A stretch of 64,000 nt of DNA, taken from NCBI GenBank assembly GCA_017991775.1, contig JAGOPV010000004.1, forward strand, positions 2,847 through 66,846, written 5' to 3'. The notes beneath the pieces were generated by a model. It had not been told where the DNA came from and ran no database searches. It saw only the letters and a list, made by a program, of their open reading frames with translations. Below, in pieces: positions 1 through 64,000 of the stretch; position 1 is the first letter of the stretch, and the number at the start of each line of letters is the position of its first letter. The position numbers were made by a program, and so were the translations under genes. Origin of the DNA: Candidatus Levyibacteriota bacterium. GTDB taxonomy: Bacteria > Patescibacteriota > Microgenomatia > Levybacterales > UBA12049.

Positions 1-2
1 CC

Positions 3-536
3 AGTTACTGGATGAAGCTCCAACATCGACAATGTCTCACGCTTCTTGTCGTCAGAGCGATAATACGAGACAAGTTCGTAATGTGTCTGCGCTTCTTTTC
101 CTCCGGCCACAACACCAAATTGTCGCCTATTCCAGGGTAGCCTGCCCACTGGCACATTAATCTCGCCAGATGGTGGCGTGACCCTACCATGAGCTAGTGC
201 TTTGTATGTCTTTTTTACTTCCCTATTCTTAAATTGAGACTGCATCTGCAAAAATACCTCCTCATTTTTTGCCAAAATAAGTACACCAGACGTTTCTTTA
301 TCTAGACGATGAACGAGACCAGATCGACTCTTAAAATCTGACCCATCTTCATCTGCCTCATCGCCCACTGGACCACCACCTGCCTCACCTTTTTCCCATC
401 CACAGTACTCCTCCATCCAATCCTGCACTGTCTGCTCCCCTCCTGTAGTATCTGAGCGATTTGCAGTCATACCTGATGGCTTATTAATAACAACCAGGCT
501 TTCATCTTCAAAAATTATAGGTACGTTAAATGTCAT
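3..536 (-). CDS. RluA-family pseudouridine synthase, C-terminally truncated by window edge
   Basis: Hand translation of minus strand from ATG at 536-534 gives MTFNVPIIFEDESLVVINKPSGM...GLVHRLDKETSGVLILAK (RluA HRLD..TSG motif) with no stop before position 3; not in ORF track because it runs off the window. Confidence 0.8.
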   Translation of the reverse strand, partial: MTFNVPIIFEDESLVVINKPSGMTANRSDTTGGEQTVQDWMEEYCGWEKGEAGGGPVGDEADEDGSDFKSRSGLVHRLDKETSGVLILAKNEEVFLQMQSQFKNREVKKTYKALAHGRVTPPSGEINVPVGRLPWNRRQFGVVAGGKEAQTHYELVSYYRSDDKKRETLSMLELHPVT

Positions 537-549
537 AATATACTATAGG

Positions 550-1251
550 CTACATGAGATGCTTCTTCATTAACTGACCTTTTCTCTCTTGTCGCAGCAG
601 AACGACCAAGGATGTTACCATCAGACCTAAGAGCAAGCCATTATCAAACTGCTTGTAAAATGATAACTCAAAAGGTTCATGAGTAAGACTTGCTATCAAA
701 AGTGTTGACGCCAGAATAATCAAAATAAGACTTCCCATCGAGCCATCCTTTAGCTCCCCTCTCACGTTTAGTGGTAGTAGGACTTTGGCACTGAAAAAGA
801 CGGTCGCAAGAAAAATAACTGGAAGGAGGATCCCAACAAAAGGATCCTGCATGCCTATAAGTAGCTGAGATCCAAGGAGTCCTACCGGCATGGCTGTCAG
901 AAATGAGAGTGCAAAAAAATCAAGAATTCTTCCTGTCGGGATCCTTTTTCTTCTGTTATAAAGCGTTACAAAAAGTATTCCTCCAACAATTCCACCTGGA
1001 AGGGATAGTCCAGGGAAATACGGAAATAGTAAAAAGACTAATGGATTAAGGTAGTCGGCACTGGGATGAAGAGCAACGTATACAATTCTTGAGAAAAGTA
1101 GCCCAAGACCAGCAGAGTAGAAAGAAAGATTAAAGAGAGTCTCTAAAGTAACATTTTTCCGCACAAAAACGAGATCCTCTTTTGCAAGCACATGGAGTGC
1201 AAAAAGATATACTACTAAACTGAGAATGAGAATAATAATAAGAAATTGCAT
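550..1251 (-). CDS. lgt: Prolipoprotein diacylglyceryl transferase
   Basis: 233 aa polytopic membrane protein with Lgt-like YFPGLSLPGGIVGGILF signature. Confidence 0.7.
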   Translation of the reverse strand: MQFLIIILILSLVVYLFALHVLAKEDLVFVRKNVTLETLFNLSFYSAGLGLLFSRIVYVALHPSADYLNPLVFLLFPYFPGLSLPGGIVGGILFVTLYNRRKRIPTGRILDFFALSFLTAMPVGLLGSQLLIGMQDPFVGILLPVIFLATVFFSAKVLLPLNVRGELKDGSMGSLILIILASTLLIASLTHEPFELSFYKQFDNGLLLGLMVTSLVVLLRQERKGQLMKKHLM

Positions 1252-2519
1252 TAGAAATCAAAGAGAACTCGAGAGACACCTAGGCTTAGAAGAATAACAG
1301 CGATGCCTACGATTACTTTCTCAATGCCAAAGATATCTGAGAGACTTCCAACAACCAGGATTGGGATGAGTGAGAAAATACCTACAAGCGCATTTAGTAC
1401 GCCATATATCTTACCCCTAAATTCATCGCTCGTCTTCTCTTGCAAAATAGTATTGGATGGAACGAAGACAAATGCATTTGCAAATCCAAGTACAAAAGCG
1501 ATAACTACAACTATATGAAGAGTCGTTATATCTATGACTTTCGGCAAAAATCCGTTAAGAGTTTGGATGATTTGTCTTGCGCTGATATTGGCGCCATATG
1601 GCAACAGGAACATCGCAATTCCTGAAAGAAAAAGACCGGCAGTAGATAACTTCTCGCGTGATCGATCATGGAAGAATGTTGCCAGCACAACTGCACCGAC
1701 AAGTACTCCAAGAGCAGCGGGGGCAATAAAAAGTATAGGGAAATTATTTACATTTACTTTTAAAATCTGCGTTGCGTATCCTGGAGCTATCACTGCAAGA
1801 ACAAGAAGGAGGATCTGTGAAAGTGCGAGAAGAAAAAGCGAGTTATAGATAGGCTTTGAAGCCTTCATCATTGTGATGGCAGACTTTACCTCATCCATCA
1901 TTGCAGCCTTTGATGTCCGCAGCAGTGCTTTTTTCTTTTTACCTGGATGATCAAGCTTGATCCCGGTTGTAAAAACTGCACTAATCAGAAAGAGAATTGA
2001 GAGAAAGAGGAGCGTATATTTAGCTCCAAGGAAAAGAATTACTGGACCTGAGATAAGGTATGCAACAAGGATCGACCCATAAAGTCCCAGACCAAACATA
2101 GCATTTGCAGAAAAAAGAATATCTTTAGGAACGACAAGTGGGATTAACGGCGTCTCAGCTGGAACAAAGAACTGTGTAATAACAGAGATCAAAAACGAAA
2201 TAATGAACACGAGAGCCAAGTCATTGATGAAAAAAGCTAAAGGGATGATGATAATGCCACGCAGGATATTGGCAAAGAGAAGTACTCTTTTCTTACTCCA
2301 ACGATCGACCAAAATCCCAGCCAAAATTCCAAAAAGAATTGCTGGCAACGTAAAAGTAACAACGATGAGCGAGACTGCTGTATTTGATTTAGTAAGTTCA
2401 AAGACATGAAGGATGAGGAAAAAATTAAAAAGGTTGAAAGCTATCTGAGTAAAGATCTCACTTAGCCACAAATAGGAAAATGATGGCTGTTTAAAAGCGC
2501 CGAAGATTTTGTTAGTCAT
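1251..2519 (-). CDS. MFS transporter
   Basis: About 12 predicted TM helices; ORF track start 2570 would overlap efp by 59 nt, so internal Met (MTNKIFG...) at 2519 is more likely. Confidence 0.7.
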   Translation of the reverse strand: MTNKIFGAFKQPSFSYLWLSEIFTQIAFNLFNFFLILHVFELTKSNTAVSLIVVTFTLPAILFGILAGILVDRWSKKRVLLFANILRGIIIIPLAFFINDLALVFIISFLISVITQFFVPAETPLIPLVVPKDILFSANAMFGLGLYGSILVAYLISGPVILFLGAKYTLLFLSILFLISAVFTTGIKLDHPGKKKKALLRTSKAAMMDEVKSAITMMKASKPIYNSLFLLALSQILLLVLAVIAPGYATQILKVNVNNFPILFIAPAALGVLVGAVVLATFFHDRSREKLSTAGLFLSGIAMFLLPYGANISARQIIQTLNGFLPKVIDITTLHIVVVIAFVLGFANAFVFVPSNTILQEKTSDEFRGKIYGVLNALVGIFSLIPILVVGSLSDIFGIEKVIVGIAVILLSLGVSRVLFDF

Positions 2520-3072
2520 TTGCTTTTTCCGAATAAGCACCAGTTCTTGTATCAACACGAATTGACTCACCGATATTTATGAACATTGGCACCTTAGTAA
2601 TAATACCATTTTCAAGTGTCGCATCCTTAAAAACATTTGTAGCAGAATTACCCTTAACACCAGGGGTTGTCTCTATAACTTTAAAGACCATTTTTGAAGG
2701 TAGAGCAACTGATAATGGCTCGCCATCAAGAATACTCACGTTGAATTCCTCCCCTTCCTTAAGATACCTATGGTCCTCAATCTTCACAAGGTCAATCTGA
2801 ATTTGCTCATATGTAGCAGGATCCATGAAATATGCAGAGGTATCGTCTTTGTAGAGGTACTGAAGATCTTTCTTGGCAACCGCAACGTTACTTACTTTAG
2901 CTCCATTGGTATAACCTTTCTCAAGTGTAGAACCAGTCTTTAAATTTCTAACTTTAACTTTGATGTTAGCACTTCCCCTACCCATCTTAATGTGCTCATA
3001 TGAGACTACCATCAAAAGCTGTCCATCTTCTTCATACGTAGTTCCAGCACGAAGTTCTGTAACTGAGATCAT
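2512..3072 (-). CDS. efp: Elongation factor P
   Basis: MISVTELRAGTTYEEDGQLL...KMGRGSANIKVKVRNLKTGS matches EF-P; start taken at MISV. Confidence 0.9.
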   Translation of the reverse strand: MISVTELRAGTTYEEDGQLLMVVSYEHIKMGRGSANIKVKVRNLKTGSTLEKGYTNGAKVSNVAVAKKDLQYLYKDDTSAYFMDPATYEQIQIDLVKIEDHRYLKEGEEFNVSILDGEPLSVALPSKMVFKVIETTPGVKGNSATNVFKDATLENGIITKVPMFINIGESIRVDTRTGAYSEKAND

Positions 3073-4031
3073 TTGGAAGCCTTTCTTTTGATACGAACAA
3101 ATCCTGAACATGGGATGATCTCGACACCTTTTGCTTCTAACGCATCCATAAACAGATTGGCGCCTATTGAGTCAGCCGCCATGTGTCCAGCATCAATAAC
3201 GTTGATATGAAGTTCGCGTAACTTTTTAAGAGCATCTTCACTAACATGCATCTCAACAAGTGTGCCTACCCCTGCTTTTGCTAATTGTTCATATAGCTTC
3301 ACTGAAGGGTTCGTACCGCCTGTAAAACTAACGACTACTTTACCAGCACGTGATGAAGGACTTCCGGATACAAGATCGGGCCCTGATTTAGATTTCATAG
3401 CCTCGACAAATTCTGGGATACTTTGAACTTCCTCCAAAACCTCACCTGCCGTATCAAATGTCTTGGTGGCAAATAACTTTTCCATGAAGTCATTACCCAT
3501 GTTATCCCAGATGGTGTGAAGTGCCATGATTGGAACATTCATGATCCGCGCTGCGTCAACTGTCTTTGAGTGATTTAGTGGATTAAATCTTCTTTGCACT
3601 TCCCCACTTCTTTCTTTGAATAATGCGTCCGCGACATTAACAGGAACTCCTGCCTTTGCAAACATATCTACCTGCATCTCCATCACTTCATGAAGACTGC
3701 TAAGCGCATGACCTTCTGGATGATGAGTGATAAGTAGGTCGATCTTTTCACCTTTCTCATTAAGTCTATCGACCATCAATACTTCAGAAACATCAGCATC
3801 AATGCCAGCAATAAGTTTCTTTACGGGAGTTTTTGGATCTCCAAAGAGGATTCGAGAATCTGAATATGGAGAATTGAGAGTTTCGGAGTCAAAGTACTTC
3901 TTTGATTTTTCTGAAGAATCTTTGTGGGCTTTTGTCCTTTTCTCAAGAAGTGCCTTGACTGCCTTCTCACCACGAGGATCTGCCTTTATTCCCATTTCAA
4001 CTGCAAGGTCGTAAATCTGTTGAATAGTCAT
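3069..4031 (-). CDS. NIF3-family dinuclear metal centre protein (YqfO/GTP cyclohydrolase 1 type 2-like)
   Basis: LITHHPEG and HTIWDN NIF3 motifs; 4-nt overlap with efp; ORF track start 4067, Met at 4031 (MTIQQIYDL) also plausible. Confidence 0.75.
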   Translation of the reverse strand: MTIQQIYDLAVEMGIKADPRGEKAVKALLEKRTKAHKDSSEKSKKYFDSETLNSPYSDSRILFGDPKTPVKKLIAGIDADVSEVLMVDRLNEKGEKIDLLITHHPEGHALSSLHEVMEMQVDMFAKAGVPVNVADALFKERSGEVQRRFNPLNHSKTVDAARIMNVPIMALHTIWDNMGNDFMEKLFATKTFDTAGEVLEEVQSIPEFVEAMKSKSGPDLVSGSPSSRAGKVVVSFTGGTNPSVKLYEQLAKAGVGTLVEMHVSEDALKKLRELHINVIDAGHMAADSIGANLFMDALEAKGVEIIPCSGFVRIKRKASK

Positions 4032-4093
4032 ACTCTGAAGTATATAATAGACACACTCGTAATTCAAGGCTGAGTTACGTTCAAATACTTTAT

Positions 4094-4179
4094 GGGCGAG
4101 TGGCGGAATGGTATACGCGACAGTCTCAAAAACTGTTAGTTGTAATGACTATAAGGGTTCGAGTCCCTTCTCGCCCACC
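4094..4179 (+). tRNA. tRNA-Leu (anticodon CAA)
   Basis: Cloverleaf by hand: acceptor GGGCGAG/CTCGCCC, 5-bp anticodon stem ACAGT/ACTGT, loop CTCAAAA (U33, CAA, A37), long variable arm, T-arm AAGGG-TTCGAGT-CCCTT, discriminator A, encoded CC. Confidence 0.85.
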
Positions 4180-4241
4180 TTGGTTCGCTTGCCCTCCCGA
4201 AGCTTTAGCGAAGGAGGGAGTCCCTCTCCCGGCACAACTTT

Positions 4242-4658
4242 ATGGCAAACGACTTTTCATTAAATTTAATTAGAGATTACGACTTCTGGGAAGTCTATGT
4301 CCATGAAAATCAAGGGTATCTCGGACGATGTGTGATTGTTTGCAAACGCGTAGACGCCCTCGACCTTACTCAAGCAACCTCAGAGGAGCAAGCAGAACTA
4401 TTTTTAATCCTTCAAAACTTAAAGAAAGCTTCCGAAGAATTATTTCAACCAGATTGGTTTAATTATGCATTCTTAGGAAATGAGTTCAGGCATCTACATG
4501 GGCACTTTATTCCTAGATATGAAAATCCTAAAAAGTTTAATGGCGTCGTGTTTGAAGACAAGCTTTATGGGCATAATTACAAAACAGATAAAAGTTTCAA
4601 AACTTCTTCCAGCCTCCTCGCATCCATTAGGGATGGATATAAAAATATATTGGTATAA
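4242..4658 (+). CDS. HIT-family (histidine triad) nucleotide hydrolase
   Basis: HLHGHFIP histidine-triad motif. Confidence 0.75.
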   Translation: MANDFSLNLIRDYDFWEVYVHENQGYLGRCVIVCKRVDALDLTQATSEEQAELFLILQNLKKASEELFQPDWFNYAFLGNEFRHLHGHFIPRYENPKKFNGVVFEDKLYGHNYKTDKSFKTSSSLLASIRDGYKNILV

Positions 4659-4733
4659 TCTTCTGTTCTCCAACTACAAAAACGACCCCGCATAGCGAGG
4701 CCGTCTTTTTATGCATATCCTAACGTTAGAATA

Positions 4734-5042
4734 CTAGACTGCTGATCCAGTTCCGCCTGTTGGAGGAGTTGGAGTTTCAGCTGCAGGCTCTGGCGCTGCT
4801 GGAGTCTCTGCTACTGGTGTAGCTGGAGGTGTCCAAGCTGGTGCTGCTGGCACTTCAGGTGTTGTCGGAGGTGTCCAAGCTGGTGTAGCTGGAGGAACAA
4901 CTGGCTCCGCTGGAGTCTGAGGCGCTGCTGGAGTCTCTGCTACTGGTGTAGCTGGAGGTGTCCAAGCTGGTGCTGCTGGTTGATCTGTTACAGGAGGTGT
5001 TGGAACACCTGTCTGTGGAATACCACTATTATTTTGATCCAT
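4734..5042 (-). CDS. Pro/Ala/Thr-rich low-complexity repeat protein
   Basis: Repeated PAAPAWTPPATPVAETPAAP units with matching DNA tandem repeats; coding status uncertain. Confidence 0.4.
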   Translation of the reverse strand: MDQNNSGIPQTGVPTPPVTDQPAAPAWTPPATPVAETPAAPQTPAEPVVPPATPAWTPPTTPEVPAAPAWTPPATPVAETPAAPEPAAETPTPPTGGTGSAV

Positions 5043-5104
5043 TTATATCTCACCTCCTTTCATCATTACTTTCTACTACTTTAGCTTACTTACAAAGCAT
5101 TTGT

Positions 5105-6439
5105 CTATTCACTAGATACGGTACTATTTTCGACATTATAAAATCTGATCCTGTCACCTCTAAAGAGAAGGTCGATCTCACCGGTCGGACCATTTCGATG
5201 CTTAGCGATCAACATTTTTGTGGGTATATTATGATTGGACACATCAAGTTCCATATCTGGCCTGTACAGGAACATAACAACGTCAGCATCCTGTTCGATA
5301 GCTCCTGACTCTCGTAGATCCGACAACTGAGGTCTTTTTTCACCACGCTGCTCAACTGCACGAGAAAGCTGGGAGGCAGCAAGCAGTGGAACACTGAGTT
5401 CTCGAGCGAGATTTTTAAGAGCTTGGGAAACGATCGAGACTTCCTGTACACGACTCTCTACTTTTCGACCTGGATCAACAAGCTGCAAATAGTCAACAAT
5501 AATCAGTCCTAATCCGTGTTCCATGTGAAGTCTACGTGCTTTGCTTCTCATTTCTGAGAGATTAAGACCAGGTGTGTCATCAATAAAAATTGGAGCATCT
5601 GCCAACTCACCCATCGCATTTGATAATTTTGTAAAGTCATCTTCAGACAATTTACCTGTCTTAAGTCTCCATGCATCAACATCTGCCTGAGCTACGAGAA
5701 AACGATCTACCAACTCTTCTTTACTCATTTCCAAGGAGAATATCGCAACAGCTTTACGCTCTTTTGTCGCGATATGTTGAGCCATGTTAAGAGTGATCGC
5801 GGTCTTACCCTGCCCAGGTCGTGCAGCAAGAATAATAAGATTTGACTTCTGAAACCCTGAGAGAACTCTATCAAGATCATTAAAGCCCGTCTTAACTCCC
5901 CGAAGCCCCTCTCCCCCTTTATGCAACTCATCTATCCTGTCAAAACTCTGAGAAAGCGTATCCTTAATTGGTATGAATCCACGAGTAATATTACCTTGGG
6001 ATATTGCAAAGATCGAGGACTCAGCCTTATCGAGAACTTCTTTTACTTCTTTTTTATCATCGTACCCAAGCTCTGCAATCTCTGTCCCAGCCCTGACAAG
6101 AGATCTTTTAGTCGATGCCTCCTTCACAATGCGCGCATATTCCTCGACGTTGGCAGCTGTTGGAACGATACTAACAAGGTCAGTAAAGTATGATGACTCG
6201 ATCTTTGGCATCTCTTTATTCTTTTTCAAATAAGAGGTGATCGTCATCAAATCGATAGGCTTTCGCTGCTCATAAAGTGCGAGCATGACAGAATAAATAA
6301 CTTCATTTGTGCTGTCGTAAAAATCTTCAGAGCGCAGGAGTTCAGAGACAATATTTACCGCATCCTTATCAATAAGAATTGAGCCAAGGACACTCTTTTC
6401 TGCGTCTACATTCGAGGGGAGAACTTTAAGTGTTGCCAT
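5105..6439 (-). CDS. dnaB: Replicative DNA helicase DnaB
   Basis: N-terminal DnaB domain, Walker A GQGKTA, RecA-like C-terminal domain. Confidence 0.9.
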   Translation of the reverse strand: MATLKVLPSNVDAEKSVLGSILIDKDAVNIVSELLRSEDFYDSTNEVIYSVMLALYEQRKPIDLMTITSYLKKNKEMPKIESSYFTDLVSIVPTAANVEEYARIVKEASTKRSLVRAGTEIAELGYDDKKEVKEVLDKAESSIFAISQGNITRGFIPIKDTLSQSFDRIDELHKGGEGLRGVKTGFNDLDRVLSGFQKSNLIILAARPGQGKTAITLNMAQHIATKERKAVAIFSLEMSKEELVDRFLVAQADVDAWRLKTGKLSEDDFTKLSNAMGELADAPIFIDDTPGLNLSEMRSKARRLHMEHGLGLIIVDYLQLVDPGRKVESRVQEVSIVSQALKNLARELSVPLLAASQLSRAVEQRGEKRPQLSDLRESGAIEQDADVVMFLYRPDMELDVSNHNIPTKMLIAKHRNGPTGEIDLLFRGDRIRFYNVENSTVSSE

Positions 6440-6441
6440 TA

Positions 6442-6963
6442 TTAACTTGAAGACAGGACAATCGTCTCGACTTCAGCTGGGAATTTACCTGCAACGATTG
6501 AGTATTTGCTAACTGTTTTTTTAGAGTCTTTATTTAAAGTATCGCTAACTTCATTCGCATGAGCCCCAAAAAATACTGTCGCATTTGTGCCAAGTGCACT
6601 AGCAAATCCAGCTGTGCCTACAGACTCAGCTCGCACAATAAGTACGTGATGCTCTTTTAGTTTTTGATGCGCAGACTCAAGCGCATCTCGATCTCCAACC
6701 AAGACCTCAACACCATCAACTGAAAGTGTAAAGACTGTCTTCTCGCCCACTGATGTTCCAGTAATCTTTATTCCACCTGCTTCATACTCTCCTGGTCCAT
6801 CGATAACAACAATATCGTCTTTAATTTTTAGCGATGACTTTGCTGGACTCCCAAGGAGGATAGCTGCGTTGTATTGCGAGGTCTTATCAATTGGATTGAA
6901 GAATACAGAGGCCGTCTTTCCTTTGATCTTTAAACTGTCTGTTGCTTGTACTGATACTTCCAC
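6442..6963 (-). CDS. Hypothetical protein (possibly degenerate MBL-fold, His motifs absent)
   Basis: 173 aa ORF translationally coupled to dnaB; weak resemblance to UPF0173 beta-lactamase-fold proteins without the HxHxDH motif. Confidence 0.3.
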   Translation of the reverse strand: MEVSVQATDSLKIKGKTASVFFNPIDKTSQYNAAILLGSPAKSSLKIKDDIVVIDGPGEYEAGGIKITGTSVGEKTVFTLSVDGVEVLVGDRDALESAHQKLKEHHVLIVRAESVGTAGFASALGTNATVFFGAHANEVSDTLNKDSKKTVSKYSIVAGKFPAEVETIVLSSS

Positions 6964-7124
6964 CCAGTCATACTACCATACGCAAAATTTTCTGTCTAGA
7001 GATAGTGAATTTGTGCCCTTTTTCTTGACAACATACCCTCAATCGCCTATCATCATCTGGCACGATTACTCCTACTGTCTTATTATCTTCTCGTGTATTA
7101 AGACAATTCATTGACATCACGCAT

Positions 7125-7550
7125 ATGAAAGCAGAAAGGCTTATTTTATCTCTCATAGCAATCTTTGTCGGGCTACTTGTAGCCGGTGGAGCTTTTTATA
7201 TATTTCAGCTCACAAAGCAAGTTCCCGGTGGAGCAAATAGTATTACAGTAAAAGCGCACCCAACTCCAACCCCCTCGTCCACAAACTATCTTGTCATCGA
7301 CTCCCCAGCTGATGAATCAATTTCTAAAGTCAAAACTATCACTATAGCAGGAAAAGTAGTGCCCAACTCTACGCTCATTATTTCAAACGGCGTTACTGAT
7401 CAGGTTGTTAGCCCTTCATCATCTGGTAGTTTTAGCGTAACTTCATCACTTAATGAAGATACAACGCTTTTCAATATCACTGCGATCTTTCCCGATGGCG
7501 AAGAAAAAACTTTGACCCGAACGTTAAGTTTTGTCTCGGAGGAATTTTAA
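7125..7550 (+). CDS. Membrane-anchored hypothetical protein
   Basis: N-terminal TM helix, Ser/Thr-rich extracytoplasmic portion. Confidence 0.5.
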   Translation: MKAERLILSLIAIFVGLLVAGGAFYIFQLTKQVPGGANSITVKAHPTPTPSSTNYLVIDSPADESISKVKTITIAGKVVPNSTLIISNGVTDQVVSPSSSGSFSVTSSLNEDTTLFNITAIFPDGEEKTLTRTLSFVSEEF

Positions 7551-8323
7551 TGACTAAATACTTTATACTTTTATTTCTATTAATTATCCTTAGTGCTCCT
7601 GCGCACGCAGCAACACCGACCCCTACTGGCAGCACGGAACCAACTGCTGAATCAGTTACGCAAAAACTTTCAGACAAGATCAATAATCTAAAAGAGAAGA
7701 TCGCCTCACGCGTTGCTGAGCTAAATCTTGTTGAAAAGAAAGGCTTCATCGGAACAATAAAAGAAATTAAATCCAATCTCATCTCTATTACCGATGGAAA
7801 AGGTGATATCAAATTGATTGACGTTGATGAAATAACAAAGTTCTCTGATGGATCAGATGATATAGGCATCTCAGATCTCAAGGTTGGTGGAAAAGTAGCA
7901 GTTGTTGGACTATATAACAAAGATTCTGAGCATCTCCTCGCTCGCTTCATCTCTATCATCAATATTCCCATCTTTGTCAGTGGAGCCGTCAACAGTATAG
8001 ATGATAAGAATTTTACCTTCACCCTACTAAAAGAGACCGGTGACCAAATAAAAGTAGATGTTGAGAACGTCACCAAGACCATCTCGTACTCTGGTACAAC
8101 TGGTGAGAAATCAGGATTCTCAACAATAAAGAGAGGCACTCGCGTAATTGTTATTGGATTTCCAGATGCAAAAGAGAAAAATAGAGTTGTTGCTACTAGA
8201 CTCCTCCTCTTCCCCTCACTCCCCAAGAATCCTCGCCTAGTTATTCCAGATAATGCAGTAGATACCACTCAAGATCCAGTTACATCTACTGGGAGTGGCA
8301 ACAAACTAACTCCTCTACGATAG
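7550..8323 (+). CDS. Secreted hypothetical protein
   Basis: Signal peptide ending PAHA-A; stop/start overlap with upstream ORF. Confidence 0.55.
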   Translation: MTKYFILLFLLIILSAPAHAATPTPTGSTEPTAESVTQKLSDKINNLKEKIASRVAELNLVEKKGFIGTIKEIKSNLISITDGKGDIKLIDVDEITKFSDGSDDIGISDLKVGGKVAVVGLYNKDSEHLLARFISIINIPIFVSGAVNSIDDKNFTFTLLKETGDQIKVDVENVTKTISYSGTTGEKSGFSTIKRGTRVIVIGFPDAKEKNRVVATRLLLFPSLPKNPRLVIPDNAVDTTQDPVTSTGSGNKLTPLR

Positions 8324-8328
8324 CTTAC

Positions 8329-9408
8329 ATGATTGACAAAAAAGTCATTGAAAATTTTCTCAGGAGCAATGGATTAGATGCCATGCTACTTTCAAATCAA
8401 AGCGATATTGCGCATCTAACATCTTTCCATAGTTTCTCACCAACTGAGAGAGATGCATTTGCTCTTGTTACAGCTAAAGATAGATTTCTCTTCACTAATC
8501 CGCTCTACATCACTGAAGTAAGAGAATCCGTAAAAAATGTTGAAATCATTGAGCACTCAGGCGAGAATAATTTCTTTAAAAACCTAGCTGAAATCGTTGC
8601 AAAAAATAGACTTCACAACATTGGATTTGAGAACGATAATATTACTGTTGCAGAATATCTTAGACTTACGACAGCAATCACATCGCATCTTATTGCAAAA
8701 GACTTCTCCCAAGTTCGAATTCAGAAATCTCCTGCGGAAATAGAATCAATTACTCAGGCGTGTGAGATCGGTGACAATTCATTTGAGCTTATCAAGCCAT
8801 TCCTAAAACCTGGGATCACTGAATTGGGATTGGCATGGGAATTGGAAAAACGCATAAGAGAATCAGGTGCAGAACTTTCATTCCCAACAATCGTTGCTTT
8901 TGGCGCCAACTCAGCCATGCCACATCATCGCCCAAACAGCACAAAGCTCAATACCCGAGACACTGTGCTCTTAGATTTTGGCTCTAAAACAGACGGCTAC
9001 TGCTCTGACATGAGTAGAACACTTTTTATCGGTGAGCCAACAAAGCAACAAAAATCTGTATACGAGGCAGTCTTACAAGCACAGAGGGAGGCAGTTAACT
9101 TTCTGCAAAAAGAATTAAGAATAATTAATAAGGATGGGATCAAAGCTTCTGATGTGGATAAAGTTGCGAGGGAATATCTTGTCTCCAAAGGATACCCATC
9201 AATCCCTCACTCACTAGGACATGGAATTGGACTTGATGTTCATGAAGCTCCTAGAATATCTCCGAGCTCTCATGACTATCTATCAGAGGGGATGGTCTTC
9301 TCAATCGAGCCAGGTGTCTATCTTGAGGGGAAATTTGGTGTACGGATTGAGGATCTTTATTCAATTCAAGATAATAAGCTCATTCAACTCACCCACTCAG
9401 CAGTGTAG
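8329..9408 (+). CDS. Xaa-Pro aminopeptidase / M24 family peptidase
   Basis: M24 metal-ligand signature HGIGLDVHEAP, creatinase-like N-domain. Confidence 0.85.
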   Translation: MIDKKVIENFLRSNGLDAMLLSNQSDIAHLTSFHSFSPTERDAFALVTAKDRFLFTNPLYITEVRESVKNVEIIEHSGENNFFKNLAEIVAKNRLHNIGFENDNITVAEYLRLTTAITSHLIAKDFSQVRIQKSPAEIESITQACEIGDNSFELIKPFLKPGITELGLAWELEKRIRESGAELSFPTIVAFGANSAMPHHRPNSTKLNTRDTVLLDFGSKTDGYCSDMSRTLFIGEPTKQQKSVYEAVLQAQREAVNFLQKELRIINKDGIKASDVDKVAREYLVSKGYPSIPHSLGHGIGLDVHEAPRISPSSHDYLSEGMVFSIEPGVYLEGKFGVRIEDLYSIQDNKLIQLTHSAV

Positions 9409-9449
9409 CCCATCTTCATTTTAATTCGTAACCAATGTATACTATCTGT

Positions 9450-10643
9450 ATGTTACTACAGACACTCAAAGGTTTTAGAGATTTTTTGCCGACTGAAGCT
9501 CGACGCAGACAATTCGTGATTAGCACTTTGAAAAAGGTGTTTGAGTCTTATGGTTTTGAACCACTTGAGACACCCTCGCTTGAATACGAGGCTATTTTAG
9601 CTGGAAAATATGGTGAAGAGGGCGATAAGCTCATGTACAAATTCACAGACAATGGCAAAAGAAAGGTAGCACTTCGCTATGACCAGACTGTCCCGCTTTC
9701 TCGCGTAGTTGCACAAAGACAGAATGACCTCCCTACGCCATTTAAAAGATATCAAATCCAAAATGTTTGGAGAGCTGAGAATACACAGAAAGGAAGATTT
9801 CGAGAATTCCTACAATGCGACATCGACATCGCTGGGAGTGCTTCGAGTTTTGCTGATGCTGAGATACTTGCAATCATCTCAGATAGCTATCAAGCTCTGG
9901 GGTTCAAGAATTTCAAAATCCTTGTAAATGATCGCTCAGTCTTCTCAGGTTTGCCTATGCAAGCCGTAATCAGTATTGATAAGTTAAAGAAAATTGGCAA
10001 AGAAGCAGTTGAGAAAGAGCTCAAAGATTTAGGTGTAGATGCAAAAGCTCTGGACCAACTCCTAGATTCATCCCCCACTCCTGCGCTTGCTAAAATTCTT
10101 GACGCTGCTGAAAAACTTGGAGTTCCCAAAAGCATCATCCAATTTGAGCCAACGCTTGCGCGAGGGCTTGACTACTATACTGGCATAATTATTGAGGTAG
10201 AAATCGAAGGGTACTTAGTTGGCTCAGTTGGCGGTGGTGGACGCTACGATAACCTCATTGGGATGTTTGCTAAGCGACAGATCCCATCAGTCGGATTTGC
10301 ATTTGGATTTGATAGGACGATGGAGGCAATGGAGGAAAAAAAGCTTTTCAGTAAAGATAATGCCACCGCCAAAGTCCTTGTGACGCTATTTTCGCCAGAA
10401 CTAGCAGATGAATCAATCGCCCTTGCCTATGAGCTTCGAGCACAAGGAATACCAACCGAACTCTTCCTTGATGAAAATACCAAGATGGATAGGCAACTAA
10501 AGTACGCAGATCAGAAAAACATACCATTTGTTGCAACAATCGGACCTGACGAGAAAAAAGACGACAAAATATCGCTTAAGGATATGGCGACAAAAGAACA
10601 AAAACAAGTTACACTAAAAGCACTACTGGAAATCCTCCAATAG
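9450..10643 (+). CDS. hisS: Histidyl-tRNA synthetase
   Basis: LKGFRDFLP class II motif, HisRS catalytic core and anticodon-binding domain; start taken at MLLQTLKG. Confidence 0.9.
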   Translation: MLLQTLKGFRDFLPTEARRRQFVISTLKKVFESYGFEPLETPSLEYEAILAGKYGEEGDKLMYKFTDNGKRKVALRYDQTVPLSRVVAQRQNDLPTPFKRYQIQNVWRAENTQKGRFREFLQCDIDIAGSASSFADAEILAIISDSYQALGFKNFKILVNDRSVFSGLPMQAVISIDKLKKIGKEAVEKELKDLGVDAKALDQLLDSSPTPALAKILDAAEKLGVPKSIIQFEPTLARGLDYYTGIIIEVEIEGYLVGSVGGGGRYDNLIGMFAKRQIPSVGFAFGFDRTMEAMEEKKLFSKDNATAKVLVTLFSPELADESIALAYELRAQGIPTELFLDENTKMDRQLKYADQKNIPFVATIGPDEKKDDKISLKDMATKEQKQVTLKALLEILQ

Positions 10644-10650
10644 TTCCAAC

Positions 10651-11574
10651 ATGATTAGACTGTCCAAATACCATCTCGCTATCATTGCGCTCATCGGCAC
10701 AAATATTATTTGGGGAGCAAGTGTCCCACTTTTCAAATGGTCTCTTCAGGAAATGCCTCCATTCACTTTTGCCTTTATCAGATTTCTCCTCTCAGCACTC
10801 ATTCTTCTCCCCTTCACAATGCATCGTCTCAAAATTACAAAAAAGGATGTGATATCGCTTTTTGTCCTAGGATTTGTAGGGTTCTTTGTACATATTGGAC
10901 TACTATTAGTTGGACTGAAGATATCTTCGAGCCTCAATGCTTCGATCATCGCGGCAGCCGCCCCAATTTTTCTCATCATCGGATCTGCACTTTTCTATAA
11001 GGAGAAAGTGAAATCAAAAGTCGTACTAGGGACAATTATTAGCCTTGCAGGAGTAATCGTCATTATCCTAAGACCCTTATTTGACGTAGGCCTAGATGGT
11101 GCTATAAGTGGCAACTTGATGTTCCTCGTTGGAACGCTTGCATTTGTGGCCTATACCTTTCTTCTCAAGAACTACACCACACATCTAAGAACAACAACTG
11201 TGACTTTTTATATGTTCGCATTTTCAACACTCATGTTCCTCCCGTTCTTTCTCATGGAATCATCCAACCACAATATCCTCACCTTTATAACAGTCCAATC
11301 CATGATTGGTATACTCTTCGGTGCAATTTTTACCTCAATTGTAGGATATTTGTTCTATAATTTTGCAATTCGATATGTAAAGGCAAGTGAAGTTGGCATT
11401 TTTCTTTATATGGATCCGATTGTCACGATCTTAGTCGCTGTACCACTGCTTGGCGAGAAATTGACCTCTATCTTCCTACTTGGAGCTCTCCTTGTTTTTG
11501 TAGGAATTTTTATTGCAGAGAGACGCGTGCCGTATCATCCTGTCCACAGATTGAGGAAGAAATACCAATACTAG
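10651..11574 (+). CDS. EamA/DMT-family transporter
   Basis: 10 TM helices, duplicated EamA architecture. Confidence 0.75.
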   Translation: MIRLSKYHLAIIALIGTNIIWGASVPLFKWSLQEMPPFTFAFIRFLLSALILLPFTMHRLKITKKDVISLFVLGFVGFFVHIGLLLVGLKISSSLNASIIAAAAPIFLIIGSALFYKEKVKSKVVLGTIISLAGVIVIILRPLFDVGLDGAISGNLMFLVGTLAFVAYTFLLKNYTTHLRTTTVTFYMFAFSTLMFLPFFLMESSNHNILTFITVQSMIGILFGAIFTSIVGYLFYNFAIRYVKASEVGIFLYMDPIVTILVAVPLLGEKLTSIFLLGALLVFVGIFIAERRVPYHPVHRLRKKYQY

Positions 11575-11593
11575 ACCCTCACCCACCACTGGG

Positions 11594-11622
11594 TTGAATT
11601 TATCCCTAAATTAGACTATAAT
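11594..11622 (+). promoter_or_regulatory. Sigma70-like promoter TTGAAT-17-TATAAT, -10 only 6 nt from rpmE ATG (near-leaderless)
   Basis: TTGAAT 11594-11599, 17-nt spacer, TATAAT 11617-11622, ATG at 11629; no SD. Confidence 0.55.
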
Positions 11623-11628
11623 AGCTCT

Positions 11629-11928
11629 ATGCAACAGGCAATTCACCCACAATATTTCGATAGCGCAAACGTTATTTGTGTTTGTGGTAACAAGTTTACC
11701 ATCGGATCCACAAAAGAGACTATACACATCGAGCTCTGCAACAAGTGTCATCCGTTCTACACAGGTGAACAAAGATTCGTAGACACAGCTTCTCGTATCC
11801 AAAAATTCGAGAAAAAACAGGAGAAGGCAAAGGAGTACAAAGCTACTCACGTTCAAAAGCAAGAAGAAAAGAAAAAGTCCTCAGAGGCACCAAAGTCTCT
11901 TCGAGATATGCTCATGGCTCTCAAATAG
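11629..11928 (+). CDS. rpmE: 50S ribosomal protein L31
   Basis: MQQAIHPQYF...CVCGNKF...CNKCHPFYTG zinc-ribbon L31 signature. Confidence 0.9.
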   Translation: MQQAIHPQYFDSANVICVCGNKFTIGSTKETIHIELCNKCHPFYTGEQRFVDTASRIQKFEKKQEKAKEYKATHVQKQEEKKKSSEAPKSLRDMLMALK

Positions 11929-12021
11929 CACTTCTTCCCCAATTTCAAATACTACCAATACTAAATGGCAAGGCCATTTGATATTTGACATTTTATATTT
12001 GCCATTGGATATTAAATACAT

Positions 12022-12924
12022 ATGAACGATTATCGCTATACACAGATTGAGGAGCTTGATAAAAAAATCCAAGAAACCCAAGTTCTCCTCCAAGACCCTG
12101 ACATGCAAGAACTTGCTCAAGAAGAGTTAGATACTCTTTTGGCGCAGAAAAAAGTTATCGAGGACAGCTTAGCACAAAGCAATGCTTCATCACTTCAAGA
12201 TGACGTTGATGATCGCAATGTTATTATCGAGGTCAAAGGTGCAGCTGGTGGAGACGAAGCGAATATCTTTGCAGAAGAATTAAAGCGTATGTATATCCGC
12301 TTCGCAGAAACGCATAATCTCAAAGCTGAGATGATCGAAGAGAACGTCTTAAAGCTCTCTGGAAAAGGCGCCTACAATACTCTCAAATATGAATCCGGTG
12401 TACACCGTGTTCAACGTACTCCAAAGACTGAAAAGAAAGGGCGCATCCACACGTCAACTGTCACAGTTTCTGTTCTGCCAGAGCTCGAGGATATCGACCT
12501 CCATATCAGCCCAGATGACATTAGTTTTGAAGCATTTCGAAGTGGTGGGCATGGTGGACAAAACGTTAACAAGGTCTCAACAGCAGTTCGACTCATTCAT
12601 ATTCCAACAGGCCTTGCTGTAGTCTCCTCAGCTGAAAGATCACAGATCCAAAATAGAGAAATCGCCATGACACTACTTCGTGCAAGACTATGGGAAAATG
12701 AAGTTGAAAAACAACAAGCTGAGTACTCGTCATTAAAAGCCAATCAGGTTGGACATGGTATGAGAAATGAAAAAATTAAGACATATAACTTTCCTCAAGA
12801 CAGATTAACTGACCATAGAATTGGCAAATCATGGGGCAATCTGCCAGCAATCATGGATGGTGCAATTCCTGATGAACACCCAACAGATGATTCAGTTGCA
12901 CAAGATGTTGAGGACGAGAACTAA
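12022..12924 (+). CDS. prfA: Peptide chain release factor 1 (short N-terminus)
   Basis: GGQ motif (SGGHGGQNVNK) and RF1-type PxT tripeptide region RVQRTPKTEKKGRIHTS (RF2 would have SPF). Confidence 0.85.
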   Translation: MNDYRYTQIEELDKKIQETQVLLQDPDMQELAQEELDTLLAQKKVIEDSLAQSNASSLQDDVDDRNVIIEVKGAAGGDEANIFAEELKRMYIRFAETHNLKAEMIEENVLKLSGKGAYNTLKYESGVHRVQRTPKTEKKGRIHTSTVTVSVLPELEDIDLHISPDDISFEAFRSGGHGGQNVNKVSTAVRLIHIPTGLAVVSSAERSQIQNREIAMTLLRARLWENEVEKQQAEYSSLKANQVGHGMRNEKIKTYNFPQDRLTDHRIGKSWGNLPAIMDGAIPDEHPTDDSVAQDVEDEN

Positions 12925-12993
12925 TGTCAGATATCCAACTCAAATAGATCTCACCCATTTGAAATTTGTCATTTGATATTAGCCATTTGATAT

Positions 12994-14685
12994 TTATGTT
13001 AGATACTGGAGGTCTTTTTCTTTATACTTCTCAATCATCTCAAGATCGTCATCATTAACCAAGATCTTGGCAAGATGATGTCCACCAGCCAAGTGTGGCA
13101 AGACTACATAATCTGCTCCCTTTTTATAGAGTAACTTTGCATCCATTGGCTCATATGCCATAACGACAATCTTCGCTCTCTTATTGAAATGCTTTAGACC
13201 TTCAATAAGGAGAAGATTGTCTTCAAGATCTGGGACCGTTGAGATAACCATTTTCGCCTTCTCAAACCCCACTCTTTCTTGAATATCAGGATCGGCGATA
13301 TCACCAAAGACAGCCACGACCCCATCCTTTTTAAGTTTAGTGATGACATCGGGATCAAAGTCTACCACGAGTACCTGCTCCTTACTCTGTTTAAGTGCAT
13401 GAAGCACACTTTTACCCATTTGATGCCCACCAATCAAAATAACATGCTTATCAAATCCGCTAAGATCATCTTCTGACTCTTCCTGGCGATGAGCAGTCTT
13501 TCGCAACTCAAGAAATGAAAGCCTTCCTCCAATAACTTTATAAATTTTATTTGTATGCGAGATAAGATACGTTGAGATAGTAAAAGTGATCATGCTCACA
13601 ATAATCATAATTGTGACAACTTCACTTGGAATAATCCCTTTGCTCTGACCAAGAAATAATATGATCAAACTAAACTCAGATATCTGTGCCATTGTGACTC
13701 CTGCAAAAAAGGAAGTTCGTTTTCTAAATCCAGACAAGCCGGCAATGATCATTACAATCAGTGGTTTGACAACAATCGCAAATGCAGAGAGAATAAGCGC
13801 TGGGAAGAGCGCACTCAGGAGATTGGTAAATGCCATCTCAATCCCCAACATCACAAAAAATATCGTCATGAAAAAGTCTCTAAGTGCTTTCATGCGAGCG
13901 ATGATTTGGTAATTTTCATGCGTATTCGCGAGCGCAAGTCCAGCTAAGAATCCACCAATCTCAATAGAAAAACCAATTGGCTTTAGTGTGACAATTGCTG
14001 TGACTGCAAAAACCCAAGCAAGACTAAAAAGAAAGAGTATCTCACCAGAGTCTGAGAAATTATGAAGTATTTTCGGAAAGACGTATTTACTACAAACTAA
14101 GATCCACCCAACCAAGACGAGTAATTTTAGAAGAACGAAGCCAACTGCAATTCCAATCTCAAATGCACCCCCGCCATGAAGTCCAGTCATAAAAATGATC
14201 GCAAGAATCGCAAAAAAGTCTTGCATCAAAAGTACACCAATCGCTAATTTACCATGAAGACTATTAAGATCTTTCTTATCAGAGAGCAGCTTCACAATAA
14301 TGATCGTACTTGAGAATGAAAGCGCTAAGGCCACATAGAGCGAGATCTGGGCGCTAAATCCAAGTAAGGTCGCCACGCCAAACCCGAGACCTAGTGTAGT
14401 CACCATCTGCAAGCTGCCAATAACTAGAGCGGTCTTCCCGATTGATTTGAGTTCGTGTAGCTTTAACTCTAGACCTAACAAAAAGAGTAAGAGCGTGATA
14501 CCCAGCTGCCCCAATGTCTGAAGTGACTCAGGATTCTTGAGATGGATAATGCCTAATGGACCAAGAATAATGCCTGTAAGAATATATGCAATTATAGATG
14601 GCTGACGGAGATAACGAAGTAAAATTGAGAGGAATGCTGCAACGATAATAACAATCGAAAGCTCAAAGAAAACACTGTCCATCAA
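12994..14685 (-). CDS. Cation:proton antiporter (CPA2/KefB-like) with C-terminal RCK/TrkA-N domain
   Basis: About 12 TM helices followed by Rossmann-like LIGGHQMGKSV TrkA-N domain. Confidence 0.8.
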   Translation of the reverse strand: MMDSVFFELSIVIIVAAFLSILLRYLRQPSIIAYILTGIILGPLGIIHLKNPESLQTLGQLGITLLLFLLGLELKLHELKSIGKTALVIGSLQMVTTLGLGFGVATLLGFSAQISLYVALALSFSSTIIIVKLLSDKKDLNSLHGKLAIGVLLMQDFFAILAIIFMTGLHGGGAFEIGIAVGFVLLKLLVLVGWILVCSKYVFPKILHNFSDSGEILFLFSLAWVFAVTAIVTLKPIGFSIEIGGFLAGLALANTHENYQIIARMKALRDFFMTIFFVMLGIEMAFTNLLSALFPALILSAFAIVVKPLIVMIIAGLSGFRKRTSFFAGVTMAQISEFSLIILFLGQSKGIIPSEVVTIMIIVSMITFTISTYLISHTNKIYKVIGGRLSFLELRKTAHRQEESEDDLSGFDKHVILIGGHQMGKSVLHALKQSKEQVLVVDFDPDVITKLKKDGVVAVFGDIADPDIQERVGFEKAKMVISTVPDLEDNLLLIEGLKHFNKRAKIVVMAYEPMDAKLLYKKGADYVVLPHLAGGHHLAKILVNDDDLEMIEKYKEKDLQYLT

Positions 14686-14785
14686 TTAAGTATAGAGCAA
14701 ATAGCGTATAGCGTACAGCTAATAGTTTTGCCATTTACCATAAGCTATTTGCCATTTGCAGATACGTTTGCTAGGATAATCCCTC

Positions 14786-16189
14786 ATGCTTCCCTCTAAA
14801 CTTGCCTTTGTCGATCTTGAGACCACAGGCATGAGGTCTCACTCAGATCGAATCATCGAAATAGGAATCATCCTTGTTGATGACGATAAAGTGAGTTCTA
14901 CCTACTCTTCACTTATTAACCCGGGTGCATATATTCCACCGTCAATTCAAGCGATTACTGGTATCACCCAAAGCGAACTTGAGACTGCTCCTTCTTTTCG
15001 TGAAATTCACGAAATCGTCGAAGAACTCTTAATAGATAGAGTATTTGTTGCACATAATGCACGTTTTGATTACGGATTTTTGAAAAGTGAGTTCAAAAGA
15101 CTCGAGAAGTCATTCTCGCCAAAGCAATTCTGCACAGTCAGATTCTCAAGGACACTCTTCCCGTCTCTCCCAAGACATAACTTAGACACCATCATAAATC
15201 ACTTCGATATTAAGGTTGAAAATAGACATAGAGCCCTTGATGATGCTCAAGCAACCTATGAATTCTTTAAAATTGCAAAAGAAAGAACCGACCCGCAGAT
15301 TTTTAAGACTGCCATCGAGAAAACACTCAAGAAGCCTTATCTTCCTAAGAATCTTGATCCACTCGTACTAGACGCACTTCCCTCGTCTCCTGGCGTCTAT
15401 GTTTTTTATGGAGACGACAACTTTCCCCTCTATATTGGCAAAAGTATCAATTTAAAAGATCGAGTCCTCTCACACTTCTCTGACATCCTCTCGCCTACTG
15501 AAATGAATATTAGTCAACAAATCACACGTATTGAAACGATAAAAACGGCAGGTGAGCTTGGTGCACTTTTTCTTGAATCAAGGATGATCAAAGAGCAACT
15601 TCCTCTCTATAATAAAATGCTTCGTCAAACCCAAGAACTTCTCATTCTCAAAAAGAATATCAATAAAGATGGCTACCTTACGACCTCACTCGAGCAGCTT
15701 CCCAGTACACAACTTCCTGATATGGAGAATAATCTCGGCATATTCCGCACGCGAAAACAGGCAAAAGAATCCCAAAGCGCGCTTTCGCTCAAGTACTCAC
15801 TCTGCGAGAAGCTCCTAGGATTGGAAAAAACAAATGGTGCCTGTTTTGGACATAGATTAGATAGATGCAAAGGGGCATGTATTGGAAAAGAAAATAGTCT
15901 TAGCTATAACATGAGATTCGTCGAGGCATTTAGCACACAACGCATAAAGAACTGGCCATTTGAGGGGAAGATCATAATCACTGAAAAAGATGAGCTTGAG
16001 GGTAAGACTGATTACTTCCTCATCGACAACTGGTGTCTATTGGGAAAGGTCCAGACTGACACAAATGATAGCTTTCTGGAAGATGAATATGACTATTCAT
16101 TTGATCTGGATACCTATAAAATAATCTGTCGATATATTCTTTCGACAAAAAATATTCACAGGATCAAAGCTCTACTCAACGATAACTGA
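14786..16189 (+). CDS. DEDDh 3'-5' exonuclease (DnaQ-like) fused to GIY-YIG nuclease domain (Cho/UvrC-N-like)
   Basis: N-terminal FVDLETTG...HNARFD...HRALDDA exonuclease motifs; GIY-YIG-like VYVFYG...LYIGKS...R in middle. Confidence 0.75.
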   Translation: MLPSKLAFVDLETTGMRSHSDRIIEIGIILVDDDKVSSTYSSLINPGAYIPPSIQAITGITQSELETAPSFREIHEIVEELLIDRVFVAHNARFDYGFLKSEFKRLEKSFSPKQFCTVRFSRTLFPSLPRHNLDTIINHFDIKVENRHRALDDAQATYEFFKIAKERTDPQIFKTAIEKTLKKPYLPKNLDPLVLDALPSSPGVYVFYGDDNFPLYIGKSINLKDRVLSHFSDILSPTEMNISQQITRIETIKTAGELGALFLESRMIKEQLPLYNKMLRQTQELLILKKNINKDGYLTTSLEQLPSTQLPDMENNLGIFRTRKQAKESQSALSLKYSLCEKLLGLEKTNGACFGHRLDRCKGACIGKENSLSYNMRFVEAFSTQRIKNWPFEGKIIITEKDELEGKTDYFLIDNWCLLGKVQTDTNDSFLEDEYDYSFDLDTYKIICRYILSTKNIHRIKALLNDN

Positions 16190-16612
16190 TCCAGTCATCT
16201 CCCCAACGGTATACGTGTACGTTCCTGCTGTTGTGAACATGTACGTCGACTTTTCTCCGTTTTCAAGATTAACGCTATCAAATGTTCCATTGTATGAAGT
16301 GACTTTATGATCAGCGGTACCAGCATTGATCCATGTGACCTGTGTACCAACAGGAACTGTAAGACTATCTGGAGTTACCATATCATCTGATATTGTAACG
16401 GTATTCTCGTCAGCAACTTCCTTGGTCATCGTTGCCGCTTCCTGCTTCATCATTGCGTATCTTCGTGCAACAGATGATCTTCCTAAGATCATAAGGATAA
16501 GAAGGATAACGATAAAACCACCACCAACAATAATCAAAAGTGAGTGCTCACCTGCAAGAGATGAATGTCCTTTAGATGCTGCTACTTTTGTCTTTTTTAC
16601 TTTCTTCGCCAT
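16172..16612 (-). CDS. Membrane-anchored cupredoxin-like domain protein (no Cu ligands evident)
   Basis: TM anchor then beta-rich VPVGTQVTWINAGTADHKV...GTYTYTVG domain; start set at second Met (16612) 9 nt after AGGTGG RBS. Confidence 0.5.
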   Translation of the reverse strand: MAKKVKKTKVAASKGHSSLAGEHSLLIIVGGGFIVILLILMILGRSSVARRYAMMKQEAATMTKEVADENTVTISDDMVTPDSLTVPVGTQVTWINAGTADHKVTSYNGTFDSVNLENGEKSTYMFTTAGTYTYTVGEMTGSVIVE

Positions 16613-16819
16613 AATAATCACCACCTTTAGAAGTTCTTGACGAATGCCTGTAAGGCAGAGTCTCTAGAACTTCTTAACCCCTCGAAGCGAATATTCGACT
16701 GCATGGCTGTAAGCCTTGAGGCGAACATGAGCGAAGTGGGGCTTCACATAATTATCATACATCAGCGGCTGAATAGCTTGTCAATGAGATGATTAGATAG
16801 GAGAGTTAGAAGTGGCGGC

Positions 16820-17665
16820 TTAGGCCTTTGGATACGAGATCTTAGCGTTCTTCTGAAGATTTTGGATAAGAGTCTGTACCTGAGTATTGAATTTTTCTTG
16901 TCTCAAAGCCTCTTTAGCCTGCGCCTTGATATCTGCATCTTTTGTTCCTGCAGGGATAGACTCTTTATTCTTTTCAACATAATCTGTAATTTCCTTGTCG
17001 GACACCTTGATCTCGCCTACGAGCTTCTCCAATAGCTTCTGGAGCTGAATACGTTCCTTATAGTTAGCAAGTGTGTCGCCCTGCATAGCAAGAGCTGACT
17101 CAAGGTTTTGACCCTGACCTTCAAGACTCTTACGTGTCTTTGCAACTTCATCATTAATCTCTTTCTCTGTAACTGAAACATTCTTCTTCTCTGCCTCCTG
17201 ATGTAGGAGAGTCTTTGTTACAAGCTGATTCATTGCTTGCTTTCCAGCAGTTGTTCGAGCTTCTGAAACATAAATCCCCTCAACCTCTTTCATGTAAGTA
17301 AGTCGATCAATTGGTTTGCCATTAACAGTTGCAACTACAAAAAACCCTCTAAAATAAATCAAAAGACCGACGATAAGTAAGACGATAATTGCAAGAATTG
17401 CATGCATCGGACGGATATTTAATCTCTTCATCGTAGCTGTAGCAGATGATCTGTATGATGAGAGCGTACTTTTGGAAGTAGTGGATGATGTCTGAGTTTT
17501 TGCTGGAGACGCTGCTACTTTCGTAGGCGTTGGAGATGATTTAACTGGAGTAGCTTTTGAACTAACTTTTACAACTGATTTGGATGCTTTTTTTGCTGGT
17601 GATGCTTTCAAAGTTGGACTTGTAGTCTTTTTAGCAGTTGATGGTTTAGTTTTTTGTGTCGCCAT
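16820..17665 (-). CDS. Lys/Ala-rich N-terminus, TM anchor, SurA-N/PpiD-like chaperone domain protein
   Basis: Histone-like KKxAK repeats, single TM, helical SurA_N-like domain. Confidence 0.5.
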   Translation of the reverse strand: MATQKTKPSTAKKTTSPTLKASPAKKASKSVVKVSSKATPVKSSPTPTKVAASPAKTQTSSTTSKSTLSSYRSSATATMKRLNIRPMHAILAIIVLLIVGLLIYFRGFFVVATVNGKPIDRLTYMKEVEGIYVSEARTTAGKQAMNQLVTKTLLHQEAEKKNVSVTEKEINDEVAKTRKSLEGQGQNLESALAMQGDTLANYKERIQLQKLLEKLVGEIKVSDKEITDYVEKNKESIPAGTKDADIKAQAKEALRQEKFNTQVQTLIQNLQKNAKISYPKA

Positions 17666-17708
17666 AAAGTTATTATACTTATTAAAAAATAAATTGCAAT
17701 AGTATTTT

Positions 17709-18986
17709 TTACTTTTTCAAAATCTCTTCAATTGCTTTTTCAAGTTGTGTGTCACGGGACGGATCTTTCTCATCAAGTGATACAGTCACATCTGGCTTAA
17801 TGCCTTCTCCATTTTTGCCATTCCCGACCCAGATCTTATTTGGCGTGAGCCATCGTGCTATTGTCACGTGAAGTCCAGCTCCACTACCAAGATCTTCAGC
17901 ACTCTGCATGGTGCCTTTTCCAAATGACTGCTCTCCTACGATGACTGCCCTATCATAGTCTCGCATCGCACCAGTCACAATTTCAGAAGCAGAGGCTGAG
18001 CCTTTGTTAATGAGGATTATCAGAGGGGTATCAAGCAGGAGACCATTGCGAGTTACATTAAGACGCTCTTCTCGTCCACTACCAAAATCCTGAATTACAA
18101 CAGTTTGGCCCATCTTCAAAAACTCTGATGCGATAAAGACTGCATCTGTGACATAACCACCCGGATTGTTTCGAAGATCGAGGATAACACCTTTGATACT
18201 CTTGTCAGTCTGCATCTTAAGAGCTAATTCATTTGAGAACGTCAACCATTCTTGATTGGTATTGTCTCCAAACTGTGAAAGTCTGATATAGCTGATTTTT
18301 GAGTCACCGCTCTTTTTGAGTGTGTCATTTAATTTGATCTCCTCAACCTCCTTAATAGGTTTAAGCCAGCTTGTAACACTCTTAACAGTGATCACGTCTC
18401 GAGTGATGTTAAGCACCTTTGGTGACGAATCTTTTGCGCGAAGAATGGTGAGAGCGACCTTGGTCTCTTTAGGACCCCTGATCTTCTCGACTGCTTGAGA
18501 GAGTGTTAGTCCTGCTGTGGAGAGACTGTCTACTTTCAAAATTGCATCTCCTGCACGAATACCAGCTTTTTGTGCCGGACTTCCATCAATTGGTGCAATC
18601 ACAATTATTTGCTTCTCTTTCATCCCTAACTCTGCGCCAATACCAGTAAACTGACCGGCCATTGCTTGCTTAAAATCACTATTTCGTACAGGTGGGAGAT
18701 ATGTGGTAAATGGATCATCCAGACTACTTACCATGCCGGAAATGGCACCATCTAAAAGCTTTTGCTGATCAATAGCAGACTTGTCATAATAATCAGCTTG
18801 GACTTTCTCAAAAACTGTCCAGAACTTTGAGAAGTCGAGGGTAGACACAGAAGTTGGGGGCTCTTTGCTCGAGATCTGAATACTAGGATGAAATGCATTC
18901 CAATCAAGCGCCACTTTATTAACACCCAAATAGTATCCAAGAATTCCAGCAATGATAATAACGGCTATAAAACGAATTGTACGCAT
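17709..18986 (-). CDS. ctpA: Carboxyl-terminal processing protease (S41, CtpA-like) with PDZ domain
   Basis: PDZ (GSPAQKAGIRAGDAI) and S41 catalytic GSASASE, K dyad. Confidence 0.85.
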   Translation of the reverse strand: MRTIRFIAVIIIAGILGYYLGVNKVALDWNAFHPSIQISSKEPPTSVSTLDFSKFWTVFEKVQADYYDKSAIDQQKLLDGAISGMVSSLDDPFTTYLPPVRNSDFKQAMAGQFTGIGAELGMKEKQIIVIAPIDGSPAQKAGIRAGDAILKVDSLSTAGLTLSQAVEKIRGPKETKVALTILRAKDSSPKVLNITRDVITVKSVTSWLKPIKEVEEIKLNDTLKKSGDSKISYIRLSQFGDNTNQEWLTFSNELALKMQTDKSIKGVILDLRNNPGGYVTDAVFIASEFLKMGQTVVIQDFGSGREERLNVTRNGLLLDTPLIILINKGSASASEIVTGAMRDYDRAVIVGEQSFGKGTMQSAEDLGSGAGLHVTIARWLTPNKIWVGNGKNGEGIKPDVTVSLDEKDPSRDTQLEKAIEEILKK

Positions 18987-18992
18987 ATGAAT

Positions 18993-19811
18993 TTAGGAAA
19001 GAAGCAAGACCTTTTCTGATCCTTCAATAAAAATCTGCTTTCCACTTTTTTCTTTTAATTTTTTGGCAACTTCCTTATCAATATCCATGACAGGGAGACC
19101 GAGCTTTTTCTCAACGAGATAGTCAAGATCTTCTTGGACTATTGAAATACCTATTACACCTGAAACGCCTATTGCTGATGCCTTAACAAGTGCATCGCGA
19201 GTCATATATGGAACAAGTAAAATTTTCCCGATCATATCTCCCGTGATCAACCGACTCTCAACTGGTTCTCCGTCTTGGGTTGCAATGATGACTAGTTCAC
19301 CACTTGCCTTCCCACCTACTCCTTTTATCCCAGCAAGCGCAGTTGTCTTGCCCTCGATGACAATCTGATCATTATTACACACAGCGATCTTGCCATCAAG
19401 CGGAGAAAGAATTGGCATCAATTCTTCAGACGAGACATTCTCGCTAACTACACTACTCTGTGATTTCTTAATAATTAATTTGCCTGTATCTCGTTCAAAT
19501 CGATAGATAGTACCAGGCACCGTCGCAACAACTTGCTCTTTTTTAAGCCCAAGGCCTCCCGTTCGCTCAGCCAAGACATCACCCACTACGATATTTTCAC
19601 CCAAGGATTTTTTAAGAAGTCTTCCGACATTCCCAGCACGAGTTGCATAGATAGACGTCAGATCGATCTCATATTCATCATGAGAAATTTGTGAAGTATC
19701 TGTGTGCGATATTTTGGGAGGAGTAGCGAGGACATCATTCATGGACACATGATCCCCTACTTTTACAGTAGACGTATAGCCATGAGGGACAGTGATAGGC
19801 AGTGAAGACAT
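18993..19811 (-). CDS. Hypothetical protein
   Basis: 272 aa, no recognised motif; sits downstream of rpsR in same orientation. Confidence 0.5.
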   Translation of the reverse strand: MSSLPITVPHGYTSTVKVGDHVSMNDVLATPPKISHTDTSQISHDEYEIDLTSIYATRAGNVGRLLKKSLGENIVVGDVLAERTGGLGLKKEQVVATVPGTIYRFERDTGKLIIKKSQSSVVSENVSSEELMPILSPLDGKIAVCNNDQIVIEGKTTALAGIKGVGGKASGELVIIATQDGEPVESRLITGDMIGKILLVPYMTRDALVKASAIGVSGVIGISIVQEDLDYLVEKKLGLPVMDIDKEVAKKLKEKSGKQIFIEGSEKVLLLS

Positions 19812-19827
19812 AGGTAACTAAAAATCT

Positions 19828-20073
19828 TTAGTCGTGAGCTACAAATGGCAGTAGAGCCAAATGACGCGCATATTTAATAGCGTCAGTTAGACGACGCTGA
19901 TGAAGTGCACAAACACCAGTTCGTACACGACCAATGATCTTTCCCCGATCAGTCATATACTTTGAGATCGTTGACACATCTGCATATGATGGCAACTTTT
20001 TGTCATCACAGAATGCGCAGTTCTTAGGTGCGACTATCTTTTTTTTATTTCGTAGTGGTTTTTTAAATGCCAT
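19828..20073 (-). CDS. rpsR: 30S ribosomal protein S18
   Basis: S18 signature ...DVSTISKYMTDRGKIIGRVRTGVCALHQRRL. Confidence 0.9.
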   Translation of the reverse strand: MAFKKPLRNKKKIVAPKNCAFCDDKKLPSYADVSTISKYMTDRGKIIGRVRTGVCALHQRRLTDAIKYARHLALLPFVAHD

Positions 20074-20078
20074 ATATT

Positions 20079-20582
20079 TTAGAAAGGAATATCGTCTGGA
20101 GCAACCTCATCAGTGCTAGCAGTTGATGCTACTGGCTCAGTTGGCTCTGGCTCGACTTCTACCCTCTCTTCTTTCTTTGATTTTACAGACTTTGAAGTCT
20201 CGGCTGGCTTTTCTGCCTCGCCTTCTTCAGTCTTGCCAACAGGTGTACCTGTCTTATCAAGGATGATCATATCATCAATCACAATTTCTGTGACTGATTT
20301 ATTCTGACCATCTTGTGATGTCCAGTTCCTGGTAGAAAGTCGTCCTTCAACATATACCTTACGACCTTTTACCAAATACTGACTGCATATTTCCCCTAAT
20401 TTGTTCCAAGCAACTATGCGATGAAAGTCTGATTCTTCATGCTTTTCGCCTGTATCAGTTGTCCAAGATCTATTTGTTGCAATGCTAAATGAGCAAACTG
20501 CTGCTCCACTTGGCGTATATCGCAATTCTGGATCCCGAGTAAGATTTCCGATTAACTGAGCTTTGTTTAGTGACCGAGCCAT
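20079..20582 (-). CDS. ssb: Single-stranded DNA-binding protein
   Basis: OB-fold MARSLNKAQLIGNLTRDPELRYTPSG... and acidic C-terminal DDIPF tail. Confidence 0.9.
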   Translation of the reverse strand: MARSLNKAQLIGNLTRDPELRYTPSGAAVCSFSIATNRSWTTDTGEKHEESDFHRIVAWNKLGEICSQYLVKGRKVYVEGRLSTRNWTSQDGQNKSVTEIVIDDMIILDKTGTPVGKTEEGEAEKPAETSKSVKSKKEERVEVEPEPTEPVASTASTDEVAPDDIPF

Positions 20583-20646
20583 AATTTATTTAGCTTCTAG
20601 GAATTAGTTCAGCAACTATATGCTAGCTGCTATTTCCTAGTTACTA

Positions 20647-20925
20647 TTACTTAGTTCTAATGAGTAAGTGTCTAATGACACTATCACTTCTAATTAAGCG
20701 TGTTTCGAAATCTGCAGGGATAGCATTTTCACCAGCCAAATGGAGAACTTGATAGAATCCAGCAAGCTCTTTCTTGATCTTGTAGGCTAATGGTTTTTGA
20801 CCCCATTCATCCTCGCTCTCAATCTTAATGTCTCCCAACCACTCTTTAACTGTAGCCAATGTCTTTTTGCGATCAGCATCAGTAAGTGATGTTTTGAAGA
20901 CCAAAACTAAATCATAAAGTCTCAT
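20647..20925 (-). CDS. rpsF: 30S ribosomal protein S6
   Basis: MRLYDLVLVFKTSLTD... S6 signature; ORF track start 21039 overlaps upstream gene, Met at 20925 fits S6 length. Confidence 0.85.
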   Translation of the reverse strand: MRLYDLVLVFKTSLTDADRKKTLATVKEWLGDIKIESEDEWGQKPLAYKIKKELAGFYQVLHLAGENAIPADFETRLIRSDSVIRHLLIRTK

Positions 20926-21016
20926 AACTAGGCCTAATGATACCAAATTTGAGCCTCTTATCGCAAGTGGGAATACATATCTATTTAAAATCCAAGAAAC
21001 AAGTGTTTTGCCTGAG

Positions 21017-21598
21017 TTATTCCTGCTTGAGCCTATCAAGATAGTCTCTCAGATCTCTTCGCTGATCTTCAAGCTCTATGAGAAGGTCTTGATAAACTTC
21101 TCGCTGAGCAACAGACGAAAATGCGACTTGCAACTCGCGTACACCATCTATGGCATTTAGAGTTGATGGAATCACTCGTTCAAAAAAACCACCAACCTTT
21201 GGCCTCTCATTGCTTCCTTTCATGATCAGTCTCATACCTGTAATCGATGTCCTTAGATCCTGCGTAACATACTCAACATCATTTTGGGTTAGTCTTATCC
21301 AAGCTGAATTCTTCTCGTCTTTTCTTAAATGCGCGCCTACAAAACTCTGAGCAAGATTATTAAGATATGATCCTTCCCCATTTGCTGCCTCTCCGCCGCC
21401 TATCTCAACTTGAGCGCTTATTCCATCTTGCTGAGAATTATATGAACTTCTCAAATGCTTTCCAAGCGCAAGTGCACTTTTGGCAGAAATATCAACGGTG
21501 TAGAGAACTCGCTTTTCAGGGTGCTCAATAAAACTAACAATATCACTAATATCAATAGCGTCTGGAGAAAAATGGGGGTTGCTTTCTCTTTCTAGCAT
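21017..21598 (-). CDS. Hypothetical protein
   Basis: 193 aa soluble ORF directly downstream of ychF. Confidence 0.5.
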   Translation of the reverse strand: MLERESNPHFSPDAIDISDIVSFIEHPEKRVLYTVDISAKSALALGKHLRSSYNSQQDGISAQVEIGGGEAANGEGSYLNNLAQSFVGAHLRKDEKNSAWIRLTQNDVEYVTQDLRTSITGMRLIMKGSNERPKVGGFFERVIPSTLNAIDGVRELQVAFSSVAQREVYQDLLIELEDQRRDLRDYLDRLKQE

Positions 21599-22696
21599 TT
21601 AAGCACCGATCTTAAACTCTATAACGTCACCATCTTGTACGATATAATCTTTGCCTTCAAGCCGCGCCTTACCGACTTCACGAGCTTTTTTGCGGCCACC
21701 TCTGGTCACATAATCATCAAATGAGACGACTTCAGCTTTGATAAATTTCTTAATAAAATCTTGATGAATTTCGCCGGAGGCGATGAGCGAGGTAGAACCG
21801 AGTCGAATGGTCCATGCTCGTATCTCCATCTCGCCAGCTGTCAAAAATGAGATGAGACCAAGTCTGCTATACGCTTTTTGAATGAGTCGCTCAAGTCCAG
21901 ATGAACTAACACCGAGCTCTGATAAATATTCTTTCTGCTCATCAGTATTTAATCCTGCTAACTCTGACTCGATCTTGGCGCAAATCACAACGAAACGGTC
22001 CTCTGGTAAGCTGAGCAGACCTGCATACTCAACAATTTTTTTAGCGATGGAAGCCTCATTATAATCATCCTCTGTAACGTTAAGAACTACGACTTCTGGT
22101 TTGTTCGTTAGTAAAAAAAGATCTTTGATCGCCTCACGCTCTTCATCAGTTAGGGATACATCAAACGCTCTCTTGCCTGAGTTAAGTTCGACCAATAACT
22201 TCTCTGCTGCTGCCTTTTTGGCTGGCTCTGCTTTTCTATTATCAACAGTCTTTTCAAGCGTCGAGATATCAGCGATGATCAACTCTGTTTGAATTGTGGA
22301 ATAGTCCTCAGATGGGCTGACACTCCCCTCTCGCAGCACATCAGCGTCCTCGAATGCGCGGACAACGTGCGCTATAACAGATACCTCCCTGATGTGAGAC
22401 AAGAATTTATTGCCAAGACCGGCTCCCTCTGCAGCTCCTTTCACAAGTCCTGCGATATCGACGAACTCCACTGTCGCTGACTTTATCGGTGGCAAAGAAC
22501 TCATCGACTCCTCTATCTTCACGACATCGGCAAGTGTCACAAGACGCTGATCAGGAACGGGCACGATACCTACATTGGGCTCGATAGTAGCGAAAGGATA
22601 GTTGGCAGCCAAAGCCTGCTGCTTTTTCAAAAGCGCATTAAAGAGTGTCGACTTACCGACATTTGGAAGACCCACAATACCTACTGATAAATTCAT
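21599..22696 (-). CDS. ychF: Ribosome-binding ATPase YchF (Obg-like ATPase)
   Basis: GLPNVGKSTLFNAL P-loop, C-terminal TGS domain. Confidence 0.9.
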   Translation of the reverse strand: MNLSVGIVGLPNVGKSTLFNALLKKQQALAANYPFATIEPNVGIVPVPDQRLVTLADVVKIEESMSSLPPIKSATVEFVDIAGLVKGAAEGAGLGNKFLSHIREVSVIAHVVRAFEDADVLREGSVSPSEDYSTIQTELIIADISTLEKTVDNRKAEPAKKAAAEKLLVELNSGKRAFDVSLTDEEREAIKDLFLLTNKPEVVVLNVTEDDYNEASIAKKIVEYAGLLSLPEDRFVVICAKIESELAGLNTDEQKEYLSELGVSSSGLERLIQKAYSRLGLISFLTAGEMEIRAWTIRLGSTSLIASGEIHQDFIKKFIKAEVVSFDDYVTRGGRKKAREVGKARLEGKDYIVQDGDVIEFKIGA

Positions 22697-22764
22697 ATTT
22701 ATTTATATCCTGAGCTATGTCAAAGGATGAGGCTAATTATAGCAGAAACTAGAAGAGAGATAAT

Positions 22765-22792
22765 TTGTACGATGCATTAATGCATCGTACAA
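22765..22792. repeat. 28-bp perfect palindrome TTGTACGATGCATT|AATGCATCGTACAA
   Basis: Exact reverse-complement symmetry read directly; intergenic between ychF start and SRPBCC gene stop. Confidence 0.9.
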
Positions 22793-22824
22793 GATGGATA
22801 TTCTCACAAAATTGGGTGGAGATA

Positions 22825-23229
22825 TTAGCAGGATTCGGTGTGTTTTTTAAAGTTATCGAGGATTGCTTGCCAACCTGTTCTCTGTAGTTCTTCTGAATTT
22901 TCTTGCTCTGGGTCAAAATCAACATCGACCTTCGTAGCATCTCCTTGAGATGAGAGCTTCACAATAACTTTTCTTCCATCATCCATTGTATATGCAATCA
23001 ACTCATGCTCTTTAACCTGCGAATAAACACCTGAAAAATCAAACTGCTCACTCTTATCTTTAGCCGCCATTTTTGTGGAGAACTTTCCACCAACTCGTAA
23101 ATCATTTTCCGCATGAGGAGCCTCCCAGTCATCTGAGGCAAATGCCCATTTTGTAATATGCTCTGGAGACGTATAACACTCCCAGACCTTTTCAAGTGAA
23201 GCATTAATTGTTGAAGTAGTATGTACCAT
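22825..23229 (-). CDS. SRPBCC-superfamily protein (Aha1/AHSA1-like)
   Basis: Sequence pattern typical of activator-of-Hsp90-ATPase-like START/Bet v1 fold. Confidence 0.6.
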   Translation of the reverse strand: MVHTTSTINASLEKVWECYTSPEHITKWAFASDDWEAPHAENDLRVGGKFSTKMAAKDKSEQFDFSGVYSQVKEHELIAYTMDDGRKVIVKLSSQGDATKVDVDFDPEQENSEELQRTGWQAILDNFKKHTESC

Positions 23230-23264
23230 AGCTATGTTGTCATTATAGCAAATAATCTCATGCG

Positions 23265-24767
23265 CTAGAACTTTACGTAGCGGGTAATCGAGCCGATAAC
23301 TCTGGCAGCAAAGTTCTTGTAGTATCTATTCCCAGATGTACTCCCCTTCTTAGAAGTCGTAAATTTCATTTCATTACTCCATGTTCCAGTGGCACAGTCA
23401 TTACCAGCTCTAACACGGACGTAGTACGTGCTCTTGGGCGCGAGCGACTCAATCGTATATGCTCTTACACCAGTTGAGTTGCCAGAGAGTTCTCCTCCAA
23501 ATCGCGCCTCACCTGGTTTGTAGCCATACGAGATCACATACTTATTTGTATTACTTTGCACAGGCGAGAAATAGATCTTCGCTTTTGTAGTTGTTGTATC
23601 TATCTGAAAAAGATTTGGGGCACCAACTGGCTCTGGCGATCCACAAGTAATTGCGAGAGAAAGCGAATCGCCAGATGATGTATTTCCACTTCCGCTATCT
23701 GGGGTTGGTGTTGGTGTCGGTGTCGAGACAGGCAGATCACCTTTATACACTCGTCCATTCCACTCAACCGCAAGCAGCACTTGACCATCGCTACTCATAA
23801 AGCCTGTATTCCACTCAGCATTTACATCACCCTTTGGCTGGGTCTCAGTCCAGGTTGAGCCTGCATTCACTGAGAGATATGATCTTCCTAGGTTGGCAGC
23901 AGCCAGCATGGTCTGACCATCTGAACTCACAGTGCTAATTGCCCATGTCTTATCGGTATCACCTGCAGGCTGGGTCTCAGTCCAGGTTGAGCCTGTGTTT
24001 GTCGAGATATATAGCCTGCCACCTGCTAAACCAACAATCATTGTCTGTCCATTTGAGCTCATGTTGGCCATGTACCAATCTTTATCTATATCACCTGCGG
24101 CTAGCGAATCACCCCAAGTATCTCCGCCATCAGTTGAAAGATAAAGTCTATCCCCAACTGCACCTGCAAGTATGACTTCTCCATCTGAACTCATAGCAAA
24201 TGTTCCCCACTGTTGATCTGATGGACCTGCTGGCTGGGTCTCAGTCCAGGTTGAGCCTGCGTTGGTAGATAGGTATGCTCGGCCTCCATTAACTCCTGCG
24301 AACAGTATCTGTCCATTTGAGCTCATCGCAACCGCACTCCATGATTTATCTAAGTCCCCAGCAGGCTGAACTTCTGTCCACATTGATCCGCTACTCGAAG
24401 AAACAAATATCCTGCCACCATTCACTCCGGCGATCATTTTTACACCATCTGAACTCATCGCAACAGTCTGCCAATCAGCATCAGTGTCTCCTAAAGGTTG
24501 TGCTTCAAACCATGTAGTCCCACTTGTTGAGGAAACAAAGAGTCTCCCATCGATTCCTGTTGCCCCTACAAGCATAACTTGCCCATCATTACTTAGAGCA
24601 GTCACATTCCAGTCTCTTGCCACATCACCTACTGGCTGCACCTCAGTCCACGTCAATGCTGCACGAACTACAAATGTAAAAATGCTAACGAGTAGACCAA
24701 CAAAAACTAAAAAGAGGATCTCTTTTCTCAAGAGATGATTTTTCTTGGGCAGACCTTTTCTCTTCAT
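23265..24767 (-). CDS. Secreted BNR/Asp-box-like repeat protein with C-terminal fibronectin type III domain
   Basis: TM/signal anchor, about 9 repeats of S(S/T)DG..., S.N.GSTWTETQPAGD, then Pro/Thr linker and Fn3-like tail; repeats visible in DNA. Confidence 0.65.
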   Translation of the reverse strand: MKRKGLPKKNHLLRKEILFLVFVGLLVSIFTFVVRAALTWTEVQPVGDVARDWNVTALSNDGQVMLVGATGIDGRLFVSSTSGTTWFEAQPLGDTDADWQTVAMSSDGVKMIAGVNGGRIFVSSSSGSMWTEVQPAGDLDKSWSAVAMSSNGQILFAGVNGGRAYLSTNAGSTWTETQPAGPSDQQWGTFAMSSDGEVILAGAVGDRLYLSTDGGDTWGDSLAAGDIDKDWYMANMSSNGQTMIVGLAGGRLYISTNTGSTWTETQPAGDTDKTWAISTVSSDGQTMLAAANLGRSYLSVNAGSTWTETQPKGDVNAEWNTGFMSSDGQVLLAVEWNGRVYKGDLPVSTPTPTPTPDSGSGNTSSGDSLSLAITCGSPEPVGAPNLFQIDTTTTKAKIYFSPVQSNTNKYVISYGYKPGEARFGGELSGNSTGVRAYTIESLAPKSTYYVRVRAGNDCATGTWSNEMKFTTSKKGSTSGNRYYKNFAARVIGSITRYVKF

Positions 24768-24769
24768 AT

Positions 24770-25237
24770 CTATTCTTTATTTTTCTTCATATGTAATGCG
24801 TAGTCAATGAGTATTAATTGATTTTTGGAAATCTTTGGCAGATCTCCTAAAGCAAAAAAACCATACTCCACTACTTCATGCGACTTCCTGAACTCTCCTC
24901 CTATGAATGTACCAATAAGTGTCAAATCTAGTCGCGAAGATGACCTATCAGTACGCAACTTTAGTTGATCTTCAACGCTCACAACAAGACCAGACTCCTC
25001 TAGTATTTCTCTTTCAAGACTCTCAAATGGATGCTCTTTAGATTTAATGTAACCCCCCGGCAAACTCCACTCCGTCTGGCGATATGTATGCTTGAAAAGA
25101 AGTACTTCCTTCTTTTCGTTAAAAATAATTCCAGTCACTCCAATTAAGAACTGATCCTGGAAGATGCGCATAATTGCGAGCTGAAAATTGGTTGGGAGGG
25201 ATAACGCGCGCCATGTTTTAGCAAGAAGTGTTTTCAC
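24770..25237 (-). CDS. NUDIX hydrolase
   Basis: Nudix box LPGGYIKSKEHPFESLEREILEESGL. Confidence 0.8.
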   Translation of the reverse strand: MKTLLAKTWRALSLPTNFQLAIMRIFQDQFLIGVTGIIFNEKKEVLLFKHTYRQTEWSLPGGYIKSKEHPFESLEREILEESGLVVSVEDQLKLRTDRSSSRLDLTLIGTFIGGEFRKSHEVVEYGFFALGDLPKISKNQLILIDYALHMKKNKE

Positions 25238-25575
25238 AATGACTTATCATCATCTGAGCTGTGTGTTTGTTCTTTTAGACGAGCGTTGTCAAGCTCTAGC
25301 TGGTGAATTTTCTTCAGATGCTCTGCGTTCTCTTTTTTGTAATCGCTAATCTTCTTATCTTTCCCCCTCATGGTCAGACCTGACGCGATATCATTCACCA
25401 AACTAATGATCCATGAGACAAGGAGGCCAAATAAAAGTGCTCCAACTACGACTACATAAACAGGGATATTAGGAATACTATAATTAAAAAAGAACAAAGA
25501 CGTAGTGCCTGTGTTCTGAGTCGCAAAAAACGCAATAACTAATCCCAATAGAACTGTGACTATAAGTGTTGCCAT
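25234..25575 (-). CDS. LapA/DUF1049-like small inner-membrane protein
   Basis: Two TM helices plus C-terminal coiled-coil KKIHQLELDNARLKEQ. Confidence 0.55.
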   Translation of the reverse strand: MATLIVTVLLGLVIAFFATQNTGTTSLFFFNYSIPNIPVYVVVVGALLFGLLVSWIISLVNDIASGLTMRGKDKKISDYKKENAEHLKKIHQLELDNARLKEQTHSSDDDKSL

Positions 25576-25635
25576 ATCTCAATCTTACATACAGATGAGA
25601 AGCGATGCAACCAACTTACAAAACGATTACATTTC

Positions 25636-26247
25636 TCATGCCTCATCATCTTCCTGAGCGTTCATCAATTCTTCAATAAATGTTGAGTTATACGTCGCAA
25701 CTGAAGGATCATAGTCTTCCGATAAAGGCTGAAAAACAATTCTATTTCTTATTCTCCACTTTTCGAGTTCCCAGGCAGGTAATTTATTTACATATTTTTC
25801 CTGCTGTTTTCTCAGCCTTGCTTCCTCAACCCTTACACGTTCGACTTCCCTATTCCACTCAACAACATGTTCTGGGTTTGGCTCGAGCACCCCTAAATAT
25901 GTCCCATCTGCACTCCAAGCATCACCACCTTCATAGTTTAACGTAGGCTCAATCAGACCATAAAGAGTATTCCCAAATTGGTCAAACTTTTCATCATAAT
26001 AATTCACTACTGCTCGAACACTTTTAGGAGCACGCGGATTGGCATAAGGTTGGATTATCCCCTTTCTTCGAGCCCATACATCTGGAGCTAGTCCATCAAT
26101 AGTGTCCATACTTGTATCTTCTGGGTCGCTCATAATATCAGCAACTATTTGATCAACCTCATGCACAGCCTTTTCTAGCGATATCGTAGCTATCTCCTCT
26201 TCAACCAAAACCCCAAGGAATTCTGTTGGAATATGCTGCTCAGACAT
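25636..26247 (-). CDS. Hypothetical acidic protein
   Basis: 203 aa ORF, no recognisable motif. Confidence 0.45.
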   Translation of the reverse strand: MSEQHIPTEFLGVLVEEEIATISLEKAVHEVDQIVADIMSDPEDTSMDTIDGLAPDVWARRKGIIQPYANPRAPKSVRAVVNYYDEKFDQFGNTLYGLIEPTLNYEGGDAWSADGTYLGVLEPNPEHVVEWNREVERVRVEEARLRKQQEKYVNKLPAWELEKWRIRNRIVFQPLSEDYDPSVATYNSTFIEELMNAQEDDEA

Positions 26248-26302
26248 GACACGATTCTAAACATTTTCTATGTCTAAAACAATGTGATGATATACTTCCA
26301 CT

Positions 26303-26623
26303 ATGGCTACAAAGCAATCAACTGTAGATTTTATTGCAGACCAAGTCTCGGGTGCTGGCGAGATCCGAACTCGCAAGATGTTTGGTGAGTATGCACTTTA
26401 TTGTAATGAGAAAGTTGTCGCACTTATTTGCGACGATCAATTATTTATTAAGCCAACCGAGCCAGGACTCAAATTCCTAGATGAAAGTCACGCCACTCCA
26501 CCATATCCAGGTGCTAAGGATTATTTAAAAGTACCAGAGGATAAATGGGATGACAGAGAATGGTTAGCTGATTTTATAAAGGCATCTGCAGACGTCCTCC
26601 CCGTCATCAAGAAGAAAAAATAA
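26303..26623 (+). CDS. TfoX N-terminal domain protein
   Basis: TfoX_N-like ...TRKMFGEYALYCNEKVVALICDDQLFIKPT. Confidence 0.65.
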   Translation: MATKQSTVDFIADQVSGAGEIRTRKMFGEYALYCNEKVVALICDDQLFIKPTEPGLKFLDESHATPPYPGAKDYLKVPEDKWDDREWLADFIKASADVLPVIKKKK

Positions 26624-26712
26624 ACTTAAGGGTAATTCTGTGGTAGAATCTGCGTGAACATTGACACGTTGACGTTAGTTATCATGCTGCGAGGCTAGAA
26701 GGTGAACAAATC

Positions 26713-27108
26713 ATGTTCTTGATACTGTTATTCTTACTGGCTTGTGCAGCTTGCTGCATAAAGTTCTCGCCGCCAGGCACAGGAATTAACAAATCCGGCA
26801 TGGTCGGAACCATCTTAGGATTAATTTTTGGACTCATGGTGGCTCTTTTTCTTGGAGCCTGGCAGCACCAAGAGTCTGTGACCAATAAAGTTCCTCTGGA
26901 GGCATCCAGCTTCGAAGGAACAGTTAGAATCAAAGAGGGAGATGTTAATTGGCCAACATTGGCCTTCACCGACAACCTCTGCGATGATGGTGATTGGGGA
27001 TGGGATCCACTTGATCTTTCCATCTCCAAATGGTGGTGGATCTGCATAGATGTAAACTCAGACGGCGTCCTTCTCGTTCCGAGGGGATATCTAGATCCAC
27101 CAAGCTAA
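26713..27108 (+). CDS. Small Cys-rich secreted/lipoprotein-like hypothetical protein
   Basis: Hydrophobic N-terminus LLFLLACAACC; followed by intrinsic terminator; leader shares CATTGACACGTT with the 34.5-kb array leaders. Confidence 0.5.
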   Translation: MFLILLFLLACAACCIKFSPPGTGINKSGMVGTILGLIFGLMVALFLGAWQHQESVTNKVPLEASSFEGTVRIKEGDVNWPTLAFTDNLCDDGDWGWDPLDLSISKWWWICIDVNSDGVLLVPRGYLDPPS

Positions 27109-27135
27109 AACGTTAGGACGATCAATTACACACTA

Positions 27136-27166
27136 CCCTGCGCCCCCTCTGGGCGCAGGGTTTTTT
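27136..27166 (+). terminator. Rho-independent terminator
   Basis: CCCTGCGCCC-cctct-GGGCGCAGGG hairpin then TTTTTT. Confidence 0.75.
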
Positions 27167-27167
27167 A

Positions 27168-27848
27168 CTACTTGATCTTAAGAGTTGCGCCATAATCTTT
27201 TAGCCATTTAATTTGCTGCCTATATGAAGGGGTGATGCCTCGCACCTTCATCCAAAACATCTGCGTATGATTTTTCTCAATCGTATGTGCTAACTCATGG
27301 ACCACGACGTAGTTAAGAACCATAGCTGGTGCCATAATTAGACGCCAATTGAATTGGAGCCTATTATCCTGGGTGCACCTACCCCACTGTGACTTAGTAT
27401 CTGAGAATGTAATTTCTTTGAACTCTGTCTTCATCTCTAAAGCATATTTCTCAGTCTGAAGCGTGATCACTCTCTTTGATTCAGACAGATACCAATTTAA
27501 GAGCTCTTTATCTTTGCGAAACATGAGTGACTGTGGGAAAAATAATGTATCATTCTTGACCGAAATCTTTGTGACACTCGAAGGCTCAAGTGTCAGCATC
27601 TGCCCAAGATAGAGATATTGATCTTTTGCTCTTTTAACAACTGGAACTTTCTTAATTCGCGCGAGGTGCTTATCAATCCAGTCTTGATGTGAGGAAATAA
27701 AATTATTGATCATGAAGGTGGGCATGAGCTTTGGAGCCTTGACGATCACATCGCCATCCGGCTCAATGTGGACTGATATCGTTCTTCGATGAGACCTAAC
27801 AATACTTATCTTTGGAGACTCTACCATAGGAGAGGACTTATTGTACAA
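27168..27848 (-). CDS. M48-family/YgjP-like (DUF45) zinc metallopeptidase
   Basis: HELAHT HExxH motif in C-terminal part. Confidence 0.7.
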   Translation of the reverse strand: MYNKSSPMVESPKISIVRSHRRTISVHIEPDGDVIVKAPKLMPTFMINNFISSHQDWIDKHLARIKKVPVVKRAKDQYLYLGQMLTLEPSSVTKISVKNDTLFFPQSLMFRKDKELLNWYLSESKRVITLQTEKYALEMKTEFKEITFSDTKSQWGRCTQDNRLQFNWRLIMAPAMVLNYVVVHELAHTIEKNHTQMFWMKVRGITPSYRQQIKWLKDYGATLKIK

Positions 27849-27865
27849 CGAATTAACAGATCTGG

Positions 27866-28387
27866 CTATTTATTATCAGGGATAAATTTAAGTGCTGAGG
27901 CATTGATACAGTATCTTTTACCGGTTGGCAAAGGCCCGTCATCGAAGACATGCCCTAGATGTCCGCCACATTTTTTACCAATAACTTCGATGCGCTTGAT
28001 GCCCCCTGAGTAGTCATCCTTCAAAATAACTGCATCCTCATTAATGGGTGCCCAAAAACTTGGCCACCCAGTTCCAGAATCAAATTTCTGTTCGGAGCGA
28101 AAAACTGGCTCATTACAGTCAGCAGTGACATATGTCCCCTTCTCATGATTCTCAAGCATCTCTTTATTGCTAAAGGGCACATCTGTTCCGCCTTCTCGCA
28201 AGACATAGTATTGTTGGGCTGTAAGCTTAGTCCTCCATGGATCATCCACTTCTGACACCTTTTTCTGTGACAATATTTGAATTGAGAAAAAACCAAGAAC
28301 TATAACAAGAAGAGTAACGAGGAGCACAGTGGTTCGATATTTAGGCTTTAGCAATATCATGGGTACTTTACCCAAACGTGAAAGCAA
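27866..28387 (-). CDS. msrB: Peptide-methionine (R)-S-oxide reductase MsrB, membrane-anchored/secreted
   Basis: SelR/MsrB motifs GWPSF, two CxxC pairs (CNEP...CGGHLGHVF), RYCIN catalytic Cys; N-terminal TM helix. Confidence 0.85.
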   Translation of the reverse strand: MLSRLGKVPMILLKPKYRTTVLLVTLLVIVLGFFSIQILSQKKVSEVDDPWRTKLTAQQYYVLREGGTDVPFSNKEMLENHEKGTYVTADCNEPVFRSEQKFDSGTGWPSFWAPINEDAVILKDDYSGGIKRIEVIGKKCGGHLGHVFDDGPLPTGKRYCINASALKFIPDNK

Positions 28388-30116
28388 ATGCTTGCACGCC
28401 TGGAGTCTTGAAGCGAAGCTCTAAAAGATGATTCCTTGTATTACCCTTCATATCCACAATGTCATAGAGCTTATCAGTAGAGACTGTCATGACTCCATCA
28501 GTTACGTCAAGTCCTGAGTGCTCTGGACTGATAACTTTCCCATCAATGAATACCTCGATCTTCCCGTCTACTGCTTGACCTTTTTTCAAAACAAGATAGA
28601 CATGTTCCCCAATAAAGTTATAAATGAGGGACGCATCATTACCGCTTTGCGAGAATTCATCCTGAACAGTCCAGTTACCAACGAATGAAAATTTATTCAG
28701 ACTAATGGTCTTGGGTCTCTCAAAATTTTGCTCACCAAGGTCTGCTTTTCCTCTTCCCTGAAGGTAAAGCATGCGTCCTGATCCTAGATATGTTTCTGGT
28801 GATGTCTGTGCTGTAGGAGTCTGATCACTCGTCTGAGAAATGCTCTCTTCGACGTCCTGTCCAGCCTCTTTGAGAAGTCCCTGAATAGCTTCTTCCATCT
28901 CATCGTACTTCCCTTCTCCAAAATGTGTCCTTCTGATGACTCCCTTGCTATCTATCAGGTACTCTGCAGGCCAATAAAGATTCTCATACGCATTCCATGT
29001 CGCAAAGTCATTGTCCTGTGCGACGGGATAATTGATCTTAAATTGCTTAATCGCATTTTGGACATTTGAAGTCTCTTTTTCGAATGCAAATTCTGGAGTG
29101 TGTACTCCTACGACCACAAAACCTTTATCTTTATACTTCTCATACCAACTTGTGACATGCGGCAACGTCCGAACACAGTTAATACAGGTGTATGTCCAAA
29201 CATCAACGAGCACAACTTTCCCCTTTAACTCCGCAAGCGTTAGGCTACTTTTGCCCTCAGGTAAGTTAAGCCATTTTGTAATTCCTACAAATTCTGGAGC
29301 TTTTTTATTTTCGTTATAAAGCGATGAGCTATTCTTAGTCGCAAAGCCCGAACTGTCGCCACGTAACTTGCGCAGCTCAGCGGTCACAGTGTCACTGGTC
29401 TCAAATCCGTTCAAAGCCGTAGCGAGCACTGGGAAGCGGTCAAGAAGCGCGATCTGGAGCTCTTTGTCTTTATTGGTATAGATTAGAAGAGCTGTAATAA
29501 TCATGATGACGCCAAAGACCTGCTGAATCCTGGCTGTATATTTATTAATCCCTCTTGCTTTCAACACGAATCGCTGTCCTCCGTAAGCAAATGCAAAAAG
29601 TGGTATTCCAACCCCTATGACATAGGCAAGTGTGACAAGTACAACTTGAATAGAGACATTACCAGTAGCTGCAAGTGCAGCAATCGACGCGAGAATTGGA
29701 CCTGCACATGGCGACCAGACAACGCCCAAAGAGAGTCCTGTCACAAATCCTGGGAGAAATTCATTCTGCTGTGCTTTGCCTGTCCTGTTAAAAATATTTG
29801 ATAGTCTCGATACGGCTAATTCGAACTTCACTGCTAGTGCAGGAACGACCATGGTCAGTCCCAAAAGAGCGATAATGATAACTGCGAAAAGCCTGATAAC
29901 ATTTGGATCAAGACCGAAAAGTGCGACAAGAGTTGAGACAGAAAGAGTAAAAATCAAAAAGCTAAGCATCACACCAATTGTGATTCCCAATGGCCTCTTA
30001 TGTCCGCCACCCCCCTGAATTGAAGAAGATAATACGATGGGCAGGACCGGCCAAATGCATGGAGCAAGAATAGTGACCAGTCCAGATAAAAATGCGAATG
30101 CAAGTAATAAAATCAT
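28368..30116 (-). CDS. CcdA/DsbD-like membrane thiol-disulfide transporter fused to TlpA-like thioredoxin and a C-terminal domain
   Basis: N-terminal DsbD_2 TM core with conserved Cys pairs, periplasmic thioredoxin fold with WTYTCINC active site. Confidence 0.75.
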   Translation of the reverse strand: MILLLAFAFLSGLVTILAPCIWPVLPIVLSSSIQGGGGHKRPLGITIGVMLSFLIFTLSVSTLVALFGLDPNVIRLFAVIIIALLGLTMVVPALAVKFELAVSRLSNIFNRTGKAQQNEFLPGFVTGLSLGVVWSPCAGPILASIAALAATGNVSIQVVLVTLAYVIGVGIPLFAFAYGGQRFVLKARGINKYTARIQQVFGVIMIITALLIYTNKDKELQIALLDRFPVLATALNGFETSDTVTAELRKLRGDSSGFATKNSSSLYNENKKAPEFVGITKWLNLPEGKSSLTLAELKGKVVLVDVWTYTCINCVRTLPHVTSWYEKYKDKGFVVVGVHTPEFAFEKETSNVQNAIKQFKINYPVAQDNDFATWNAYENLYWPAEYLIDSKGVIRRTHFGEGKYDEMEEAIQGLLKEAGQDVEESISQTSDQTPTAQTSPETYLGSGRMLYLQGRGKADLGEQNFERPKTISLNKFSFVGNWTVQDEFSQSGNDASLIYNFIGEHVYLVLKKGQAVDGKIEVFIDGKVISPEHSGLDVTDGVMTVSTDKLYDIVDMKGNTRNHLLELRFKTPGVQAFAFTFG

Positions 30117-30143
30117 AGTTATGTAATAAGTATATACCCTTTT

Positions 30144-30175
30144 GCTCTATCCACCAGGCGCCTGGCGGATAGAGC
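30144..30175. repeat. 32-nt near-perfect palindrome (GCTCTATCCACCAGGCG|CCTGGCGGATAGAGC)
   Basis: Read directly; lies between fasciclin gene stop and dsbD-like gene start; no adjacent T-tract. Confidence 0.8.
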
Positions 30176-30187
30176 CTCAATCCCCCA

Positions 30188-30775
30188 TTACTGAGGCATT
30201 AATACAGTATCAATAACGTGTGTCACGCCATTGGATGAGATAACATCAGCAATGTCAATCATAGCTGAATCGTTGATCCACCACTTACCATCTTTCATCG
30301 TGAAAGTAAGCATTTGACCGTTAACGGTCTTAAGAGTCATGCCTTCTGTTATATCAGAAGAGCGATATACTCCAGGAACAACGTGGTATGTCAAAATACT
30401 GGTAAGCTTAGCTTTATTCGCCGGCATTACGAGCGTATCAACTGTACCTGCTGGCAATTTAGCGAACGCTTCATTTGTTGGAGCGAAAACGGTAAATGGC
30501 CCGGTTCCCTTAAGAGTCTCAACGAGCCCTGCAGCCTTAACAGCAGCAACGAGCGTTGTGTGGTCATTTGAGCCTAATGCATTATCCACGATATCTTTAT
30601 CGGGAGTCATTAATGCTCCTCCAACCATAACTCCATCTTTATTCATGGAGTCATCTTGGGTAGTCATAGCTTTGTTCTCCATAGAGTTCTTTGTGTCACT
30701 TTTCATAGAAAAGACCATATAAGCTCCTCCAATTAGAACAACTGCTGCGATTATAATAAGAATCATTTTATTCAT
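30188..30775 (-). CDS. Fasciclin (FAS1) domain secreted protein
   Basis: TVFAPTNEAF and LTYHVVPG FAS1 motifs; N-terminal TM/signal. Confidence 0.8.
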   Translation of the reverse strand: MNKMILIIIAAVVLIGGAYMVFSMKSDTKNSMENKAMTTQDDSMNKDGVMVGGALMTPDKDIVDNALGSNDHTTLVAAVKAAGLVETLKGTGPFTVFAPTNEAFAKLPAGTVDTLVMPANKAKLTSILTYHVVPGVYRSSDITEGMTLKTVNGQMLTFTMKDGKWWINDSAMIDIADVISSNGVTHVIDTVLMPQ

Positions 30776-30816
30776 AATTTTTCACCTCCTTTCAATGTAG
30801 TTTACTAATATAATAT

Positions 30817-30840
30817 TTAACTTACTTAAGTATACTATAC
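30817..30840. promoter_or_regulatory. Candidate MarR operator copy 1 (TTTAACTTACTTAAGTATACTATAC) upstream of fasciclin gene
   Basis: About 24-nt block nearly identical to 31362-31389 upstream of marR; internal dyad AACTTAsTTAAGT. Confidence 0.5.
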
Positions 30841-30871
30841 AAAAAAACTGCACTGTCAAGAAAGAGTGTTC

Positions 30872-31339
30872 TTACACATTCGTATTCTTGACGATAGCAG
30901 TTAGCACTTTAAGATATATTAGAAGGTGTTCTCTACTCACGCCATCAAGCACTTGGGCCATCGCTTTTTTAACAAAAGGCTCAGCATCTTGAACAATCTC
31001 TGTACCACTTCTTGTTATAGTTATTATTTTCGCTCTCTCATCAATCTTATCTGCCTTGCGCAAAACATACCCTTTCTTCTCAAGTTGCTTAACAAGCTTG
31101 GTGACCATAGGAGGATCATAACTGAGGAGCTCTGCGAGCATGGAGAGTTTAACATCACCAAATTCATGAAGTTGACCTAAGAGCTTCCACTCTGGAATCG
31201 AGATGTTCATAGATGCAAGGGATCTATTTAAATGCGAATTTAGCCTGCTGTATGCTGTTCCCTGTAAAAGCCCTGCGCCATGTGCTGATAGCTGCATTGT
31301 CTTTGGATTAATGATCTTATCAAGTGATATATTTTCCAT
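30872..31339 (-). CDS. MarR-family transcriptional regulator
   Basis: Winged-helix MarR fold pattern. Confidence 0.8.
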   Translation of the reverse strand: MENISLDKIINPKTMQLSAHGAGLLQGTAYSRLNSHLNRSLASMNISIPEWKLLGQLHEFGDVKLSMLAELLSYDPPMVTKLVKQLEKKGYVLRKADKIDERAKIITITRSGTEIVQDAEPFVKKAMAQVLDGVSREHLLIYLKVLTAIVKNTNV

Positions 31340-31361
31340 TTTTATTTGCCTAACTAAATTA

Positions 31362-31389
31362 ATTAACTTAGTTAAGTATATTGTATAAC
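31362..31389. promoter_or_regulatory. Candidate MarR operator copy 2 (ATTAACTTAGTTAAGTATATTGTATAAC) upstream of marR
   Basis: Shares AACTTA(G/C)TTAAGTATA(T/C)T(G/A)TA(T/C)A with 30817-30840; overlaps the palindromic TTAACTAAATTAATTAACTTAGTTAA. Confidence 0.5.
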
Positions 31390-31458
31390 ACAGGGTTTTT
31401 TATGTCAAGCACCTTTGAGTAACTAGATCCTAGCGTCCAGCAGCTAGTAGCTTACTAG

Positions 31459-32964
31459 CTAGAATCCGGGGAAGTAATCGGAAATGATATTCTTACGCTG
31501 TACACCAACTGAAAGGAGCATGGCTTTATACCCCTCAACCATAGCATTTGGCCCTGAAAGGTAGTACATTCTCTTTGCAAAATTTGGGGTGTATTTTTTC
31601 AGCATATCTTTTGTGAGCCTTCCGCTCTCACCATGCACAGCTTCTCTTGTGGGAACATACATAGTCTTAAGTCCGTATGCCTCAGCCCTTGTAAAAATAT
31701 CTCTATAGACAAAGTCCTCCACAGTATTTGCAAAATAAAAAAGCGTGATATCTCTTTTCTCTTTTTTATCAATAAGGTATGCGGCCATACTCCTAAATGG
31801 TGTAATGCCAATTCCTCCTGCGATGAAGGTCATCTGAACTGTGGGGTCATTTGGGAGTGTAAAATCCCCGGCAAGCTGTGTCGCAATAATTCGAGCATCT
31901 TTGGTAAGTGAAAGTAGTTTCCTTTTAAAGCTACTGGATGATTCACTATCTACTCTAACTCCTAATTTAAGAGTCTCCTCAGTTGGAGATGAGGCTATAG
32001 TAAAAAAACGTCTTACTCCCCTGCTATCACTTTTAGGATGAGAAAGAGTCCATTCTAGATACTGCCCAGCTTTATATGTAAAACCCTTTGGCTTTATAAA
32101 AACGAATTCATAGATATTTGATGCTATTTTCTTAGAACTAATAACTGACAGAAATAGCTTATATTTTGGACCGACAAGATATGAATAAATATTACCAAGA
32201 ACAAGTGCTAACTCTGGCGAGGAATATATCGGCCCTAGCTCAAATCGAATACTAAAAAGCAATCCAACAAGAACCCCGTAGCTCATGTAGAGTTTTTTTG
32301 TTGGCGGCGTTGTCATTGGCTCGGTCAACATGATAGACCCAAAAAATAGTAACGGCCATGATGTAAGAATCAGAACAACCGATTCATTGATGGACACACC
32401 TTGTGCAATATTTAAAAAAGTTAGCACTGGAATAGCGATCAAGGCGAAAGAGAAGAAGAGATGAAATCTTCGTATCTTTCTAACGACCAAGAGACCAAAA
32501 CACAATGTAAATGGTAAAAGAGCAGCGCTCCCAACCCACCAGATAGCGTTCCCAAAACCAAATAGTCCAAGCAGAAAAAGCGAAATAGCCACAGGATTAA
32601 AAATATGCCTCTTGTTAATAGCCAGTAAATATTTGGATACTGAAGCAAGAACACCTGCAACAAACGTGATATACACATCTGTCATGCTTGCAATTGGTGC
32701 AAGGATGAGAAAGAGAATCATCCCTGTAATGATGTAAGATTCAACGTTAGTCGTCGCTTTGAAGAAACGAGCGAGTATCACATGTGAGACCCAAACTCCT
32801 GTCATCACAACAAAATAAGTCTCAATCATAGCAAAACCAGAATATGAGAGGACACCTAAGAAGCCAAAAAGTACTGAGATACAGGACAGGATCAGCAAGC
32901 CATGCATTACAAGCTTATACATCGTAATTTGATTCAGGAACGAGTCGATAAAAGACAGCCGCAT
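31459..32964 (-). CDS. Integral membrane oxidoreductase with C-terminal FNR-like FAD/NAD(P)-binding domain
   Basis: About 8 TM helices then RRFFTIASSP (FAD RxYS-like) and GGIGITPFRSM (NAD-binding GGxGxxP) motifs. Confidence 0.7.
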   Translation of the reverse strand: MRLSFIDSFLNQITMYKLVMHGLLILSCISVLFGFLGVLSYSGFAMIETYFVVMTGVWVSHVILARFFKATTNVESYIITGMILFLILAPIASMTDVYITFVAGVLASVSKYLLAINKRHIFNPVAISLFLLGLFGFGNAIWWVGSAALLPFTLCFGLLVVRKIRRFHLFFSFALIAIPVLTFLNIAQGVSINESVVLILTSWPLLFFGSIMLTEPMTTPPTKKLYMSYGVLVGLLFSIRFELGPIYSSPELALVLGNIYSYLVGPKYKLFLSVISSKKIASNIYEFVFIKPKGFTYKAGQYLEWTLSHPKSDSRGVRRFFTIASSPTEETLKLGVRVDSESSSSFKRKLLSLTKDARIIATQLAGDFTLPNDPTVQMTFIAGGIGITPFRSMAAYLIDKKEKRDITLFYFANTVEDFVYRDIFTRAEAYGLKTMYVPTREAVHGESGRLTKDMLKKYTPNFAKRMYYLSGPNAMVEGYKAMLLSVGVQRKNIISDYFPGF

Positions 32965-32965
32965 A

Positions 32966-33844
32966 TTATGTAGTATAGTAAAGTTCTCCTGGAAAGTCTG
33001 TGGACTTTTTGATACTAAAATCAGGATAAAGAAGGAGGTATGAGAATGAAAATTTTTCTTTCAAGCGATCTGGCTCTACTAAAAATAATGCAGTTGCAAG
33101 AGCATCGGCTGTGATCGCTCTATCAGCAATTACCCATGATGCCAAGATATGACTTGCAGATGAAAGTGTGCGAGGATCAAGAATATGATGGAATTTCCCC
33201 CATTTACGTCTATTACCAGCTGATGCACAGATGCTTTGATCTTTAAGCTGCACAACGCCAATTACCTGACTTAGGTCTTCGGGGTGCTCAAGTCCAATAC
33301 TCAGAGGGAATGATGGATTTTTATAGAGAAGATCTCCCCCTGCATCTATGCAGTATGAATGAATACCTTGCTCTTCAAGATAATTTGCAACCAGATCAAT
33401 GAGATGGCCTTTTCCAAGAGCACCAAAATCAAGCAGTGCGGGTTTTTTGAGAGTTAAGAGTGGAAAATCGTAGTCTATCGCCTCATCCCAGCCATAAGGC
33501 TTTTGTATTTCTTTTTCCCCAAAAGAATAGGAAGCGTCGTACCCGGCATCACTGATAACTGAGCCAATAAGCGGCGTCATTGCTCCATCTGTCAGATCAT
33601 ACATGGTTCTGTAGAGATCGAGCATTTCTTTCGCATCTTTATCTAAAGTGTATTCACCAGCCTTCTTTGACCATATTGTGACATCGGAATCAGCACGAAA
33701 CCGTGAGTACTTTTGATCAAAGCCCTCAACTAATTCAAGAATATGCTTTTCAAGAAAAGCGGCTACTCTCGGATCAAGACGTGGCAGATGATCTATCACC
33801 CACTTGGTACCTATCGCATCAAATACGAATTGGGATGAGCTCAT
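32966..33844 (-). CDS. apbE: ApbE-family FAD:protein FMN transferase
   Basis: ApbE-like sequence pattern through the core (DAGGDL...); located between FNR-like reductase and FMN-binding protein. Confidence 0.7.
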   Translation of the reverse strand: MSSSQFVFDAIGTKWVIDHLPRLDPRVAAFLEKHILELVEGFDQKYSRFRADSDVTIWSKKAGEYTLDKDAKEMLDLYRTMYDLTDGAMTPLIGSVISDAGYDASYSFGEKEIQKPYGWDEAIDYDFPLLTLKKPALLDFGALGKGHLIDLVANYLEEQGIHSYCIDAGGDLLYKNPSFPLSIGLEHPEDLSQVIGVVQLKDQSICASAGNRRKWGKFHHILDPRTLSSASHILASWVIADRAITADALATALFLVEPDRLKEKFSFSYLLLYPDFSIKKSTDFPGELYYTT

Positions 33845-34311
33845 GCTTTGGCTTCTGTTTTCACTTTCTCAAGTGCATCCATGAATCCTTTTGGAGTTAG
33901 AGAAGATCCAGCAACCTTGGTCAACTGTACTTCATCAATCTTTTTGCCAACAACCATCGGCTTAAATCCTTCTGCGAACTCCCCCTGGAATCTCTTTGAG
34001 GGTGCATCTGTGGCACTACCTTCAAAAGTTGAGTCAGTAACAACATCTCCTTGCAGCGTCACTGTAATATTTACCTCACGTGGGCCTCCTGGCGAAACGT
34101 AGTTACCAACGACACTATATGTACCATCTTTATAAATACCTGTAGTAGCAGAGTCTTGTGTTGGAGCCGTAGTCACCTGATCTGAAACTGCACCAGATGG
34201 GACAGTTGAAGATTTTTGAGTCGTATAGAAGAAAATCACTGCGACTGCAATGATTGCAACGACGGCAGCGGGAAGTACGAACTTCATCATAGAATTATTT
34301 TGTTCATCCAT
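33841..34311 (-). CDS. Membrane-anchored FMN-binding (FMN_bind) domain protein, probable flavinylation substrate
   Basis: TM anchor, FMN_bind-like domain with candidate flavinylation site KVAGSSLTPKGF. Confidence 0.6.
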   Translation of the reverse strand: MDEQNNSMMKFVLPAAVVAIIAVAVIFFYTTQKSSTVPSGAVSDQVTTAPTQDSATTGIYKDGTYSVVGNYVSPGGPREVNITVTLQGDVVTDSTFEGSATDAPSKRFQGEFAEGFKPMVVGKKIDEVQLTKVAGSSLTPKGFMDALEKVKTEAKA

Positions 34312-34555
34312 ATAAAATCACCCCCGTTAGAAGCTCTTGCTCTTTTTGTAAAGCAAAAAAGCTTAGAGATTCTTACGTCCCTCATAGTGAACTTTCGGCT
34401 GCATGGCTGTAAGCCTTGAGACGAACGTGAACGACGTGGGACCAAGCCTACTTAGAGTAGCGTAGATTCTTAAGATATCCTAAGCACTACTATATGTGAA
34501 GGTAGTATACAAACCATTTCGTCTTCGTGCAACTGAAAAAAACCTATAGGTTTGC

Positions 34556-34620
34556 TATAATCCCCTTGTTCATTGACACGTTAGGATCGAATCAGGCTAA
34601 CGCCTGGAAAGGACAGGACC
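34556..34620 (+). promoter_or_regulatory. Conserved promoter -10 (TATAAT) plus 5' leader, copy A of 3
   Basis: TATAAT 34556-34561 followed by CCCCTTGTTCATTGACACGTTAGGATCGAATCAGGCTAACGCCTGGAA, identical to copy B. Confidence 0.6.
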
Positions 34621-35088
34621 ATGATCTATCCATTGGTCTTAGTAGTCATCTTTGTTCTTGCCTTTGGCAAGCTCTTCAAGCATTCGAGCTTCAAAGATAT
34701 GACTACTCTTGCGAAAAAGATCTGCTCTTACAGCCTGGGAATTGTATTTGGTGGACTCCTAGGAGTCTTCGTTGGACTTCTTTTGGACAACATCTCCCCA
34801 GCAAGTGAGATTCGCAGCGTTCCCTACACACTAGATCAATTCTCCTCGCCTAAAGGAACGCTTGTTTTTGTGGGCGAGGAGTATGTCTGGTATCTGCTCA
34901 ATGGAGAGGAGAAAAAGACACATCTAAGTGCTGTCGAATTCGTTGAGGCCGACTCGGCAACACTTACCGTACAAGGAGAATACTGCATGCGAGACTTTTG
35001 GTCAATCCTGCTGCGAGGATTTTGTTTCGGCAACGAAACATTTGTCTTCGAAGTTCCACCAGAATCCATTCATCAATTCAAAACCTAA
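34621..35088 (+). CDS. Small membrane protein, array paralog 1 (2 TM + about 90-aa beta-rich C-domain)
   Basis: 155 aa; own promoter/leader and terminator; architecture shared with 35245 and 35886 ORFs. Confidence 0.6.
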   Translation: MIYPLVLVVIFVLAFGKLFKHSSFKDMTTLAKKICSYSLGIVFGGLLGVFVGLLLDNISPASEIRSVPYTLDQFSSPKGTLVFVGEEYVWYLLNGEEKKTHLSAVEFVEADSATLTVQGEYCMRDFWSILLRGFCFGNETFVFEVPPESIHQFKT

Positions 35089-35112
35089 CATCAATCAACC
35101 CAATAATCACAC

Positions 35113-35145
35113 CCCGTCCCGCTAAGCGGGACGGGGTTTTTCTTT
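35113..35145 (+). terminator. Rho-independent terminator (conserved module)
   Basis: CCCCGTCCCGCTAAGCGGGACGGGG hairpin then TTTTTCTTT. Confidence 0.8.
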
Positions 35146-35179
35146 ATCTCATCGCTTGTCCTACGCCTTCAGAATATAC

Positions 35180-35244
35180 TATAATCCCCTTGTTCATTGA
35201 CACGTTAGGATCGAATCAGGCTAACGCCTGGAAGGAGTACCAAA
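35180..35244 (+). promoter_or_regulatory. Conserved promoter -10 plus leader, copy B
   Basis: TTGTCC-18-TATAAT then leader identical to copy A over about 50 nt. Confidence 0.6.
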
Positions 35245-35739
35245 ATGATCAATATTCTTTTTGGAGCTAATCTCGGTGTGCTTTTTTGCATTTTCGCTAG
35301 GCTCTTTATCGGGCCTCATCCAGTAGATAATCGCGAGATTAAAGGTTTGGCAGTATTTGGAGCAATCATTGGAACTATTATCACCCTAGTTGCGTCACCA
35401 TGGATTCTGGATAGAGGACCAATGTCCAACGAATCCAAGATCTATCCCATATACCGCCTCCATGACCCCGCCAATGGTCCGTATCTCATCCTTCAACGGG
35501 ATGGCGAATATGTCGCAGACATCGACATAAAGGAAGGGGTCCAACTCGTTCCTATACCTACATTGACGAACTATCATCTCGAAGTGATAATTGCACCACG
35601 TGATGATGCGATCGCAATCGTATCAACAAATAGGTGCATTAACAGAATCACACTCTGGACAATCTGCTGGAGGAGCACCACGGAGGTCACCTATCGAATT
35701 CCGACTGGAACGCAACTTGACCTCCTCTCGTCAACCTAA
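35245..35739 (+). CDS. Small membrane protein, array paralog 2
   Basis: 164 aa; 2 TM + C-terminal domain; flanked by conserved promoter and terminator modules. Confidence 0.6.
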   Translation: MINILFGANLGVLFCIFARLFIGPHPVDNREIKGLAVFGAIIGTIITLVASPWILDRGPMSNESKIYPIYRLHDPANGPYLILQRDGEYVADIDIKEGVQLVPIPTLTNYHLEVIIAPRDDAIAIVSTNRCINRITLWTICWRSTTEVTYRIPTGTQLDLLSST

Positions 35740-35762
35740 CAATCAACATCTTTCATCCATAC

Positions 35763-35797
35763 CCCGTCTCGCATTATGCAGGCGGGGTTTTTCTTTA
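35763..35797 (+). terminator. Rho-independent terminator (diverged copy)
   Basis: CCCCGTCTCGCATTATGCAGGCGGGG hairpin then TTTTTCTTT. Confidence 0.7.
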
Positions 35798-35830
35798 TCT
35801 CATCGCTTGTCCTAAGCCTTCAGATTATTC

Positions 35831-35885
35831 TATAATCCCCTTGTTCATTGACAGATCGTTGCAAGTCACTTGAAGGGAGTAAAAA
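35831..35885 (+). promoter_or_regulatory. Conserved promoter -10 plus leader, copy C (3' half diverged, alternative hairpin CAAG-tca-CTTG)
   Basis: TATAATCCCCTTGTTCATTGACAG shared, then divergent. Confidence 0.5.
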
Positions 35886-36320
35886 ATGCTCTATCCTATC
35901 ATTGGCATAATCATAGGATTAGTCCTAGCATCAATTTCAAGCACACTGAGTGAAATTCTGGGCAAATGGCTAACCGTCCTCCTGTGCGTCGCCTGCACAT
36001 TTATTCTAGGTGCATATATTGGTACATATGCACCACATGATCAACGCAACAATGTATCTTATCTTTCTCCACATCCAATTTCCGAAAATACTCTTATCAT
36101 CTACAATCAGGGTGACGCCTGGTTGTTCATTGATGGAAAGCTTCGGACCATTGGGAGCGAGAAGGTCCATCTCAATCCAAAAACGGAAGGGGTTCTCATT
36201 GAATCCGAAAGAGGCTGCAATAGCAACTTCCTAACACTCTCCATCTGGAGTCTTTGCGACGGAAGTACTGAATTCAAAGTCGAAATTCCAGACGAGTCGG
36301 TGACATATTCACTCGAGTAA
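35886..36320 (+). CDS. Small membrane protein, array paralog 3
   Basis: 144 aa; 2 TM + C-terminal domain. Confidence 0.6.
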   Translation: MLYPIIGIIIGLVLASISSTLSEILGKWLTVLLCVACTFILGAYIGTYAPHDQRNNVSYLSPHPISENTLIIYNQGDAWLFIDGKLRTIGSEKVHLNPKTEGVLIESERGCNSNFLTLSIWSLCDGSTEFKVEIPDESVTYSLE

Positions 36321-36349
36321 TTTCTTTGGATTTCCCGACAACCAGCATC

Positions 36350-36378
36350 CCGTCCCGCTTAGCGGGACGGGGTTTTTC
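36350..36378 (+). terminator. Rho-independent terminator (conserved module)
   Basis: CCCGTCCCGCTTAGCGGGACGGGG + TTTTTCTTT. Confidence 0.8.
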
Positions 36379-36382
36379 TTTA

Positions 36383-36428
36383 GTTTCATTGGGGGTTCAA
36401 CCCCTAACTTGATACAAGGACAGGGGTT
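36383..36428. terminator. Second long hairpin (AGGGGTTCAACCCCT ... AGGGGTTGAACCCCT), likely terminator for convergent minus-strand gene
   Basis: Two 15-nt arms, exact reverse complements, 17-nt loop. Confidence 0.55.
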
Positions 36429-36441
36429 GAACCCCTGAAGA

Positions 36442-37557
36442 CTATTGAAGGTGTTTCTTGTAAAACGCTACTGTACGCTGCATTGCCAAACCAAAACTAG
36501 ACCCATCGATATTGTGTCCGCCTGTTGAATACTCAAATAACTCATGGGGAACGCTTGTCTTATCAAGAAGTGTTATCAGATCCCTACTATAACCCACATT
36601 CACAACATCGTCATTAACAGCATGATGTAATTCAATTGCTCCTTGAAGATCATTCAGATAATTGGTGGGTGCAACTTGTTTCCAAAATAGACTTTGCGCT
36701 GAAGGACTTCCTACTTTTGCAAAAAGACTTTGACGTCTATTTTGATTCTGCTGCTGAGCTGCACTCGGCATGGGAGGTCGATAGCTATTATCATTAATGC
36801 CGTACTTTCGCTGATCCTCATATGAATAAACTGCACCAGCCCATATCACGATCGCAGGAATAGTCTTTTTGACTACTGCACTTCGCAACAAAATATTACC
36901 AGCCATACTATGCCCCCACATTCCTATTTTTTCTTTATTCACAAAGTCTGCACTCTGTAACGCTGCATATGCATTGAGTGCATCAATCACATAATCGGAT
37001 CCGTAGTATCCACCACCTGGATCTCCTTCTGACTCACCATGTCCACGAAGATCTATCTTGAGTACTACAAATTCATTTCGCGCTAGATAATCGACATAAT
37101 CTACATATTTCTCGGTTGTCACGTAAAGTGTTGGAGGGATATATCCATGAATAAAGACAATTGCTGGCCATCCCCCTTCTGGCTCAGCCCCAGCTGGTCT
37201 AGTCATCAGAGCATTAATCTTAAGACCATCTGAGGTATAGCTTGTAAGGTATGAGGTGTAGTTAGTATTGGTTGAAATTTGATCCAGCTCCCCTAACGAA
37301 CCTTGATACTCTCGTTCGCGAAGATGAGGAATGGTGAGTTCTTTAAACGGTAGGGACTCAACTGACTCAGCAATTTTTTGTGTGACACCTTTACTCTTCT
37401 CCATAAGTCCTGATAAAGACTGTGATGCTATCAAAAAAATCGCGATGACTATAATGGCAAGAACTAGAATATATTTCATTTTCGATTTCTTAGCAGAACT
37501 TTTTGACTCATCAATTTCAACGAGGTCTTCCTGAATTTCATTGGCAAGTGTCGTCAT
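36442..37557 (-). CDS. Membrane-anchored alpha/beta hydrolase (S9/dienelactone-hydrolase-like)
   Basis: TM anchor; nucleophile elbow GHSMAG; catalytic His near C-terminus (GGHN). Confidence 0.7.
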   Translation of the reverse strand: MTTLANEIQEDLVEIDESKSSAKKSKMKYILVLAIIVIAIFLIASQSLSGLMEKSKGVTQKIAESVESLPFKELTIPHLREREYQGSLGELDQISTNTNYTSYLTSYTSDGLKINALMTRPAGAEPEGGWPAIVFIHGYIPPTLYVTTEKYVDYVDYLARNEFVVLKIDLRGHGESEGDPGGGYYGSDYVIDALNAYAALQSADFVNKEKIGMWGHSMAGNILLRSAVVKKTIPAIVIWAGAVYSYEDQRKYGINDNSYRPPMPSAAQQQNQNRRQSLFAKVGSPSAQSLFWKQVAPTNYLNDLQGAIELHHAVNDDVVNVGYSRDLITLLDKTSVPHELFEYSTGGHNIDGSSFGLAMQRTVAFYKKHLQ

Positions 37558-37596
37558 ATGAAGAAATAGTATACCATCTCTTTTCTTAAGGAATTC

Positions 37597-38199
37597 TTAA
37601 GATTCATCAACATAGTATCGGATCTCCTCATTTTCAGGATCAAGGAGCTCATAAAGATATGTGATGTCTTCATCTTTGTGACGAATACACCCTAGACTTC
37701 CTTCATTTTCACTAGACAACTTATCCTCATTCCCAGCAACTCCATGGAGGCCAAAAAACCCTGGCTGCACCCAGTCACATTGTGCATTCTCACCAGAAAC
37801 GGGATCAATACACTCTTCATAAGGCGTGGGTCCATAGGGCCAGTCTATACCTGAAGGTATATCAAGTGTTAAGAAATATGGAGCGGTATCAGGATTATCG
37901 CTAGAGCTCTCTTTCTTGATAATCTTCCAATACTCTCTCCCCATCAAGCGTGGCAATGGCGTAGGGCTCTTCCCATCTATCCCTGTCTTAACTTGAAATA
38001 CACGTATAATTTGACTATGATTAGCATCTCCTGGCGTGCCCTTATATAATGTTTCTGTCTGAGATGTTCGAGCTAATCTTAGCCAGTACTTTGCAGGCAC
38101 AATCATTTCTTCTTGATGAACAAAACTTTTATGGAAAACAAAAATACTACCAATAATAAAGACCAGACCGAATATGAAAATGAAATACCTCAAACGCAT
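37597..38199 (-). CDS. L,D-transpeptidase (YkuD domain)
   Basis: YkuD catalytic motif GLHGV...SLGCIRH with Cys nucleophile; N-terminal TM. Confidence 0.75.
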   Translation of the reverse strand: MRLRYFIFIFGLVFIIGSIFVFHKSFVHQEEMIVPAKYWLRLARTSQTETLYKGTPGDANHSQIIRVFQVKTGIDGKSPTPLPRLMGREYWKIIKKESSSDNPDTAPYFLTLDIPSGIDWPYGPTPYEECIDPVSGENAQCDWVQPGFFGLHGVAGNEDKLSSENEGSLGCIRHKDEDITYLYELLDPENEEIRYYVDES

Positions 38200-39354
38200 C
38201 AGAATTATCTTAGCAAAAGAGGCATCATATTTACACTAATTGGGCTTTTTCTCACAATACTTTTGGCTGTCCATTTTTTTTCCACTTTTATCCATGAGAT
38301 CGAGATGTCGCCCGATGGAAAGCGTGTCATCCTCCCCTCTCGGCAAAATTCGAATGAAACAAATCGTCCGACAACTTTTCCAATTGCAACGAAAAATCAG
38401 AGCTCATTCCCTCCGACTCCAGATCAGAAGGTCCTAGCCAACTCATATCACATTTTCCAGTCATTTAATAATTGTGGTCCGGCTGCCCTCTCTATGGCAC
38501 TTTCTTATTTTGACATCTCTGCAACTCAGGCTGAGTTGGGCCAGGCACTTCGCCCGTATCAAAATCCAAATGGTGATAATGATGATAAATCGGTAACACT
38601 TGAAGAAATAGCTACATACGCAAACGAAAAATATGGACTCACAGCATATCGTCGACCAATGGGAGACATGGCAACGATCAAACAATTTATCGCAAATGAT
38701 ATTCCCGTGATCACAAGGACATGGCTTAAACAAGATGACGACATCGGTCATTTTCGAATTATAAAAGGCTATAACGATACAAGGGGCATTATTATCCAAG
38801 ATGATTCATATCAAGGGAAAAATCTCGAATACACGTATGATGATTTTATGTCTATCTGGAAAAAATTTAACTATGAATACCTCGTCCTTGTACCTAAGAA
38901 CAAAGAAAGCGTAGCGAAATTAATTCTCAATGAGAACATTGACGAGAAAATAGCATGGCGTCGTGCTATCACTAACTCTGAAAAAGATCTCAAAATAAAT
39001 CCCAATGACTTCTATGCAGGATTTAATTTATCCGTAGCATATTATGAAATTGGCTACTATCAAAAATCAGTAGAGGAGTATGAGAAAATTAAAGAAATAC
39101 TTCCATTTCGAACACTTTGGTATCAAATTGAACCTTTAAAAGCTCTCTATGAGATCAAAAGATATGACGAACTTCTAGATATCACTGGAAGAATCCTTTC
39201 AAATCAAAACAGAGCGTACTCTGAGCTCTATATCATCAGAGGTGATATCTATAAAGCCCAGAATAACACCACCCTTGCTCGAGCAGAGTACGAAAAAGCC
39301 GTCCAGTATAATTCTCACCTTACTCTTGCCCAAAATAAATTAGACTCACTTTAG
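38113..39354 (+). CDS. Peptidase C39-like (papain-fold) domain protein with C-terminal TPR repeats
   Basis: NCGPAALSMALSYF Cys motif, His in DDIGHFRIIKGY; TPR-like C-terminus; 5' end overlaps divergent ldt gene so start uncertain. Confidence 0.65.
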   Translation: MMNKTFMENKNTTNNKDQTEYENEIPQTHQNYLSKRGIIFTLIGLFLTILLAVHFFSTFIHEIEMSPDGKRVILPSRQNSNETNRPTTFPIATKNQSSFPPTPDQKVLANSYHIFQSFNNCGPAALSMALSYFDISATQAELGQALRPYQNPNGDNDDKSVTLEEIATYANEKYGLTAYRRPMGDMATIKQFIANDIPVITRTWLKQDDDIGHFRIIKGYNDTRGIIIQDDSYQGKNLEYTYDDFMSIWKKFNYEYLVLVPKNKESVAKLILNENIDEKIAWRRAITNSEKDLKINPNDFYAGFNLSVAYYEIGYYQKSVEEYEKIKEILPFRTLWYQIEPLKALYEIKRYDELLDITGRILSNQNRAYSELYIIRGDIYKAQNNTTLARAEYEKAVQYNSHLTLAQNKLDSL

Positions 39355-39767
39355 AAAAGTCCAATAATAATCCCCATGACTAGAAGTGCAGCCAACTGAT
39401 TTCCTGCATTTATCCAGACATGTGGCATCGTCTTTTTTCCAAAAAAGTTATCATTGAGTTGACTTGGCACGACAAATCCCAGCCAGACAAAAAATGCTGT
39501 AGTGAGACCTGCTTGGATCATCGGGTAGCCAAAATAACTCGCCGACATCTTGATAAGATGAGCAAGTATAAAGGCAGTGACTAAAGTTACAACGAAGTTA
39601 ACAGGATAGATCTTACCCATTTCCTTCGCATCATGCTGAGCCTTATCTTTTGACTCAGTCATAATCTTCATATATTGTTTTCCAAACAAGACTGTGTACC
39701 ATGCAAACCCTACAACAGTTGCTCCAACTGCTGCTAATAAAACCGCAATATAGTTTATTTCAATCAT
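39351..39767 (-). CDS. DUF1761-family small membrane protein
   Basis: MIEINYIAVLLAAV...FAWYTVLFGK pattern typical of DUF1761; strong GGAGGAGG RBS. Confidence 0.55.
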   Translation of the reverse strand: MIEINYIAVLLAAVGATVVGFAWYTVLFGKQYMKIMTESKDKAQHDAKEMGKIYPVNFVVTLVTAFILAHLIKMSASYFGYPMIQAGLTTAFFVWLGFVVPSQLNDNFFGKKTMPHVWINAGNQLAALLVMGIIIGLF

Positions 39768-39840
39768 TTTCTACTCACCTCCTCCGCCCGCCGAAGTTTT
39801 AACGAAGGCGGGTCTTTCTTACTCTCCAAATAATATCACC

Positions 39841-40809
39841 CTACTTCTCAACTGTGAAGTATTTATAGACTGCTGTGGAAACATCAGCAATCCTCCCCTC
39901 CGCGGCAAGTGGATCAGAACTTTCAGACATAGCGACAATAATATATGGACTAGTCGTATAGACTATACCTGCGTCATGAGTAAAGTCTCCTAATTCACCT
40001 GTCTTATGAGCGACGACTGTAGAATCCGGTAAATTAAGTGGTAGCTTATTATTAAGTCGCTGCTGCTTTAGTAGCTCTAACATCTCTTTTGAGGCAGACT
40101 CGCTCACAAGATCTCCCCTGTAAAGTCTTTCCAGAAAAAGCGCCATATCTGAAGGTGTCGTAGTCGGATTGTTACCACTTGTCCCTACCTTGGAATCCTC
40201 AAAACCTTGCTCATCCAAAAATGTTGTGACTGAGGAAAGTCTGATTTTTTCTGTAAGCAAAAGTGCTGCATAGTTATCTGAAAATGTAATCATATTAAAA
40301 AGTGCATTCTCTACACTTAAGGTGATCTTTCCTTCAGATCTTTCTGCTGATTCTGATGCTATCTTGAACTTCTCATTAAGGACTTTGACATCCTGACTGA
40401 GTACTGTGTTCAACTCTAAATCACCCTTCTCTACTTTTTCAAAAACAACAGCCATGATCCACAATTTATAGAGACTTGCCGACTCGAACGACTTTTGAGG
40501 ATTGCGAGAATATGACTCACCTGTCGCCAGGTCTTTAACAACAATTCCATACGTCCCTTTTGTCCCATCTAACTCTGACGAAACTACCTCATCAAGCTGC
40601 GTGTTTTTCGAGAATGACGTAGGGGTGATTTTAGAAGTCGGGCTAGTGGACGCATTAAGCACCCGCTTTGTGTCTTTTGGCAAAATGTACATAACGAGGA
40701 AAAAATAGATCAGCCCAATAATAAAGAAAAGTAGGAGAAAAAATCGAGTGACTTGTCTTCGTATCCTTCTTCGTCTCCTATGCAGCATGGCTGAATTAGA
40801 ATACCACAA
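39841..40809 (-). CDS. Class A beta-lactamase-fold serine hydrolase, membrane-anchored
   Basis: SxxK (SASLYK), SDN-like and KTG (KTGELG) motifs; Arg-rich N-terminus + TM. Confidence 0.7.
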   Translation of the reverse strand: MWYSNSAMLHRRRRRIRRQVTRFFLLLFFIIGLIYFFLVMYILPKDTKRVLNASTSPTSKITPTSFSKNTQLDEVVSSELDGTKGTYGIVVKDLATGESYSRNPQKSFESASLYKLWIMAVVFEKVEKGDLELNTVLSQDVKVLNEKFKIASESAERSEGKITLSVENALFNMITFSDNYAALLLTEKIRLSSVTTFLDEQGFEDSKVGTSGNNPTTTPSDMALFLERLYRGDLVSESASKEMLELLKQQRLNNKLPLNLPDSTVVAHKTGELGDFTHDAGIVYTTSPYIIVAMSESSDPLAAEGRIADVSTAVYKYFTVEK

Positions 40810-40926
40810 GATGATAAATTAGGAATCAGTCAATAGGAACTAGGAAATAGTTCCAATATGACATTGTAACTAATTTCTAATTCCTAGTTACTAGCTTCTA
40901 TCTCTGGGGGGGGTACTTGCTATGTA

Positions 40927-41493
40927 GTGTATAATAGATCCATGGACACACAATATGAGACCGCAACGTTTGCAAATGGCTGCTTCTGGTGCACTGAAGC
41001 GATCTTTCAAAGACTCAAAGGCGTAAAATCAGTCAGCCCAGGATACACAGGAGGTACGACTGTTAACCCATCATACGAAGATGTATGCAACGGCAACACG
41101 GGTCATGCCGAGGCTCTTCAGATCGTCTTTGATCCAAGTGTGATCACCTACGAAAAACTTCTTGATGTCTATTGGCACACTCATAACCCTACCACTCTCA
41201 ATCGACAAGGTAATGATGTTGGAACTCAGTACAGATCTGTGATCTTTTATCAAAATGATAGACAAAAAGATGCAGCAGAGAAATCCAAAATGGAACTAGA
41301 AGAATCTGGATATTATCCAGACCCAATTGTCACCAAGATCGAACCACTTAATGCATGGTTCGCAGCTGAAGATTATCACAAGGACTACTACAACAAGAAT
41401 GGATCAGCTGGCTACTGCTCAGTGATCATTGATCCAAAAGTGAGGAAATTTATCGCTGAATACTCTCAGGACGTTCAAGATAAGTATAAATAG
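40927..41493 (+). CDS. msrA: Peptide-methionine (S)-S-oxide reductase MsrA
   Basis: GCFWCTE active-site motif. Confidence 0.9.
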   Translation: MYNRSMDTQYETATFANGCFWCTEAIFQRLKGVKSVSPGYTGGTTVNPSYEDVCNGNTGHAEALQIVFDPSVITYEKLLDVYWHTHNPTTLNRQGNDVGTQYRSVIFYQNDRQKDAAEKSKMELEESGYYPDPIVTKIEPLNAWFAAEDYHKDYYNKNGSAGYCSVIIDPKVRKFIAEYSQDVQDKYK

Positions 41494-41515
41494 AAGTTAT
41501 AGAAATTGATCCCCT

Positions 41516-41552
41516 GAAAAAAGGCGGCGGGCCCAAAATGGGAGCCGCCGCA
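41516..41552 (-). terminator. GC-rich hairpin with T-tract on minus strand
   Basis: GCGGCGG...CCGCCGC stem with inner CCC/GGG, A6 on plus side (U-run for minus-strand MarR gene). Confidence 0.5.
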
Positions 41553-41579
41553 AATAATGGATTAAGACCATCGCTGCCG

Positions 41580-42005
41580 CTAGTCGTCGCAAAGACAACT
41601 TAATACGATGATCGCATTCTCGACCGCCTTTGGCGGGATACCTTTTTTAGAGGCTACTTGAACCAGCTCTCTCCTTAACTTAATCTCAAGAGCGACTAGA
41701 TGGCTTACGCCATCAGGACTGAGCTCATAGAGCCAAATTCTCCCGTCTGAATCGTCTTGGAACCGGGAGATAAGCCCTTCCTCCAAAAGTCGCCCCACGA
41801 TTTTTGGGCACTGCTGGCCTGTCATTGACTTGAGGGCCATCTCTTTTACGGTACGAGCCCCAAGTTCGATTGCGACAAGCACATCAAGCTCGTCACTTTT
41901 CTTAGCGTTGATCAGAATTTGGGAGAGCATGCCCCCAATCGCACGACTGGACCTTGGGATTCTATTTCTCAGTGTGCTTGAACGATCAACCATGGATACC
42001 TCCAA
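41580..42005 (-). CDS. MarR-like winged-helix regulator (GC-rich island)
   Basis: wHTH pattern; local GC clearly above genome background. Confidence 0.55.
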   Translation of the reverse strand: MEVSMVDRSSTLRNRIPRSSRAIGGMLSQILINAKKSDELDVLVAIELGARTVKEMALKSMTGQQCPKIVGRLLEEGLISRFQDDSDGRIWLYELSPDGVSHLVALEIKLRRELVQVASKKGIPPKAVENAIIVLSCLCDD

Positions 42006-42129
42006 TACTAATTAGGCGAAGAGTCAATTGAACTACGTGTATTATAGGATATTTTGATGAGGATTTCAAACCAAGAAAAAGCGGCGATCTGTACCAGATG
42101 GTATAGAATCGCCGCACGTGTAAGATGAG

Positions 42130-42546
42130 TTACTCCCGACTGGAAAAATAGTCCAGTGAAATTGTATTGTTTGACGAGTTCTGTTTCGACAGCCACTCAT
42201 CTTTGATGTCCAGGAATGTTCCAGAAATACGCTGCAAAAGCTGTAGCCCATCATCAGATAGGCATATTGTGACCTCAACGTCACGCTCAATGTGCCTACA
42301 AACCAGCCGTAGGTCCTCGAGCCTACCAACTGCAGCTGACACTGCTGACCTTGTTGACATCAGGTCACCGGCAAGCCCGATGAACGTAGCACGATCGCTC
42401 CTATAAACTTTGAGCATCACTAAAAGCTCAAAGAAGGTCAAAGGTTCATCGACTTTCCAGAGAAGATAGTTGAAGAATTGCAACAATAGTCTTTCGACCA
42501 TCATCATATTCTCCAACGAATTAAGCCTTTCCTTGCAAGTGTCCAT
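42130..42546 (-). CDS. MarR-like winged-helix regulator (GC-rich island)
   Basis: wHTH pattern; GC-rich. Confidence 0.55.
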   Translation of the reverse strand: MDTCKERLNSLENMMMVERLLLQFFNYLLWKVDEPLTFFELLVMLKVYRSDRATFIGLAGDLMSTRSAVSAAVGRLEDLRLVCRHIERDVEVTICLSDDGLQLLQRISGTFLDIKDEWLSKQNSSNNTISLDYFSSRE

Positions 42547-42620
42547 GACGATTCTCCCTCATCTGTGAATACGAACAACGGCTGAACTAGTGTGAAGTAT
42601 AAGGCTTTTACACTGCGAGT

Positions 42621-43544
42621 TCAATGAAGAGGCGGAGTAACACCTTTGTGGTGAATCGTGATTTTATAATAGTTATCTTCACAACTCTTGTCACAAAATG
42701 CGAGACCAGTCTTTTCGTCCAGACAGTCATCGCAGCTAATGAAATGTCTATGGCACTCGTTATACGCGCAATTCACATAACTATCACATGGCTTACTACA
42801 TTTATCACATGATCCAACGATTTGATGCTCTGGACTGTCTGTATTAAATCCAACTGTAATTCTCTTATCAAAAACATACAGCTTGCCTTTGAAATGCCGA
42901 TTGGGATACTTCTCCATGTAGGTATGTATTCCATCTTTAAGCTGATAGACATCAGCAAATCCATTCTCTACCAAAAAACCAGATGCCTTCTCGCATCGGA
43001 TGCCACCGGTGCATACTGTCACAACAGTCTTGTCTCTTAGATGAATTAGCTTAGGAAGGACGCTTGGGAGATCGTAGAAATTCTTAAGTTCTGAGGAGAT
43101 GAAATTCTCAAAATGACCACTCGCATACTCATAGTCGTTGCGCATATCGACGACATAAAATTCTTTTCCATCTTCATACCATTGATGCAGCTCCTCCGCT
43201 GACAGATACTTACCTGTTGTTCTATTGGGGTCTAACCCATCAACTTTGGTAGTCACGACTTCTGGTCTAAATTTCACAGAGAGCTTTGGAAACGCTTCGC
43301 CAGTTCCTGTACTTTTTTTAAATGTAATATCTTTAAAGTATTCAGACTCTCCCATCACCTTGGTATACTTTTCTGTATTCTCAGCTGTACCCTCAACTGT
43401 TCCATTAATCCCCTCATATGACACGATAATACGACCCTTCAAGTCCAGGGACTCACAAAGAGCTCTCTGCTCATCTCGAACATTTTTAGGATCTGCTATC
43501 GAAATATATTTATAGAATAGTAAGACCTGAAAATTTTGCTTCAT
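42621..43544 (-). CDS. trhO: tRNA uridine(34) hydroxylase TrhO (rhodanese-like, YceA/UPF0176) with Cys-rich C-terminal extension
   Basis: LLFYKY... N-domain, rhodanese active-site loop CTGGIRCEKAS, C-terminal CxxC-rich tail; start set at MKQNF. Confidence 0.75.
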   Translation of the reverse strand: MKQNFQVLLFYKYISIADPKNVRDEQRALCESLDLKGRIIVSYEGINGTVEGTAENTEKYTKVMGESEYFKDITFKKSTGTGEAFPKLSVKFRPEVVTTKVDGLDPNRTTGKYLSAEELHQWYEDGKEFYVVDMRNDYEYASGHFENFISSELKNFYDLPSVLPKLIHLRDKTVVTVCTGGIRCEKASGFLVENGFADVYQLKDGIHTYMEKYPNRHFKGKLYVFDKRITVGFNTDSPEHQIVGSCDKCSKPCDSYVNCAYNECHRHFISCDDCLDEKTGLAFCDKSCEDNYYKITIHHKGVTPPLH

Positions 43545-43645
43545 GAGGCTATTATACCACGAGATGGGATTACAAACTAAAATTAATGTCATCCTGAACT
43601 TGTTTCAGGATCTCAGTTAGATGCTGAAATAATTTCAGCATGACA

Positions 43646-45004
43646 CTATTTTTTAATAAATGTGAGGAAGTCGTCCTGCATTTTTTGCATTTTTTCTTTC
43701 TCCATATTCGCAATCATCAGCATCGCTTCATCAGATCGCTTAAGAAAATCACGATCAACTTCTGCGATATCTGGATTGACTGTCAGAGCAATGTTATTCA
43801 TCCCCATCAATCTTAGACCATTCAAATTTCTCAAGCGAGATAGCGCGACATACCCTTGTCCTGGCACAAAAGAACGGGAGAGATCGACCTCAGCCGCGTC
43901 CAACGACATACCTTGTGACTTATGCACTGTGATAGCCCAAGCAAGCCGAAGTGGGATCTGGCTGATCGCAGCCACAACATTTCCTTGTCCTGAGCCTGTC
44001 GCAGGATCTTCTTTAACTTCCCAACTCGAAGCATCAACGATGATCTCTGCCCCATCAAAAGTACGGACCTTTGGGTGTCCTTCTTTATCAAAACCTATTA
44101 CTTCTCCCAGTGTACCGTTGACATACCCTACATCCCAATTGTTCTTCACGAACATCACCTGGGCTCCAACTTTTAAGGACAACCTTTCTGGAGCTAGGCA
44201 GGTTTTTCGTAAAGTTTCAACGATCTTGGGACTACCTCGACCTACCATTAAGAAGTCATGTGACTCGCCCTTAAGTTCATCAAGTTCTTTTTTATTAATT
44301 GCATCAACATCTGCATTATGTGTGAACAATTTTGTCGGCTTAGAATACCCTTCTGGATTTTTATCAAGACGCTCTGAGAGAACTTCAACAGTATCTTCAT
44401 TAACCTCTCCAGATCGAATATCACTGAGAACTCGCAAAAAGGATCTATCGCTTTGCCTGAACTGCTCATCTAGATAGCAAATCTGTAGACGCATGTTATT
44501 CCAGACTTCTGCATCAATAACATAGGAAGGCTTCTCACCACCTTTCACGACAGGAGGAAGTTGAAAAAAATCCCCACACATGATTACTTGCATCCCGCCA
44601 AAAGGCTCATAATTTCGCTTAAAGCCTCTACATATTGCATCCACAATATCGAGCTGGTGTGCATGAAGCATCGAGACTTCGTCAATGATCAGGACCTTAG
44701 CAAGCAAAAATCTTTTTCGAAGGTATGACCTCTTCATAAGATCATGGATTTCAGGAGTAGTGATCGTGTCTTTTATCCCCATCCCCGACCAGCTATGAAT
44801 AGTCGTCCCACCCATGTGAGTTGCTGCAATTCCAGTTGAGGCTGTAATACCAACGCTCACTTTTTGCTGCTTAAGATAATCTATATATTGATTGAGCAGA
44901 TGTGTTTTGCCACTTCCAGCAGGACCTGTGAGATAGACATTATGCCCTAGCTTGAGCAGATTGAGGGCATCTTTTTGTGTCATAGGAGAACAGTAGTATA
45001 GCAT
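43646..45004 (-). CDS. Pif1/RecD-family SF1 helicase
   Basis: Walker A GPAGSGKTH, motif II IIDEVSM, Pif1-like GDFFQLPPV; start ambiguous because 8-nt repeat supplies ATGs in all frames (ORF track 45052). Confidence 0.8.
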   Translation of the reverse strand: MLYYCSPMTQKDALNLLKLGHNVYLTGPAGSGKTHLLNQYIDYLKQQKVSVGITASTGIAATHMGGTTIHSWSGMGIKDTITTPEIHDLMKRSYLRKRFLLAKVLIIDEVSMLHAHQLDIVDAICRGFKRNYEPFGGMQVIMCGDFFQLPPVVKGGEKPSYVIDAEVWNNMRLQICYLDEQFRQSDRSFLRVLSDIRSGEVNEDTVEVLSERLDKNPEGYSKPTKLFTHNADVDAINKKELDELKGESHDFLMVGRGSPKIVETLRKTCLAPERLSLKVGAQVMFVKNNWDVGYVNGTLGEVIGFDKEGHPKVRTFDGAEIIVDASSWEVKEDPATGSGQGNVVAAISQIPLRLAWAITVHKSQGMSLDAAEVDLSRSFVPGQGYVALSRLRNLNGLRLMGMNNIALTVNPDIAEVDRDFLKRSDEAMLMIANMEKEKMQKMQDDFLTFIKK

Positions 45005-45059
45005 GACTGCATGACTGCATGACTGCATGACTGCATGACTGCATGACTGCATGACTGCA
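45001..45059. repeat. 8-nt tandem repeat (GCATGACT) x about 7.4 overlapping the helicase start region
   Basis: Read directly; each unit carries an ATG on the coding (minus) strand. Confidence 0.9.
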
Positions 45060-45064
45060 AAATT

Positions 45065-45607
45065 CTAGTCGTCGAAGTCTTTGTAGACTTTTGAGCCCAC
45101 GAGAGTTTTTTTCTTACCATCAGAACTTGGGATCAATTCTTCAATAATTTGTGAGTAACGAAATGGGTTGTGAATCATGTACATATCCTGATATTTTGTA
45201 CCTCGAAAATCAGATAGCGAGACAGTACCAAAGTTGAACATCCTACCATACGCACTTTGATAGACCTCGACCATCCGCACATGACTCAAGAGAAATTTTT
45301 CCTCCTTTTTAAAAAAGACTCCCCTGCGATGATAAAGTGTCGTCGATGTAATTTCATAATATTCATTCAGCCACTGCAAAACGATATAGATAGATAACGA
45401 CATTTTAATAAGAAGAAATGTAATAAATATTGGAATGGTGAAGACCGTAAATTCAAAACCTGCAAAGGTGTCGCGAATCATAGCCAGCGATGAGAAAGAA
45501 AAGACTGCAAGTCCTCCAGACATGATTTCAATAAATAGTAATTTCGCGAGAAGAAGAGAGATGCTTGTTCTAACATTGACGTGTGTGACTTGTATCGGCT
45601 TCTCCAT
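45065..45607 (-). CDS. bPH_2/YdbT-like membrane protein (bacterial PH domain)
   Basis: Two TM helices + PH-like domain pattern. Confidence 0.55.
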   Translation of the reverse strand: MEKPIQVTHVNVRTSISLLLAKLLFIEIMSGGLAVFSFSSLAMIRDTFAGFEFTVFTIPIFITFLLIKMSLSIYIVLQWLNEYYEITSTTLYHRRGVFFKKEEKFLLSHVRMVEVYQSAYGRMFNFGTVSLSDFRGTKYQDMYMIHNPFRYSQIIEELIPSSDGKKKTLVGSKVYKDFDD

Positions 45608-45614
45608 TTTTTAT

Positions 45615-46328
45615 TTACTGCGCAATCTTCATGTGATACTTAAGACTATAGATCCAATCCTCTTCATTACCAGGACTTTGCAACTTCTGTTCCAAGAGCC
45701 ACTCTAAATATGGCCTATCTGTCATGACTATCTCCTCAATTTTTTTACCTCTATGCTTACCAAAATTCATCATTGTATAGAGAATTGGGTCAAGCGAAAT
45801 CCTCAGCATTTCCTCGACAGCTTTTTCATGCGTACCCTGCTGCTCCATAACTTTTGCGTAAAGTCGCTTGAAGAGTGCTTCAAGTACGATTACATCATCT
45901 TTCGCTTCATGCGCTGAAGCCTCTACATCAAGATCAAGATAATAGCGAAGATACTGCATGTTGTACTCAGGGATCTTGCTCTCAGGATCCATCGCTCGAG
46001 CCAACTTGAGCGTGCAGATAAATCGTGGCACCTCGATATCCTCGTGGGCAAGCATTGTGATATCAAAAACAGCATTATGCGCAACGAGAATTTTTTCTTT
46101 CAGTAAAAGTGATAGGTCCTTGCTCATAGCACTACCTGCAAAGGGTTCTTTATCATCTACCATTCTATTGGTGACGTGCGTGATGCTCTGAGACTTAATA
46201 GAGATTGGAAGTGGTGGTTTGAAATACGCGTCCTTTATCTCTGTCCCAATTTTGTAGCAGACTTGAAATAGCCTATCTTCTAGCAACTGATTGCCAGTCG
46301 TTTCGGTATCCAAAAACATGAAATCATC
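45615..46328 (-). CDS. DEDD 3'-5' exonuclease (DnaQ/epsilon-like)
   Basis: FLDTETTG (Exo I), HNAVFD (Exo II), HEAKDD (Exo III); start set at MDDFMFLD. Confidence 0.75.
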   Translation of the reverse strand, partial: DDFMFLDTETTGNQLLEDRLFQVCYKIGTEIKDAYFKPPLPISIKSQSITHVTNRMVDDKEPFAGSAMSKDLSLLLKEKILVAHNAVFDITMLAHEDIEVPRFICTLKLARAMDPESKIPEYNMQYLRYYLDLDVEASAHEAKDDVIVLEALFKRLYAKVMEQQGTHEKAVEEMLRISLDPILYTMMNFGKHRGKKIEEIVMTDRPYLEWLLEQKLQSPGNEEDWIYSLKYHMKIAQ

Positions 46329-46456
46329 CATGAGCACATTATAGCAGGCCAGCAAATTGCAGGATAGCATGCGAGTAAACCAAGGGTATAAAAAACTCAG
46401 GTTAATAATTACTCCATCTGCTTGCCCGCCCGCCTGCTTTACGCTATCGTTAATGT

Positions 46457-47509
46457 ATGTCCACTACTCCGATAGATGAGTTAAAAAAAGAACTTCGTAA
46501 AGAAGAGCTTGTCTACGCCATGGACACCAAGCCTGGCTTGATGCGCCAAAAGATTCAAAAGTCATATGCCTACTATGACCTTGATGGTAAAAAGGTCACG
46601 GATAAAAAGACTAAGGATAGGATTGATAGCCTAGGCATCCCTCCAGCTTGGGAAAATGTCTGGATATCCCCCCTCACCAATGGCCACCTACAAGCAACTG
46701 GATTTGATGAAAAAGGTCGTAAGCAGTACATCTACCATCCGTCATGGATCAAAATTTCCCAGGAAAATAAATTCGCAAAAATGGTCGACTTTGGCATGAA
46801 CCTTCCTAAAATCAGAGGTAAAGTTGCATACGACATGCGAAATGATGAATTGAGTCGTAAAAAGATAATCGCGACTGTTATCTGGCTACTCGAGCATACC
46901 TTTATCAGAATTGGTAATGAGCAATATTCAAAAGAAAATGCATCCTTTGGACTCACGACTCTTCGAAATCGCCATGCAAAGGTACGTGGTAAGGAAGTCA
47001 CTTTTCACTTCACGGGCAAAAGTGGTGTTGAGAATATCCTCACTTTCTCAAATCCAACTGTCGCCAAAACTATAAAGAAATGTATTGAGCTTCCAGGCTT
47101 TGAACTTTTTCAGTACATCGATGATGATGGCACCAAGCACACGATCGAGTCCTCAGATGTAAATGAATTCTTAAAAGAGATCACCGATGACACTTTTACT
47201 GCTAAAGACTTTAGAACTTGGGGCGCGACCAATCTATCAGCCGATATTTTCTATGACACGGGGGATCCCGAAGATTCGAAAACACTGAAGAAAAACGTTA
47301 AGGAGACTATCAAACAGGTCTCAGAGCATCTTAATAACACTGTATCAGTCTGTCGTAGCTACTACATCCACCCAAGCGTGATACAGACTTATGAGAAGAA
47401 GATCCTCTTACCCTTTATGAAACGCCATGATGGGAAAAAGTCTGATATCAATGGGCTCTCATGGAAAGAATCAGCCCTGATCAAACTTCTTCGCGAACAC
47501 CCCCTTTAA
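46457..47509 (+). CDS. Type IB DNA topoisomerase (bacterial TopIB, poxvirus-like)
   Basis: GRKQYIYH, FTGKSG, KDFRTWGAT and catalytic-Tyr motif RSYYIHP characteristic of TopIB. Confidence 0.85.
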   Translation: MSTTPIDELKKELRKEELVYAMDTKPGLMRQKIQKSYAYYDLDGKKVTDKKTKDRIDSLGIPPAWENVWISPLTNGHLQATGFDEKGRKQYIYHPSWIKISQENKFAKMVDFGMNLPKIRGKVAYDMRNDELSRKKIIATVIWLLEHTFIRIGNEQYSKENASFGLTTLRNRHAKVRGKEVTFHFTGKSGVENILTFSNPTVAKTIKKCIELPGFELFQYIDDDGTKHTIESSDVNEFLKEITDDTFTAKDFRTWGATNLSADIFYDTGDPEDSKTLKKNVKETIKQVSEHLNNTVSVCRSYYIHPSVIQTYEKKILLPFMKRHDGKKSDINGLSWKESALIKLLREHPL

Positions 47510-47510
47510 C

Positions 47511-47555
47511 TAGGAACTAGGAACTAGGAACTAGGAACTAGGAACTAGGAACTAG
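47511..47555. repeat. 7-nt tandem repeat (TAGGAAC) x about 6.4
   Basis: Read directly, begins 2 nt after topIB stop. Confidence 0.9.
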
Positions 47556-47573
47556 TTAAATATAACCTATAGT

Positions 47574-47602
47574 TTGACTATCTCCCCTCAATTTAATAAA
47601 AT
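47574..47602 (+). promoter_or_regulatory. Sigma70-like promoter TTGACT-17-TAAAAT
   Basis: Upstream of 47647 ORF, appropriate spacing; AAGGAG RBS follows. Confidence 0.5.
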
Positions 47603-47646
47603 ATACACCTAGCTCTTTTTCATCTACGCCAAACAAGGAGATACAA

Positions 47647-48063
47647 ATGTCAACTTCAACAATGGACACCGAGATCGTTGCTCCATCTGGACGAGTCTTC
47701 ACCAGCACATTGCTCGACCAAATCGCCGAAGCAGTTTGGCAACGCTTTCAGGCAAAAGCTGGTCAGGACGAGCTTCTCGACTTGCATTTCGCTGACTTCC
47801 CCGTCGGGAAGAATCTGCGTGATCCTATCGTCACAAGCGAGAAGATCGCATGGTACGTCGCACGTGGATTCACTGCCAACATGGCAAGGCTGCTGGTAAG
47901 AAGTGATATTTCACCTCAGTTTCTTTACACAGCAACACCGGAGCAAATTATTGGCAGGAAAGGTATTGGCGTGAACTCTCTTGAGGAAATCCTTGAGAGA
48001 AGAAAACAGCTTGCACCACAAGTTTGGATCAAACAACAATTGTTGTCTTTAGCAGCGCGATAG
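47647..48063 (+). CDS. Hypothetical protein with helix-hairpin-helix-like motif (GC-rich island)
   Basis: IGRKGIGVNSLEEILERR resembles HhH; elevated GC. Confidence 0.45.
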   Translation: MSTSTMDTEIVAPSGRVFTSTLLDQIAEAVWQRFQAKAGQDELLDLHFADFPVGKNLRDPIVTSEKIAWYVARGFTANMARLLVRSDISPQFLYTATPEQIIGRKGIGVNSLEEILERRKQLAPQVWIKQQLLSLAAR

Positions 48064-48080
48064 CGCGCTGATGCGAGGCA

Positions 48081-48590
48081 TCATTTGTTATCCATCAACG
48101 AGGCGGTTGGTTCGAAAGAATCGGCCGCCTCAAGTCTAAATAACTCAATGCCGCCTTCTTTGTTAAAAATAAAAGACCCTTTTACAAATTTTCCATTTAG
48201 TACCTCTGGTAGCCAATGAGCATCATCCGGCCACATAGCTGAGTACGGAATATCTTCGACCGCAAACCACTCTGGCTTCATCTCTATACTCTCACTAGGC
48301 TCTCCCTTCCAACTTTCTACCAAATATACATGCACGACCTGATCCCAATCTGGCTGATGTGGATTCTCAAATACTAATCGTGCACACTTCTTAAGGTCCT
48401 TGATCTCTACTCCAATTTCTTCTCGTGTCTCACGAACTGCAGCCTGCTCTATGGTCTCACCCGCCTCTAATTTACCTCCGACACCATTGTATCTCCCTTC
48501 CCCAAAGCCACCCTTTTTCATGGCAAGACAAATTTCAGAGATCTCCCCATATGATCTTTTTACAAGGAGAACGAGAGTCGTATCCGGCAT
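48081..48590 (-). CDS. NUDIX hydrolase (MutT-like)
   Basis: Nudix box GVGGKLEAGETIEQAAVRETREEIGV. Confidence 0.8.
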   Translation of the reverse strand: MPDTTLVLLVKRSYGEISEICLAMKKGGFGEGRYNGVGGKLEAGETIEQAAVRETREEIGVEIKDLKKCARLVFENPHQPDWDQVVHVYLVESWKGEPSESIEMKPEWFAVEDIPYSAMWPDDAHWLPEVLNGKFVKGSFIFNKEGGIELFRLEAADSFEPTASLMDNK

Positions 48591-48672
48591 AATTCACATT
48601 ATACTCCAGACTGAGTATGAGATCAGTAAGAAGTCTTGACACGATATTTAAATGGGAGGATAGTATAGATAT

Positions 48673-49140
48673 ATGGCCTCAACAGACGGATACACCTCCA
48701 ATTCATTCTTCAGCATGCGCAATATTATCATCTATATTGTCGTAGCACTTGTGGTATATGGAGCTATTTATCTCCTCTTCTTGAGAAAAGACGGAGGCTA
48801 CATGCAGCAGTCCAACTCCATGTCCGTCACTCTTGCTGCACAAAATGACTCCACCCAGGCTGGGACTGCAACACTCACTGAAAAAGATGGCAAGACTACA
48901 GTATCAGTCACACTGAGCAACCCTGTAGATGACTCGCCTCAGCCTGCACATATCCATAGCGGGGCATGTCCTACACCAGGTGATGTAGCTTATCCTCTCA
49001 CCAATCTCGTTGGTGGCAAATCAGAGACAGTCCTCGATGTCACTCTTTCGACACTTAAAAAAGCACTCCCACTTGCGATCAATATCCACAAGTCAGAAGC
49101 TGAGTCCAGCGTCTACGTCTCCTGCGGTGACCTAAAATGA
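48673..49140 (+). CDS. Membrane-anchored CHRD-like domain protein
   Basis: TM anchor; PAHIHSGACPTPGDV resembles CHRD HIHxGxxG motif; TGA stop. Confidence 0.45.
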   Translation: MASTDGYTSNSFFSMRNIIIYIVVALVVYGAIYLLFLRKDGGYMQQSNSMSVTLAAQNDSTQAGTATLTEKDGKTTVSVTLSNPVDDSPQPAHIHSGACPTPGDVAYPLTNLVGGKSETVLDVTLSTLKKALPLAINIHKSEAESSVYVSCGDLK

Positions 49141-49286
49141 CACGATAAATTGTGTCATCCCGGACTTGATCCGGGATCTCCTCTCTATTTCTCATTCTTA
49201 TAAGCCTATTTATGCTATAATCACACCTAATCTCCCTCGTTTTTTGAGGGAACGATCATTCACAATTCAACAGAAAGGCTTGGAAA

Positions 49287-49526
49287 ATGCCAGAGAGAGC
49301 ATATTGCATGATCACTGTCCAAACAGGATGGGCAGACGATATCCTCAACTCTCTCAGAGAAATAGAAGGGGTCGTTCGAGCAGACGGAACAACTGGTGAC
49401 TTCGATGTCATTGCAACAATCGAGATGGAAACATCAAGAGAAATCGGTGAGACAGTTCTTCGAAAAATTCAGGTCCTAAAGGGCGTAGTCCGAACAACAA
49501 CCAGCTTAGTGATCAGTAGCCTCTAA
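49287..49526 (+). CDS. Stand-alone Lrp/AsnC ligand-binding (RAM) domain protein
   Basis: 79 aa beta-alpha-beta-beta-alpha-beta pattern typical of AsnC_trans_reg C-domain. Confidence 0.55.
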   Translation: MPERAYCMITVQTGWADDILNSLREIEGVVRADGTTGDFDVIATIEMETSREIGETVLRKIQVLKGVVRTTTSLVISSL

Positions 49527-49542
49527 GCAATTCCGATATACA

Positions 49543-49577
49543 CCCTCCTCTCGCACACGCGGGAGGAGGTTTTTTTA
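49543..49577 (+). terminator. Rho-independent terminator
   Basis: CCTCCTC-tcgcacacgcg-GGAGGAGG hairpin then TTTTTTT. Confidence 0.7.
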
Positions 49578-49611
49578 TGAACATAATCCCCTCGTGCTAT
49601 AATGGCCCACT

Positions 49612-50961
49612 ATGGATTTAGAATTTATCGGCTATCGACTACTACTCTCTTTTCTCATCGGCGCAGCCATCGGACTGGAGCGAGAGATCAATGAAAAGTC
49701 TGGCAAATTTGCTAAGAAGTCATCTGCGATCCTGGGCATTAGAACTTTCTCACTCACAAGCATACTGGGTGCTGTTACTGGAATTATTTATCTGTCATAC
49801 GCTCCATTAGGACTTCTTATCGGAGTGGCATTTTTTGCGCTACTTCTATCTTTTTATATCTTAGACGTCAAAGCCACCAACGATCGCGGTCTCACGACTG
49901 AGATAGGACTCCTTTTTAGCTATGTCCTTGGACTTCTACTAATAACAGATGTCATCCCAGTCCATTTCACACTCGCTCTTTCCGTAGGCATTCTCTTACT
50001 CCTCTCGCAAAAAGCATTTATTAAAGAGACAGTGTCACGTATTCGCTCGAATGAACTCAATGCCTTCATTAGTTTTGCTATCATCGCAATCGCGATCCTC
50101 CCTTTTCTACCAAATCAAGCATACAGTCTCAATGATATTCCAGGAGTTCAAGGCCTGCTCCAAAGTTTTGGCGTCAAGCAAAATGCTTTCTCAGATCTCA
50201 CTATCATCAATCCATTTAAGACCTGGCTCTATGTCGCCCTCATCACGGGTGTAGATCTGATCGGTTATTTCCTAGAAAAAGGACTGGGGCAAAAAAGAGG
50301 CTGGCTTGTAGCAAGTGCTGCTGGAGGATTTGTCTCATCAACTGCGACAACGCAGTCACTTGCTCAAGAAGGAAAAGGTAAAAAGGTCGTAAATCATCTT
50401 GTCGCTGCAGCGATTGCGGCCAATCTTGTAAGTTTTGTACAGATCTTCGTCCTACTAACTCCTATCAATAGCAACCTTGCCATAACACTTATTCCGACAA
50501 TCATACTTATGATAGTCACAGCTGGGGCAGGACTTTTGTACCTTCTGAGAACACAGGAGAAGAAAGAAAAATACTCCAAGGAGAAGAAAGAAGTTGTAAC
50601 AAAGATCATTGACCTTCGCGCTGCACTATCATTTGCAGGACTTTTTGTTCTGATAAGCATTTTTACTCAAGTCGCTCTGATCCTTTTTGGAGATAGCGGT
50701 TTCTTGATAGCAACTGCATTTGGAGCAATCATCGGTCTTGACGCAGTGATGATCAATACAGCTCAACTAGTTGGTGGAACTATCAGCATCTCTACTGGAA
50801 TTCTCGCATTTGTCATAGCCAACGCTGTCAATATTGGAGCAAAGACTTTTTATAGCTATGCAGCAGGGGCTAAGACATTTACTCTTAAATTTGGAGCTAG
50901 TATGGGCGCGGTCGTCATCGCGAGTCTGATAGGATATTTTATCACTACAACGATTCTCTAA
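49612..50961 (+). CDS. MgtC/SapB-family membrane protein with DUF4010-like C-terminal TM domain
   Basis: MgtC N-terminal motif AIGLEREIN; about 12 TM helices. Confidence 0.7.
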   Translation: MDLEFIGYRLLLSFLIGAAIGLEREINEKSGKFAKKSSAILGIRTFSLTSILGAVTGIIYLSYAPLGLLIGVAFFALLLSFYILDVKATNDRGLTTEIGLLFSYVLGLLLITDVIPVHFTLALSVGILLLLSQKAFIKETVSRIRSNELNAFISFAIIAIAILPFLPNQAYSLNDIPGVQGLLQSFGVKQNAFSDLTIINPFKTWLYVALITGVDLIGYFLEKGLGQKRGWLVASAAGGFVSSTATTQSLAQEGKGKKVVNHLVAAAIAANLVSFVQIFVLLTPINSNLAITLIPTIILMIVTAGAGLLYLLRTQEKKEKYSKEKKEVVTKIIDLRAALSFAGLFVLISIFTQVALILFGDSGFLIATAFGAIIGLDAVMINTAQLVGGTISISTGILAFVIANAVNIGAKTFYSYAAGAKTFTLKFGASMGAVVIASLIGYFITTTIL

Positions 50962-51070
50962 AAAAAGAAGCACCGGCAATGCAGAATGAATGCCGGCTAC
51001 TTCTTCTCCTCTCAAATTGAGGATGCGAAGCAAAACCGCTTCAATCCGCACCGAAATCCGGTGCTTAATG

Positions 51071-51289
51071 TCACATTTTCTCCCATGGTTTTCGGTGGAA
51101 AAATACTGGCATGATGCCAACAACTCCCACCAGGGTGTACGATGCAGCGATCGCATCTCTGGTCTCAAGACCAAAAGCGCGAAAGCTTACATCTATAAGT
51201 GGCACTCCCACTATCCCCACCATGAGATAGCAGAGGAATTTTGCGAGCCAGTAGACAGCACCCTCTGCCCAAGCAAGCATTTTGTGCAT
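51071..51289 (-). CDS. Small membrane protein (2 TM), last gene of the defence operon
   Basis: 72 aa, start overlaps stop of upstream ORF (ATGA-type coupling); GC-rich. Confidence 0.35.
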   Translation of the reverse strand: MHKMLAWAEGAVYWLAKFLCYLMVGIVGVPLIDVSFRAFGLETRDAIAASYTLVGVVGIMPVFFHRKPWEKM

Positions 51290-51290
51290 A

Positions 51291-51644
51291 CTACTCTCCG
51301 TTCGTTAATCGCGGACTTGCCAGGAAGCAAGTTGCGATGAACTCGTGAGTGACCTCGCACTCATCGCCATTGATGATCATGTATCCGCCACTCGCAAGTC
51401 TTTCGGCGAATGTGAATTCCTTCTCGAGCTTGTTCTTGCGAACTCGTGACTCATCATAGAACTTCTTGAAGTCAGCTTTGGTAAAAGGCGCAAGCCCTTC
51501 ATCGCGATGCTGCAAGAATTCTACAACCTTGCGAGCTGCCTCCTCAATACTATTATCGAAACCACCGAATGCTCCCGCGAATCCCCGCTTCTTATTAATG
51601 TGGTGAAGGCCGAGTGGGTAATTTTCACCGATTGGTGTGTTCAT
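51291..51644 (-). CDS. Hypothetical protein (defence-operon member)
   Basis: 117 aa, GC-rich, no recognised motif. Confidence 0.45.
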   Translation of the reverse strand: MNTPIGENYPLGLHHINKKRGFAGAFGGFDNSIEEAARKVVEFLQHRDEGLAPFTKADFKKFYDESRVRKNKLEKEFTFAERLASGGYMIINGDECEVTHEFIATCFLASPRLTNGE

Positions 51645-51721
51645 TTTGTCCTCCTGGACGAAAAAGTGCTATCCCTTGATAGTATCAACGTATTATAGGA
51701 CAAACCGAGGGAAATTGAAAG

Positions 51722-52066
51722 TTAAATTTTACGTATGAGGACGGTCCGAGGCTTTGCTCCTTCTGCAGCACTAATAACTCCGTTATCATAAAGCATTTGT
51801 ATAAGTTTAGCTGCCTTCTCATAGCCAATGAGAAGTTTCCGTTGCAACAACGCAGGACTTGCAGTACCAATTTCCATTACATACTCCAGTGCTGACTCAT
51901 AATATTCATCATCAATATCTTCTTTAGAAATATACTCCTTTGGATCTGGAAAAAAGCTCAGAAACTCTTCAACTCTTTTAAGGCGGATTTTGAGGTTCGT
52001 TACATCGTATCGCAACTGTATTAGCTCTTTCTTTTCTTCGTCATTCATTGGCTTAATATACACCAT
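51722..52066 (-). CDS. Stand-alone FtsK-gamma winged-helix DNA-binding domain protein
   Basis: C-terminal ASPALLQRKLLIGYEKAAKLIQMLYDNGVIS...GAKPRTVL closely matches the FtsK gamma (KOPS-binding) domain consensus. Confidence 0.7.
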   Translation of the reverse strand: MVYIKPMNDEEKKELIQLRYDVTNLKIRLKRVEEFLSFFPDPKEYISKEDIDDEYYESALEYVMEIGTASPALLQRKLLIGYEKAAKLIQMLYDNGVISAAEGAKPRTVLIRKI

Positions 52067-52083
52067 CTAAAATGATTTTTACA

Positions 52084-52833
52084 CTATGAAACCTTTTCAA
52101 CTGCCTCTCTATAATTGCAGAAGTCACACTCAGGAGAAGCTGGAGGGATTTGATCTCCCTTGAGGCAATCGACAGCATCGCGGACTGTCTGCTCGACCCA
52201 ACTATCATCACCCTCATAGCCAAGAAGTCTCACTTTGAACTCTAACTTTCCATCAAAGGCTTCTTTATCACTATCTCCATTGCAGTATACAAAGTATCCA
52301 GTTCTTGATACCTTAAATCCATTCTGCCTGAAAAGCCACTGATAAGTCTCCATCTGTCTTTTATATCCATCCTGCCAGTCAGCATCAAGATTCACTTCCC
52401 CAGTCTTTGAAGTTGCCTTATAGTCAACGATGATCAGCTCACCATCTGGTCTGACCCAGACATCATCAACTCCCCCAGTCACTAAGATATTCGTACCAGC
52501 AACTTGTGCTGTGATCCCGCGGCGCAGCGAATCTCGCCATTCATCCATACGCTCGTCCTGAAATGGCACAGCATCTACTCCATATTCTTTCATTAATGGA
52601 TGACTACTACCATTGGCTCGATGCACATCGAATTCTTTTTTAAGTAGTGCATCAACTGCGCTATTAAGGGAGAACGGAAATCCAGGAGGTCGACCCACGC
52701 CCAACTTGCGATCAAGATAGAAGCACTGCTGACAACTCAAAAAGAGATCTATCTTCCCCCGACTGAGCCTGAACGACTCCAATGAGGCATCATACATATT
52801 TCTAGAACGTTGTGAGTTGTAGTAATGAGACAT
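52084..52833 (-). CDS. Cas4/RecB-like PD-(D/E)XK nuclease with putative Fe-S cysteines
   Basis: GGVDDVW...DGELIIVDYKAT (D...(D/E)xK), N-terminal CQQC and C-terminal C-x12-C-x2-C cysteines. Confidence 0.6.
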   Translation of the reverse strand: MSHYYNSQRSRNMYDASLESFRLSRGKIDLFLSCQQCFYLDRKLGVGRPPGFPFSLNSAVDALLKKEFDVHRANGSSHPLMKEYGVDAVPFQDERMDEWRDSLRRGITAQVAGTNILVTGGVDDVWVRPDGELIIVDYKATSKTGEVNLDADWQDGYKRQMETYQWLFRQNGFKVSRTGYFVYCNGDSDKEAFDGKLEFKVRLLGYEGDDSWVEQTVRDAVDCLKGDQIPPASPECDFCNYREAVEKVS

Positions 52834-52877
52834 ATAATTGAATTATATCTTATTATTTTAACTTCTAAAGAACTATT

Positions 52878-53570
52878 CTAAATTTTGCCATTAAGTCTGT
52901 CATCTAATTTAGAGAGTTTTCCTTGCTGCATATCTGCTGGACATAGATACTCTTCGGAGAGATGTTGAGAAATATAATATTCGCCGTCTTCTTCCATCCC
53001 CATCTCTTCAAGCCATCTCTCTGCAACTGAATCATTTAACTTAAGCATTTTGGGCTGGATTAACCGTAAAATTGAAAAATATTGCTCAATTCTAGATTCG
53101 ATATTCTCCTCAATGTTTCCATTTGCATGAGCATATGTACTTCTAATCTTAACAAGCTCCTTTCCTTTTTCTACGACTTCACTGTCTACATTTATTATTT
53201 TCAAAAAATCGAAAAGTTTTCCCTCTGGAATATAACTTAAATTGCTCACTAAGCAATGACTCGGAATCACTCCTCCGTTATCTCTTATGGGAGGATTTTG
53301 CCTAAGCATCTCAAGATCATTGGGCTTGCGCACGGAGCAAGAGCCAAGAGTGGTTAAATAATCTTCTGCGTGAAATGCGCTGATACGAAAAACCTTATAT
53401 TGAATAGCGAACATGCATAACAGGTGGAATGGGAGAATCGCAAAAGGCTTAACAGGATGCTCTTTTTCAATAAGAGCTAGGAATGCTCCCCAAAGATGAT
53501 CAATATAAGGACCCAGTGATGCTGGTTCTAGTGGCAGAAAATCAAATATTTCATAATATCTTTCGTCCAT
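52878..53570 (-). CDS. Hypothetical protein with HEPN-like R-x4-H motif (possible Abi-type RNase)
   Basis: KIRSTYAHANG contains Rx4H; 4-nt gap to hsdMS stop; assignment speculative. Confidence 0.4.
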   Translation of the reverse strand: MDERYYEIFDFLPLEPASLGPYIDHLWGAFLALIEKEHPVKPFAILPFHLLCMFAIQYKVFRISAFHAEDYLTTLGSCSVRKPNDLEMLRQNPPIRDNGGVIPSHCLVSNLSYIPEGKLFDFLKIINVDSEVVEKGKELVKIRSTYAHANGNIEENIESRIEQYFSILRLIQPKMLKLNDSVAERWLEEMGMEEDGEYYISQHLSEEYLCPADMQQGKLSKLDDRLNGKI

Positions 53571-53573
53571 TTA

Positions 53574-56075
53574 CTAAGATTTCCAAACTTCTGCGATTTT
53601 TTCTCTAACCCTTTCCTCATAGATTTTAATTATTTTTTTTGTCGATTCAATTAATGCACGCTCAATTTCAACATTTTCCACAATTTGCTTTTGAACTTCC
53701 AGACTAGGGAGAGGGATCTCTTGATTAGTCACGAAATCTCTCGTTACCCCAGCCACGCTCATACCAACTGCATTATTTTTTATTCTCTCTGCAACAATCT
53801 CTGACACTAGCCATAGGTATTTTGCATCTAAATTAGGGTCTTTAGACACTAACGCGGTCAAGTCCTGGTTAATAGCATAATCCTGGTCTGCAATAGCAAA
53901 CTTACCAACAGACACACGCGTTATTAATATTGTTGAACCTTTTGGGGCAATTTTACTTGAGCTATTTTTCAAACCTTCTTCTGTAATCATTTCTGAACCC
54001 TTGATCTTGTGCTCATCAGTAAAATACCTGGCCGAAAGCCATGGAATATTGCCGCCCCAATAATTCTCCATCTCTCTTGAAGGAGTTCCGCCTCCAAAAA
54101 TGTCACATAACTGTCCTAGCTTCGCCATACTCCACTCAGGATCGATATCAAACTTTGGCTTCCAATTTTTAACAATTTGTTCTGCTCCTGAAATAATTTT
54201 TTGGTATCCCTCAATCTCCCCAGAAATTTTCTTCTGAATTTCAAGTGGAGGGAGTGGAATTTCTAGATTATATGCATCATTTCTATTAAGACCAGGAATA
54301 CCAGCTCCCGCTCTTAATAATTTCAAGTTTAGCGAAGCAAGTATAAAGTAAAGATACTTTAAATAAACCTTCTTCTCGTCTAGTAATTTTACGTAGTAAG
54401 TAGTGTCGATCGGAAAACAGCTCTCATCCTCCCAAACTACTTCACCAGCCGATCCTTTCCTTCCGATAATTATTACCGGGCCTTTAACTAAGAAACTTAT
54501 ATGAAATCCACTTCTACCATTTGATCCCATAACTGGATAAGGTCCTTCTACTCGGTCCCTCTCGGGTAAACTTTTCCCGTACTCGAACGTACATACATCT
54601 CGAAGTTTTACCATTGAACTCTTGACATCTTTCTCTGCGCCTCCAAAAGTGTATCTTTCCCAGGACAAATTATGACTCTCACTCTCTAAAATTTCTTTCC
54701 TTGATACAAAATTTATATTTGGATGTCCGTCAATTGCATGCTCTCCTTCAGGCCAACCATTAGCTGAAAATGAATTTCCAGAGATTATATGCTTTTTGTA
54801 CCTTTCAATTGCATCCAAAGCGAGTGGAATATCATTGAATTGAGATGGTGACCTTTGTGCGCTCAGATTAAATCCATCAGAAGTTAACTTAACAAATAAA
54901 ATGTGATTTACTTTTTTTACAGCTTCTTTATCTATAAATAAAATACTTGTCTTAACACCAGCGTATGGATTAAAGACTCCTGAAGGCAGGGATACTACGC
55001 ACCATAATCCTTTTTCAATTAACATTTCTCTTATCTTTCTGTATGCAAATGAATTGTTAAAAATAACTCCTTCTGGAACAATGACTCCAAGCCTTCCATT
55101 GTCCGTAAGATGATCAAGCATATATCTTAGGAACAGCACTTCTGTAGCGCCAGTATTCATCTGCAATTCTTGAGCCACACTATCTCTATCTATCGTTCCA
55201 CTAAATGGTGGGTTGGCAAGAATCACGTCATATTTATCACGATTACCTGCTGTATCTGTCAGTGTGTTTTGTCTTACTAAGCGAGCATTTTGAAGCCCGT
55301 GGAGATAGAGATTCATCATCCCAAACTTGATCATATCCTCATCACTGTCAAACCCACTGAAAGTGTGTTCATATAAAAATGTATGCTCTTTAGAATTTAA
55401 TTGATCAAAAGAGCCGCCTGTCTCTAGCACTACCTCGCTCGTATTATTCTTTCGCAAATATTCAAATGCTTTGACTAAAAATCCTGCAGTGCCAACTGCT
55501 GGATCTAATATTGTCTCCCCTTTCTGAGGAGCAATGACATTCACCATAAAATCAATAATATGACGCGGAGTTCTGAATTGTCCCGAAGTACCTGCCTGAG
55601 ATAACTTACTCAAAAGGTACTCATAAGCATCTCCGAATATATCTCTATGATTTGTCTTGCCTGCCTTTTCTGCTAATTTGGCAAACTCATCAATCTCATG
55701 AACAACAACCCTCAAAGTTGGCTGATCATAAAGTTTGATATGTGCATTTCTGAATATCAATTTAACTGTCTTATTTGTTGTACTCTCAGGTATTTTACGG
55801 AAACATTCCTCAAGAGCTACGAATAACGCTTCTGCATTAAGACTAAGCAAATTTTCCCAACGATATTTTTCAAGATCTCCATCAAAAACAATATGATCAG
55901 CATCATTAATACCTAATTGACGATATTCATCATCCTTATATGAAAGAGCTCTCATGAAGAGGAGGTAATTGATCTGCTCAATAATTGTCGGGTGACTCGC
56001 AACACCAGCACCAAAAAAACGATCCATAAGACCGTCAATCTTTCTAAGAACCTCGCTTGTTGTAATTTCTTTCAT
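53574..56075 (-). CDS. hsdM: Type I R-M N6-adenine DNA methyltransferase fused to specificity subunit (HsdM-HsdS, two TRDs)
   Basis: HsdM_N region, motif I DPAVGTAGFL, motif IV NPPF(SG), followed by two HsdS-type target-recognition domains with central/terminal conserved helices. Confidence 0.8.
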   Translation of the reverse strand: MKEITTSEVLRKIDGLMDRFFGAGVASHPTIIEQINYLLFMRALSYKDDEYRQLGINDADHIVFDGDLEKYRWENLLSLNAEALFVALEECFRKIPESTTNKTVKLIFRNAHIKLYDQPTLRVVVHEIDEFAKLAEKAGKTNHRDIFGDAYEYLLSKLSQAGTSGQFRTPRHIIDFMVNVIAPQKGETILDPAVGTAGFLVKAFEYLRKNNTSEVVLETGGSFDQLNSKEHTFLYEHTFSGFDSDEDMIKFGMMNLYLHGLQNARLVRQNTLTDTAGNRDKYDVILANPPFSGTIDRDSVAQELQMNTGATEVLFLRYMLDHLTDNGRLGVIVPEGVIFNNSFAYRKIREMLIEKGLWCVVSLPSGVFNPYAGVKTSILFIDKEAVKKVNHILFVKLTSDGFNLSAQRSPSQFNDIPLALDAIERYKKHIISGNSFSANGWPEGEHAIDGHPNINFVSRKEILESESHNLSWERYTFGGAEKDVKSSMVKLRDVCTFEYGKSLPERDRVEGPYPVMGSNGRSGFHISFLVKGPVIIIGRKGSAGEVVWEDESCFPIDTTYYVKLLDEKKVYLKYLYFILASLNLKLLRAGAGIPGLNRNDAYNLEIPLPPLEIQKKISGEIEGYQKIISGAEQIVKNWKPKFDIDPEWSMAKLGQLCDIFGGGTPSREMENYWGGNIPWLSARYFTDEHKIKGSEMITEEGLKNSSSKIAPKGSTILITRVSVGKFAIADQDYAINQDLTALVSKDPNLDAKYLWLVSEIVAERIKNNAVGMSVAGVTRDFVTNQEIPLPSLEVQKQIVENVEIERALIESTKKIIKIYEERVREKIAEVWKS

Positions 56076-56076
56076 C

Positions 56077-58479
56077 TTATATATTGACTAAAGGACTTGC
56101 TTGGATATCGCTTACTAATTCAAGAAGTTCTTCTTTGCTGTCAAATTCTTCCAGCCACCCACTCATTAGATACGCTTGAGAAAATTCTGGTCGGGTCAAA
56201 AAAGATAAATTATTTGACAAAATAATTTCTGTGCGAAGGTTTTTATCCTCGATCAGATGACCTGCCAAGTACTTAACCATCTGAGTTCTTCGCTGAGACC
56301 CTTCTCCATCATTATTTGCGAACTTATTGACGAGGCCCTGCTTAAATTCTGCAATTTGCTCATCTCTTGTAGGAAGTTGAGACTTACCCATTGCAGCGAG
56401 AAAAAAGTCCTTTACCCCTGCAACAATTCGATGACTCTGGCGAAGGGACTCTTCGTTGAAATAATATTTTGGCTTATCTAACAACTCACTACCTACCTCA
56501 GACATCAGCTCCTCAATTGCTTCTGAGTCATCGATCAAACGCTCAATCTTATCCTTATTTTTCTCTACATAACTTCTGACACTCTTTGTCCATTCATCTT
56601 GGTACATATTTCGGTCAACTACATCTCCTTCATCAAGACCATATTTTATAAGATCTCTTGTGGCGACAAAATCATTCATCTGACTTATTGGAGTATGAGC
56701 ATAAACAGGAACTTCACCATCCGCACCAGTTGCTGAGCCATGGACGAATGGAAGAGGCTCACCTGAGCCCTGGACGCGGGAGAGAGAAGTTTTCTCTTTA
56801 GGAATATTTAAAGGCTCATCCCAATCATGCTTCTCGTTGAAGTAGTCAATAACTCCAGCAAAATCATGCATAACAAAACGCTCTTTTTTAATTTCTGGAC
56901 AAAGCCTTGTACCACGACCTTTTATTTGCTGATACGTAGTTGGATCAAAAATAGCACGAGCTAATACAATATTTTGAATTTCTGGAGCATTAAATCCTGT
57001 TGATAGCATGTCAACTGTGACAGCAACTCTTGGAAGCTTATTCTCTGGGTTGGCAAAATCTTTTGCAATATCATGAGCTCCTCTAACATTTGATGTCACA
57101 ACTTCCGCGAATCGTCCATTATATTCAGGCATCAAATCATTCAGTATCTTACTCAGCGCAACAGCATGGCTTTGAGATACCGCGAAAACTAGAGACTTTC
57201 CAATTTCACCATTTGGTGAACGGTCTGCGTAATCTAGAAATTCTTGCATCATTGCCATATTGCGCTTAGGAAAAAATACTTTTTGCTCTAGGTCGCGAAT
57301 TTTAAGACTTGTTCCCTCCTCCAGCTCAATGTCGTCAAGTTTTGTAATACCTTCTTCACTCAGAGCTTGGTATGTCAAAGACGTCTTAGCTTTTCTGTAC
57401 ACTGGTGAAATCAAGTAGCCAGCTTTTGATCCATCTTGGATCGTATAGCGGAATGTTGGCTGACCATCATCACATTCAAAATATCGATAGGTATCGCGCT
57501 GGATGCGGGCTTCTAGCTTGCGCGGGTCCTCAGACGAAAGCTTCTCAATATCGATATTTTTAAGAAAGTCTTTGGGAGTAGCGGTAAGTCCGACCTTTAT
57601 TGCGCCTACGAAATGATCTACTGCAGAGCGGGCCTCAGGGGTATAAATACTTCTGTGAGCCTCATCATGAATAATCAAATCAAAAGCACCAGGAGTAAAA
57701 TCTTTTTTTCCATGTAGTCCAAGAGATTGAATCGTTGCTATCACTACATTGCTTCCGGTCAGATTCTGACGCTTACCACCCCAATATATTCCAACCATCG
57801 ATATATGTCGCAAGATTCGCTCAAATTCTTGCTTGGTCTGAATTGCAAGTGACTGACGATCGACTATAAAAAGAACTCGACTAGCATTGTTGGTGCGTAA
57901 AAATTTACTGATAATGAGTCCAGCCAGCACTGTCTTCCCAGTACCTGTAGCCATCTCTAAAAGAAAGGCCCGCTTCTTCTTTTCATCGTACCCTTTAGCA
58001 ATCGCATCCCACGCATTGATTTGAAAATCCCGAAGCCTTATTTGATCAATAACGTCAATAAAATAATCCTCATTTACACTTTTCTGCATCAAGGGCTCAA
58101 CATTGCTCACGCGTCCAGCTGCCCTTCTTCGCTCTAAGTCACTCTGCGAAAAGAAACCACTATCGGATGGAATAGCATCGCCATGCCCAAGATCCCAAAA
58201 ATAAATCTTCTCGTCATTTGCGAGATAAATAAAATCAACTTGAGGATACTGAAGTTCTACATATGATCTAGCTTGATTTTTTGCAGTATATGGATCGATA
58301 TCATGCGATTTAGCCTCAATGATTGCGATAGGCATTCCCTTAGAGTCCTTAAGGACATAGTCTGAACGGCCCGCTGCTCCATGATCCTCAAAGATAACCT
58401 GAGAGCTATCCTCGATATCCCACCCAGCTTCGCGTAACTTACGATCAATTACTACCCTCGAAAATGATTCATTTACCAT
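56077..58479 (-). CDS. hsdR: Type I restriction enzyme R subunit (HsdR-like): N-terminal PD-(D/E)XK nuclease + SF2 DEAH helicase
   Basis: N-terminal DYVLKD...IIEAK nuclease motif, Walker A MATGTGKT, DEAH (HDEAHRS), motif VI QIKGRGTR; 800 aa, shorter than typical HsdR. Confidence 0.8.
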   Translation of the reverse strand: MVNESFSRVVIDRKLREAGWDIEDSSQVIFEDHGAAGRSDYVLKDSKGMPIAIIEAKSHDIDPYTAKNQARSYVELQYPQVDFIYLANDEKIYFWDLGHGDAIPSDSGFFSQSDLERRRAAGRVSNVEPLMQKSVNEDYFIDVIDQIRLRDFQINAWDAIAKGYDEKKKRAFLLEMATGTGKTVLAGLIISKFLRTNNASRVLFIVDRQSLAIQTKQEFERILRHISMVGIYWGGKRQNLTGSNVVIATIQSLGLHGKKDFTPGAFDLIIHDEAHRSIYTPEARSAVDHFVGAIKVGLTATPKDFLKNIDIEKLSSEDPRKLEARIQRDTYRYFECDDGQPTFRYTIQDGSKAGYLISPVYRKAKTSLTYQALSEEGITKLDDIELEEGTSLKIRDLEQKVFFPKRNMAMMQEFLDYADRSPNGEIGKSLVFAVSQSHAVALSKILNDLMPEYNGRFAEVVTSNVRGAHDIAKDFANPENKLPRVAVTVDMLSTGFNAPEIQNIVLARAIFDPTTYQQIKGRGTRLCPEIKKERFVMHDFAGVIDYFNEKHDWDEPLNIPKEKTSLSRVQGSGEPLPFVHGSATGADGEVPVYAHTPISQMNDFVATRDLIKYGLDEGDVVDRNMYQDEWTKSVRSYVEKNKDKIERLIDDSEAIEELMSEVGSELLDKPKYYFNEESLRQSHRIVAGVKDFFLAAMGKSQLPTRDEQIAEFKQGLVNKFANNDGEGSQRRTQMVKYLAGHLIEDKNLRTEIILSNNLSFLTRPEFSQAYLMSGWLEEFDSKEELLELVSDIQASPLVNI

Positions 58480-58631
58480 ATTACTATGCTTATTATACTC
58501 CTCCTATAGGGTTTTATAAAGCTGAGGGAGATCCTAAAACAAAGTTCTCCCGGATTAATCGGTATTCAGGTTGACATCATAACTATTTACTAACTTCTAG
58601 TTACTAGCTCCTAATCTGATATACTTCACAA

Positions 58632-58704
58632 CAGTTCTTTGACATTCTGTTACGTTACTCCCCCACGACTTTGTGGAAGGAGCGAAATTCAAAAGGAGTT
58701 GGTC
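58632..58704 (+). promoter_or_regulatory. Conserved leader/promoter module, copy 1 of 2 (CAGTTCTTTGACATTCTGTTACGTTACTCCCCCACGACTTTGTGGAAGGAG)
   Basis: About 55-nt block about 90% identical to 59332-59390; -10-like element just upstream in both copies. Confidence 0.55.
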
Positions 58705-59226
58705 ATGTTCCAAACTGCAGGAGAATTAACAATCCAAGACGTGAGTGTAGCTATTTTGGCTGCAATCATAACGCTCTTCTGTGTTTGCTACTTAAGCAAG
58801 TACACTTTGTTCTTGGCGATGCTTGGCTATATTGCAATCATCTCCATGATTGCAGGTGACATCGCTGAGCAATTTAGTCAAAGCAGTCAAACAACTGCCC
58901 TCGCGATACTGATCGCGGCATTCTGCTTCGAAATTCTTTTTATTGCGACCCCCATCAGTAAAAAAAAGTACGATGAGGTTGCGAAGGAGGCGATGGAGTT
59001 CCGTGCGATCATTGCTGCTCATGAAGCACGCAGGCAGCTAGATCGCAAAGAAGCGCCTATCAAATATATTCAAGATCTCAGGGTACCACATGCACTAAAC
59101 AGTGAATTCTGGAAACTCATAGAAGAGGAGTTCCGGAATTTAAACATAAGGATCACCTCCACCTCTGTGGAGAAGCTCGGAAGAACTCTTACCTTCGCCA
59201 ATGAGGTCACACCCAAAACATCGTAA
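58705..59226 (+). CDS. Small membrane protein, pair paralog 1 (3 TM + cytoplasmic domain)
   Basis: ATG at 58705 preceded by AAAGGAG RBS; ORF track start 58639 is a TTG inside the conserved leader. Confidence 0.55.
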   Translation: MFQTAGELTIQDVSVAILAAIITLFCVCYLSKYTLFLAMLGYIAIISMIAGDIAEQFSQSSQTTALAILIAAFCFEILFIATPISKKKYDEVAKEAMEFRAIIAAHEARRQLDRKEAPIKYIQDLRVPHALNSEFWKLIEEEFRNLNIRITSTSVEKLGRTLTFANEVTPKTS

Positions 59227-59244
59227 CAGCTTAGATCATCACCT

Positions 59245-59278
59245 CCCCGTTTCGCCACTTGGCAGACGGGGATTTTTT
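59245..59278 (+). terminator. Rho-independent terminator (conserved module)
   Basis: CCCCGTTTCGCCACTTGGCAGACGGGG then TTTTTT. Confidence 0.8.
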
Positions 59279-59331
59279 ATACTCACGTCTACAGACTTGT
59301 CGCAAGATTGATGAATAGACTATAATTCCCC

Positions 59332-59406
59332 TCAGTTCTTTGACATTCTGTTACGTTGCTCCCCCACAACTTTGTGGAGGGAGAGAAAATTCGAAAGGAG
59401 TAACTC
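59332..59406 (+). promoter_or_regulatory. Conserved leader/promoter module, copy 2 (TATAAT 59321-59326 just upstream)
   Basis: CAGTTCTTTGACATTCTGTTACGTTGCTCCCCCACAACTTTGTGGAGGGAG. Confidence 0.55.
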
Positions 59407-59937
59407 ATGTGCCTTTCTCTCATTGAAATCTATCTGCTCATTGGAACAGTTGGACTGTTGAGCATTGCATTTGCAATCTGGACATTTGGCGGAAACGACA
59501 TGTCTCCGATACTACTCACTTGCATTGTAGTACTTACCTTGATGATCTTCATCAGGGGGTACCTGAACGAGCTGACTCTCGCACCAATCTTTGTGATGTC
59601 ATTGCTCATATGCATTATCACAATGATTCAGTTCCAGAAATCGTCGCCGCTCATGCCTCGAAAAGAGGTCCATGCATTCACTGTCGCTACGATCACACGT
59701 CGAGCCAAGCACACAGCAGAGCAACTGATGAGTCAAATGGATCCAGATGAAGAACACTTTGAAATCCACATAAGTACAGCTGGGGTTCCATGGAGACTCA
59801 CGGATCTATTCATCTCAGAAGTTGCAACGGAATTTTCCAAACACAGGCTATCTCTCTCATCACTTGAGAGAGCAAAAAACGGTCGTCAAGTGGTACTTGA
59901 ACGAATACCAACCAGAATGATGAGGACCAACGAGTAA
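59407..59937 (+). CDS. Small membrane protein, pair paralog 2
   Basis: 176 aa; 3 TM + cytoplasmic domain; AAAGGAG RBS. Confidence 0.55.
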   Translation: MCLSLIEIYLLIGTVGLLSIAFAIWTFGGNDMSPILLTCIVVLTLMIFIRGYLNELTLAPIFVMSLLICIITMIQFQKSSPLMPRKEVHAFTVATITRRAKHTAEQLMSQMDPDEEHFEIHISTAGVPWRLTDLFISEVATEFSKHRLSLSSLERAKNGRQVVLERIPTRMMRTNE

Positions 59938-60006
59938 GCAACGTCTACTCCTTAGGAGAACATCTGGCCCAACATCACCTTCGTAACAGAAACAGATTCC
60001 ACACCT

Positions 60007-60041
60007 CCCCGTTTCGCCATTTGGCAGACGGGGATTTTTTT
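60007..60041 (+). terminator. Rho-independent terminator (conserved module)
   Basis: CCCCGTTTCGCCATTTGGCAGACGGGG then TTTTTTT. Confidence 0.8.
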
Positions 60042-60339
60042 AAGAAAAAATGATGAGGCCAACCACGATCACTGCATCCAGAAGACAGATTGATAAATTA
60101 CCGATGATGAGTGGCAATTGTTTTTTAAAAATACCATACAGCATCCAAAGACCGGAAAGAATGGTATAAGACCCCCACGTCAAAAGCGAGACACCCGCGA
60201 CATTATGATCAACCCAGACACTAATGAGCTGTGGGATTGTGACGATTATCGAAAAGAAGACAATAGGATAAATTGCGTAGTCAAAAAAGCCTTTTTTGAT
60301 TTTTCTAGCTTTTGCTTTTCGATGAGGAGGTATGACCAT
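60040..60339 (-). CDS. SemiSWEET / PQ-loop (MtN3-like) 3-TM sugar transporter
   Basis: 99 aa, three TM helices, PQ motif in TM1 (TIPQLISVW). Confidence 0.55.
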   Translation of the reverse strand: MVIPPHRKAKARKIKKGFFDYAIYPIVFFSIIVTIPQLISVWVDHNVAGVSLLTWGSYTILSGLWMLYGIFKKQLPLIIGNLSICLLDAVIVVGLIIFS

Positions 60340-60451
60340 ATAATAACGATATCATAGTTAGGGATTAGGAAATAGGAGCTAGGAATTAGTTTAAAAAAAG
60401 AGCGGTCCGATAAATGAATATCGGACCGCTAAGAACAGACACTGGGTCCTT

Positions 60452-61057
60452 TCACGCCGACCTCAGCCTCGCTTCCATGATCTGCATCATGAAGTTTGCA
60501 AGCCGATGCCCCAATTCGTTGACGGCATTCTGCCCGACAGATTCTGTCATGCAGATATCTCGGTCCTTAAAGCCCATATCTCGAAGAGCATCTGGTGTTG
60601 GCGACAGCCACGAAATCCTGTGATAAATCCCTTGACCTGGATTCTTCATGACCGAGCACTTGAGCTTGAAATGGAAGACACCTGGGATCAGGGCTGGATG
60701 GACCGGATTGAGATCGACCACGTTCTGGACGTCTTGCGAGTCCAAAAATATGACCGAACATGCGAGCCCATCCAAATTGACACCAAGAAAGTGAGCAAGC
60801 ATATCCGAAGCGTCATCGTTCTGCAACGAGATCCTGACTTCGTCAATGGAAGTCTCACTTAGATGCATGTTGACGCGCCCTATGAGCTCTCGCTCTGCTC
60901 GAAGGAACCCTTCGATTCGGCGCACAAACGCCCGCCTGGCAAGAGCCTCGGACAGGCGAGCCAGCCTGCGTGCGATTGGATTCTGAGGCGAGGACAACCT
61001 CACCTCGGACTCGTAATTCGGAACGAGCTTCTCCTCGTGAGGATTACAGGTCAGCAT
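60452..61057 (-). CDS. Hypothetical protein on GC-rich (~50%+) island
   Basis: 201 aa ORF, composition strongly deviates from flanks. Confidence 0.45.
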   Translation of the reverse strand: MLTCNPHEEKLVPNYESEVRLSSPQNPIARRLARLSEALARRAFVRRIEGFLRAERELIGRVNMHLSETSIDEVRISLQNDDASDMLAHFLGVNLDGLACSVIFLDSQDVQNVVDLNPVHPALIPGVFHFKLKCSVMKNPGQGIYHRISWLSPTPDALRDMGFKDRDICMTESVGQNAVNELGHRLANFMMQIMEARLRSA

Positions 61058-61180
61058 GATGTCTCCTTGTTTTAAAAAGGGCTAGCTCGCAAAGACGCGT
61101 GTCTAAGCAGGCAAAAATGTCACAAGCGACACTTTGTGGAGAGATTGTAGCAAAAAGAGGACAATGACTCAACTATAGGA

Positions 61181-62866
61181 CTACCAAGAACCCCCACCCC
61201 CACCGCCTCCTCCACCGCCTGAGGATCCACCAGAGAATCCAGAGGATGAAGATGGAGCTGTCGTCGTCACATTAGAACTTGCTGCTGAGTGGAAAAGTGG
61301 ATACATCGCATAAAAAGTTCCATTGCCTCGATACCAAGACGGCTCATACTCAGGCTTTAGGATCTTTAGTTCTTTCATATACTGATCGATCAATCCTAGC
61401 GCCATCGCATACGGAATCATGCTCTCAAGAAATATGAAGTTCTTTGTCTGCCAGACATTATATCTATTAGTCGCTTTCAAGAATATCTTCAACCCATCTA
61501 TCTTCCAGTCCATCTCATCGCCCGCTGCCGTTCGTCCATTGAGATTGCGATAGAGCCAGAAAAGAACGACTGCCAAGATAACAGCGCCAAATGAGAGTGA
61601 CATAATCCCAAAAACTAGACAGGCTGACTTTTGTGACTTAGGATTTTTGATGAAAAACTTCCTTGCGATGAGTGCATCGAAATTCTTTTTCTCAAGATCG
61701 GTAAAATCTGTGTATGTTAATTTTGCAGCCTTCAATGTCGTTGTCTTTTGCCCACTAAATAATGCTGACATCAATGCTATTTCAAAAGCATTGAGACCAT
61801 CGGTATCTCTTAATTTTGTTAGTGTGAAGTCCTGACTTTTCCCAAGCCCCAACTTCGTCTTTTTCTCTGTCCCCTCGATCTTAATATATTTTCTAATCGC
61901 AAGATCAAAAATAGTTGCCACGATATCTTCCTTATCTAACTTTGTATTATCAATTGTACCCGCCTCTGCTGGACTGATCCTCTCACCCTTTGGATGCTCT
62001 GGAGTATCAAAATTTACAGTTGGTGGACCAAATTTTTTCTTATTTCTCTTTTTGTGATGCCAGTAGATAAGGTACGGTGCTAGGATAAAATTCAGAAAAA
62101 TAAAAATGGTCCCTGCAATAAGCATGAATGCTTTCAGATCTGGATCTGTTGGCATCGACTTTTGGAGTGTGCTCTTTGGAAATGTGCCGACTGGAAATGA
62201 AGAGACCAGAGTGAGCCCAGCTGAGGCAGGCAGGAAAGCTGATGTAGCAACACTTGCTGATCCGTTATTCAAGACGACCTTGCAGTTACTTTCTGTGGAG
62301 CCTGCGATACCTGTAAAACAGAGGGTCTTACTGACCTGAGCACCAAAATCTGTAGTCAATTGCACTGATGCAGAAGAGATCGGGACTTCCCATCCATTTC
62401 CCGTTACATTCCAATAGATTTCGTCATGATCCTCATAATTACTACCAATTCCATTTTTGACAGTATAATTTATCTCATACAAATGTGGTCCCGAGATAGT
62501 CTTGTCTTTATCCCCGATCTTTATCTCAACTTGATCTCCTGAACTATCCAATGAATATGGCTCACGCTCTCCATCTCTTTTAATATCTGTAAATCTGATA
62601 TCGACCACTCGATAAAGATCGCCAACGCGCGATACCAGTGGAACATAACGATAGATACCATGACGATACTTACTTCCAAAACTATACTCAATCTTCTCCT
62701 GCACTTTGATATCACCATTCTTCTGTGCCTGCATCGTAACATCAAATTTATTGATGAACTCCTGAGCATGCGCCTTTTGAGCAAAGATGAATAAGAGGCT
62801 AAAAACAAGTAGCATCAGCCAAAGACTGATCGTCCTTTGGACGAGGAGTGAAAAAAATTTCTTCAT
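61181..62866 (-). CDS. DUF2207-family membrane protein with poly-Gly C-terminal tail
   Basis: Signal peptide (start set at MKKFFSLL), large extracytoplasmic domain, TM helices, C-terminal SGGSSGGGGGGGGGGSW. Confidence 0.6.
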   Translation of the reverse strand: MKKFFSLLVQRTISLWLMLLVFSLLFIFAQKAHAQEFINKFDVTMQAQKNGDIKVQEKIEYSFGSKYRHGIYRYVPLVSRVGDLYRVVDIRFTDIKRDGEREPYSLDSSGDQVEIKIGDKDKTISGPHLYEINYTVKNGIGSNYEDHDEIYWNVTGNGWEVPISSASVQLTTDFGAQVSKTLCFTGIAGSTESNCKVVLNNGSASVATSAFLPASAGLTLVSSFPVGTFPKSTLQKSMPTDPDLKAFMLIAGTIFIFLNFILAPYLIYWHHKKRNKKKFGPPTVNFDTPEHPKGERISPAEAGTIDNTKLDKEDIVATIFDLAIRKYIKIEGTEKKTKLGLGKSQDFTLTKLRDTDGLNAFEIALMSALFSGQKTTTLKAAKLTYTDFTDLEKKNFDALIARKFFIKNPKSQKSACLVFGIMSLSFGAVILAVVLFWLYRNLNGRTAAGDEMDWKIDGLKIFLKATNRYNVWQTKNFIFLESMIPYAMALGLIDQYMKELKILKPEYEPSWYRGNGTFYAMYPLFHSAASSNVTTTAPSSSSGFSGGSSGGGGGGGGGGSW

Positions 62867-62970
62867 TAAGAGTATTCTAACATTTCTTGTACTCCTTTTG
62901 AGCAAGATTTTGTAAAAAAAGCGGCGGACACTCCCAATGAGGGAATGCCGCCGCAGAAAATGACTGAAAA

Positions 62971-63666
62971 CTATTCCCACACTGCCGTGCTAGCGAGAAA
63001 GTCGCTAACATGACTTGCGAGAGATGTCTCCAGATCCTTCTCTCCCTTGTAGTAAATGTGATGAATCGAATTTAGTCGCTCTGGCGCCCAAGTTGAGCTT
63101 ACAAGAATATGGCACGACTTTCGCACCATCCTCTTTACGACGAGATGGCCATACTTTGGAAGAACTTCTTCCATTTTCCGTCGAGCATCCTCAACGGAAA
63201 ACTCAAAGAAATAGTCGATCTCCCTGCCCTTGACAGTAATTCTAAGGAAGTGAGCCATCTCAGGACGGTTGATTGAGATCTCCATCTCACCGATCTTCCA
63301 GGCAATTGACGTTTCGCCTACTGAGGCGCGGAACATCGCGATGTAAAAATCGAATGGACCGCAGAGCTTTAGAACTGTCCCGTCTTGTTGTTTAATTCCA
63401 ACTTGATGTCGATTGACAACGAGATAGGCCAGATTCCCAGATCTTCCTGCCTCACGGAATGGATAAATGAGGCAAGCCGGCCAGAATTTCTCCTCATCGA
63501 GCTCTTGGTCTAGTAACAACCGAATGGAATTTCGATAATCCTCCCTCTCCTGGAATGTCAGGCTAGATAGGTCCTCTTGTAGAAGGATTAGGAGAGCCCT
63601 AATCCTATCCACGACCAGATCTAATTTCAGAGCATTCACGTTGCTTGGTACCATCCAGACCTCCAT
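62971..63666 (-). CDS. Hypothetical protein (GC-richer)
   Basis: 231 aa ORF, no motif recognised. Confidence 0.4.
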   Translation of the reverse strand: MEVWMVPSNVNALKLDLVVDRIRALLILLQEDLSSLTFQEREDYRNSIRLLLDQELDEEKFWPACLIYPFREAGRSGNLAYLVVNRHQVGIKQQDGTVLKLCGPFDFYIAMFRASVGETSIAWKIGEMEISINRPEMAHFLRITVKGREIDYFFEFSVEDARRKMEEVLPKYGHLVVKRMVRKSCHILVSSTWAPERLNSIHHIYYKGEKDLETSLASHVSDFLASTAVWE

Positions 63667-63780
63667 CCTTCATCAATGTCTTACAACACAGAACTCCCGT
63701 GCTGCATTAGATTGTGTGAAGCGCCCCTCACAAGCGGAAACTGAGGCTGATAGTAGCAAATTATAGGATGTAAGTAAAGA

Positions 63781-64000
63781 TTAGAATTCGAAGGATTCGC
63801 CAAGCTTGGGAAGGATGATGTCGTTGATCTTTAGATCTGACTTGATCTTGGCAGCTAGTGCTGTTCTTTGAGGATCTTCACCGTGAATGAGGAATACTTT
63901 CTGAACACCCTTCATCGACTTGAGCCAATTCATCAGCTTTGGCTGATCTGCATGAGATGAGAATGACTCGATCTGTCTGATGTGTGCACGCACAGTTACA
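63781..64000 (-). CDS. MBL-fold beta-CASP family ribonuclease (RNase J/CPSF-like), C-terminal fragment; N-terminus beyond window
   Basis: SFSSHADQ (beta-CASP motif C His) and LIHGE C-terminal pattern. Confidence 0.55.
   Translation of the reverse strand, partial: VTVRAHIRQIESFSSHADQPKLMNWLKSMKGVQKVFLIHGEDPQRTALAAKIKSDLKINDIILPKLGESFEF

Follow-up and report, generated by a model that had tools for sequence, protein, structure and literature searches.

Does the structured element in the gap between a minus-strand gene starting at 34311 and a plus-strand gene starting at 34621 act on both genes as a divergent regulatory region, as a sequence-only reading had proposed, or does it belong to one of them? 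The gap (310 nt) lies in a 64-kb stretch of DNA, the whole of which was analyzed and is referred to as the window. Its geometry was as that reading had described, and the label of a structured intergenic element present in a second copy proved correct. Alignment by blastn of 34308-34440 with 16609-16740 gave 74% identity over 135 nt (E = 6.5e-16). The exact minus-strand 22-mer CTCAAGGCTTACAGCCATGCAG occurred only twice in the window, at 34399-34420 and 16699-16720; a third site was not found even with 3 mismatches allowed, nor was any match found at this tolerance in 100 dinucleotide shuffles. The outer stem noticed earlier was also recovered, since the basal helix P1 of the hairpin named H1 here reads GUCCC/GGGAC in copy 2 and GCCCC/GGGGU in copy 1, a compensatory change. 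The span originally assigned to copy 2 (34312-34520) held for the repeated block, which runs from about 34318 at the Shine-Dalgarno (SD) to 34442 at the base of H1, but not for 34443-34520, which is locus-specific leader and promoter sequence, kept at the orthologous locus of a sister genome and absent from copy 1.

The genes on the two sides were identified as follows. The minus-strand operon after copy 2 (31459..34311) encodes an FMN-binding-like protein (33841-34311; 156 aa, with the NCBI name 'FMN-binding protein [Candidatus Levybacteria bacterium]'), an ApbE flavin transferase (32966-33844) and a membrane oxidoreductase (31459-32964) with NAD_binding_1 and FAD_binding_8 domains (Pfam). 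Genes for MarR, a fasciclin protein and a DsbD/thioredoxin protein follow, and the FMN-binding/ApbE/reductase gene order was conserved in homologous loci. Downstream of copy 1 lies a minus-strand gene for a membrane-anchored cupredoxin-like protein (16172-16612; Pfam Cupredoxin_1, E = 3.6e-8). The product of the plus-strand gene 34621 showed neither a Pfam match nor similarity to the cupredoxin protein. Joint regulation of the FMN-binding operon and a cupredoxin-like gene, as had been proposed, is supported indirectly for the gene at 16172-16612, and not for gene 34621.

Both copies are arranged as leaders on the minus strand. In copy 2, the 66-nt imperfect hairpin H1 (34377..34442, MFE fold; 86.9 bits, E = 7e-22 with covariance model R1) is followed by a second hairpin, H2 (34327..34375, MFE), with an outer stem AGAAUCUCU/AGAGCUUCU and a variable inner hairpin. 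H2 ends 1 nt before the SD GGGGGUGA (34318-34325), from which a 6-nt spacer leads to the ATG (34309-34311) of the FMN-binding-like gene; this SD and start region was conserved in the related loci L001, L002 and L127. In copy 1, H1 (16677..16742, minus strand; 90.8 bits) is likewise separated by H2 (16627-16676) from the SD GGUGGUGA (16618-16625) and the ATG (16610-16612) of the cupredoxin-like gene. The H2 outer stem, as read from the aligned copies, covaries among the leader-type units (AGAAGUUCU/AGAACUUCU, AGAAACUCU/AGAGUUUCU, AGAAACUGU/ACAGUUUCU and AGAGUCGCU/AGCGACUCU). A single polarity, H1 to H2 to SD to ATG on the unit's own strand, was found in both window copies and in three leader-type relatives (L014, L025 and L048).

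Promoter-like sites were located upstream of H1 in both loci. For the minus-strand operon, a consensus scan alone identified a candidate sigma-70-type promoter, TTCACA-17-TATCTT (34472..34500, minus strand; 9/12 matches), which lies outside the repeated unit in a region conserved in the sister genome. The copy 1 promoter, TTGACA with TATGAT, was conserved, its -35 TTGACA being invariant in 4 orthologous loci, and H1 of copy 1 would begin within about 8 nt (about 5-8 nt) of the predicted transcription start. The predicted transcripts would carry the same structured module at two transcription units, with promoter-like sites upstream and SD and ATG downstream, as expected of a structured cis-acting 5' leader common to a regulon, the class to which we assign it. 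Terminator-like sites, in which a U-run follows a GC-rich stem, were not found in 34250-34650 or 16550-16900, and therefore an intrinsic terminator or attenuator was ruled out.

The plus-strand gene, for its part, has a promoter and leader of its own (34533..34609, plus strand), the promoter-like CTGAAA-17-TATAAT at 34533-34561 matching the consensus at 10/12 positions with an additional TG. This promoter-like site and leader are more than 90 nt away from H1, and the leader (34555-34609) recurs at 35179-35233 with 100% identity over 55 nt, before the next paralogous gene. A DNA-level divergent operator or cruciform controlling both the FMN operon and gene 34621, the role first suggested for the gap, would fit the 310-nt divergent arrangement, the palindromic DNA and the MarR-family gene in the operon. 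We nevertheless hold it very improbable, as the compensatory changes preserve arm pairing that independent operator half-sites would not need, the H1-H2-SD unit also precedes genes lacking a divergent partner (copy 1, L014 and L025), the plus-strand promoter and leader are repeated before paralogues, and relatives lacking the element keep the divergent promoter block. Together with the fixed polarity, these observations leave a divergent regulatory region for both flanking genes unsupported. The H2 arms were also considered as MarR-type palindromic operators and rejected, since they covary with each other and in L014 are complementary to each other, not self-palindromic.

The paralogues themselves form a tandem of three small membrane-protein genes (34621-35088, 35245-35739 and 35886-36320, plus strand), distantly related and without Pfam match. 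The first 24 nt of the 55-nt leader recur before the third, at 35830-35853, and hairpin blocks after the first two (35082-35202 and 35733-35853) are 85% identical. A counterpart of this repeat block was not found by blastn in the sister locus L001, where a run of N occurs. Other repeated intergenic or leader-like pairs in the window are 4777-4874/4906-5000 (86%), 58620-58711/59321-59413 (85%) and 59240-59278/60002-60040 (97%). Reuse of upstream blocks appears common in the source genome.

The structure of H1 was derived from the fold and the alignment. From the base upward, H1 of copy 2 consists of P1, a 3x3 loop, a 2-bp helix, a UC/UC loop, an ACGUUCG/CGAAAGU helix, 3 variable pairs, a bulged C, an A-A mismatch and a GGCU-UAC-AGCC apex. 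The apex 18-mer CAAGGCUUACAGCCAUGC (34401..34418, minus strand) is the same in copy 1 and in every collection match carrying the pattern used as the search key; because this 18-mer was that key, its 'invariance' is partly an ascertainment effect. Other GC-rich hairpins replace the apex in L049:2456-2538 and L057:1589-1668. Across 16 aligned sequences, double-sided changes were observed at 17 of 25 pairs with 90.8% of cells paired, a result equaled by none of 500 shuffles, whereas slid controls of the alignment reached just 28-42% pairing. Conservation was maximal at the apex and internal loops, not at the termini, and the stems varied by compensation. The 3x3 loop, mostly UUC/UUC, closes into pairs (G-U, U-A) in copy 2 and L039. 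H1 is a genuine structured element with a conserved core, in which the apex 18-mer served as the search key.

The strand was not settled by this structure. The reverse complement folded slightly better (-432 vs -398 kcal/mol summed over the 16 sequences), and G-U and A-C cells numbered 18 vs 10, with 11 of the 18 G-U cells coming from a single column; both the thermodynamics and the G-U/A-C counts are inconclusive. A conserved small ORF inside H1 was rejected, as frames are not kept, L025 carries a 1-nt shift and copy 2 has no AUG.

In Rfam 15, a tRNA was the sole feature of the window to attain the gathering score, and neither copy gave a relevant match at E up to 10; nothing relevant was found on 17 related loci with gathering and E-value thresholds, and the SRP, 6S, tmRNA and RNase P models showed no similarity to H1 in the Rfam scans. 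The literature searched on structured RNAs and riboswitches of CPR bacteria yielded no description of an H1-like family. On these comparisons, H1 would represent a new Microgenomates structured-RNA family with no counterpart in Rfam 15. SRP RNA deserved separate attention, because L014 and L025 place H1 beside dnaX/ybaB and the SRP RNA gene adjoins dnaX in Firmicutes; this identity was rejected, as H1 matched no SRP model, has no GNRA tetraloop or symmetric loop and is present in two copies within 18 kb. Resemblances to 5S rRNA, to the sequence of the L11-binding helix H43 of 23S rRNA and to the tRNA-Val anticodon stem-loop (loop CUUACAG) are treated as leads only.

Relatives of H1 were collected with one scan of the apex 18-mer per collection, which returned 26 matches in the genome collection and 55 in the metagenome collection (2 and 20, respectively, with the extended hairpin). 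These scans gave 13 distinct H1 sequences including both window copies; covariance model R1 added one further 18-mer variant and the copies with a different GC-rich apex, and the final alignment held 16 sequences, 14 of them from outside the window. All contigs that could be named belonged to Microgenomates (Levybacteria and Roizmanbacteria), ultra-small bacteria of the CPR. Two scans of viral contigs gave chance matches only and no covariance-model matches, and a viral or mobile-genome origin was set aside on this absence. Seven further FMN-operon loci from other CPR lineages were all without H1, and none occurred in the approximately 112 kb around FMN-operon homologues of such lineages.

The contexts of H1 fell into several types. 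The complete H1-H2-SD unit stands directly 5' of a gene in five types: the FMN operon, the cupredoxin gene, YbaB (L014), S21 followed by YbeY (L025) and a cupin (L048). H1 also precedes MiaB-like genes in two further types and a zinc-ribbon gene in one, and the downstream genes share no common function. About seven types lie between opposite-strand genes or tRNA genes, like independent small genes; H1 of L049, for instance, lies between tRNA-His and tRNA-Phe. In the standalone copies L044 and L084, about 106 nt of H1 plus a second hairpin are identical and the flanks differ, a pattern that argues for purifying selection on this stretch.

Several of these contigs carry rearranged sequence around the hairpin. 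In L057 (1400-1900, minus strand), two tandem H1 copies precede a MiaB-like gene whose initial 30-35 nt (ATGAAATACCATATYGTTGTTTTCGGCTGC) are present in triplicate, before each H1 and at the true start, and the middle copy differs in a coding-like way; a similar 'KTYGC' fragment is found just before H1 of L034. The apex 18-mer CAAGGCUUACAGCCAUGC also sits on a different covarying lower stem in L053:7076-7158, L045:1189-1252 and L041:196-276, where the alternative stems are CUUGCUCG/CUCGCAAG vs CUUGUUCG/CUUACAAG, and in the L053 contig part of the 5' arm is duplicated. The apex may itself be an independent module.

The standalone copies raise the question of whether H1 is primarily an independent small RNA gene, with a housekeeping, sponge or cis-antisense role, of which the leader-type copies are secondary fusions. 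L044, L084, L043, L086, L077 and L035 place it between opposite-strand genes with -10-like boxes just upstream, a terminator-like hairpin lies downstream in L044/L084, and the 5' strand of P1 in L044 exactly complements the SD of the neighboring gene on the opposite strand. Against this, both window copies are fused to SD and ATG with no terminator between, H1 alone is common to the standalone and leader types, and the housekeeping RNA models named above showed no similarity; we regard this origin as highly unlikely.

The loci orthologous to the two window copies were compared in close relatives. The sister genome GCA_964533055.1 is syntenic with the window and 83-88% identical to it; its contigs (L001, L025 and L122) are titled 'uncultured Gammaproteobacteria', a label that is probably wrong given the Levybacteria synteny. 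At its FMN locus (L001), the promoter block and the SD and start are almost unchanged, and a different 95-nt 'module B' lies between them with clean boundaries (...GGCTTG | ... | GGKGGTGA). No target-site duplication was detected at the copy 2 boundaries when the filled and alternative sites were compared. At the cupredoxin orthologue of the same genome (L122), module B is preceded by an H1 remnant with the upper half and apex deleted. In a third lineage, the FMN operon is preceded by module B only (L127), and the cupredoxin gene (L126) by both elements in tandem, first an H1 whose apex loop contains a 21-nt hairpin insertion and then module B. Of the more distant cupredoxin orthologues, one has module B only and another neither. 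H1 is missing before the FMN operon in L001, L127 and L003-L005. The sister genome also carries a copy-1-like H1-H2-SD unit before rpsU, with 87% identity to copy 1.

Module B was located before the FMN operon or cupredoxin gene at L001:3898-3994, L122:2895-2995, L124:879-978, L126:470-571 and L127:409-502, and has no Rfam match. It contains a covarying stem (CUUGCC/GGCAAG, CCUGCC/GGUAGG), a loop CCUCRY that can pair with a downstream GUGAGG to form a possible pseudoknot, and a CCACUC stretch complementary to the SD GGGUGG. Its second hairpin equals H1 without the upper module. In these pairings, module B looks more switch-like than H1.

The window holds such a truncated form as well. A 'mini-H1' (39776..39819, minus strand) consists of P1 CCCGCC/GGCGGG and the lower loops, lacks the whole upper hairpin (41 model positions are replaced by 3 nt) and stands directly before the SD of a DUF1761 gene (Pfam). 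It scored 17.3 bits (E = 0.011) with covariance model R2, matched the L001 insert at 84% over 38 nt (blastn) and equals the second hairpin of module B in relatives. The GC-rich mini-H1 reads CCCGCC-UUCGUUAAAACUUCGG-CGGG, and its CCUUCG can alternatively pair with CGGAGG overlapping the SD; the relatives have the equivalent CCUUCG/CGAAGG.

Taken together, the comparison of orthologous loci suggests that H1+H2 and module B can fill one slot beside the SD. It also follows that the leaders of the redox loci evolve by copying, nesting and deletion of modules. Each genome has one leader type common to both redox loci, H1+H2 here and module B in GCA_964533055.1; therefore, we argue, the two loci are controlled together. 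The FMN operon and the cupredoxin gene are thus probably under shared post-transcriptional control, and H1 is probably a recognition or stability element common to both.

What kind of control the leader would exert was considered from its pairing with the SD. Predicted accessibility of the SD was unremarkable (P(unpaired) 0.32-0.76). The 5' strand of P1 can pair well with the SD in copy 1 (CCACUU/AGGUGG), and such anti-SD-like pairing extends over 5-6 bp in copy 1, L048 and L025, but over just 3 bp in copy 2, for which a P1 anti-SD switch is therefore unsupported.

These pairings bear on the possibility that H1 serves as the aptamer in a new class of riboswitches that sense a general signal (a metal, redox cofactor or second messenger), with H2 and the SD as expression platform. 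The anti-SD-like CCNCC in the 5' strand of P1, the conserved core on covarying helices, the position immediately upstream of the translation start and the tandem arrangement in L057 all speak for such a class. Some targets are also metal- or redox-related (the ferric-reductase-like/FMN operon, cupredoxin, cupin and the Fe-S protein MiaB), and a Fur gene adjoins the same operon in other lineages. We consider this improbable, however, because H1, a simple rod, lacks the junction or pseudoknot that could form a binding pocket, its internal loops are partly closable (the 3x3 loop is paired in copy 2 and L039), and its apex can be deleted, replaced or expanded. Moreover, no alternative SD pairing appears conserved, and S21, YbaB and the standalone copies misfit a single ligand, the targets showing no consistent association with one pathway. 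In these other CPR lineages, the gene for a Fur-family regulator (L115:9457-9882 and L118:9427-9921) directly precedes the FMN-binding/ApbE/reductase operon, with a flavokinase nearby, a neighborhood that hints at an iron- or flavin-responsive operon.

The observations on rearranged and missing copies are those expected if H1 were instead a dispersed palindromic repeat, selfish or neutral and comparable to REP, ERIC or the Rickettsia palindromic elements, spread by recombination or a hairpin-specific enzyme and tolerated in leaders with no regulatory role at the FMN operon. Its sites are non-homologous and in both orientations relative to neighboring genes, presence, absence and decay are polymorphic at orthologous loci of close relatives, and both strands fold equally well. 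Duplications are seen in the L057 tandem, with its three MiaB-like gene starts of 30-35 nt, and in the 5' arm of L053. Hairpins also appear nested in hairpin loops, as in the L126 apex insertion and in mini-H1 without the upper module. Several results nevertheless run counter to this account: the low copy number (2 in 64 kb, none in the approximately 112 kb of other CPR loci), the conservation peak at the apex and internal loops with compensating stems, the fixed position and polarity relative to the SD in the five leader-type units, and the 100% identity of the L044/L084 hairpin region within diverged flanks. The absence of target-site duplication at the copy 2 boundaries and of H1 from the viral contigs, and the shared leader type at both redox loci of each genome, likewise speak against it. 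We judge a selfish or neutral repeat, the main rival reading, unlikely, yet deserving of serious consideration; were it true, this would be, to our knowledge, the first such repeat family in CPR.

The reading we tentatively favor, short of confidence, and the most economical one, is that the element is a transcribed, portable minus-strand 5'-leader cassette, not a bidirectional region, which offers a docking site for a trans-acting factor, a 5' stabilizer, or both. The cassette would present the 66-nt rod-like H1, then H2 as a clamp hairpin, then the SD of the FMN-binding/ApbE/reductase operon, in the same order as at the cupredoxin gene 18 kb away. Members of the H1 family would be reused as portable modules, copied before unrelated genes by recombination and serving in some genomes as standalone small transcription units. 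Placed at or near the mRNA 5' end, H1 may offer as the docking site its unpaired and apical nucleotides, which are invariant on a stem that covaries freely, with a protein as the more likely partner and a metabolite as the less likely one. H1 and H2 may jointly set mRNA stability and translation initiation, with joint control of two extracytoplasmic redox loci as the possible outcome. Trans-factor docking or 5' stabilization is preferred over a metabolite pocket because of the invariant core on a covarying rod, the position at the mRNA 5' end and the free-standing copies. Other observations weigh against a leader function, namely the strand undecided by thermodynamics, the roughly seven types between opposite-strand genes or tRNAs, the downstream genes without common function, the unremarkable SD accessibility with anti-SD pairing of only 3 bp in copy 2, and the dispensability of H1 at orthologous loci (absent from L001, L127 and L003-L005, apex deleted in L122, insertion in L126).

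A bolder extension, which we put forward as speculation and think rather unlikely, is that H1 serves for recognition in a riboregulatory system that is new and specific to Microgenomates. Its invariant core would be bound by an RNA-binding protein or a small ligand, which would govern a small regulon including the extracytoplasmic flavin/cupredoxin electron-transfer module, with standalone H1 RNAs as decoys and with H1+H2 and the pseudoknotted module B as swappable sensor cassettes. CPR/Patescibacteria account for much of bacterial diversity, yet no cis-regulatory or structured RNA for them was found in the literature searched. The H1 family connects the two loci for FMN-binding protein, ApbE, NAD/FAD membrane reductase and cupredoxin, plausibly the components of a single extracytoplasmic redox chain. 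In three close lineages, whole leader modules are seen swapped, nested and deleted at fixed boundaries beside the ribosome-binding site. This offers a concrete, testable case in which the transfer of ready-made 5' UTR cassettes might change gene control in reduced genomes, and it would help in finding the trans-acting factor.

Among known systems, REP/BIME, ERIC/IRU and the Rickettsia palindromic elements are dispersed imperfect-palindrome repeats co-transcribed into mRNAs. H1 resembles them as a 60-130-nt imperfect palindrome at unrelated intergenic sites, in either orientation, patchy between relatives and, by predicted transcription, a hairpin within mRNAs. Unlike them, it has a low copy number, is most strongly conserved in the apex and unpaired nucleotides on covarying stems, spans candidate phyla (Levybacteria and Roizmanbacteria), is fused to the SD in five units and was seen without an associated transposase, terminal inverted repeats or target duplication. 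REP/BIME associated with RAYT are palindromes of 20-40 nt, in tens to hundreds per genome, with an associated RAYT (Y1 transposase) gene; H1 measures 66 nt, with the two window copies and none in the CPR loci given above. A MITE was rejected, as the apex is most conserved, the termini covary and the ...GGCTTG / GGKGGTGA boundaries show no target-site duplication. An integron attC site, to which the earlier word 'cassette' might point, has R''/R' core sites (RYYYAAC ... GTTRRRY) at the hairpin base, a variable center and a place 3' of the cassette ORF; it was rejected as well, H1 having CCNCC/GGNGG at the base, a conserved center and a place 5' of genes, abutting the SD.

The FMN riboswitch (RF00050) shares with the copy 2 leader a structured, conserved 5' position beside the translation start and a flavin-related downstream gene. 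The differences are that H1 has no Rfam match at E up to 10, is a single rod hairpin with no multi-helix junction, and is replaced by an unrelated module at the same site in sister genomes. In the E. coli ompA 5' UTR, two stem-loops precede the SD; this leader and the Bacillus 5' stabilizers are portable stabilizer leaders, and the H1 cassette is like them in having a hairpin at or near the mRNA 5' end, a second hairpin abutting the ribosome-binding site and a transferable unit. They are, however, single-gene leaders with neither a conserved sequence family with invariant loops nor standalone copies. Protein-recognized regulon hairpins follow the logic of IRE/IRP, the thrS operator and the CsrA targets with sponge RNAs. 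H1 is comparable in its conserved apical loop, bulged C and mismatch on a compensating stem, placed in the 5' UTR near the start codons of several genes, and its free-standing copies could titrate a binding factor. Since H1 has no sequence similarity to these hairpins and its gene set is heterogeneous, this is a comparison of logic, not membership.

Reused, or 'mobile', promoter and upstream regions have been described before non-homologous genes within and between related genomes, where they rewire downstream control (PMC3575422). Reused upstream regions are thus already known as a concept, and what appears new here is the H1 family, absent from Rfam 15 and found without description in the literature searched. 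As in promoter reuse, the H1 cassette places similar upstream sequence before non-homologous genes; unlike it, sequence upstream of P1 is locus-specific, and the shared block would be a transcribed leader (H1, H2 and SD), not a promoter, with an RNA structure supported by covariation.

Follow-up and report, generated by a model that had tools for sequence, protein, structure and literature searches.

The bPH-pif1 spacer and its repeat array

Three genes follow one another on the minus strand of the window (the whole stretch of DNA that was analyzed, 64,000 nucleotides [nt] from an uncultivated member of the Levybacteria): an exonuclease gene, a gene for a membrane protein, and pif1, which encodes a PIF1-family helicase. 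A perfect octanucleotide microsatellite is placed within the 81-nt spacer that runs from the bPH stop codon to the conserved pif1 start, ATG 44983. The features considered here are as follows.

43646..44983, minus strand: pif1, encoding a PIF1-family SF1B helicase of 445 amino acids (aa) that starts MTQKDALN (Pfam, homologues)
44984..44994, minus strand: pyrimidine-rich spacer ACTGTTCTCCT, 11 nt, with no Shine-Dalgarno sequence (sequence)
44995..45003, minus strand: extended -10-like box TGCTATACT, TGn plus TATACT (conservation and position)
45001..45059, minus strand: perfect octanucleotide microsatellite (TRF and sequence)
45062..45067, minus strand: TAGAAT, a weak -10-like hexamer spanning the bPH stop codon, relevant to the uORF reading only (sequence)
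45065..45607, minus strand: bPH gene, encoding a membrane protein of 180 aa with a bacterial PH domain, bPH_2 (Pfam, exact look-up)
45615..46331, minus strand: DEDDh (ExoX/DnaQ-like) exonuclease gene, first of the exoX-bPH pair (Pfam RNase_T and ExoX-like_C; NCBIfam)
47508..47555, plus strand: second perfect microsatellite, (AACTAGG)x6.9 (TRF and sequence)

Read along the minus strand, the order is TAG (45067-45065, the bPH stop), AATTT, (TGCAGTCA)x7, TGC, TATACT, ACTGTTCTCCT, and ATG (44983), with the bPH stop 5 nt ahead of the array and the pif1 start 18 nt downstream of its end. An earlier note on this DNA had described a perfect 8-nt repeat of 7.4 copies at 45001-45059 with an ATG in every unit on the coding strand, and both observations stood up in the raw sequence. 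TRF reported 59 nt with a period of 8, 7.4 copies, 100% matches, a score of 118, and the consensus GCATGACT, so that the array is (GCATGACT)x7.4 on the plus strand and (TGCAGTCA)x7+TGC on the pif1 strand. The two-unit 16-mer matched seven times, each time within the array, and had no other match in the window, while the shuffled sequences gave a mean of 0.78 matches and never reached at least 7 (0/100 shuffles). The length of the array is thus far above the chance expectation; its individual 8-mers occurred elsewhere in the window at chance level only.

The array has a G+C content of 51% and contains no TA dinucleotide, and because of this it holds no -10-like hexamer. Sequence inspection found no Shine-Dalgarno-like sequence within or ahead of it, and no terminator-like site was found between bPH and pif1. 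A role of the array as a hairpin, terminator, or structured RNA was ruled out by the nonsignificant z-scores against shuffles for RNA structure (+0.47) and DNA structure (-0.75) and by the lack of a match to Rfam families.

The product of pif1 matched the Pfam families PIF1 (PF05970; E=1e-37, 130 bits, cut-off 25.9) and Pif1_2B (PF21530; E=8e-10, 38.7 bits, cut-off 23.9) and carries the Walker A motif GPAGSGKT at 44926-44903. Its homologues are Patescibacteria/Levybacteria proteins named PIF1 family helicase in the sources, and the gene is broadly conserved and syntenic in Patescibacteria, alongside housekeeping genes. The label "anti-MGE-type" given to the helicase in the earlier note found no backing here: PADLOC returned for pif1 only partial, generic matches to the SF1B core (best E=2e-16, about 140 aa of a 1221-position model) and for its neighbors no system matches except a generic DEDDh match. 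An association with a defense system was rejected, these being partial helicase-core matches to longer proteins. The bPH protein is identical to MBP6882246.1, from a metagenome-assembled genome (MAG) of a Candidatus Levybacteria bacterium.

As far as sequence can show, the true start of pif1 is ATG 44983 (MTQ), downstream of the array. In the long open reading frame (ORF) that runs through the repeat, M24-T25-Q26 is invariant in 17/17 aligned homologues, every one of which starts with MTQ. The homologue matches cover 95% of this ORF and leave an N-terminal extension that has no counterpart among 8000 scored relatives; the Pfam domains start after MTQ. The gene and its start are the same in relatives that lack the array. 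The claim that the repeat covers the pif1 start is therefore not supported, the start lying at MTQKDALN, where the earlier note itself had placed it as the outcome contrary to its own view. Its placement of the repeat between the upstream stop codon and the Walker A motif was imprecise: the actual spacer is the 81 nt to ATG 44983, with the Walker A motif beyond. Similarly, an in-frame ATG is indeed available at any copy number, namely the final one of the repeat (45004), but it is not the conserved start; the first repeat ATG (45052) is in frame with the helicase at 7 units. Gene calls that begin inside the repeat, as on two other contigs (L005 and L007), are an annotation artefact.

Copy-number alleles and origin of the array

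An exact look-up of the bPH protein was the route to other contigs carrying the array. It turned out to be present in five more contigs (L004 to L008), from differing samples and pipelines. The species occurs in SRR11088367, SRR11088391, ERZ15185891, and ERZ28614207 and in the reads underlying GCA_020050275.1 and GCA_020047435.1. One of them (L004) ends inside the array; the others, short-read assemblies in which the longer alleles may be wrong by one unit, hold 8 (L005), 7 (L006), 5 (L007), and 5 (L008) units, compared with 7 in the window. Their flanks are 97.8 to 100% identical to the window (97.8 to 99.5% by BLAST for the contigs with 5, 5, 7, and 8 units), and those of the 5-unit contigs are about 99.7% identical when the repeat-length gap is set aside. 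Copy number is polymorphic among near-identical strains. Since the two 5-unit contigs, which are separate assemblies, have one linked flank single-nucleotide polymorphism (SNP) in common, array length partly follows strain background. The slipped-strand architecture recognized in the earlier note was in this respect supported, the copy-number heterogeneity among strains that it called for having been looked for and found (5, 5, 7, and 8 versus 7 in the window). Like contingency loci, the array is a perfect simple-sequence repeat (SSR) long enough for slippage, with a copy number that varies between close strains. Exact look-ups of the helicase (445-aa and 468-aa forms) gave no match, and those of ExoX, TopIB, and a 138-aa neighbor gave no further complete alleles. 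A scan of the JGI metagenome contigs with a repeat-plus-flank pattern also gave no match; the species is without representation in that collection.

The array is absent from relatives at 83 to 91% nucleotide identity and is confined to one species-level lineage. In a relative (L001) with 91% protein-level identity in the helicase, this place is taken by a single proto-unit, CAGCCATGC. The spacers of relatives contain other small lineage-specific duplications, such as AGAATAA x2, TCTTTAT x2, and tandem TATACT boxes. Most likely, the array is a recent microsatellite generated by slippage. A three-unit scan of 185,579 species genomes gave 98 loci. Of these, 88 were listed, most of them Bacteroidales MAGs with degenerate TGCAGTCN arrays, and Sodalis, Biostraticola, Burkholderia, and others were also represented; as no Patescibacteria were among the matches listed, the octamer was rejected as a repeat family that the genome of the window shares with these others.

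About 2.5 kb from the octamer array lies the second perfect SSR, whose unit is unrelated. It runs from the TopIB stop codon, inside which it begins, to a point 18 nt short of TTGACT-17-TAAAAT, a promoter-like site belonging to the next gene (47647), and relatives have at this position a heptamer array with variant units. Two perfect SSRs in a 64-kb window compare with one of comparable size in other Pif1 loci of Patescibacteria, 367 kb in all. A nearby, unrelated SSR is explained equally well by a genome generally prone to slippage and by locus-specific selection.

The promoter-like box and the possible effect of copy number

The box TGCTATACT ends 11 nt ahead of the pif1 start, and its TGC is the last partial repeat unit. 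The arrangement TG[CT]TATACT, then 11 to 12 nt, then ATG is kept in seven relatives (L001, L002, L003, and L190-L193), in which everything upstream of it differs, and a box of this type is found in every relative, at 83 to 100% identity. Motif conservation and position mark it as a putative promoter. In a survey of 57 distinct Patescibacteria Pif1 loci, TAnnnT was found 5 to 13 nt before the start in 36/57, with a peak at 6 nt; a TG extension accompanied 21 of these 36 boxes, compared with 1 in the control window, and a Shine-Dalgarno-like motif was present at 1/57 loci. Across the genome of the window, strong -10-like boxes are concentrated 6 to 8 and 12 nt before first ATGs, as in the start contexts of the exoX gene (TGCTATAAT-6-ATG) and a rhodanese gene (TGGTATAAT-6-ATG). 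At pif1 the pattern is that of leaderless or short-leader genes, a -10 box near the start and no Shine-Dalgarno sequence, which points to a gene of this kind with its own promoter. At about 4 to 5 nt, the leader predicted here is very short. The distance from the -10 box to ATG (11 nt) exceeds the family mode of 6 nt and leaves the exact transcription start site (TSS) uncertain. A literature search on leaderless mRNA in CPR/Patescibacteria found nothing specific.

The repeat does not set the spacing between a -35 and a -10 element, as in promoter-spacer phase variation. The promoter scan gave no -35/-10 pair at the array, and the sole -35-like hexamer, TTGCAG at the 5' edge of the array, is 6+8(n-1) nt away, a distance that may be 14 or 22 but never 16 to 18 nt; a spacer switch was rejected on this ground.

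Our preferred reading, to which we give a probability of roughly 0.5, is that of a recent slippage microsatellite in the non-coding bPH-pif1 spacer, adjoining the pif1 promoter and exerting graded tuning at most. Transcription of pif1 would proceed from TGCTATACT and yield a leaderless or very short-leader mRNA, from which it would follow that the array is promoter-upstream DNA, at about -13 to -71, outside both mRNA and protein. As every unit has TGC at its end, gain or loss of one would put a TG back in front of the -10 box, and the uniformity of the array would keep the -35 position constant in sequence; the core promoter would thus stay intact on a change of copy number. What would move, in 8-bp steps, is the A/T-rich DNA that closes the upstream operon; it would come nearer to RNA polymerase or recede from it and, with each step, rotate through some three quarters of a turn of the helix. 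For pif1 transcription we would expect a modest and graded, rheostat-like response, with no ON/OFF switch and an unaltered protein. With at least 5 units, the stretch from -13 to about -55 does not differ between copy numbers, so that any effect on RNA polymerase could be negligible.

A possible alternative, nearly as likely as graded tuning, is that the array is a neutral by-product of slippage in a duplication-prone lineage, tolerated in a rare non-coding gap and without meaningful effect on pif1. This would suit its restriction to one species-level lineage and absence at 83 to 91% identity, the other small duplications in relatives' spacers, and the second perfect SSR of a different unit 2.5 kb away. 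Moreover, from 4 units upward copy number leaves both the core promoter and the -35-position sequence as they are, and in a compact genome a non-triplet SSR can persist between genes only, which makes proximity to a promoter the default expectation. Against neutrality speak the rarity of such long perfect SSRs (2 in the window versus 1 in 367 kb of comparable DNA), the location of both directly upstream of promoter-like elements, and the fact that promoter-proximal SSRs alter promoter output in the bacteria tested (PMC4081817, PMC2791445).

We consider improbable a three-state translational relay, in which ribosomes would start at ATG 45052 and the frame of an SSR-encoded uORF would cycle with copy number n. 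They would enter on a transcript begun at the weak TAGAAT box or after termination at the bPH stop 12 nt upstream, and in an organism with leaderless translation only the 5'-proximal (or post-termination) AUG would count. The uORF would be fused to Pif1 when n mod 3 = 1 (1, 4, 7, 10), would stop at a TGA overlapping the pif1 ATG (ATGA) and allow reinitiation when n mod 3 = 2 (2, 5, 8, 11), and would overrun the pif1 start by about 40 nt, occluding it, when n mod 3 = 0 (3, 6, 9). This arithmetic was checked for 1 to 11 units, a gap of 9 nt separates TAGAAT from the first repeat ATG (45052) downstream, no terminator-like site separates bPH and pif1, and none of the alleles seen (5, 5, 7, 7, 8) has n mod 3 = 0. 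However, the missing class is not significant [(2/3)^5 = 0.13, and weaker with linked strains counted once], TAGAAT lacks conservation among relatives and, in A/T-rich DNA, matches at chance level, and the canonical downstream promoter would yield normal Pif1 anyway. No better placed is the broader proposal that the relay, together with the position-conserved second SSR, makes the DNA-metabolism genes for Pif1, ExoX, and TopIB a set of CPR contingency loci.

Still less credible is the model of the earlier note, according to which the helicase ORF has the repeat as its 5' end, with translation from a repeat ATG, and copy number sets the length of an (MQSCSHAV)n extension and the spacing of the ribosome-binding site. 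The reading frame is open across the array, with ATG 45004 always in frame and ATG 45052 in frame at 7 units, and gene callers did pick repeat ATGs (L005 and L007). Nevertheless, the array lies upstream of the conserved start and not within the ORF, as translational phase variation would have it, and the idea that copy number sets N-terminal length is opposed by the MTQ start of all homologues, the Pfam domains after MTQ, the extension unmatched in the 8000 scored relatives, the lack of a Shine-Dalgarno-like sequence in or before the array, and the array-less relatives that keep the same gene and start. Between the array and the start is the conserved -10-like box, and the array, being upstream of it, is therefore probably not transcribed from pif1's own promoter.

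Least credible of all is that assembler collapse or expansion, and not biology, made the copy-number differences: Logan (k=31) contigs (L004, L108, and L109) break within both SSRs and the 59- to 67-nt alleles exceed the k-mer size of some assemblers, but four complete contigs from different pipelines (NCBI, ENA) hold the array with unique flanks on each side, and the 43-nt allele, below the usual final k-mer size, was recovered from two independent assemblies that share a linked flank SNP. The array itself is no artefact of assembly.

Significance and comparison with known systems

To our knowledge, nearly all hypermutable repeats with a tuning or switching effect on genes have been described in host-adapted pathogens (Haemophilus, Neisseria, Campylobacter, Helicobacter), mostly at genes for surface structures. 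The case described here is a strain-polymorphic, non-triplet repeat near the putative promoter of a conserved DNA helicase gene in uncultivated Levybacteria (CPR/Patescibacteria). Should copy number alter pif1 output, repeat-based stochastic regulation would extend to a regulator-poor phylum of tiny genomes and also to a genome-maintenance gene. A literature search on SSRs, phase variation, and mismatch repair in Patescibacteria found nothing specific. Arrays of this type break k=31 assemblies and mislead gene callers, which produces false N-terminal extensions. Relevant to start-codon annotation, too, is that the genome of the window and Patescibacteria Pif1 genes appear to use leaderless promoters (TGnTAnnnT 6 to 12 nt before ATG).

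Classical contingency loci with repeats inside the ORF include the tetranucleotide repeats in lipooligosaccharide (LOS) genes of H. influenzae and the polyG tracts of Campylobacter. The pif1 array resembles them in being a perfect SSR with a unit that is not a multiple of 3 and with a copy number polymorphic among strains, but it lies outside the conserved reading frame, and frameshift ON/OFF switching of the protein is therefore inapplicable. The SSR of hmw1A/hmw2A in H. influenzae has a 7-bp unit and, like the pif1 array, is a non-triplet, multi-nucleotide repeat 5' of the gene. It is reported to act through transcription, 5'-UTR structure, and RNase III processing of the mRNA (PMC12721329), and expression is graded, not ON/OFF; the pif1 array, in contrast, is predicted to be upstream of the TSS and lacks RNA structure. 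In a CPR genome, a hypervariable 9-mer (PTD) repeat gene of Gracilibacterium fragmented the assembly (Sieber et al. 2019, PMC6851277). It, too, is a slippage-prone short tandem repeat, but a coding, triplet-compatible one in a large protein, whereas the pif1 array is non-coding and promoter-adjacent.

Two promoter-proximal rheostats come closer to the tuning that we favor for pif1. The TAAA tract of nadA in N. meningitidis (Metruccio et al. 2009, PMC2791445) is likewise a multi-nucleotide SSR upstream of a promoter, and its copy number changes the spacing of distal elements; it differs in having a 4-nt and not an 8-nt unit and in the dependence of nadA on flanking NadR operators and IHF, no operators or regulator having been identified at pif1. 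In H. pylori, a T-tract next to the -35 of sabA acts as a rheostat (Aberg et al. 2014, PMC4081817). There as here, a slippage-prone intergenic repeat of isolate-variable length adjoins the core promoter directly on its upstream side (at pif1, the putative box TGCTATACT), and a change of length spares the core promoter and shifts upstream (UP-like) DNA relative to RNA polymerase, as we propose for pif1. The two differ in that the pif1 repeat has an 8-nt unit instead of a homopolymer and adjoins an extended -10 with no recognizable -35, and in that sabA encodes a surface adhesin, whereas pif1 encodes a DNA helicase of uncultivated environmental Levybacteria.

The octamer array and the start of pif1

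The spacer between bPH and the helicase gene pif1 contains the 8-nt unit GCATGACT in perfect tandem repetition (7.4 copies, score 118 by TRF, in agreement with the raw sequence). Two-unit 16-mers matched the window seven times, always within the array, against a mean of 0.78 matches in shuffled sequences, none of 100 of which attained seven; the perfect repeat described in the earlier note is thus real and non-random. On the minus (gene) strand the order is TAG (the bPH stop, 45067-45065), AATTT, (TGCAGTCA)x7, TGC, TATACT, ACTGTTCTCCT, ATG (44983), ACA CAA. The array had no Rfam match and no significant secondary structure (RNA z = +0.47, DNA z = -0.75).

Features of the pif1 region
43646-45052, minus strand: long ORF of the PIF1-family SF1B helicase (Pfam PIF1, E=1e-37; Pif1_2B, E=8e-10; Walker A GPAGSGKT)
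45001-45059: octamer array
45003-44995, minus strand: TGCTATACT, TG-extended -10-like element, 11 nt before the ATG
45065-45607, minus strand: upstream gene, bPH_2 membrane protein, identical to MBP6882246.1 ('Candidatus Levybacteria bacterium' MAG)
Farther upstream than bPH: DEDDh/ExoX-like exonuclease; box region of its start context, TGCTATAAT-6-ATG, 46332-46340
Divergently oriented: bacterial topoisomerase IB (TopIB); box region of its start context, TATCGT-6-ATG, 46448-46456
Downstream of pif1: UPF0176 rhodanese; box region of its start context, TGGTATAAT-6-ATG, 43545-43553
47508-47555: second perfect SSR, (AACTAGG)x6.9, beginning in the TopIB stop codon

The ExoX-bPH-Pif1-rhodanese order was syntenic in every relative fetched, as was TopIB wherever the contig extends so far. 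The closest kin of the pif1 product were Patescibacteria/Levybacteria PIF1 helicases. Its earlier description as an anti-MGE-type helicase found no backing, the PADLOC matches being partial and generic to the helicase core, with no sign of a defence island. Beyond the rhodanese gene lie two adjacent small ORFs (41580-42005 and 42130-42546, minus strand; 141 and 138 aa) with no Pfam match, one of them with a weak ScpB-like NCBIfam match (E=5e-4); they may encode winged-helix proteins.

The long ORF was aligned with 17 homologues (66 to 92% identity). All 17 begin with MTQ, which corresponds to the invariant columns M24, T25, and Q26 in the long ORF, and the 23 repeat-encoded residues have no counterpart in any of them. 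Since the homologue matches span 95% of the long ORF and omit this extension, and the Pfam domains begin beyond residue 24, the conserved start is the ATG at 44983, which the array precedes by 18 nt. The earlier note had the repeat covering the gene start and setting the N-terminal length; the alternative it named, a start at MTQ downstream of the repeat, is what the alignment gave. It was correct that every unit carries an ATG, all frames being stop-free on the gene strand, and that an in-frame start exists whatever the copy number (the last repeat ATG, 45004, is always in the pif1 frame). Helicase starts called inside the array in two other strains, L005 (911, second repeat ATG) and L007 (915, last repeat ATG), are artefactual N-terminal extensions, and the octamer repeat is no part of the helicase protein. 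Such false extensions by automatic calls vary between strains (MQSCSHAV... versus MLYYCSP...).

A candidate pif1 promoter and probable leaderless starts

No Shine-Dalgarno (SD) sequence lies between TGCTATACT and the pif1 ATG. The motif TG[CT]TATACT followed by 11 to 12 nt and ATG is kept in all array-less relatives (contigs L001, L002, L003, L190, L191, L192, and L193), and conservation fails upstream of this box. Metagenomes supplied 80 Pif1 loci that are more distant; of these, we located the MTQ/MKQ start in 57 distinct ones. A TAnnnT box (at least 4/6 matches to TATAAT) lay 5 to 13 nt before the start in 36/57 loci, compared with 12/57 in a control window 25 to 33 nt before it, its distance peaking sharply at 6 nt (15 loci). 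For the TG-extended box the corresponding counts were 21/57 and 1/57; an SD-like motif was present at a single locus of the 57. In the window, strong -10-like boxes cluster 6 to 8 nt and 12 nt before first ATGs, and clear AAGGAG-type SD sequences precede other genes, e.g., that at 47647. Together, these data suggest that leaderless mRNAs are widespread both in this Levybacteria genome and, with the box at 36/57 loci, among the Pif1 genes of Patescibacteria at large. We infer that the organism has a mixture of SD-led and leaderless genes, with pif1 probably in the leaderless or short-leader class under its own promoter. Numerous window genes lack an SD and carry, at these distances, a TATAAT-like box that is often TG-extended, and in several cases the longest ORF runs past the probable leaderless start.

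The array would then occupy about -13 to -71 of the putative pif1 promoter. Slippage would always regenerate the extended -10, because the last TGC of the array supplies its TG, and the array holds no cryptic -10, since it lacks the TA dinucleotide.

Polymorphism, origin, and other repeats

Searching for exact copies of the bPH protein retrieved five contigs, which derive from different samples and pipelines.

Octamer units in the window and in five strain contigs (counts read from assemblies, not reads)
Window: 7 units
L006 (NCBI GCA_020047435.1): 7 units; flanks 99.5% identical to the window
L005 (NCBI GCA_020050275.1): 8 units; flanks 98.7% identical
L007 (ENA ERZ15185891): 5 units; flanks with 3 mismatches/1174 nt
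L008 (ENA ERZ28614207): 5 units; flanks with 2 mismatches/802 nt
L004 (Logan, k=31): contig ends inside the octamer array; flank 100% identical

The copy-number heterogeneity between strains that the earlier note had proposed to look for is thus present in assemblies (5, 5, 7, 7, and 8 units). The two 5-unit contigs, L007 and L008, have a linked flank SNP in common (ACTGTT to ACAGTT), and array length partly follows strain background.

Relatives L002, L003, and L190 to L193 (83 to 91% nucleotide identity) have a 92- to 127-nt A/T-rich spacer with no octamer array, in which the TATACT box is present in two or three tandem copies alongside further small duplications, among them AGAATAA x2. The L002 (2275-2340), L003 (445-505), and L190 to L192 spacers read CTTTATACT ... 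CTTTATACT ... GCTATACT, with copies 14 to 16 nt apart. The DNA immediately 5' of the pif1 promoter is duplication-prone throughout the lineage. In L001 (helicase protein 91% identical) the spacer measures 35 nt and contains one CAGCCATGC, immediately 5' of TATACT, which differs from an array unit by one mismatch. In the window lineage, TGC-AGTCA-TGC is a 3-nt direct repeat that could have seeded an 8-nt duplication. Apparently the array expanded recently from DNA in which the TGn of the extended -10 was already present. Bacteroidales, Sodalis, Biostraticola, and Burkholderia, which are unrelated taxa, also have arrays of this octamer, as independent occurrences. Several Bacteroidales MAGs (e.g., loci L014, L015, L052, L062, and L082) have many loci with degenerate TGCAGTC[A/G/T] arrays, frequently adjoining other 7- to 8-nt arrays, and the three genera have long perfect ones (up to 10.6 units).

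The window has exactly two perfect SSRs (at least 4 copies and 24 nt), 2.5 kb apart around a DNA-metabolism gene block; the other Patescibacteria Pif1 loci, 367 kb in all, had one, the unrelated (TGCATG)x6 in locus L177. The second SSR ends 18 nt 5' of TTGACT-17-TAAAAT, which resembles a good promoter for the gene that follows (47647). Assemblies at k=31 break within it, and it forms the opposite end of L004. Relatives with 83 to 93% identity carry a heptamer array at the same position, so the second SSR predates the octamer array. The units vary: AACTAGG and AATTAGG in L191 (1-45) and L192 (1-38), CTAGGAG in L190 (about 1085-1123), and AACTAGG in L108 (1-30). The position of the heptamer array is conserved and its unit is evolving. 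Elsewhere, two imperfect arrays that share one 7/14-nt unit, (C)CATTTGATATTTGA (11975-12013 and 12955-12995), bracket a peptide-chain release-factor gene (12022-12924, PCRF+RF-1), and the upstream neighbour is ribosomal protein L31.

What copy number could change

We favor a modest, graded effect of octamer copy number on pif1 transcription, with a probability of about one half. Copy number would alter the distance and helical phase of an intact extended -10 promoter relative to all upstream DNA, namely, the stretch AGAATTT and the 3' end of the exoX-bPH unit, where no terminator-like site was found.

A strictly neutral microsatellite is a possibility that ranks close behind, because all alleles of at least 5 units share the same DNA from -13 to about -55, the array is confined to one lineage, and the nearby second SSR, which is unrelated, suggests that the genome is prone to slippage in general. 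It is improbable that copy number acts through a uORF translated from the first repeat ATG (45052), either on a transcript driven by a weak TAGAAT box, of which the bPH stop is part, or by ribosomes that reinitiate once they have terminated at this stop, 12 nt upstream. Its frame would cycle with copy number n: in the Pif1 frame at n mod 3 = 1 (1, 4, 7, 10), ending at a TGA overlapping the pif1 ATG (ATGA) at n mod 3 = 2 (2, 5, 8, 11), and running about 40 nt past the pif1 start at n mod 3 = 0 (3, 6, 9). The observed alleles (5, 5, 7, 7, and 8) leave the overrun class empty; however, this is not significant, since the observations are few and partly linked, and the TAGAAT box is not conserved in relatives. 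Switching of a -35/-10 spacer was rejected, as the sole -35-like hexamer, TTGCAG at the 5' edge of the array, lies 6+8(n-1) nt from the -10, a spacing of 14 or 22 nt, and the promoter scan found no pair; in-ORF frameshift switching is inapplicable because the repeat lies outside the conserved frame.

A full-text search found no paper joining Patescibacteria with SSR-mediated phase variation, the closest CPR case being a Gracilibacterium with a coding 9-mer repeat (PMC6851277), and octanucleotide repeats are seldom mentioned in the phase-variation literature, where two papers contain both terms. In our searches, we did not find such a repeat described for this phylum or this kind of gene. The octamer is a strain-polymorphic microsatellite abutting the predicted promoter of a leaderless-type pif1. 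It joins, with a putative functional effect, the hypermutable repeats already known from intergenic sites close to promoters, and the graded effect that we favor would have the same geometry as the rheostat repeats of Helicobacter pylori sabA (PMC4081817) and Neisseria meningitidis nadA (PMC2791445).

What the first reader, a model, noticed from the sequence alone, without database searches (positions are those of the whole stretch)
51071..58479. Defence operon: HsdR + fused HsdM-HsdS followed by HEPN-like, Cas4-like Fe-S nuclease, stand-alone FtsK-gamma wH protein and two small unknowns
Seven minus-strand genes with 1-50 nt gaps or overlaps (56077/56075, 53574/53570, 51291/51289 are coupled). 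A complete type I R-M system needs only R, M and S. Here M and S are fused in one 833-aa polypeptide, R is unusually short, and four or five extra genes are co-transcribed. The 230-aa ORF has an Rx4H motif and may be an Abi-like HEPN RNase. The 249-aa ORF is a PD-(D/E)XK nuclease with Cas4-like cysteines. It is followed by a 114-aa protein made only of an FtsK gamma (KOPS-reading) winged helix. A sequence-reading wH domain next to a Cas4-like nuclease inside an R-M operon is not a described arrangement. It could be a second, sequence-directed defence or anti-MGE module, or an R-M-linked abortive-infection add-on. GC of the distal part (51.0-51.65 kb) is elevated, suggesting modular acquisition.
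Basis: partly seen in the sequence, partly recalled or inferred. Interest (0 to 1): 0.78.

Follow-up and report, generated by a model that had tools for sequence, protein, structure and literature searches.

The report
R-M cassette in a defence slot
The seven genes are not one operon: a mobile three-gene restriction system with a backup RNase-like protein sits in a swappable "defence slot" next to a very highly conserved resident nuclease of Patescibacteria (CPR) bacteria.

Summary
All seven minus-strand ORFs and the predicted domains are real. They fall into three units, not one operon.

(1) Window 52878-58479 is a self-contained type I restriction-modification (R-M) variant. It has an EcoAI/EcoEI-like HsdR, an HsdM-HsdS fusion with two target recognition domains (TRDs), and a 230-aa HEPN-fold protein with invariant Rx4H. 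This trio recurs in the order R, MS, X in all 5 gene-called contexts and all 14 sufficiently long metagenome loci. It never occurs there with the nuclease.

(2) Window 51722-52833 is a resident pair: a Cas4-fold PD-(D/E)XK nuclease and an FtsK-gamma winged-helix protein. The nuclease is 65-73% identical across more than 545 species genomes, mostly labelled Patescibacteria. Some lineages fuse the two proteins.

Sister genomes share both flanks at 91-98% nucleotide identity. Between the flanks they carry a Type ISP-like enzyme or a classical type IB system instead. Across species, restriction-type genes lie within 3 kb upstream of this nuclease in 18 of 62 loci and downstream in 0 of 62.

(3) Window 51071-51644 holds a hypervariable 117-aa gene and a 72-aa ORF of unknown function.

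The "single operon with add-on effectors" reading does not.

The parts
58492..58520 (-). Promoter-like site (TTTATA-17-TATAAT) upstream of hsdR, inside the variable cassette
   Evidence: Best-scoring minus-strand consensus match in the scan, 10 of 12 positions. This is a consensus match only, not evidence of function.
52835..58616 (.). Variable defence slot: the 5.8-kb R-M cassette that is replaced by unrelated R-M systems in sister genomes
   Evidence: L094 matches the window at 59269-58617 (98% nt) and 52834-51615 (91% nt), with no similarity in between. L096 homology starts at window 52847. GC is 0.389. There are no flanking direct or inverted repeats.
56077..58479 (-). hsdR, 800 aa: EcoAI/EcoEI-like (type IB-like) restriction and motor subunit
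   Evidence: ResIII 1.4e-34, HSDR_N, Helicase_C, EcoEI_R_C at E = 0.001. NF046051 scores 238.9 bits, below its cut-off of 550. PADLOC REase_I 2.4e-60. The IIEAK and DEAH motifs can be read in the translation.
53574..56075 (-). hsdMS, 833 aa: natural HsdM-HsdS fusion with two target recognition domains
   Evidence: N6_Mtase at residues 143-422 and Methylase_S twice, at about 487-637 and 647-816. The NPPF and DPAVGTAGF motifs are in the translation. Most of the top 150 cluster representatives are full-length fusions of about 790-870 aa.
52878..53570 (-). X, 230 aa: HEPN-fold protein of an unclassified family and obligate partner of R+MS. Predicted to be a latent RNase.
52842..52869 (-). Promoter-like site (TTTAGA-16-TATAAT) in the 44-nt gap before the nuclease gene. 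The -10 box ends about 9 nt before the ATG and there is no Shine-Dalgarno sequence.
   Evidence: TATAAT-like boxes sit at similar positions in L094 and L096. In 81 loci the region upstream of the ATG is A/T-rich and poor in G, and position -1 is T in 58 of 81. This is suggestive only.
52084..52833 (-). Resident Cas4-fold PD-(D/E)XK nuclease, 249 aa. It forms the conserved 3' border of the defence slot.
51722..52066 (-). Stand-alone FtsK-gamma winged-helix protein, 114 aa, partner of the nuclease in this lineage
   Evidence: PF09397 3.6e-21. 99% identical in L094 and 78% in L096, directly after the nuclease in both. Fused to the nuclease in P0060, P0116 and L063.
51291..51644 (-). Hypervariable 117-aa gene of unknown function
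   Evidence: The indexed search found only the protein itself. The sister genome L094 encodes a protein of the same length, ungapped and 41% identical, at the same position, while the flanking genes are 93-99% identical. GC is 0.489.
51071..51289 (-). 72-aa hydrophobic ORF. It is absent from sister genomes and may not be a real gene.
   Evidence: No family hit. No tblastn match in L094-L096. GC is 0.493.
58617..59269 (+). Conserved left flank of the slot: a 195-aa gene for a hydrophobic protein, transcribed divergently from hsdR
   Evidence: 98% nt identity to L094 1-653. The protein is 95% identical. No Pfam hit.

Best explanation
The run is a composite of three units.

(A) Window 52878-58479 is a horizontally mobile three-gene type I R-M variant. 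HsdR (EcoAI/EcoEI-like) and an HsdM-HsdS fusion form the methylating and restricting enzyme. The third gene encodes a HEPN-fold protein. I infer that it is a PrrC-style latent RNase: the R-M complex holds it inactive, and it is released when a phage disables restriction, giving a second, abortive line of defence.

(B) This cassette occupies a swappable defence slot. The fixed 3' border of the slot is a resident pair of genes: a very highly conserved Cas4/RecB-fold nuclease and an FtsK-gamma winged-helix DNA-binding protein. I infer that this pair is a housekeeping DNA-end-processing enzyme and is not part of this R-M system. Different R-M and other defence systems are exchanged upstream of it. 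The likely route is recombination anchored in the conserved flanks.

(C) Window 51071-51644 is a separate hypervariable small-gene locus.

Shown here: the domain content, the strict R-MS-X linkage, the cassette replacement between conserved flanks, and the phylum-wide upstream enrichment. Inferred: the RNase activity and its control by the R-M complex, the biochemical role of the nuclease/winged-helix pair, and the recombination route.
For: Module:
- X is directly downstream of a short HsdR and an M-S fusion in 5 independent gene-called contexts. The same holds in all 14 metagenome loci with at least 4.2 kb of upstream sequence.
- None of these contexts has the nuclease. One (L092) has an FtsK-gamma gene about 600 nt beyond X.
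- Recombinases or a primase lie nearby in L082, L085, L087 and L089.
- X is better conserved (40-54% identity) than R and MS (30-36%).

Slot:
- L094 has a 94% identical nuclease, a 99% identical FtsK-gamma protein and a 98% nt identical left flank. Between them it carries a 1027-aa N6_Mtase/Eco57I/Type_ISP_C enzyme plus two small genes.
- L096 carries hsdM, a 311-aa gene, hsdS and hsdR (with EcoEI_R_C), abutting the nuclease.
- Similarity resumes at the nuclease ATG.

Phylum-wide pattern:
- R-M, helicase or methyltransferase-like ORFs lie within 3 kb upstream in 18 of 62 species loci and downstream in 0 of 62 (p = 1.8e-6). Within 6 kb the counts are 20 of 51 and 0 of 55.
- Pfam on the -1 and -2 neighbours finds ResIII in 9, OLD/Gabija-type ATPase domains in 4-7, HsdR domains in 4, YgjP in 4 and GmrSD in 3. 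The +1 and +2 neighbours are mostly housekeeping genes.

Resident status of the nuclease:
- 65-73% identity in at least 545 species genomes.
- Only 2 divergent hits in 2.9 million viral contigs.

Literature:
- Solo-Cas4 genes are common in CPR bacteria and evolve mostly vertically (PMC5704561).
- At least 16 HEPN clades are linked to R-M systems, with PrrC as the paradigm (PMC3710099).
- An engineered EcoKI M-S fusion restricts with HsdR (PMC3510504).
Against: - No transcript data exist. All seven genes are co-oriented and closely spaced, and in L094 and L096 the nuclease starts 19 and 0 nt after the preceding cassette gene. Read-through co-transcription is therefore likely.
- X lacks the ABC ATPase domain of PrrC, so the regulatory analogy is untested.
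- The strong upstream-only bias, the fusions to FtsK-gamma, and R-M systems upstream in all five FtsK-gamma-coupled cases (window, L094, L096, L097, L063) are also what a functional partnership would produce.
- The seeds for the count were taken from upstream genes. The Pfam and PADLOC tallies are unbiased but give only aggregate counts.
- Three or four loci have RhuM/PDC-S05 genes downstream.
- Some species records carry taxon labels outside the Patescibacteria, which I did not verify.
Confidence: 0.7

Rival explanations
1. Functional coupling. The nuclease and FtsK-gamma winged-helix pair is a general downstream partner of whatever DNA-cleaving defence system is installed upstream. It would process the DNA ends made by restriction, either degrading or salvaging foreign DNA or resecting self-inflicted breaks, in a RecBCD/AddAB-like role. 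The winged helix would tether or guide it on double-stranded DNA. Co-location would then be selected for co-expression, not a by-product of recombination.
For: - The upstream neighbours are overwhelmingly restriction-type nucleases, helicases, methyltransferases and OLD/Gabija-type ATPases. They are co-oriented (67 of 75 at position -1) and often end less than 15 nt before the nuclease ATG.
- Three sister genomes all have an R-M system there.
- Nuclease::FtsK-gamma fusions exist, and they also follow R-M systems (L063, L097).
- The fold matches end-processing nucleases: Cas4, Dna2, RecE, AdnAB, MGME1.
- UvrD-Cas4-like fusions are known to be linked to type III R-M systems (PMC5704561).
Against: - About 60% of species loci show no defence gene upstream.
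- R-MS-X modules elsewhere work without the nuclease.
- The FtsK-gamma domain is within 10 kb in only 7 of 80 species loci.
- A promoter-like box directly before the ATG suggests the nuclease can be expressed on its own.
- R-M systems dominate the defence systems seen here in any case, so the DNA-cleaving bias does not discriminate between the readings.
Confidence: 0.3
2. All seven genes form one defence operon, in which the Cas4-like nuclease, the FtsK-gamma protein and the small ORFs are accessory effectors of this particular R-M system.
For: Co-orientation and short gaps. There is no strong terminator between the genes.
Against: - The nuclease and FtsK-gamma genes are absent from all other R-MS-X loci, apart from an FtsK-gamma gene near L092.
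- Sister genomes keep the nuclease and FtsK-gamma genes but swap the cassette.
- The nuclease is present without any R-M system in most species loci.
- GC content differs between the units.
Confidence: 0.08
3. X is not an RNase effector. It is a structural or regulatory subunit of the fused-MS enzyme. For example, it could compensate for the unusual stoichiometry of an M-S fusion with two TRDs, or control assembly or restriction alleviation.
For: - X is strictly and immediately coupled to MS and is better conserved than R or MS.
- Many invariant residues lie outside Rx4H: PFHLL, R62, E116, Y164, D213.
- The engineered EcoKI M-S fusion needed extra M subunit in vitro (PMC3510504), so natural fusions may need a helper.
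- The fold match to HEPN is only moderate.
Against: - The Rx4H dyad is invariant in all 49 sequences.
- HEPN-RM linkage is a recurrent theme interpreted as a second-line RNase (PMC3710099).
- Some modules insert a further Abi_alpha gene between MS and X, which looks like an abortive-infection context.
Confidence: 0.2
4. The adjacency is coincidental. In small, gene-dense genomes with long co-directional gene runs, an R-M system simply happens to lie beside a housekeeping nuclease.
For: The loci examined are densely packed and neighbours are variable. CPR bacteria are reported to have a high density of defence systems (PMC12259885).
Against: - Upstream against downstream: 18 of 62 against 0 of 62, p = 1.8e-6.
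- Three of three sister genomes have different R-M systems at exactly this junction.
- PADLOC families matched at E of 1e-10 or better: 331 upstream, 71 downstream.
Confidence: 0.07

Closest known systems
EcoprrI-PrrC (a type IC R-M locus with an embedded HEPN anticodon nuclease) and the 16 or more HEPN clades linked to R-M systems (Anantharaman et al. 2013, PMC3710099)
   Same: A HEPN-fold protein with the Rx4-6H dyad is encoded inside a type I R-M gene cluster and is strictly co-inherited with it. The proposed logic is that restriction is the first line of defence and a latent RNase the second.
   Different: X is a small (217-305 aa) stand-alone protein without the ABC ATPase domain of PrrC. 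It matches no curated HEPN family. It follows a fused M-S gene in the order R, MS, X. Neither activity nor regulation has been tested.
Engineered 'Type IMS' EcoKI HsdM-HsdS fusion (Roberts et al. 2012, PMC3510504)
   Same: One polypeptide carries the methyltransferase and both TRDs and works with a separate HsdR.
   Different: The fusion here is natural and widespread: most of the top 150 cluster representatives at 50% identity are full length. It is paired with an EcoAI/EcoEI-like R and always with a HEPN partner. How the usual M2S1 stoichiometry is met is unknown.
Type IB R-M systems (EcoAI/EcoEI family)
   Same: HsdR of about 800 aa with an N-terminal nuclease, an SF2 motor and a weak EcoEI_R_C tail. 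Gamma-class N6-adenine methyltransferase with NPPF. Two TRDs.
   Different: M and S are fused. HsdR scores 238.9 bits against a cut-off of 550 for NF046051, so it is a distant relative and not an equivalog.
Solo-Cas4 / pfam12705 Cas4-like nucleases of CPR bacteria (Hudaiberdiev et al. 2017, PMC5704561)
   Same: A stand-alone Cas4-fold nuclease outside any CRISPR locus. Such genes are common in small-genome CPR bacteria and evolve like ordinary vertically inherited genes. Their function is unknown, and repair or defence roles have been suggested.
   Different: That paper placed solo-Cas4 genes outside functionally characterised genomic contexts. Here the gene marks the 3' edge of variable defence cassettes in about 30-40% of species, and it is paired with or fused to an FtsK-gamma domain in some lineages. 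The cysteines follow a CxxC...CxxC pattern.
Cassette-like variation of restriction loci and defence-island hotspots between conserved core genes (for example the E. coli hsd-mrr 'immigration control region'). Cited from memory.
   Same: Unrelated restriction systems occupy the same chromosomal position between conserved flanks in close relatives. There is no integrase or att repeat at the junctions.
   Different: Only one flank, the nuclease gene, is conserved across the phylum. The bias is strictly to its 5' side and is co-oriented with it.

Membership tests
Type I R-M system (EcoAI/EcoEI, type IB-like) | HsdR with an N-terminal PD-(D/E)xK nuclease and an SF2 DEAD/DEAH motor | tested here: met
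   HSDR_N at residues 26-97, ResIII at 147-303, Helicase_C at 426-525. The IIEAK and DEAH motifs are in the translation.
Type I R-M system (EcoAI/EcoEI, type IB-like) | Curated equivalog score for EcoAI-family HsdR, and the EcoEI_R_C tail | tested here: not met
   NF046051 scores 238.9 bits against a cut-off of 550. PF08463 scores 19.6 bits against a cut-off of 24. It is a distant relative only.
Type I R-M system (EcoAI/EcoEI, type IB-like) | N6-adenine methyltransferase with SAM-binding and NPPF motifs, and an S subunit with two TRDs | tested here: met
   N6_Mtase 6.6e-52. Methylase_S in two stretches. NPPF and DPAVGTAGF can be read.
Type I R-M system (EcoAI/EcoEI, type IB-like) | Separate HsdM and HsdS polypeptides assembling as M2S1 | tested here: not met
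   There is a single 833-aa ORF. No convincing internal ribosome-binding site precedes the first Met of the S part.
Type I R-M system (EcoAI/EcoEI, type IB-like) | Bipartite methylated target and ATP-dependent cleavage at a distance | not testable with these tools
   This needs methylome data or biochemistry.
HEPN superfamily | Conserved Rx4-6H dyad | tested here: met
   R143 and H148 are invariant in 49 sequences.
HEPN superfamily | All-alpha HEPN fold | tested here: met
HEPN superfamily | Significant match to a curated HEPN family model | tested here: not met
   Only sub-threshold hits: HEPN_Swt1 in 4 of 49 members (best E = 0.015), HEPN_Apea in 2, RiboL-PSP in 1. PADLOC PDC-S56 at 0.0086.
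HEPN superfamily | Metal-independent endoRNase activity | not testable with these tools
   This needs biochemistry.
PrrC-type anticodon nuclease | N-terminal ABC/Rad50-like NTPase fused to the HEPN domain | tested here: not met
   X is 230 aa and entirely helical, with no ATPase match.
PrrC-type anticodon nuclease | Gene embedded in and co-inherited with a type I R-M cluster | tested here: met
   5 of 5 gene-called contexts and 14 of 14 long metagenome loci.
Cas4 family | RecB-type PD-(D/E)XK motifs and Cas4-like fold | tested here: met
Cas4 family | Curated Cas4 model cut-offs (TIGR00372, PF01930) | tested here: not met
   TIGR00372 scores 33.5 bits against a cut-off of 65. PF01930 scores 14 bits against 22.7. 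The best family is PF12705.
Cas4 family | One N-terminal and three C-terminal cysteines binding an Fe-S cluster (pattern stated from memory) | tested here: not met
   The invariant cysteines are C34-x2-C37 and C236-x2-C239, plus C184 and C223. The bound metal or cluster cannot be determined here.
Cas4 family | Association with cas1, cas2 or a CRISPR array | tested here: not met
   No cas-type neighbour in the window flanks or among the tallied neighbours in 80 loci.
FtsK gamma domain | PF09397 winged helix above the gathering score | tested here: met
   75.1 bits against a cut-off of 30.6, residues 52-111.
FtsK gamma domain | C-terminal domain of an FtsK/SpoIIIE translocase that reads KOPS sites | tested here: not met
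   It is a stand-alone 114-aa protein with a helical N-terminal extension. Conserved homologues of 108-124 aa exist. DNA specificity cannot be tested here.
Defence-island or restriction-cassette hotspot | Different defence cargo between the same conserved flanks in related genomes | tested here: met
   Window, L094 and L096.
Defence-island or restriction-cassette hotspot | Enrichment of defence genes at the site across many genomes | tested here: met
   18 of 62 upstream against 0 of 62 downstream. Pfam and PADLOC tallies agree. No control with random core genes was run.
Defence-island or restriction-cassette hotspot | Integrase or att repeats marking site-specific insertion | tested here: not met
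   There is no recombinase in the window flanks and no flanking repeats. Recombinases lie near the nuclease in 8 of 80 other loci, mostly downstream.

The most novel reading that the evidence does not exclude
The very highly conserved Cas4-fold nuclease, with its FtsK-gamma winged helix (separate or fused), is a phylum-wide DNA-end processor guided by a DNA-binding domain. It would be the functional counterpart of RecBCD/AddAB, with a KOPS-like recognition module in place of Chi recognition. Patescibacteria would deliberately co-express it with whichever DNA-cleaving defence system occupies the slot upstream. This would couple restriction to the destruction or salvage of foreign DNA and to the repair of self-inflicted breaks.
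Probability: 0.15. Interest if true: 0.85.

Novelty: new variant of a known kind. Interest (0 to 1): 0.55.

Why it matters
Three points would matter if they hold.

1. It defines a natural and widespread R + fused-MS + HEPN triad. Until now the "Type IMS" architecture was described only as an engineered enzyme. The triad offers a compact system for testing how a small HEPN protein is wired to a restriction complex. It also raises the question of how a fused M-S with two TRDs meets the usual M2S1 stoichiometry.

2. It gives the enigmatic solo Cas4-like nuclease of CPR bacteria a reproducible genomic context. The gene marks the 3' edge of a variable defence slot in roughly a third of species. That makes the gene a practical anchor for mining new defence systems in organisms that cannot be cultured.

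3. It raises a testable idea: restriction and DNA-end processing may be coupled in these minimal genomes.

Tried and rejected
- The afdb50 fold library was unavailable.
- A sequence search of the PDB with the nuclease found nothing at E of 1 or better.
- Rfam gave no hit in window 47-61 kb.
- No direct or inverted repeats flank the cassette, so I dropped transposition or site-specific insertion as the explanation for this window.
- X has no relative in IMG/VR or PLSDB plasmids.
- The nuclease has only 2 divergent IMG/VR hits and one plasmid hit, at 44.5% identity in Flagellatimonas. The plasmid context was uninformative. I therefore rejected the idea that it is mainly a phage or mobile-element gene.
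- I looked for an internal start for a free S subunit. The nearest GGAGG lies 27 nt before the Met that opens the S part, which is too far to argue for one.
- Pfam gave nothing for the small genes of the sister cassettes (L094 63 aa and 192 aa, L096 311 aa, L085 120 aa, L082 320 aa).
- The indexed search returned only the 117-aa ORF itself. That was misleading, because tblastn in the sister locus found a 41% identical allele.
- I considered that the 114-aa ORF is a remnant of ftsK. I rejected this because full-length 108-124 aa homologues are conserved, and true ftsK genes next to the nuclease are rare.
- I looked for a single conserved neighbour of the nuclease across species and found none.

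Full report
**Observation.** The seven minus-strand ORFs are at the stated coordinates.

- The 800-aa protein is an HsdR: ResIII 1.4e-34, HSDR_N, Helicase_C, a weak EcoEI_R_C match, PADLOC REase_I 2.4e-60, and NF046051 EcoAI-family 1.2e-70, which is below its cut-off.
- The 833-aa protein is a genuine HsdM-HsdS fusion, with N6_Mtase and two Methylase_S stretches.
- The 249-aa protein matches PDDEXK_1 at 1.7e-12. Its Cas4 model matches are sub-threshold.
- The 114-aa protein matches FtsK_gamma at 3.6e-21.
- The 230-, 117- and 72-aa ORFs match nothing.

Three details need correcting. One gap is 77 nt. At 800 aa, HsdR is ordinary for the EcoAI/EcoEI family (model length 768; related HsdRs here are 763-866 aa). 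The nuclease's invariant cysteines are arranged CxxC...CxxC. The window comes from a Candidatus Levybacteria MAG, according to the names attached to identical proteins.

**The R-MS-X module.**

- The 230-aa protein (X) belongs to a small family of 54 clusters with no Pfam domain.
- In five independent gene-called contexts it lies directly after a short HsdR (787-866 aa) and an M-S fusion (797-867 aa). In some contexts one extra gene sits between MS and X: a 120-aa ORF or an Abi_alpha protein.
- A metagenome scan gave 27 more loci. All 14 with at least 4.2 kb of upstream sequence show R, M, S, X on one strand, and 25 of 27 show at least the S part. The other two have less than 350 nt upstream. 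None contains the nuclease or an FtsK-gamma gene.
- Serine recombinases, an integrase, or a primase lie nearby in several contexts.
- The window's R and MS are 30-36% identical to those in the other modules. X is 40-54% identical. The trio is therefore an old, co-inherited and mobile unit.
- The M-S fusion is common. The top 150 representatives at 50% clustering are mostly full-length proteins of 790-870 aa.
- An engineered EcoKI M-S fusion ("Type IMS") restricts phage with HsdR in vivo, but needed extra M subunit in vitro (PMC3510504). How natural fusions with two TRDs meet the usual stoichiometry is open. I found no convincing internal start.

**What X is.**

- R143 and H148 (Rx4H) are invariant in 49 sequences. 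So are a PFHLL motif, R62, E116, Y164 and D213.
- The AlphaFold2 model is confident (pLDDT 93) and entirely helical.
- Sub-threshold Pfam hits among family members go to HEPN_Swt1, HEPN_Apea and RiboL-PSP.
- I conclude that X belongs to an unclassified HEPN family.
- HEPN genes embedded in R-M clusters are a known theme, with at least 16 clades. They are interpreted by analogy with PrrC, which is kept latent by EcoprrI and released when phage inhibit restriction (PMC3710099).
- X lacks PrrC's ATPase domain, so the mechanism is inferred and not shown. A structural role in the fused-MS enzyme remains a rival explanation.

**The nuclease and FtsK-gamma pair are resident genes.**

- The nuclease has more than 8000 homologues. 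The best 120 are 69-100% identical.
- A species-level genome scan found at least 545 relatives. The best 80 are 65-73% identical and come from records named Levyi-, Morani-, Peri-, Peregrini-, Gracili-, Sacchari-, Roizman-, Doudna-, Nealson- and Staskawicz-bacteria, among others. Some TPA records carry other taxon labels, which I did not verify.
- More than 100 of its 249 positions are invariant in the 38-sequence alignment. These include D124, D137-x-K139 and Q160xxxY164.
- The model (pLDDT 84) is closest to Cas4, Dna2, MGME1, RecE, AdnAB and lambda exonuclease.
- It is almost absent from viral contigs and plasmids.
- This fits the published picture of solo-Cas4 genes: common in CPR bacteria, mostly vertically inherited, function unknown (PMC5704561).
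- An FtsK-gamma domain lies within 10 kb in only 7 of 80 species loci. However, it is fused to the nuclease in P0060, P0116 and L063, and it directly follows the nuclease in the window's close relatives. A functional link between the two proteins is therefore likely in these lineages.

**The defence slot.** Two sister genomes settle the operon question.

- L094 has a 94% identical nuclease, a 99% identical FtsK-gamma protein, a 98% identical MgtC and a 95% identical left-flank protein. It matches the window at 59269-58617 (98% nt), at 52834-51615 (91% nt), and at 50974-48615 (94.5% nt).
- Between the flanks, L094 carries a 1027-aa N6_Mtase/Eco57I/Type_ISP_C enzyme and two small genes, in place of hsdR, hsdMS and X.
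- L096 (nuclease 82% identical) has hsdM, a 311-aa gene, hsdS and an hsdR with EcoEI_R_C, abutting the nuclease. An FtsK-gamma gene and a NUDIX gene follow.
- Similarity resumes essentially at the nuclease ATG. On the other side it stops just before the divergently transcribed 195-aa gene.
- No repeats flank the cassette. The window flanks are not defence genes.

**The pattern across species.**

- The -1 and -2 neighbours of the nuclease are rich in ResIII (9), OLD/Gabija-type ATPase and TOPRIM domains (4-7), HsdR-specific domains (4), YgjP (4), GmrSD (3), Eco57I, N6_N4 methyltransferase and UvrD.
- The +1 and +2 neighbours are mostly housekeeping genes, apart from 3-4 RhuM/PDC-S05 genes.
- PADLOC families matched at E of 1e-10 or better number 331 upstream and 71 downstream.
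- With a seed panel, R-M, helicase or methyltransferase-like ORFs lie within 3 kb upstream in 18 of 62 loci and downstream in 0 of 62 (p = 1.8e-6). Within 6 kb the counts are 20 of 51 and 0 of 55. Nearly all are co-oriented with the nuclease. The seeds came from upstream genes, so this count is less independent than the Pfam and PADLOC tallies.
- The fused nuclease::FtsK-gamma genes also follow R-M systems (L063, L097).

**Interpretation.**

- The data show a variable defence slot whose conserved 3' border is the nuclease gene.
- Whether this reflects recombination anchored in a very highly conserved gene, or selection for co-expression of an end-processing nuclease with DNA-cleaving defences, cannot be decided here.
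- TATAAT-like boxes about 7-12 nt before the ATG, no Shine-Dalgarno sequence, and a T at position -1 in 58 of 81 loci hint at an autonomous, possibly leaderless, start.
- Gaps of 0-19 nt in the sister genomes also allow read-through from the cassette.
- I rate the composite-plus-slot explanation at 0.7. I rate functional coupling, which is compatible with it, at 0.3.

**The distal ORFs.**

- The indexed search found only the 117-aa ORF itself. The sister genome L094 nevertheless encodes a protein of the same length, ungapped and 41% identical, at the same position, between genes that are 98-99% identical.
- It is therefore a real, hypervariable gene. The raised GC there marks allelic replacement, not simple insertion.
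- The 72-aa ORF has no counterpart and may not be a real gene.

**Verdict.** The single-operon reading is not.

- The R + fused-MS + HEPN triad is a new variant of a known kind: an R-M system with a linked HEPN protein.
- I found no description of the nuclease-anchored defence slot in the papers I searched.

Noticed in passing
window 58620-60040: There are two tandem paralogous units. Each has a 68-nt leader (58620-58687 and 59321-59388, 88% identical), a hydrophobic ORF with no Pfam hit (195 aa and 176 aa), and a 39-nt terminator-like hairpin followed by a T-run (59240-59278 and 60002-60040, 97% identical). The left edge of the variable cassette (58617) coincides with the start of the first leader.
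   Followed up: partly
window 51291-51644; L094 5769-6119: The 117-aa gene is 41% identical, ungapped and of the same length as its counterpart in a sister genome whose neighbouring genes are 93-99% identical. It is a hypervariable small protein of unknown function just downstream of the nuclease and FtsK-gamma pair.
   Followed up: partly
window 60452-61057: A 201-aa minus-strand ORF lies in a GC-rich patch (about 0.53, against 0.42 for the window) and has no Pfam hit. It may be another acquired segment.
   Followed up: no
L096 1634-2569: A 311-aa gene is inserted between hsdM and hsdS of the classical type IB system in a sister genome. It contains IRNETVGH, which fits Rx5H, so it may be another HEPN-like protein embedded in an R-M cluster. 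Pfam found nothing significant.
   Followed up: partly
L092 8062-8403: A 113-aa stand-alone FtsK-gamma protein, 31% identical to the window's over its full length, lies about 600 nt downstream of X in a divergent R-MS-Abi_alpha-X module that has no nuclease. Small FtsK-gamma proteins may have their own link to these cassettes or to the elements that carry them.
   Followed up: partly
45 nt upstream of the nuclease ATG in 81 loci (window 52834-52878): The region before the nuclease start is A/T-rich and poor in G, with no Shine-Dalgarno sequence. Position -1 is T in 58 of 81 loci. TAnAAT boxes cluster at about -14 to -6. This suggests a leaderless or Shine-Dalgarno-independent transcript.
   Followed up: partly
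L007 and L049 (same contig, CAYYLC010000003.1): Two copies of the nuclease gene lie about 115 kb apart on one contig. They are 71% and 68% identical to the query. One has a serine recombinase 6.9 kb upstream. The gene is therefore not always single-copy.
   Followed up: no
L009, L023, L025, L033, L034, L038: Tyrosine or large serine recombinase genes lie 1-5 kb downstream of the nuclease. Five of these six loci also have defence genes upstream. In some genomes the nuclease may sit inside an integrative island.
   Followed up: partly
L097 7487-7990: A RusA Holliday-junction resolvase gene lies immediately upstream of a nuclease::FtsK-gamma fusion, after a type IB R-M cluster that also contains a NYN-domain gene.
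   Followed up: no
L085-L088, upstream of hsdR: In some R-MS-X modules, a DUF4268 or DUF5655 gene directly precedes hsdR on the same strand. It could be a further component of the module. No such gene is present in the window.
   Followed up: no
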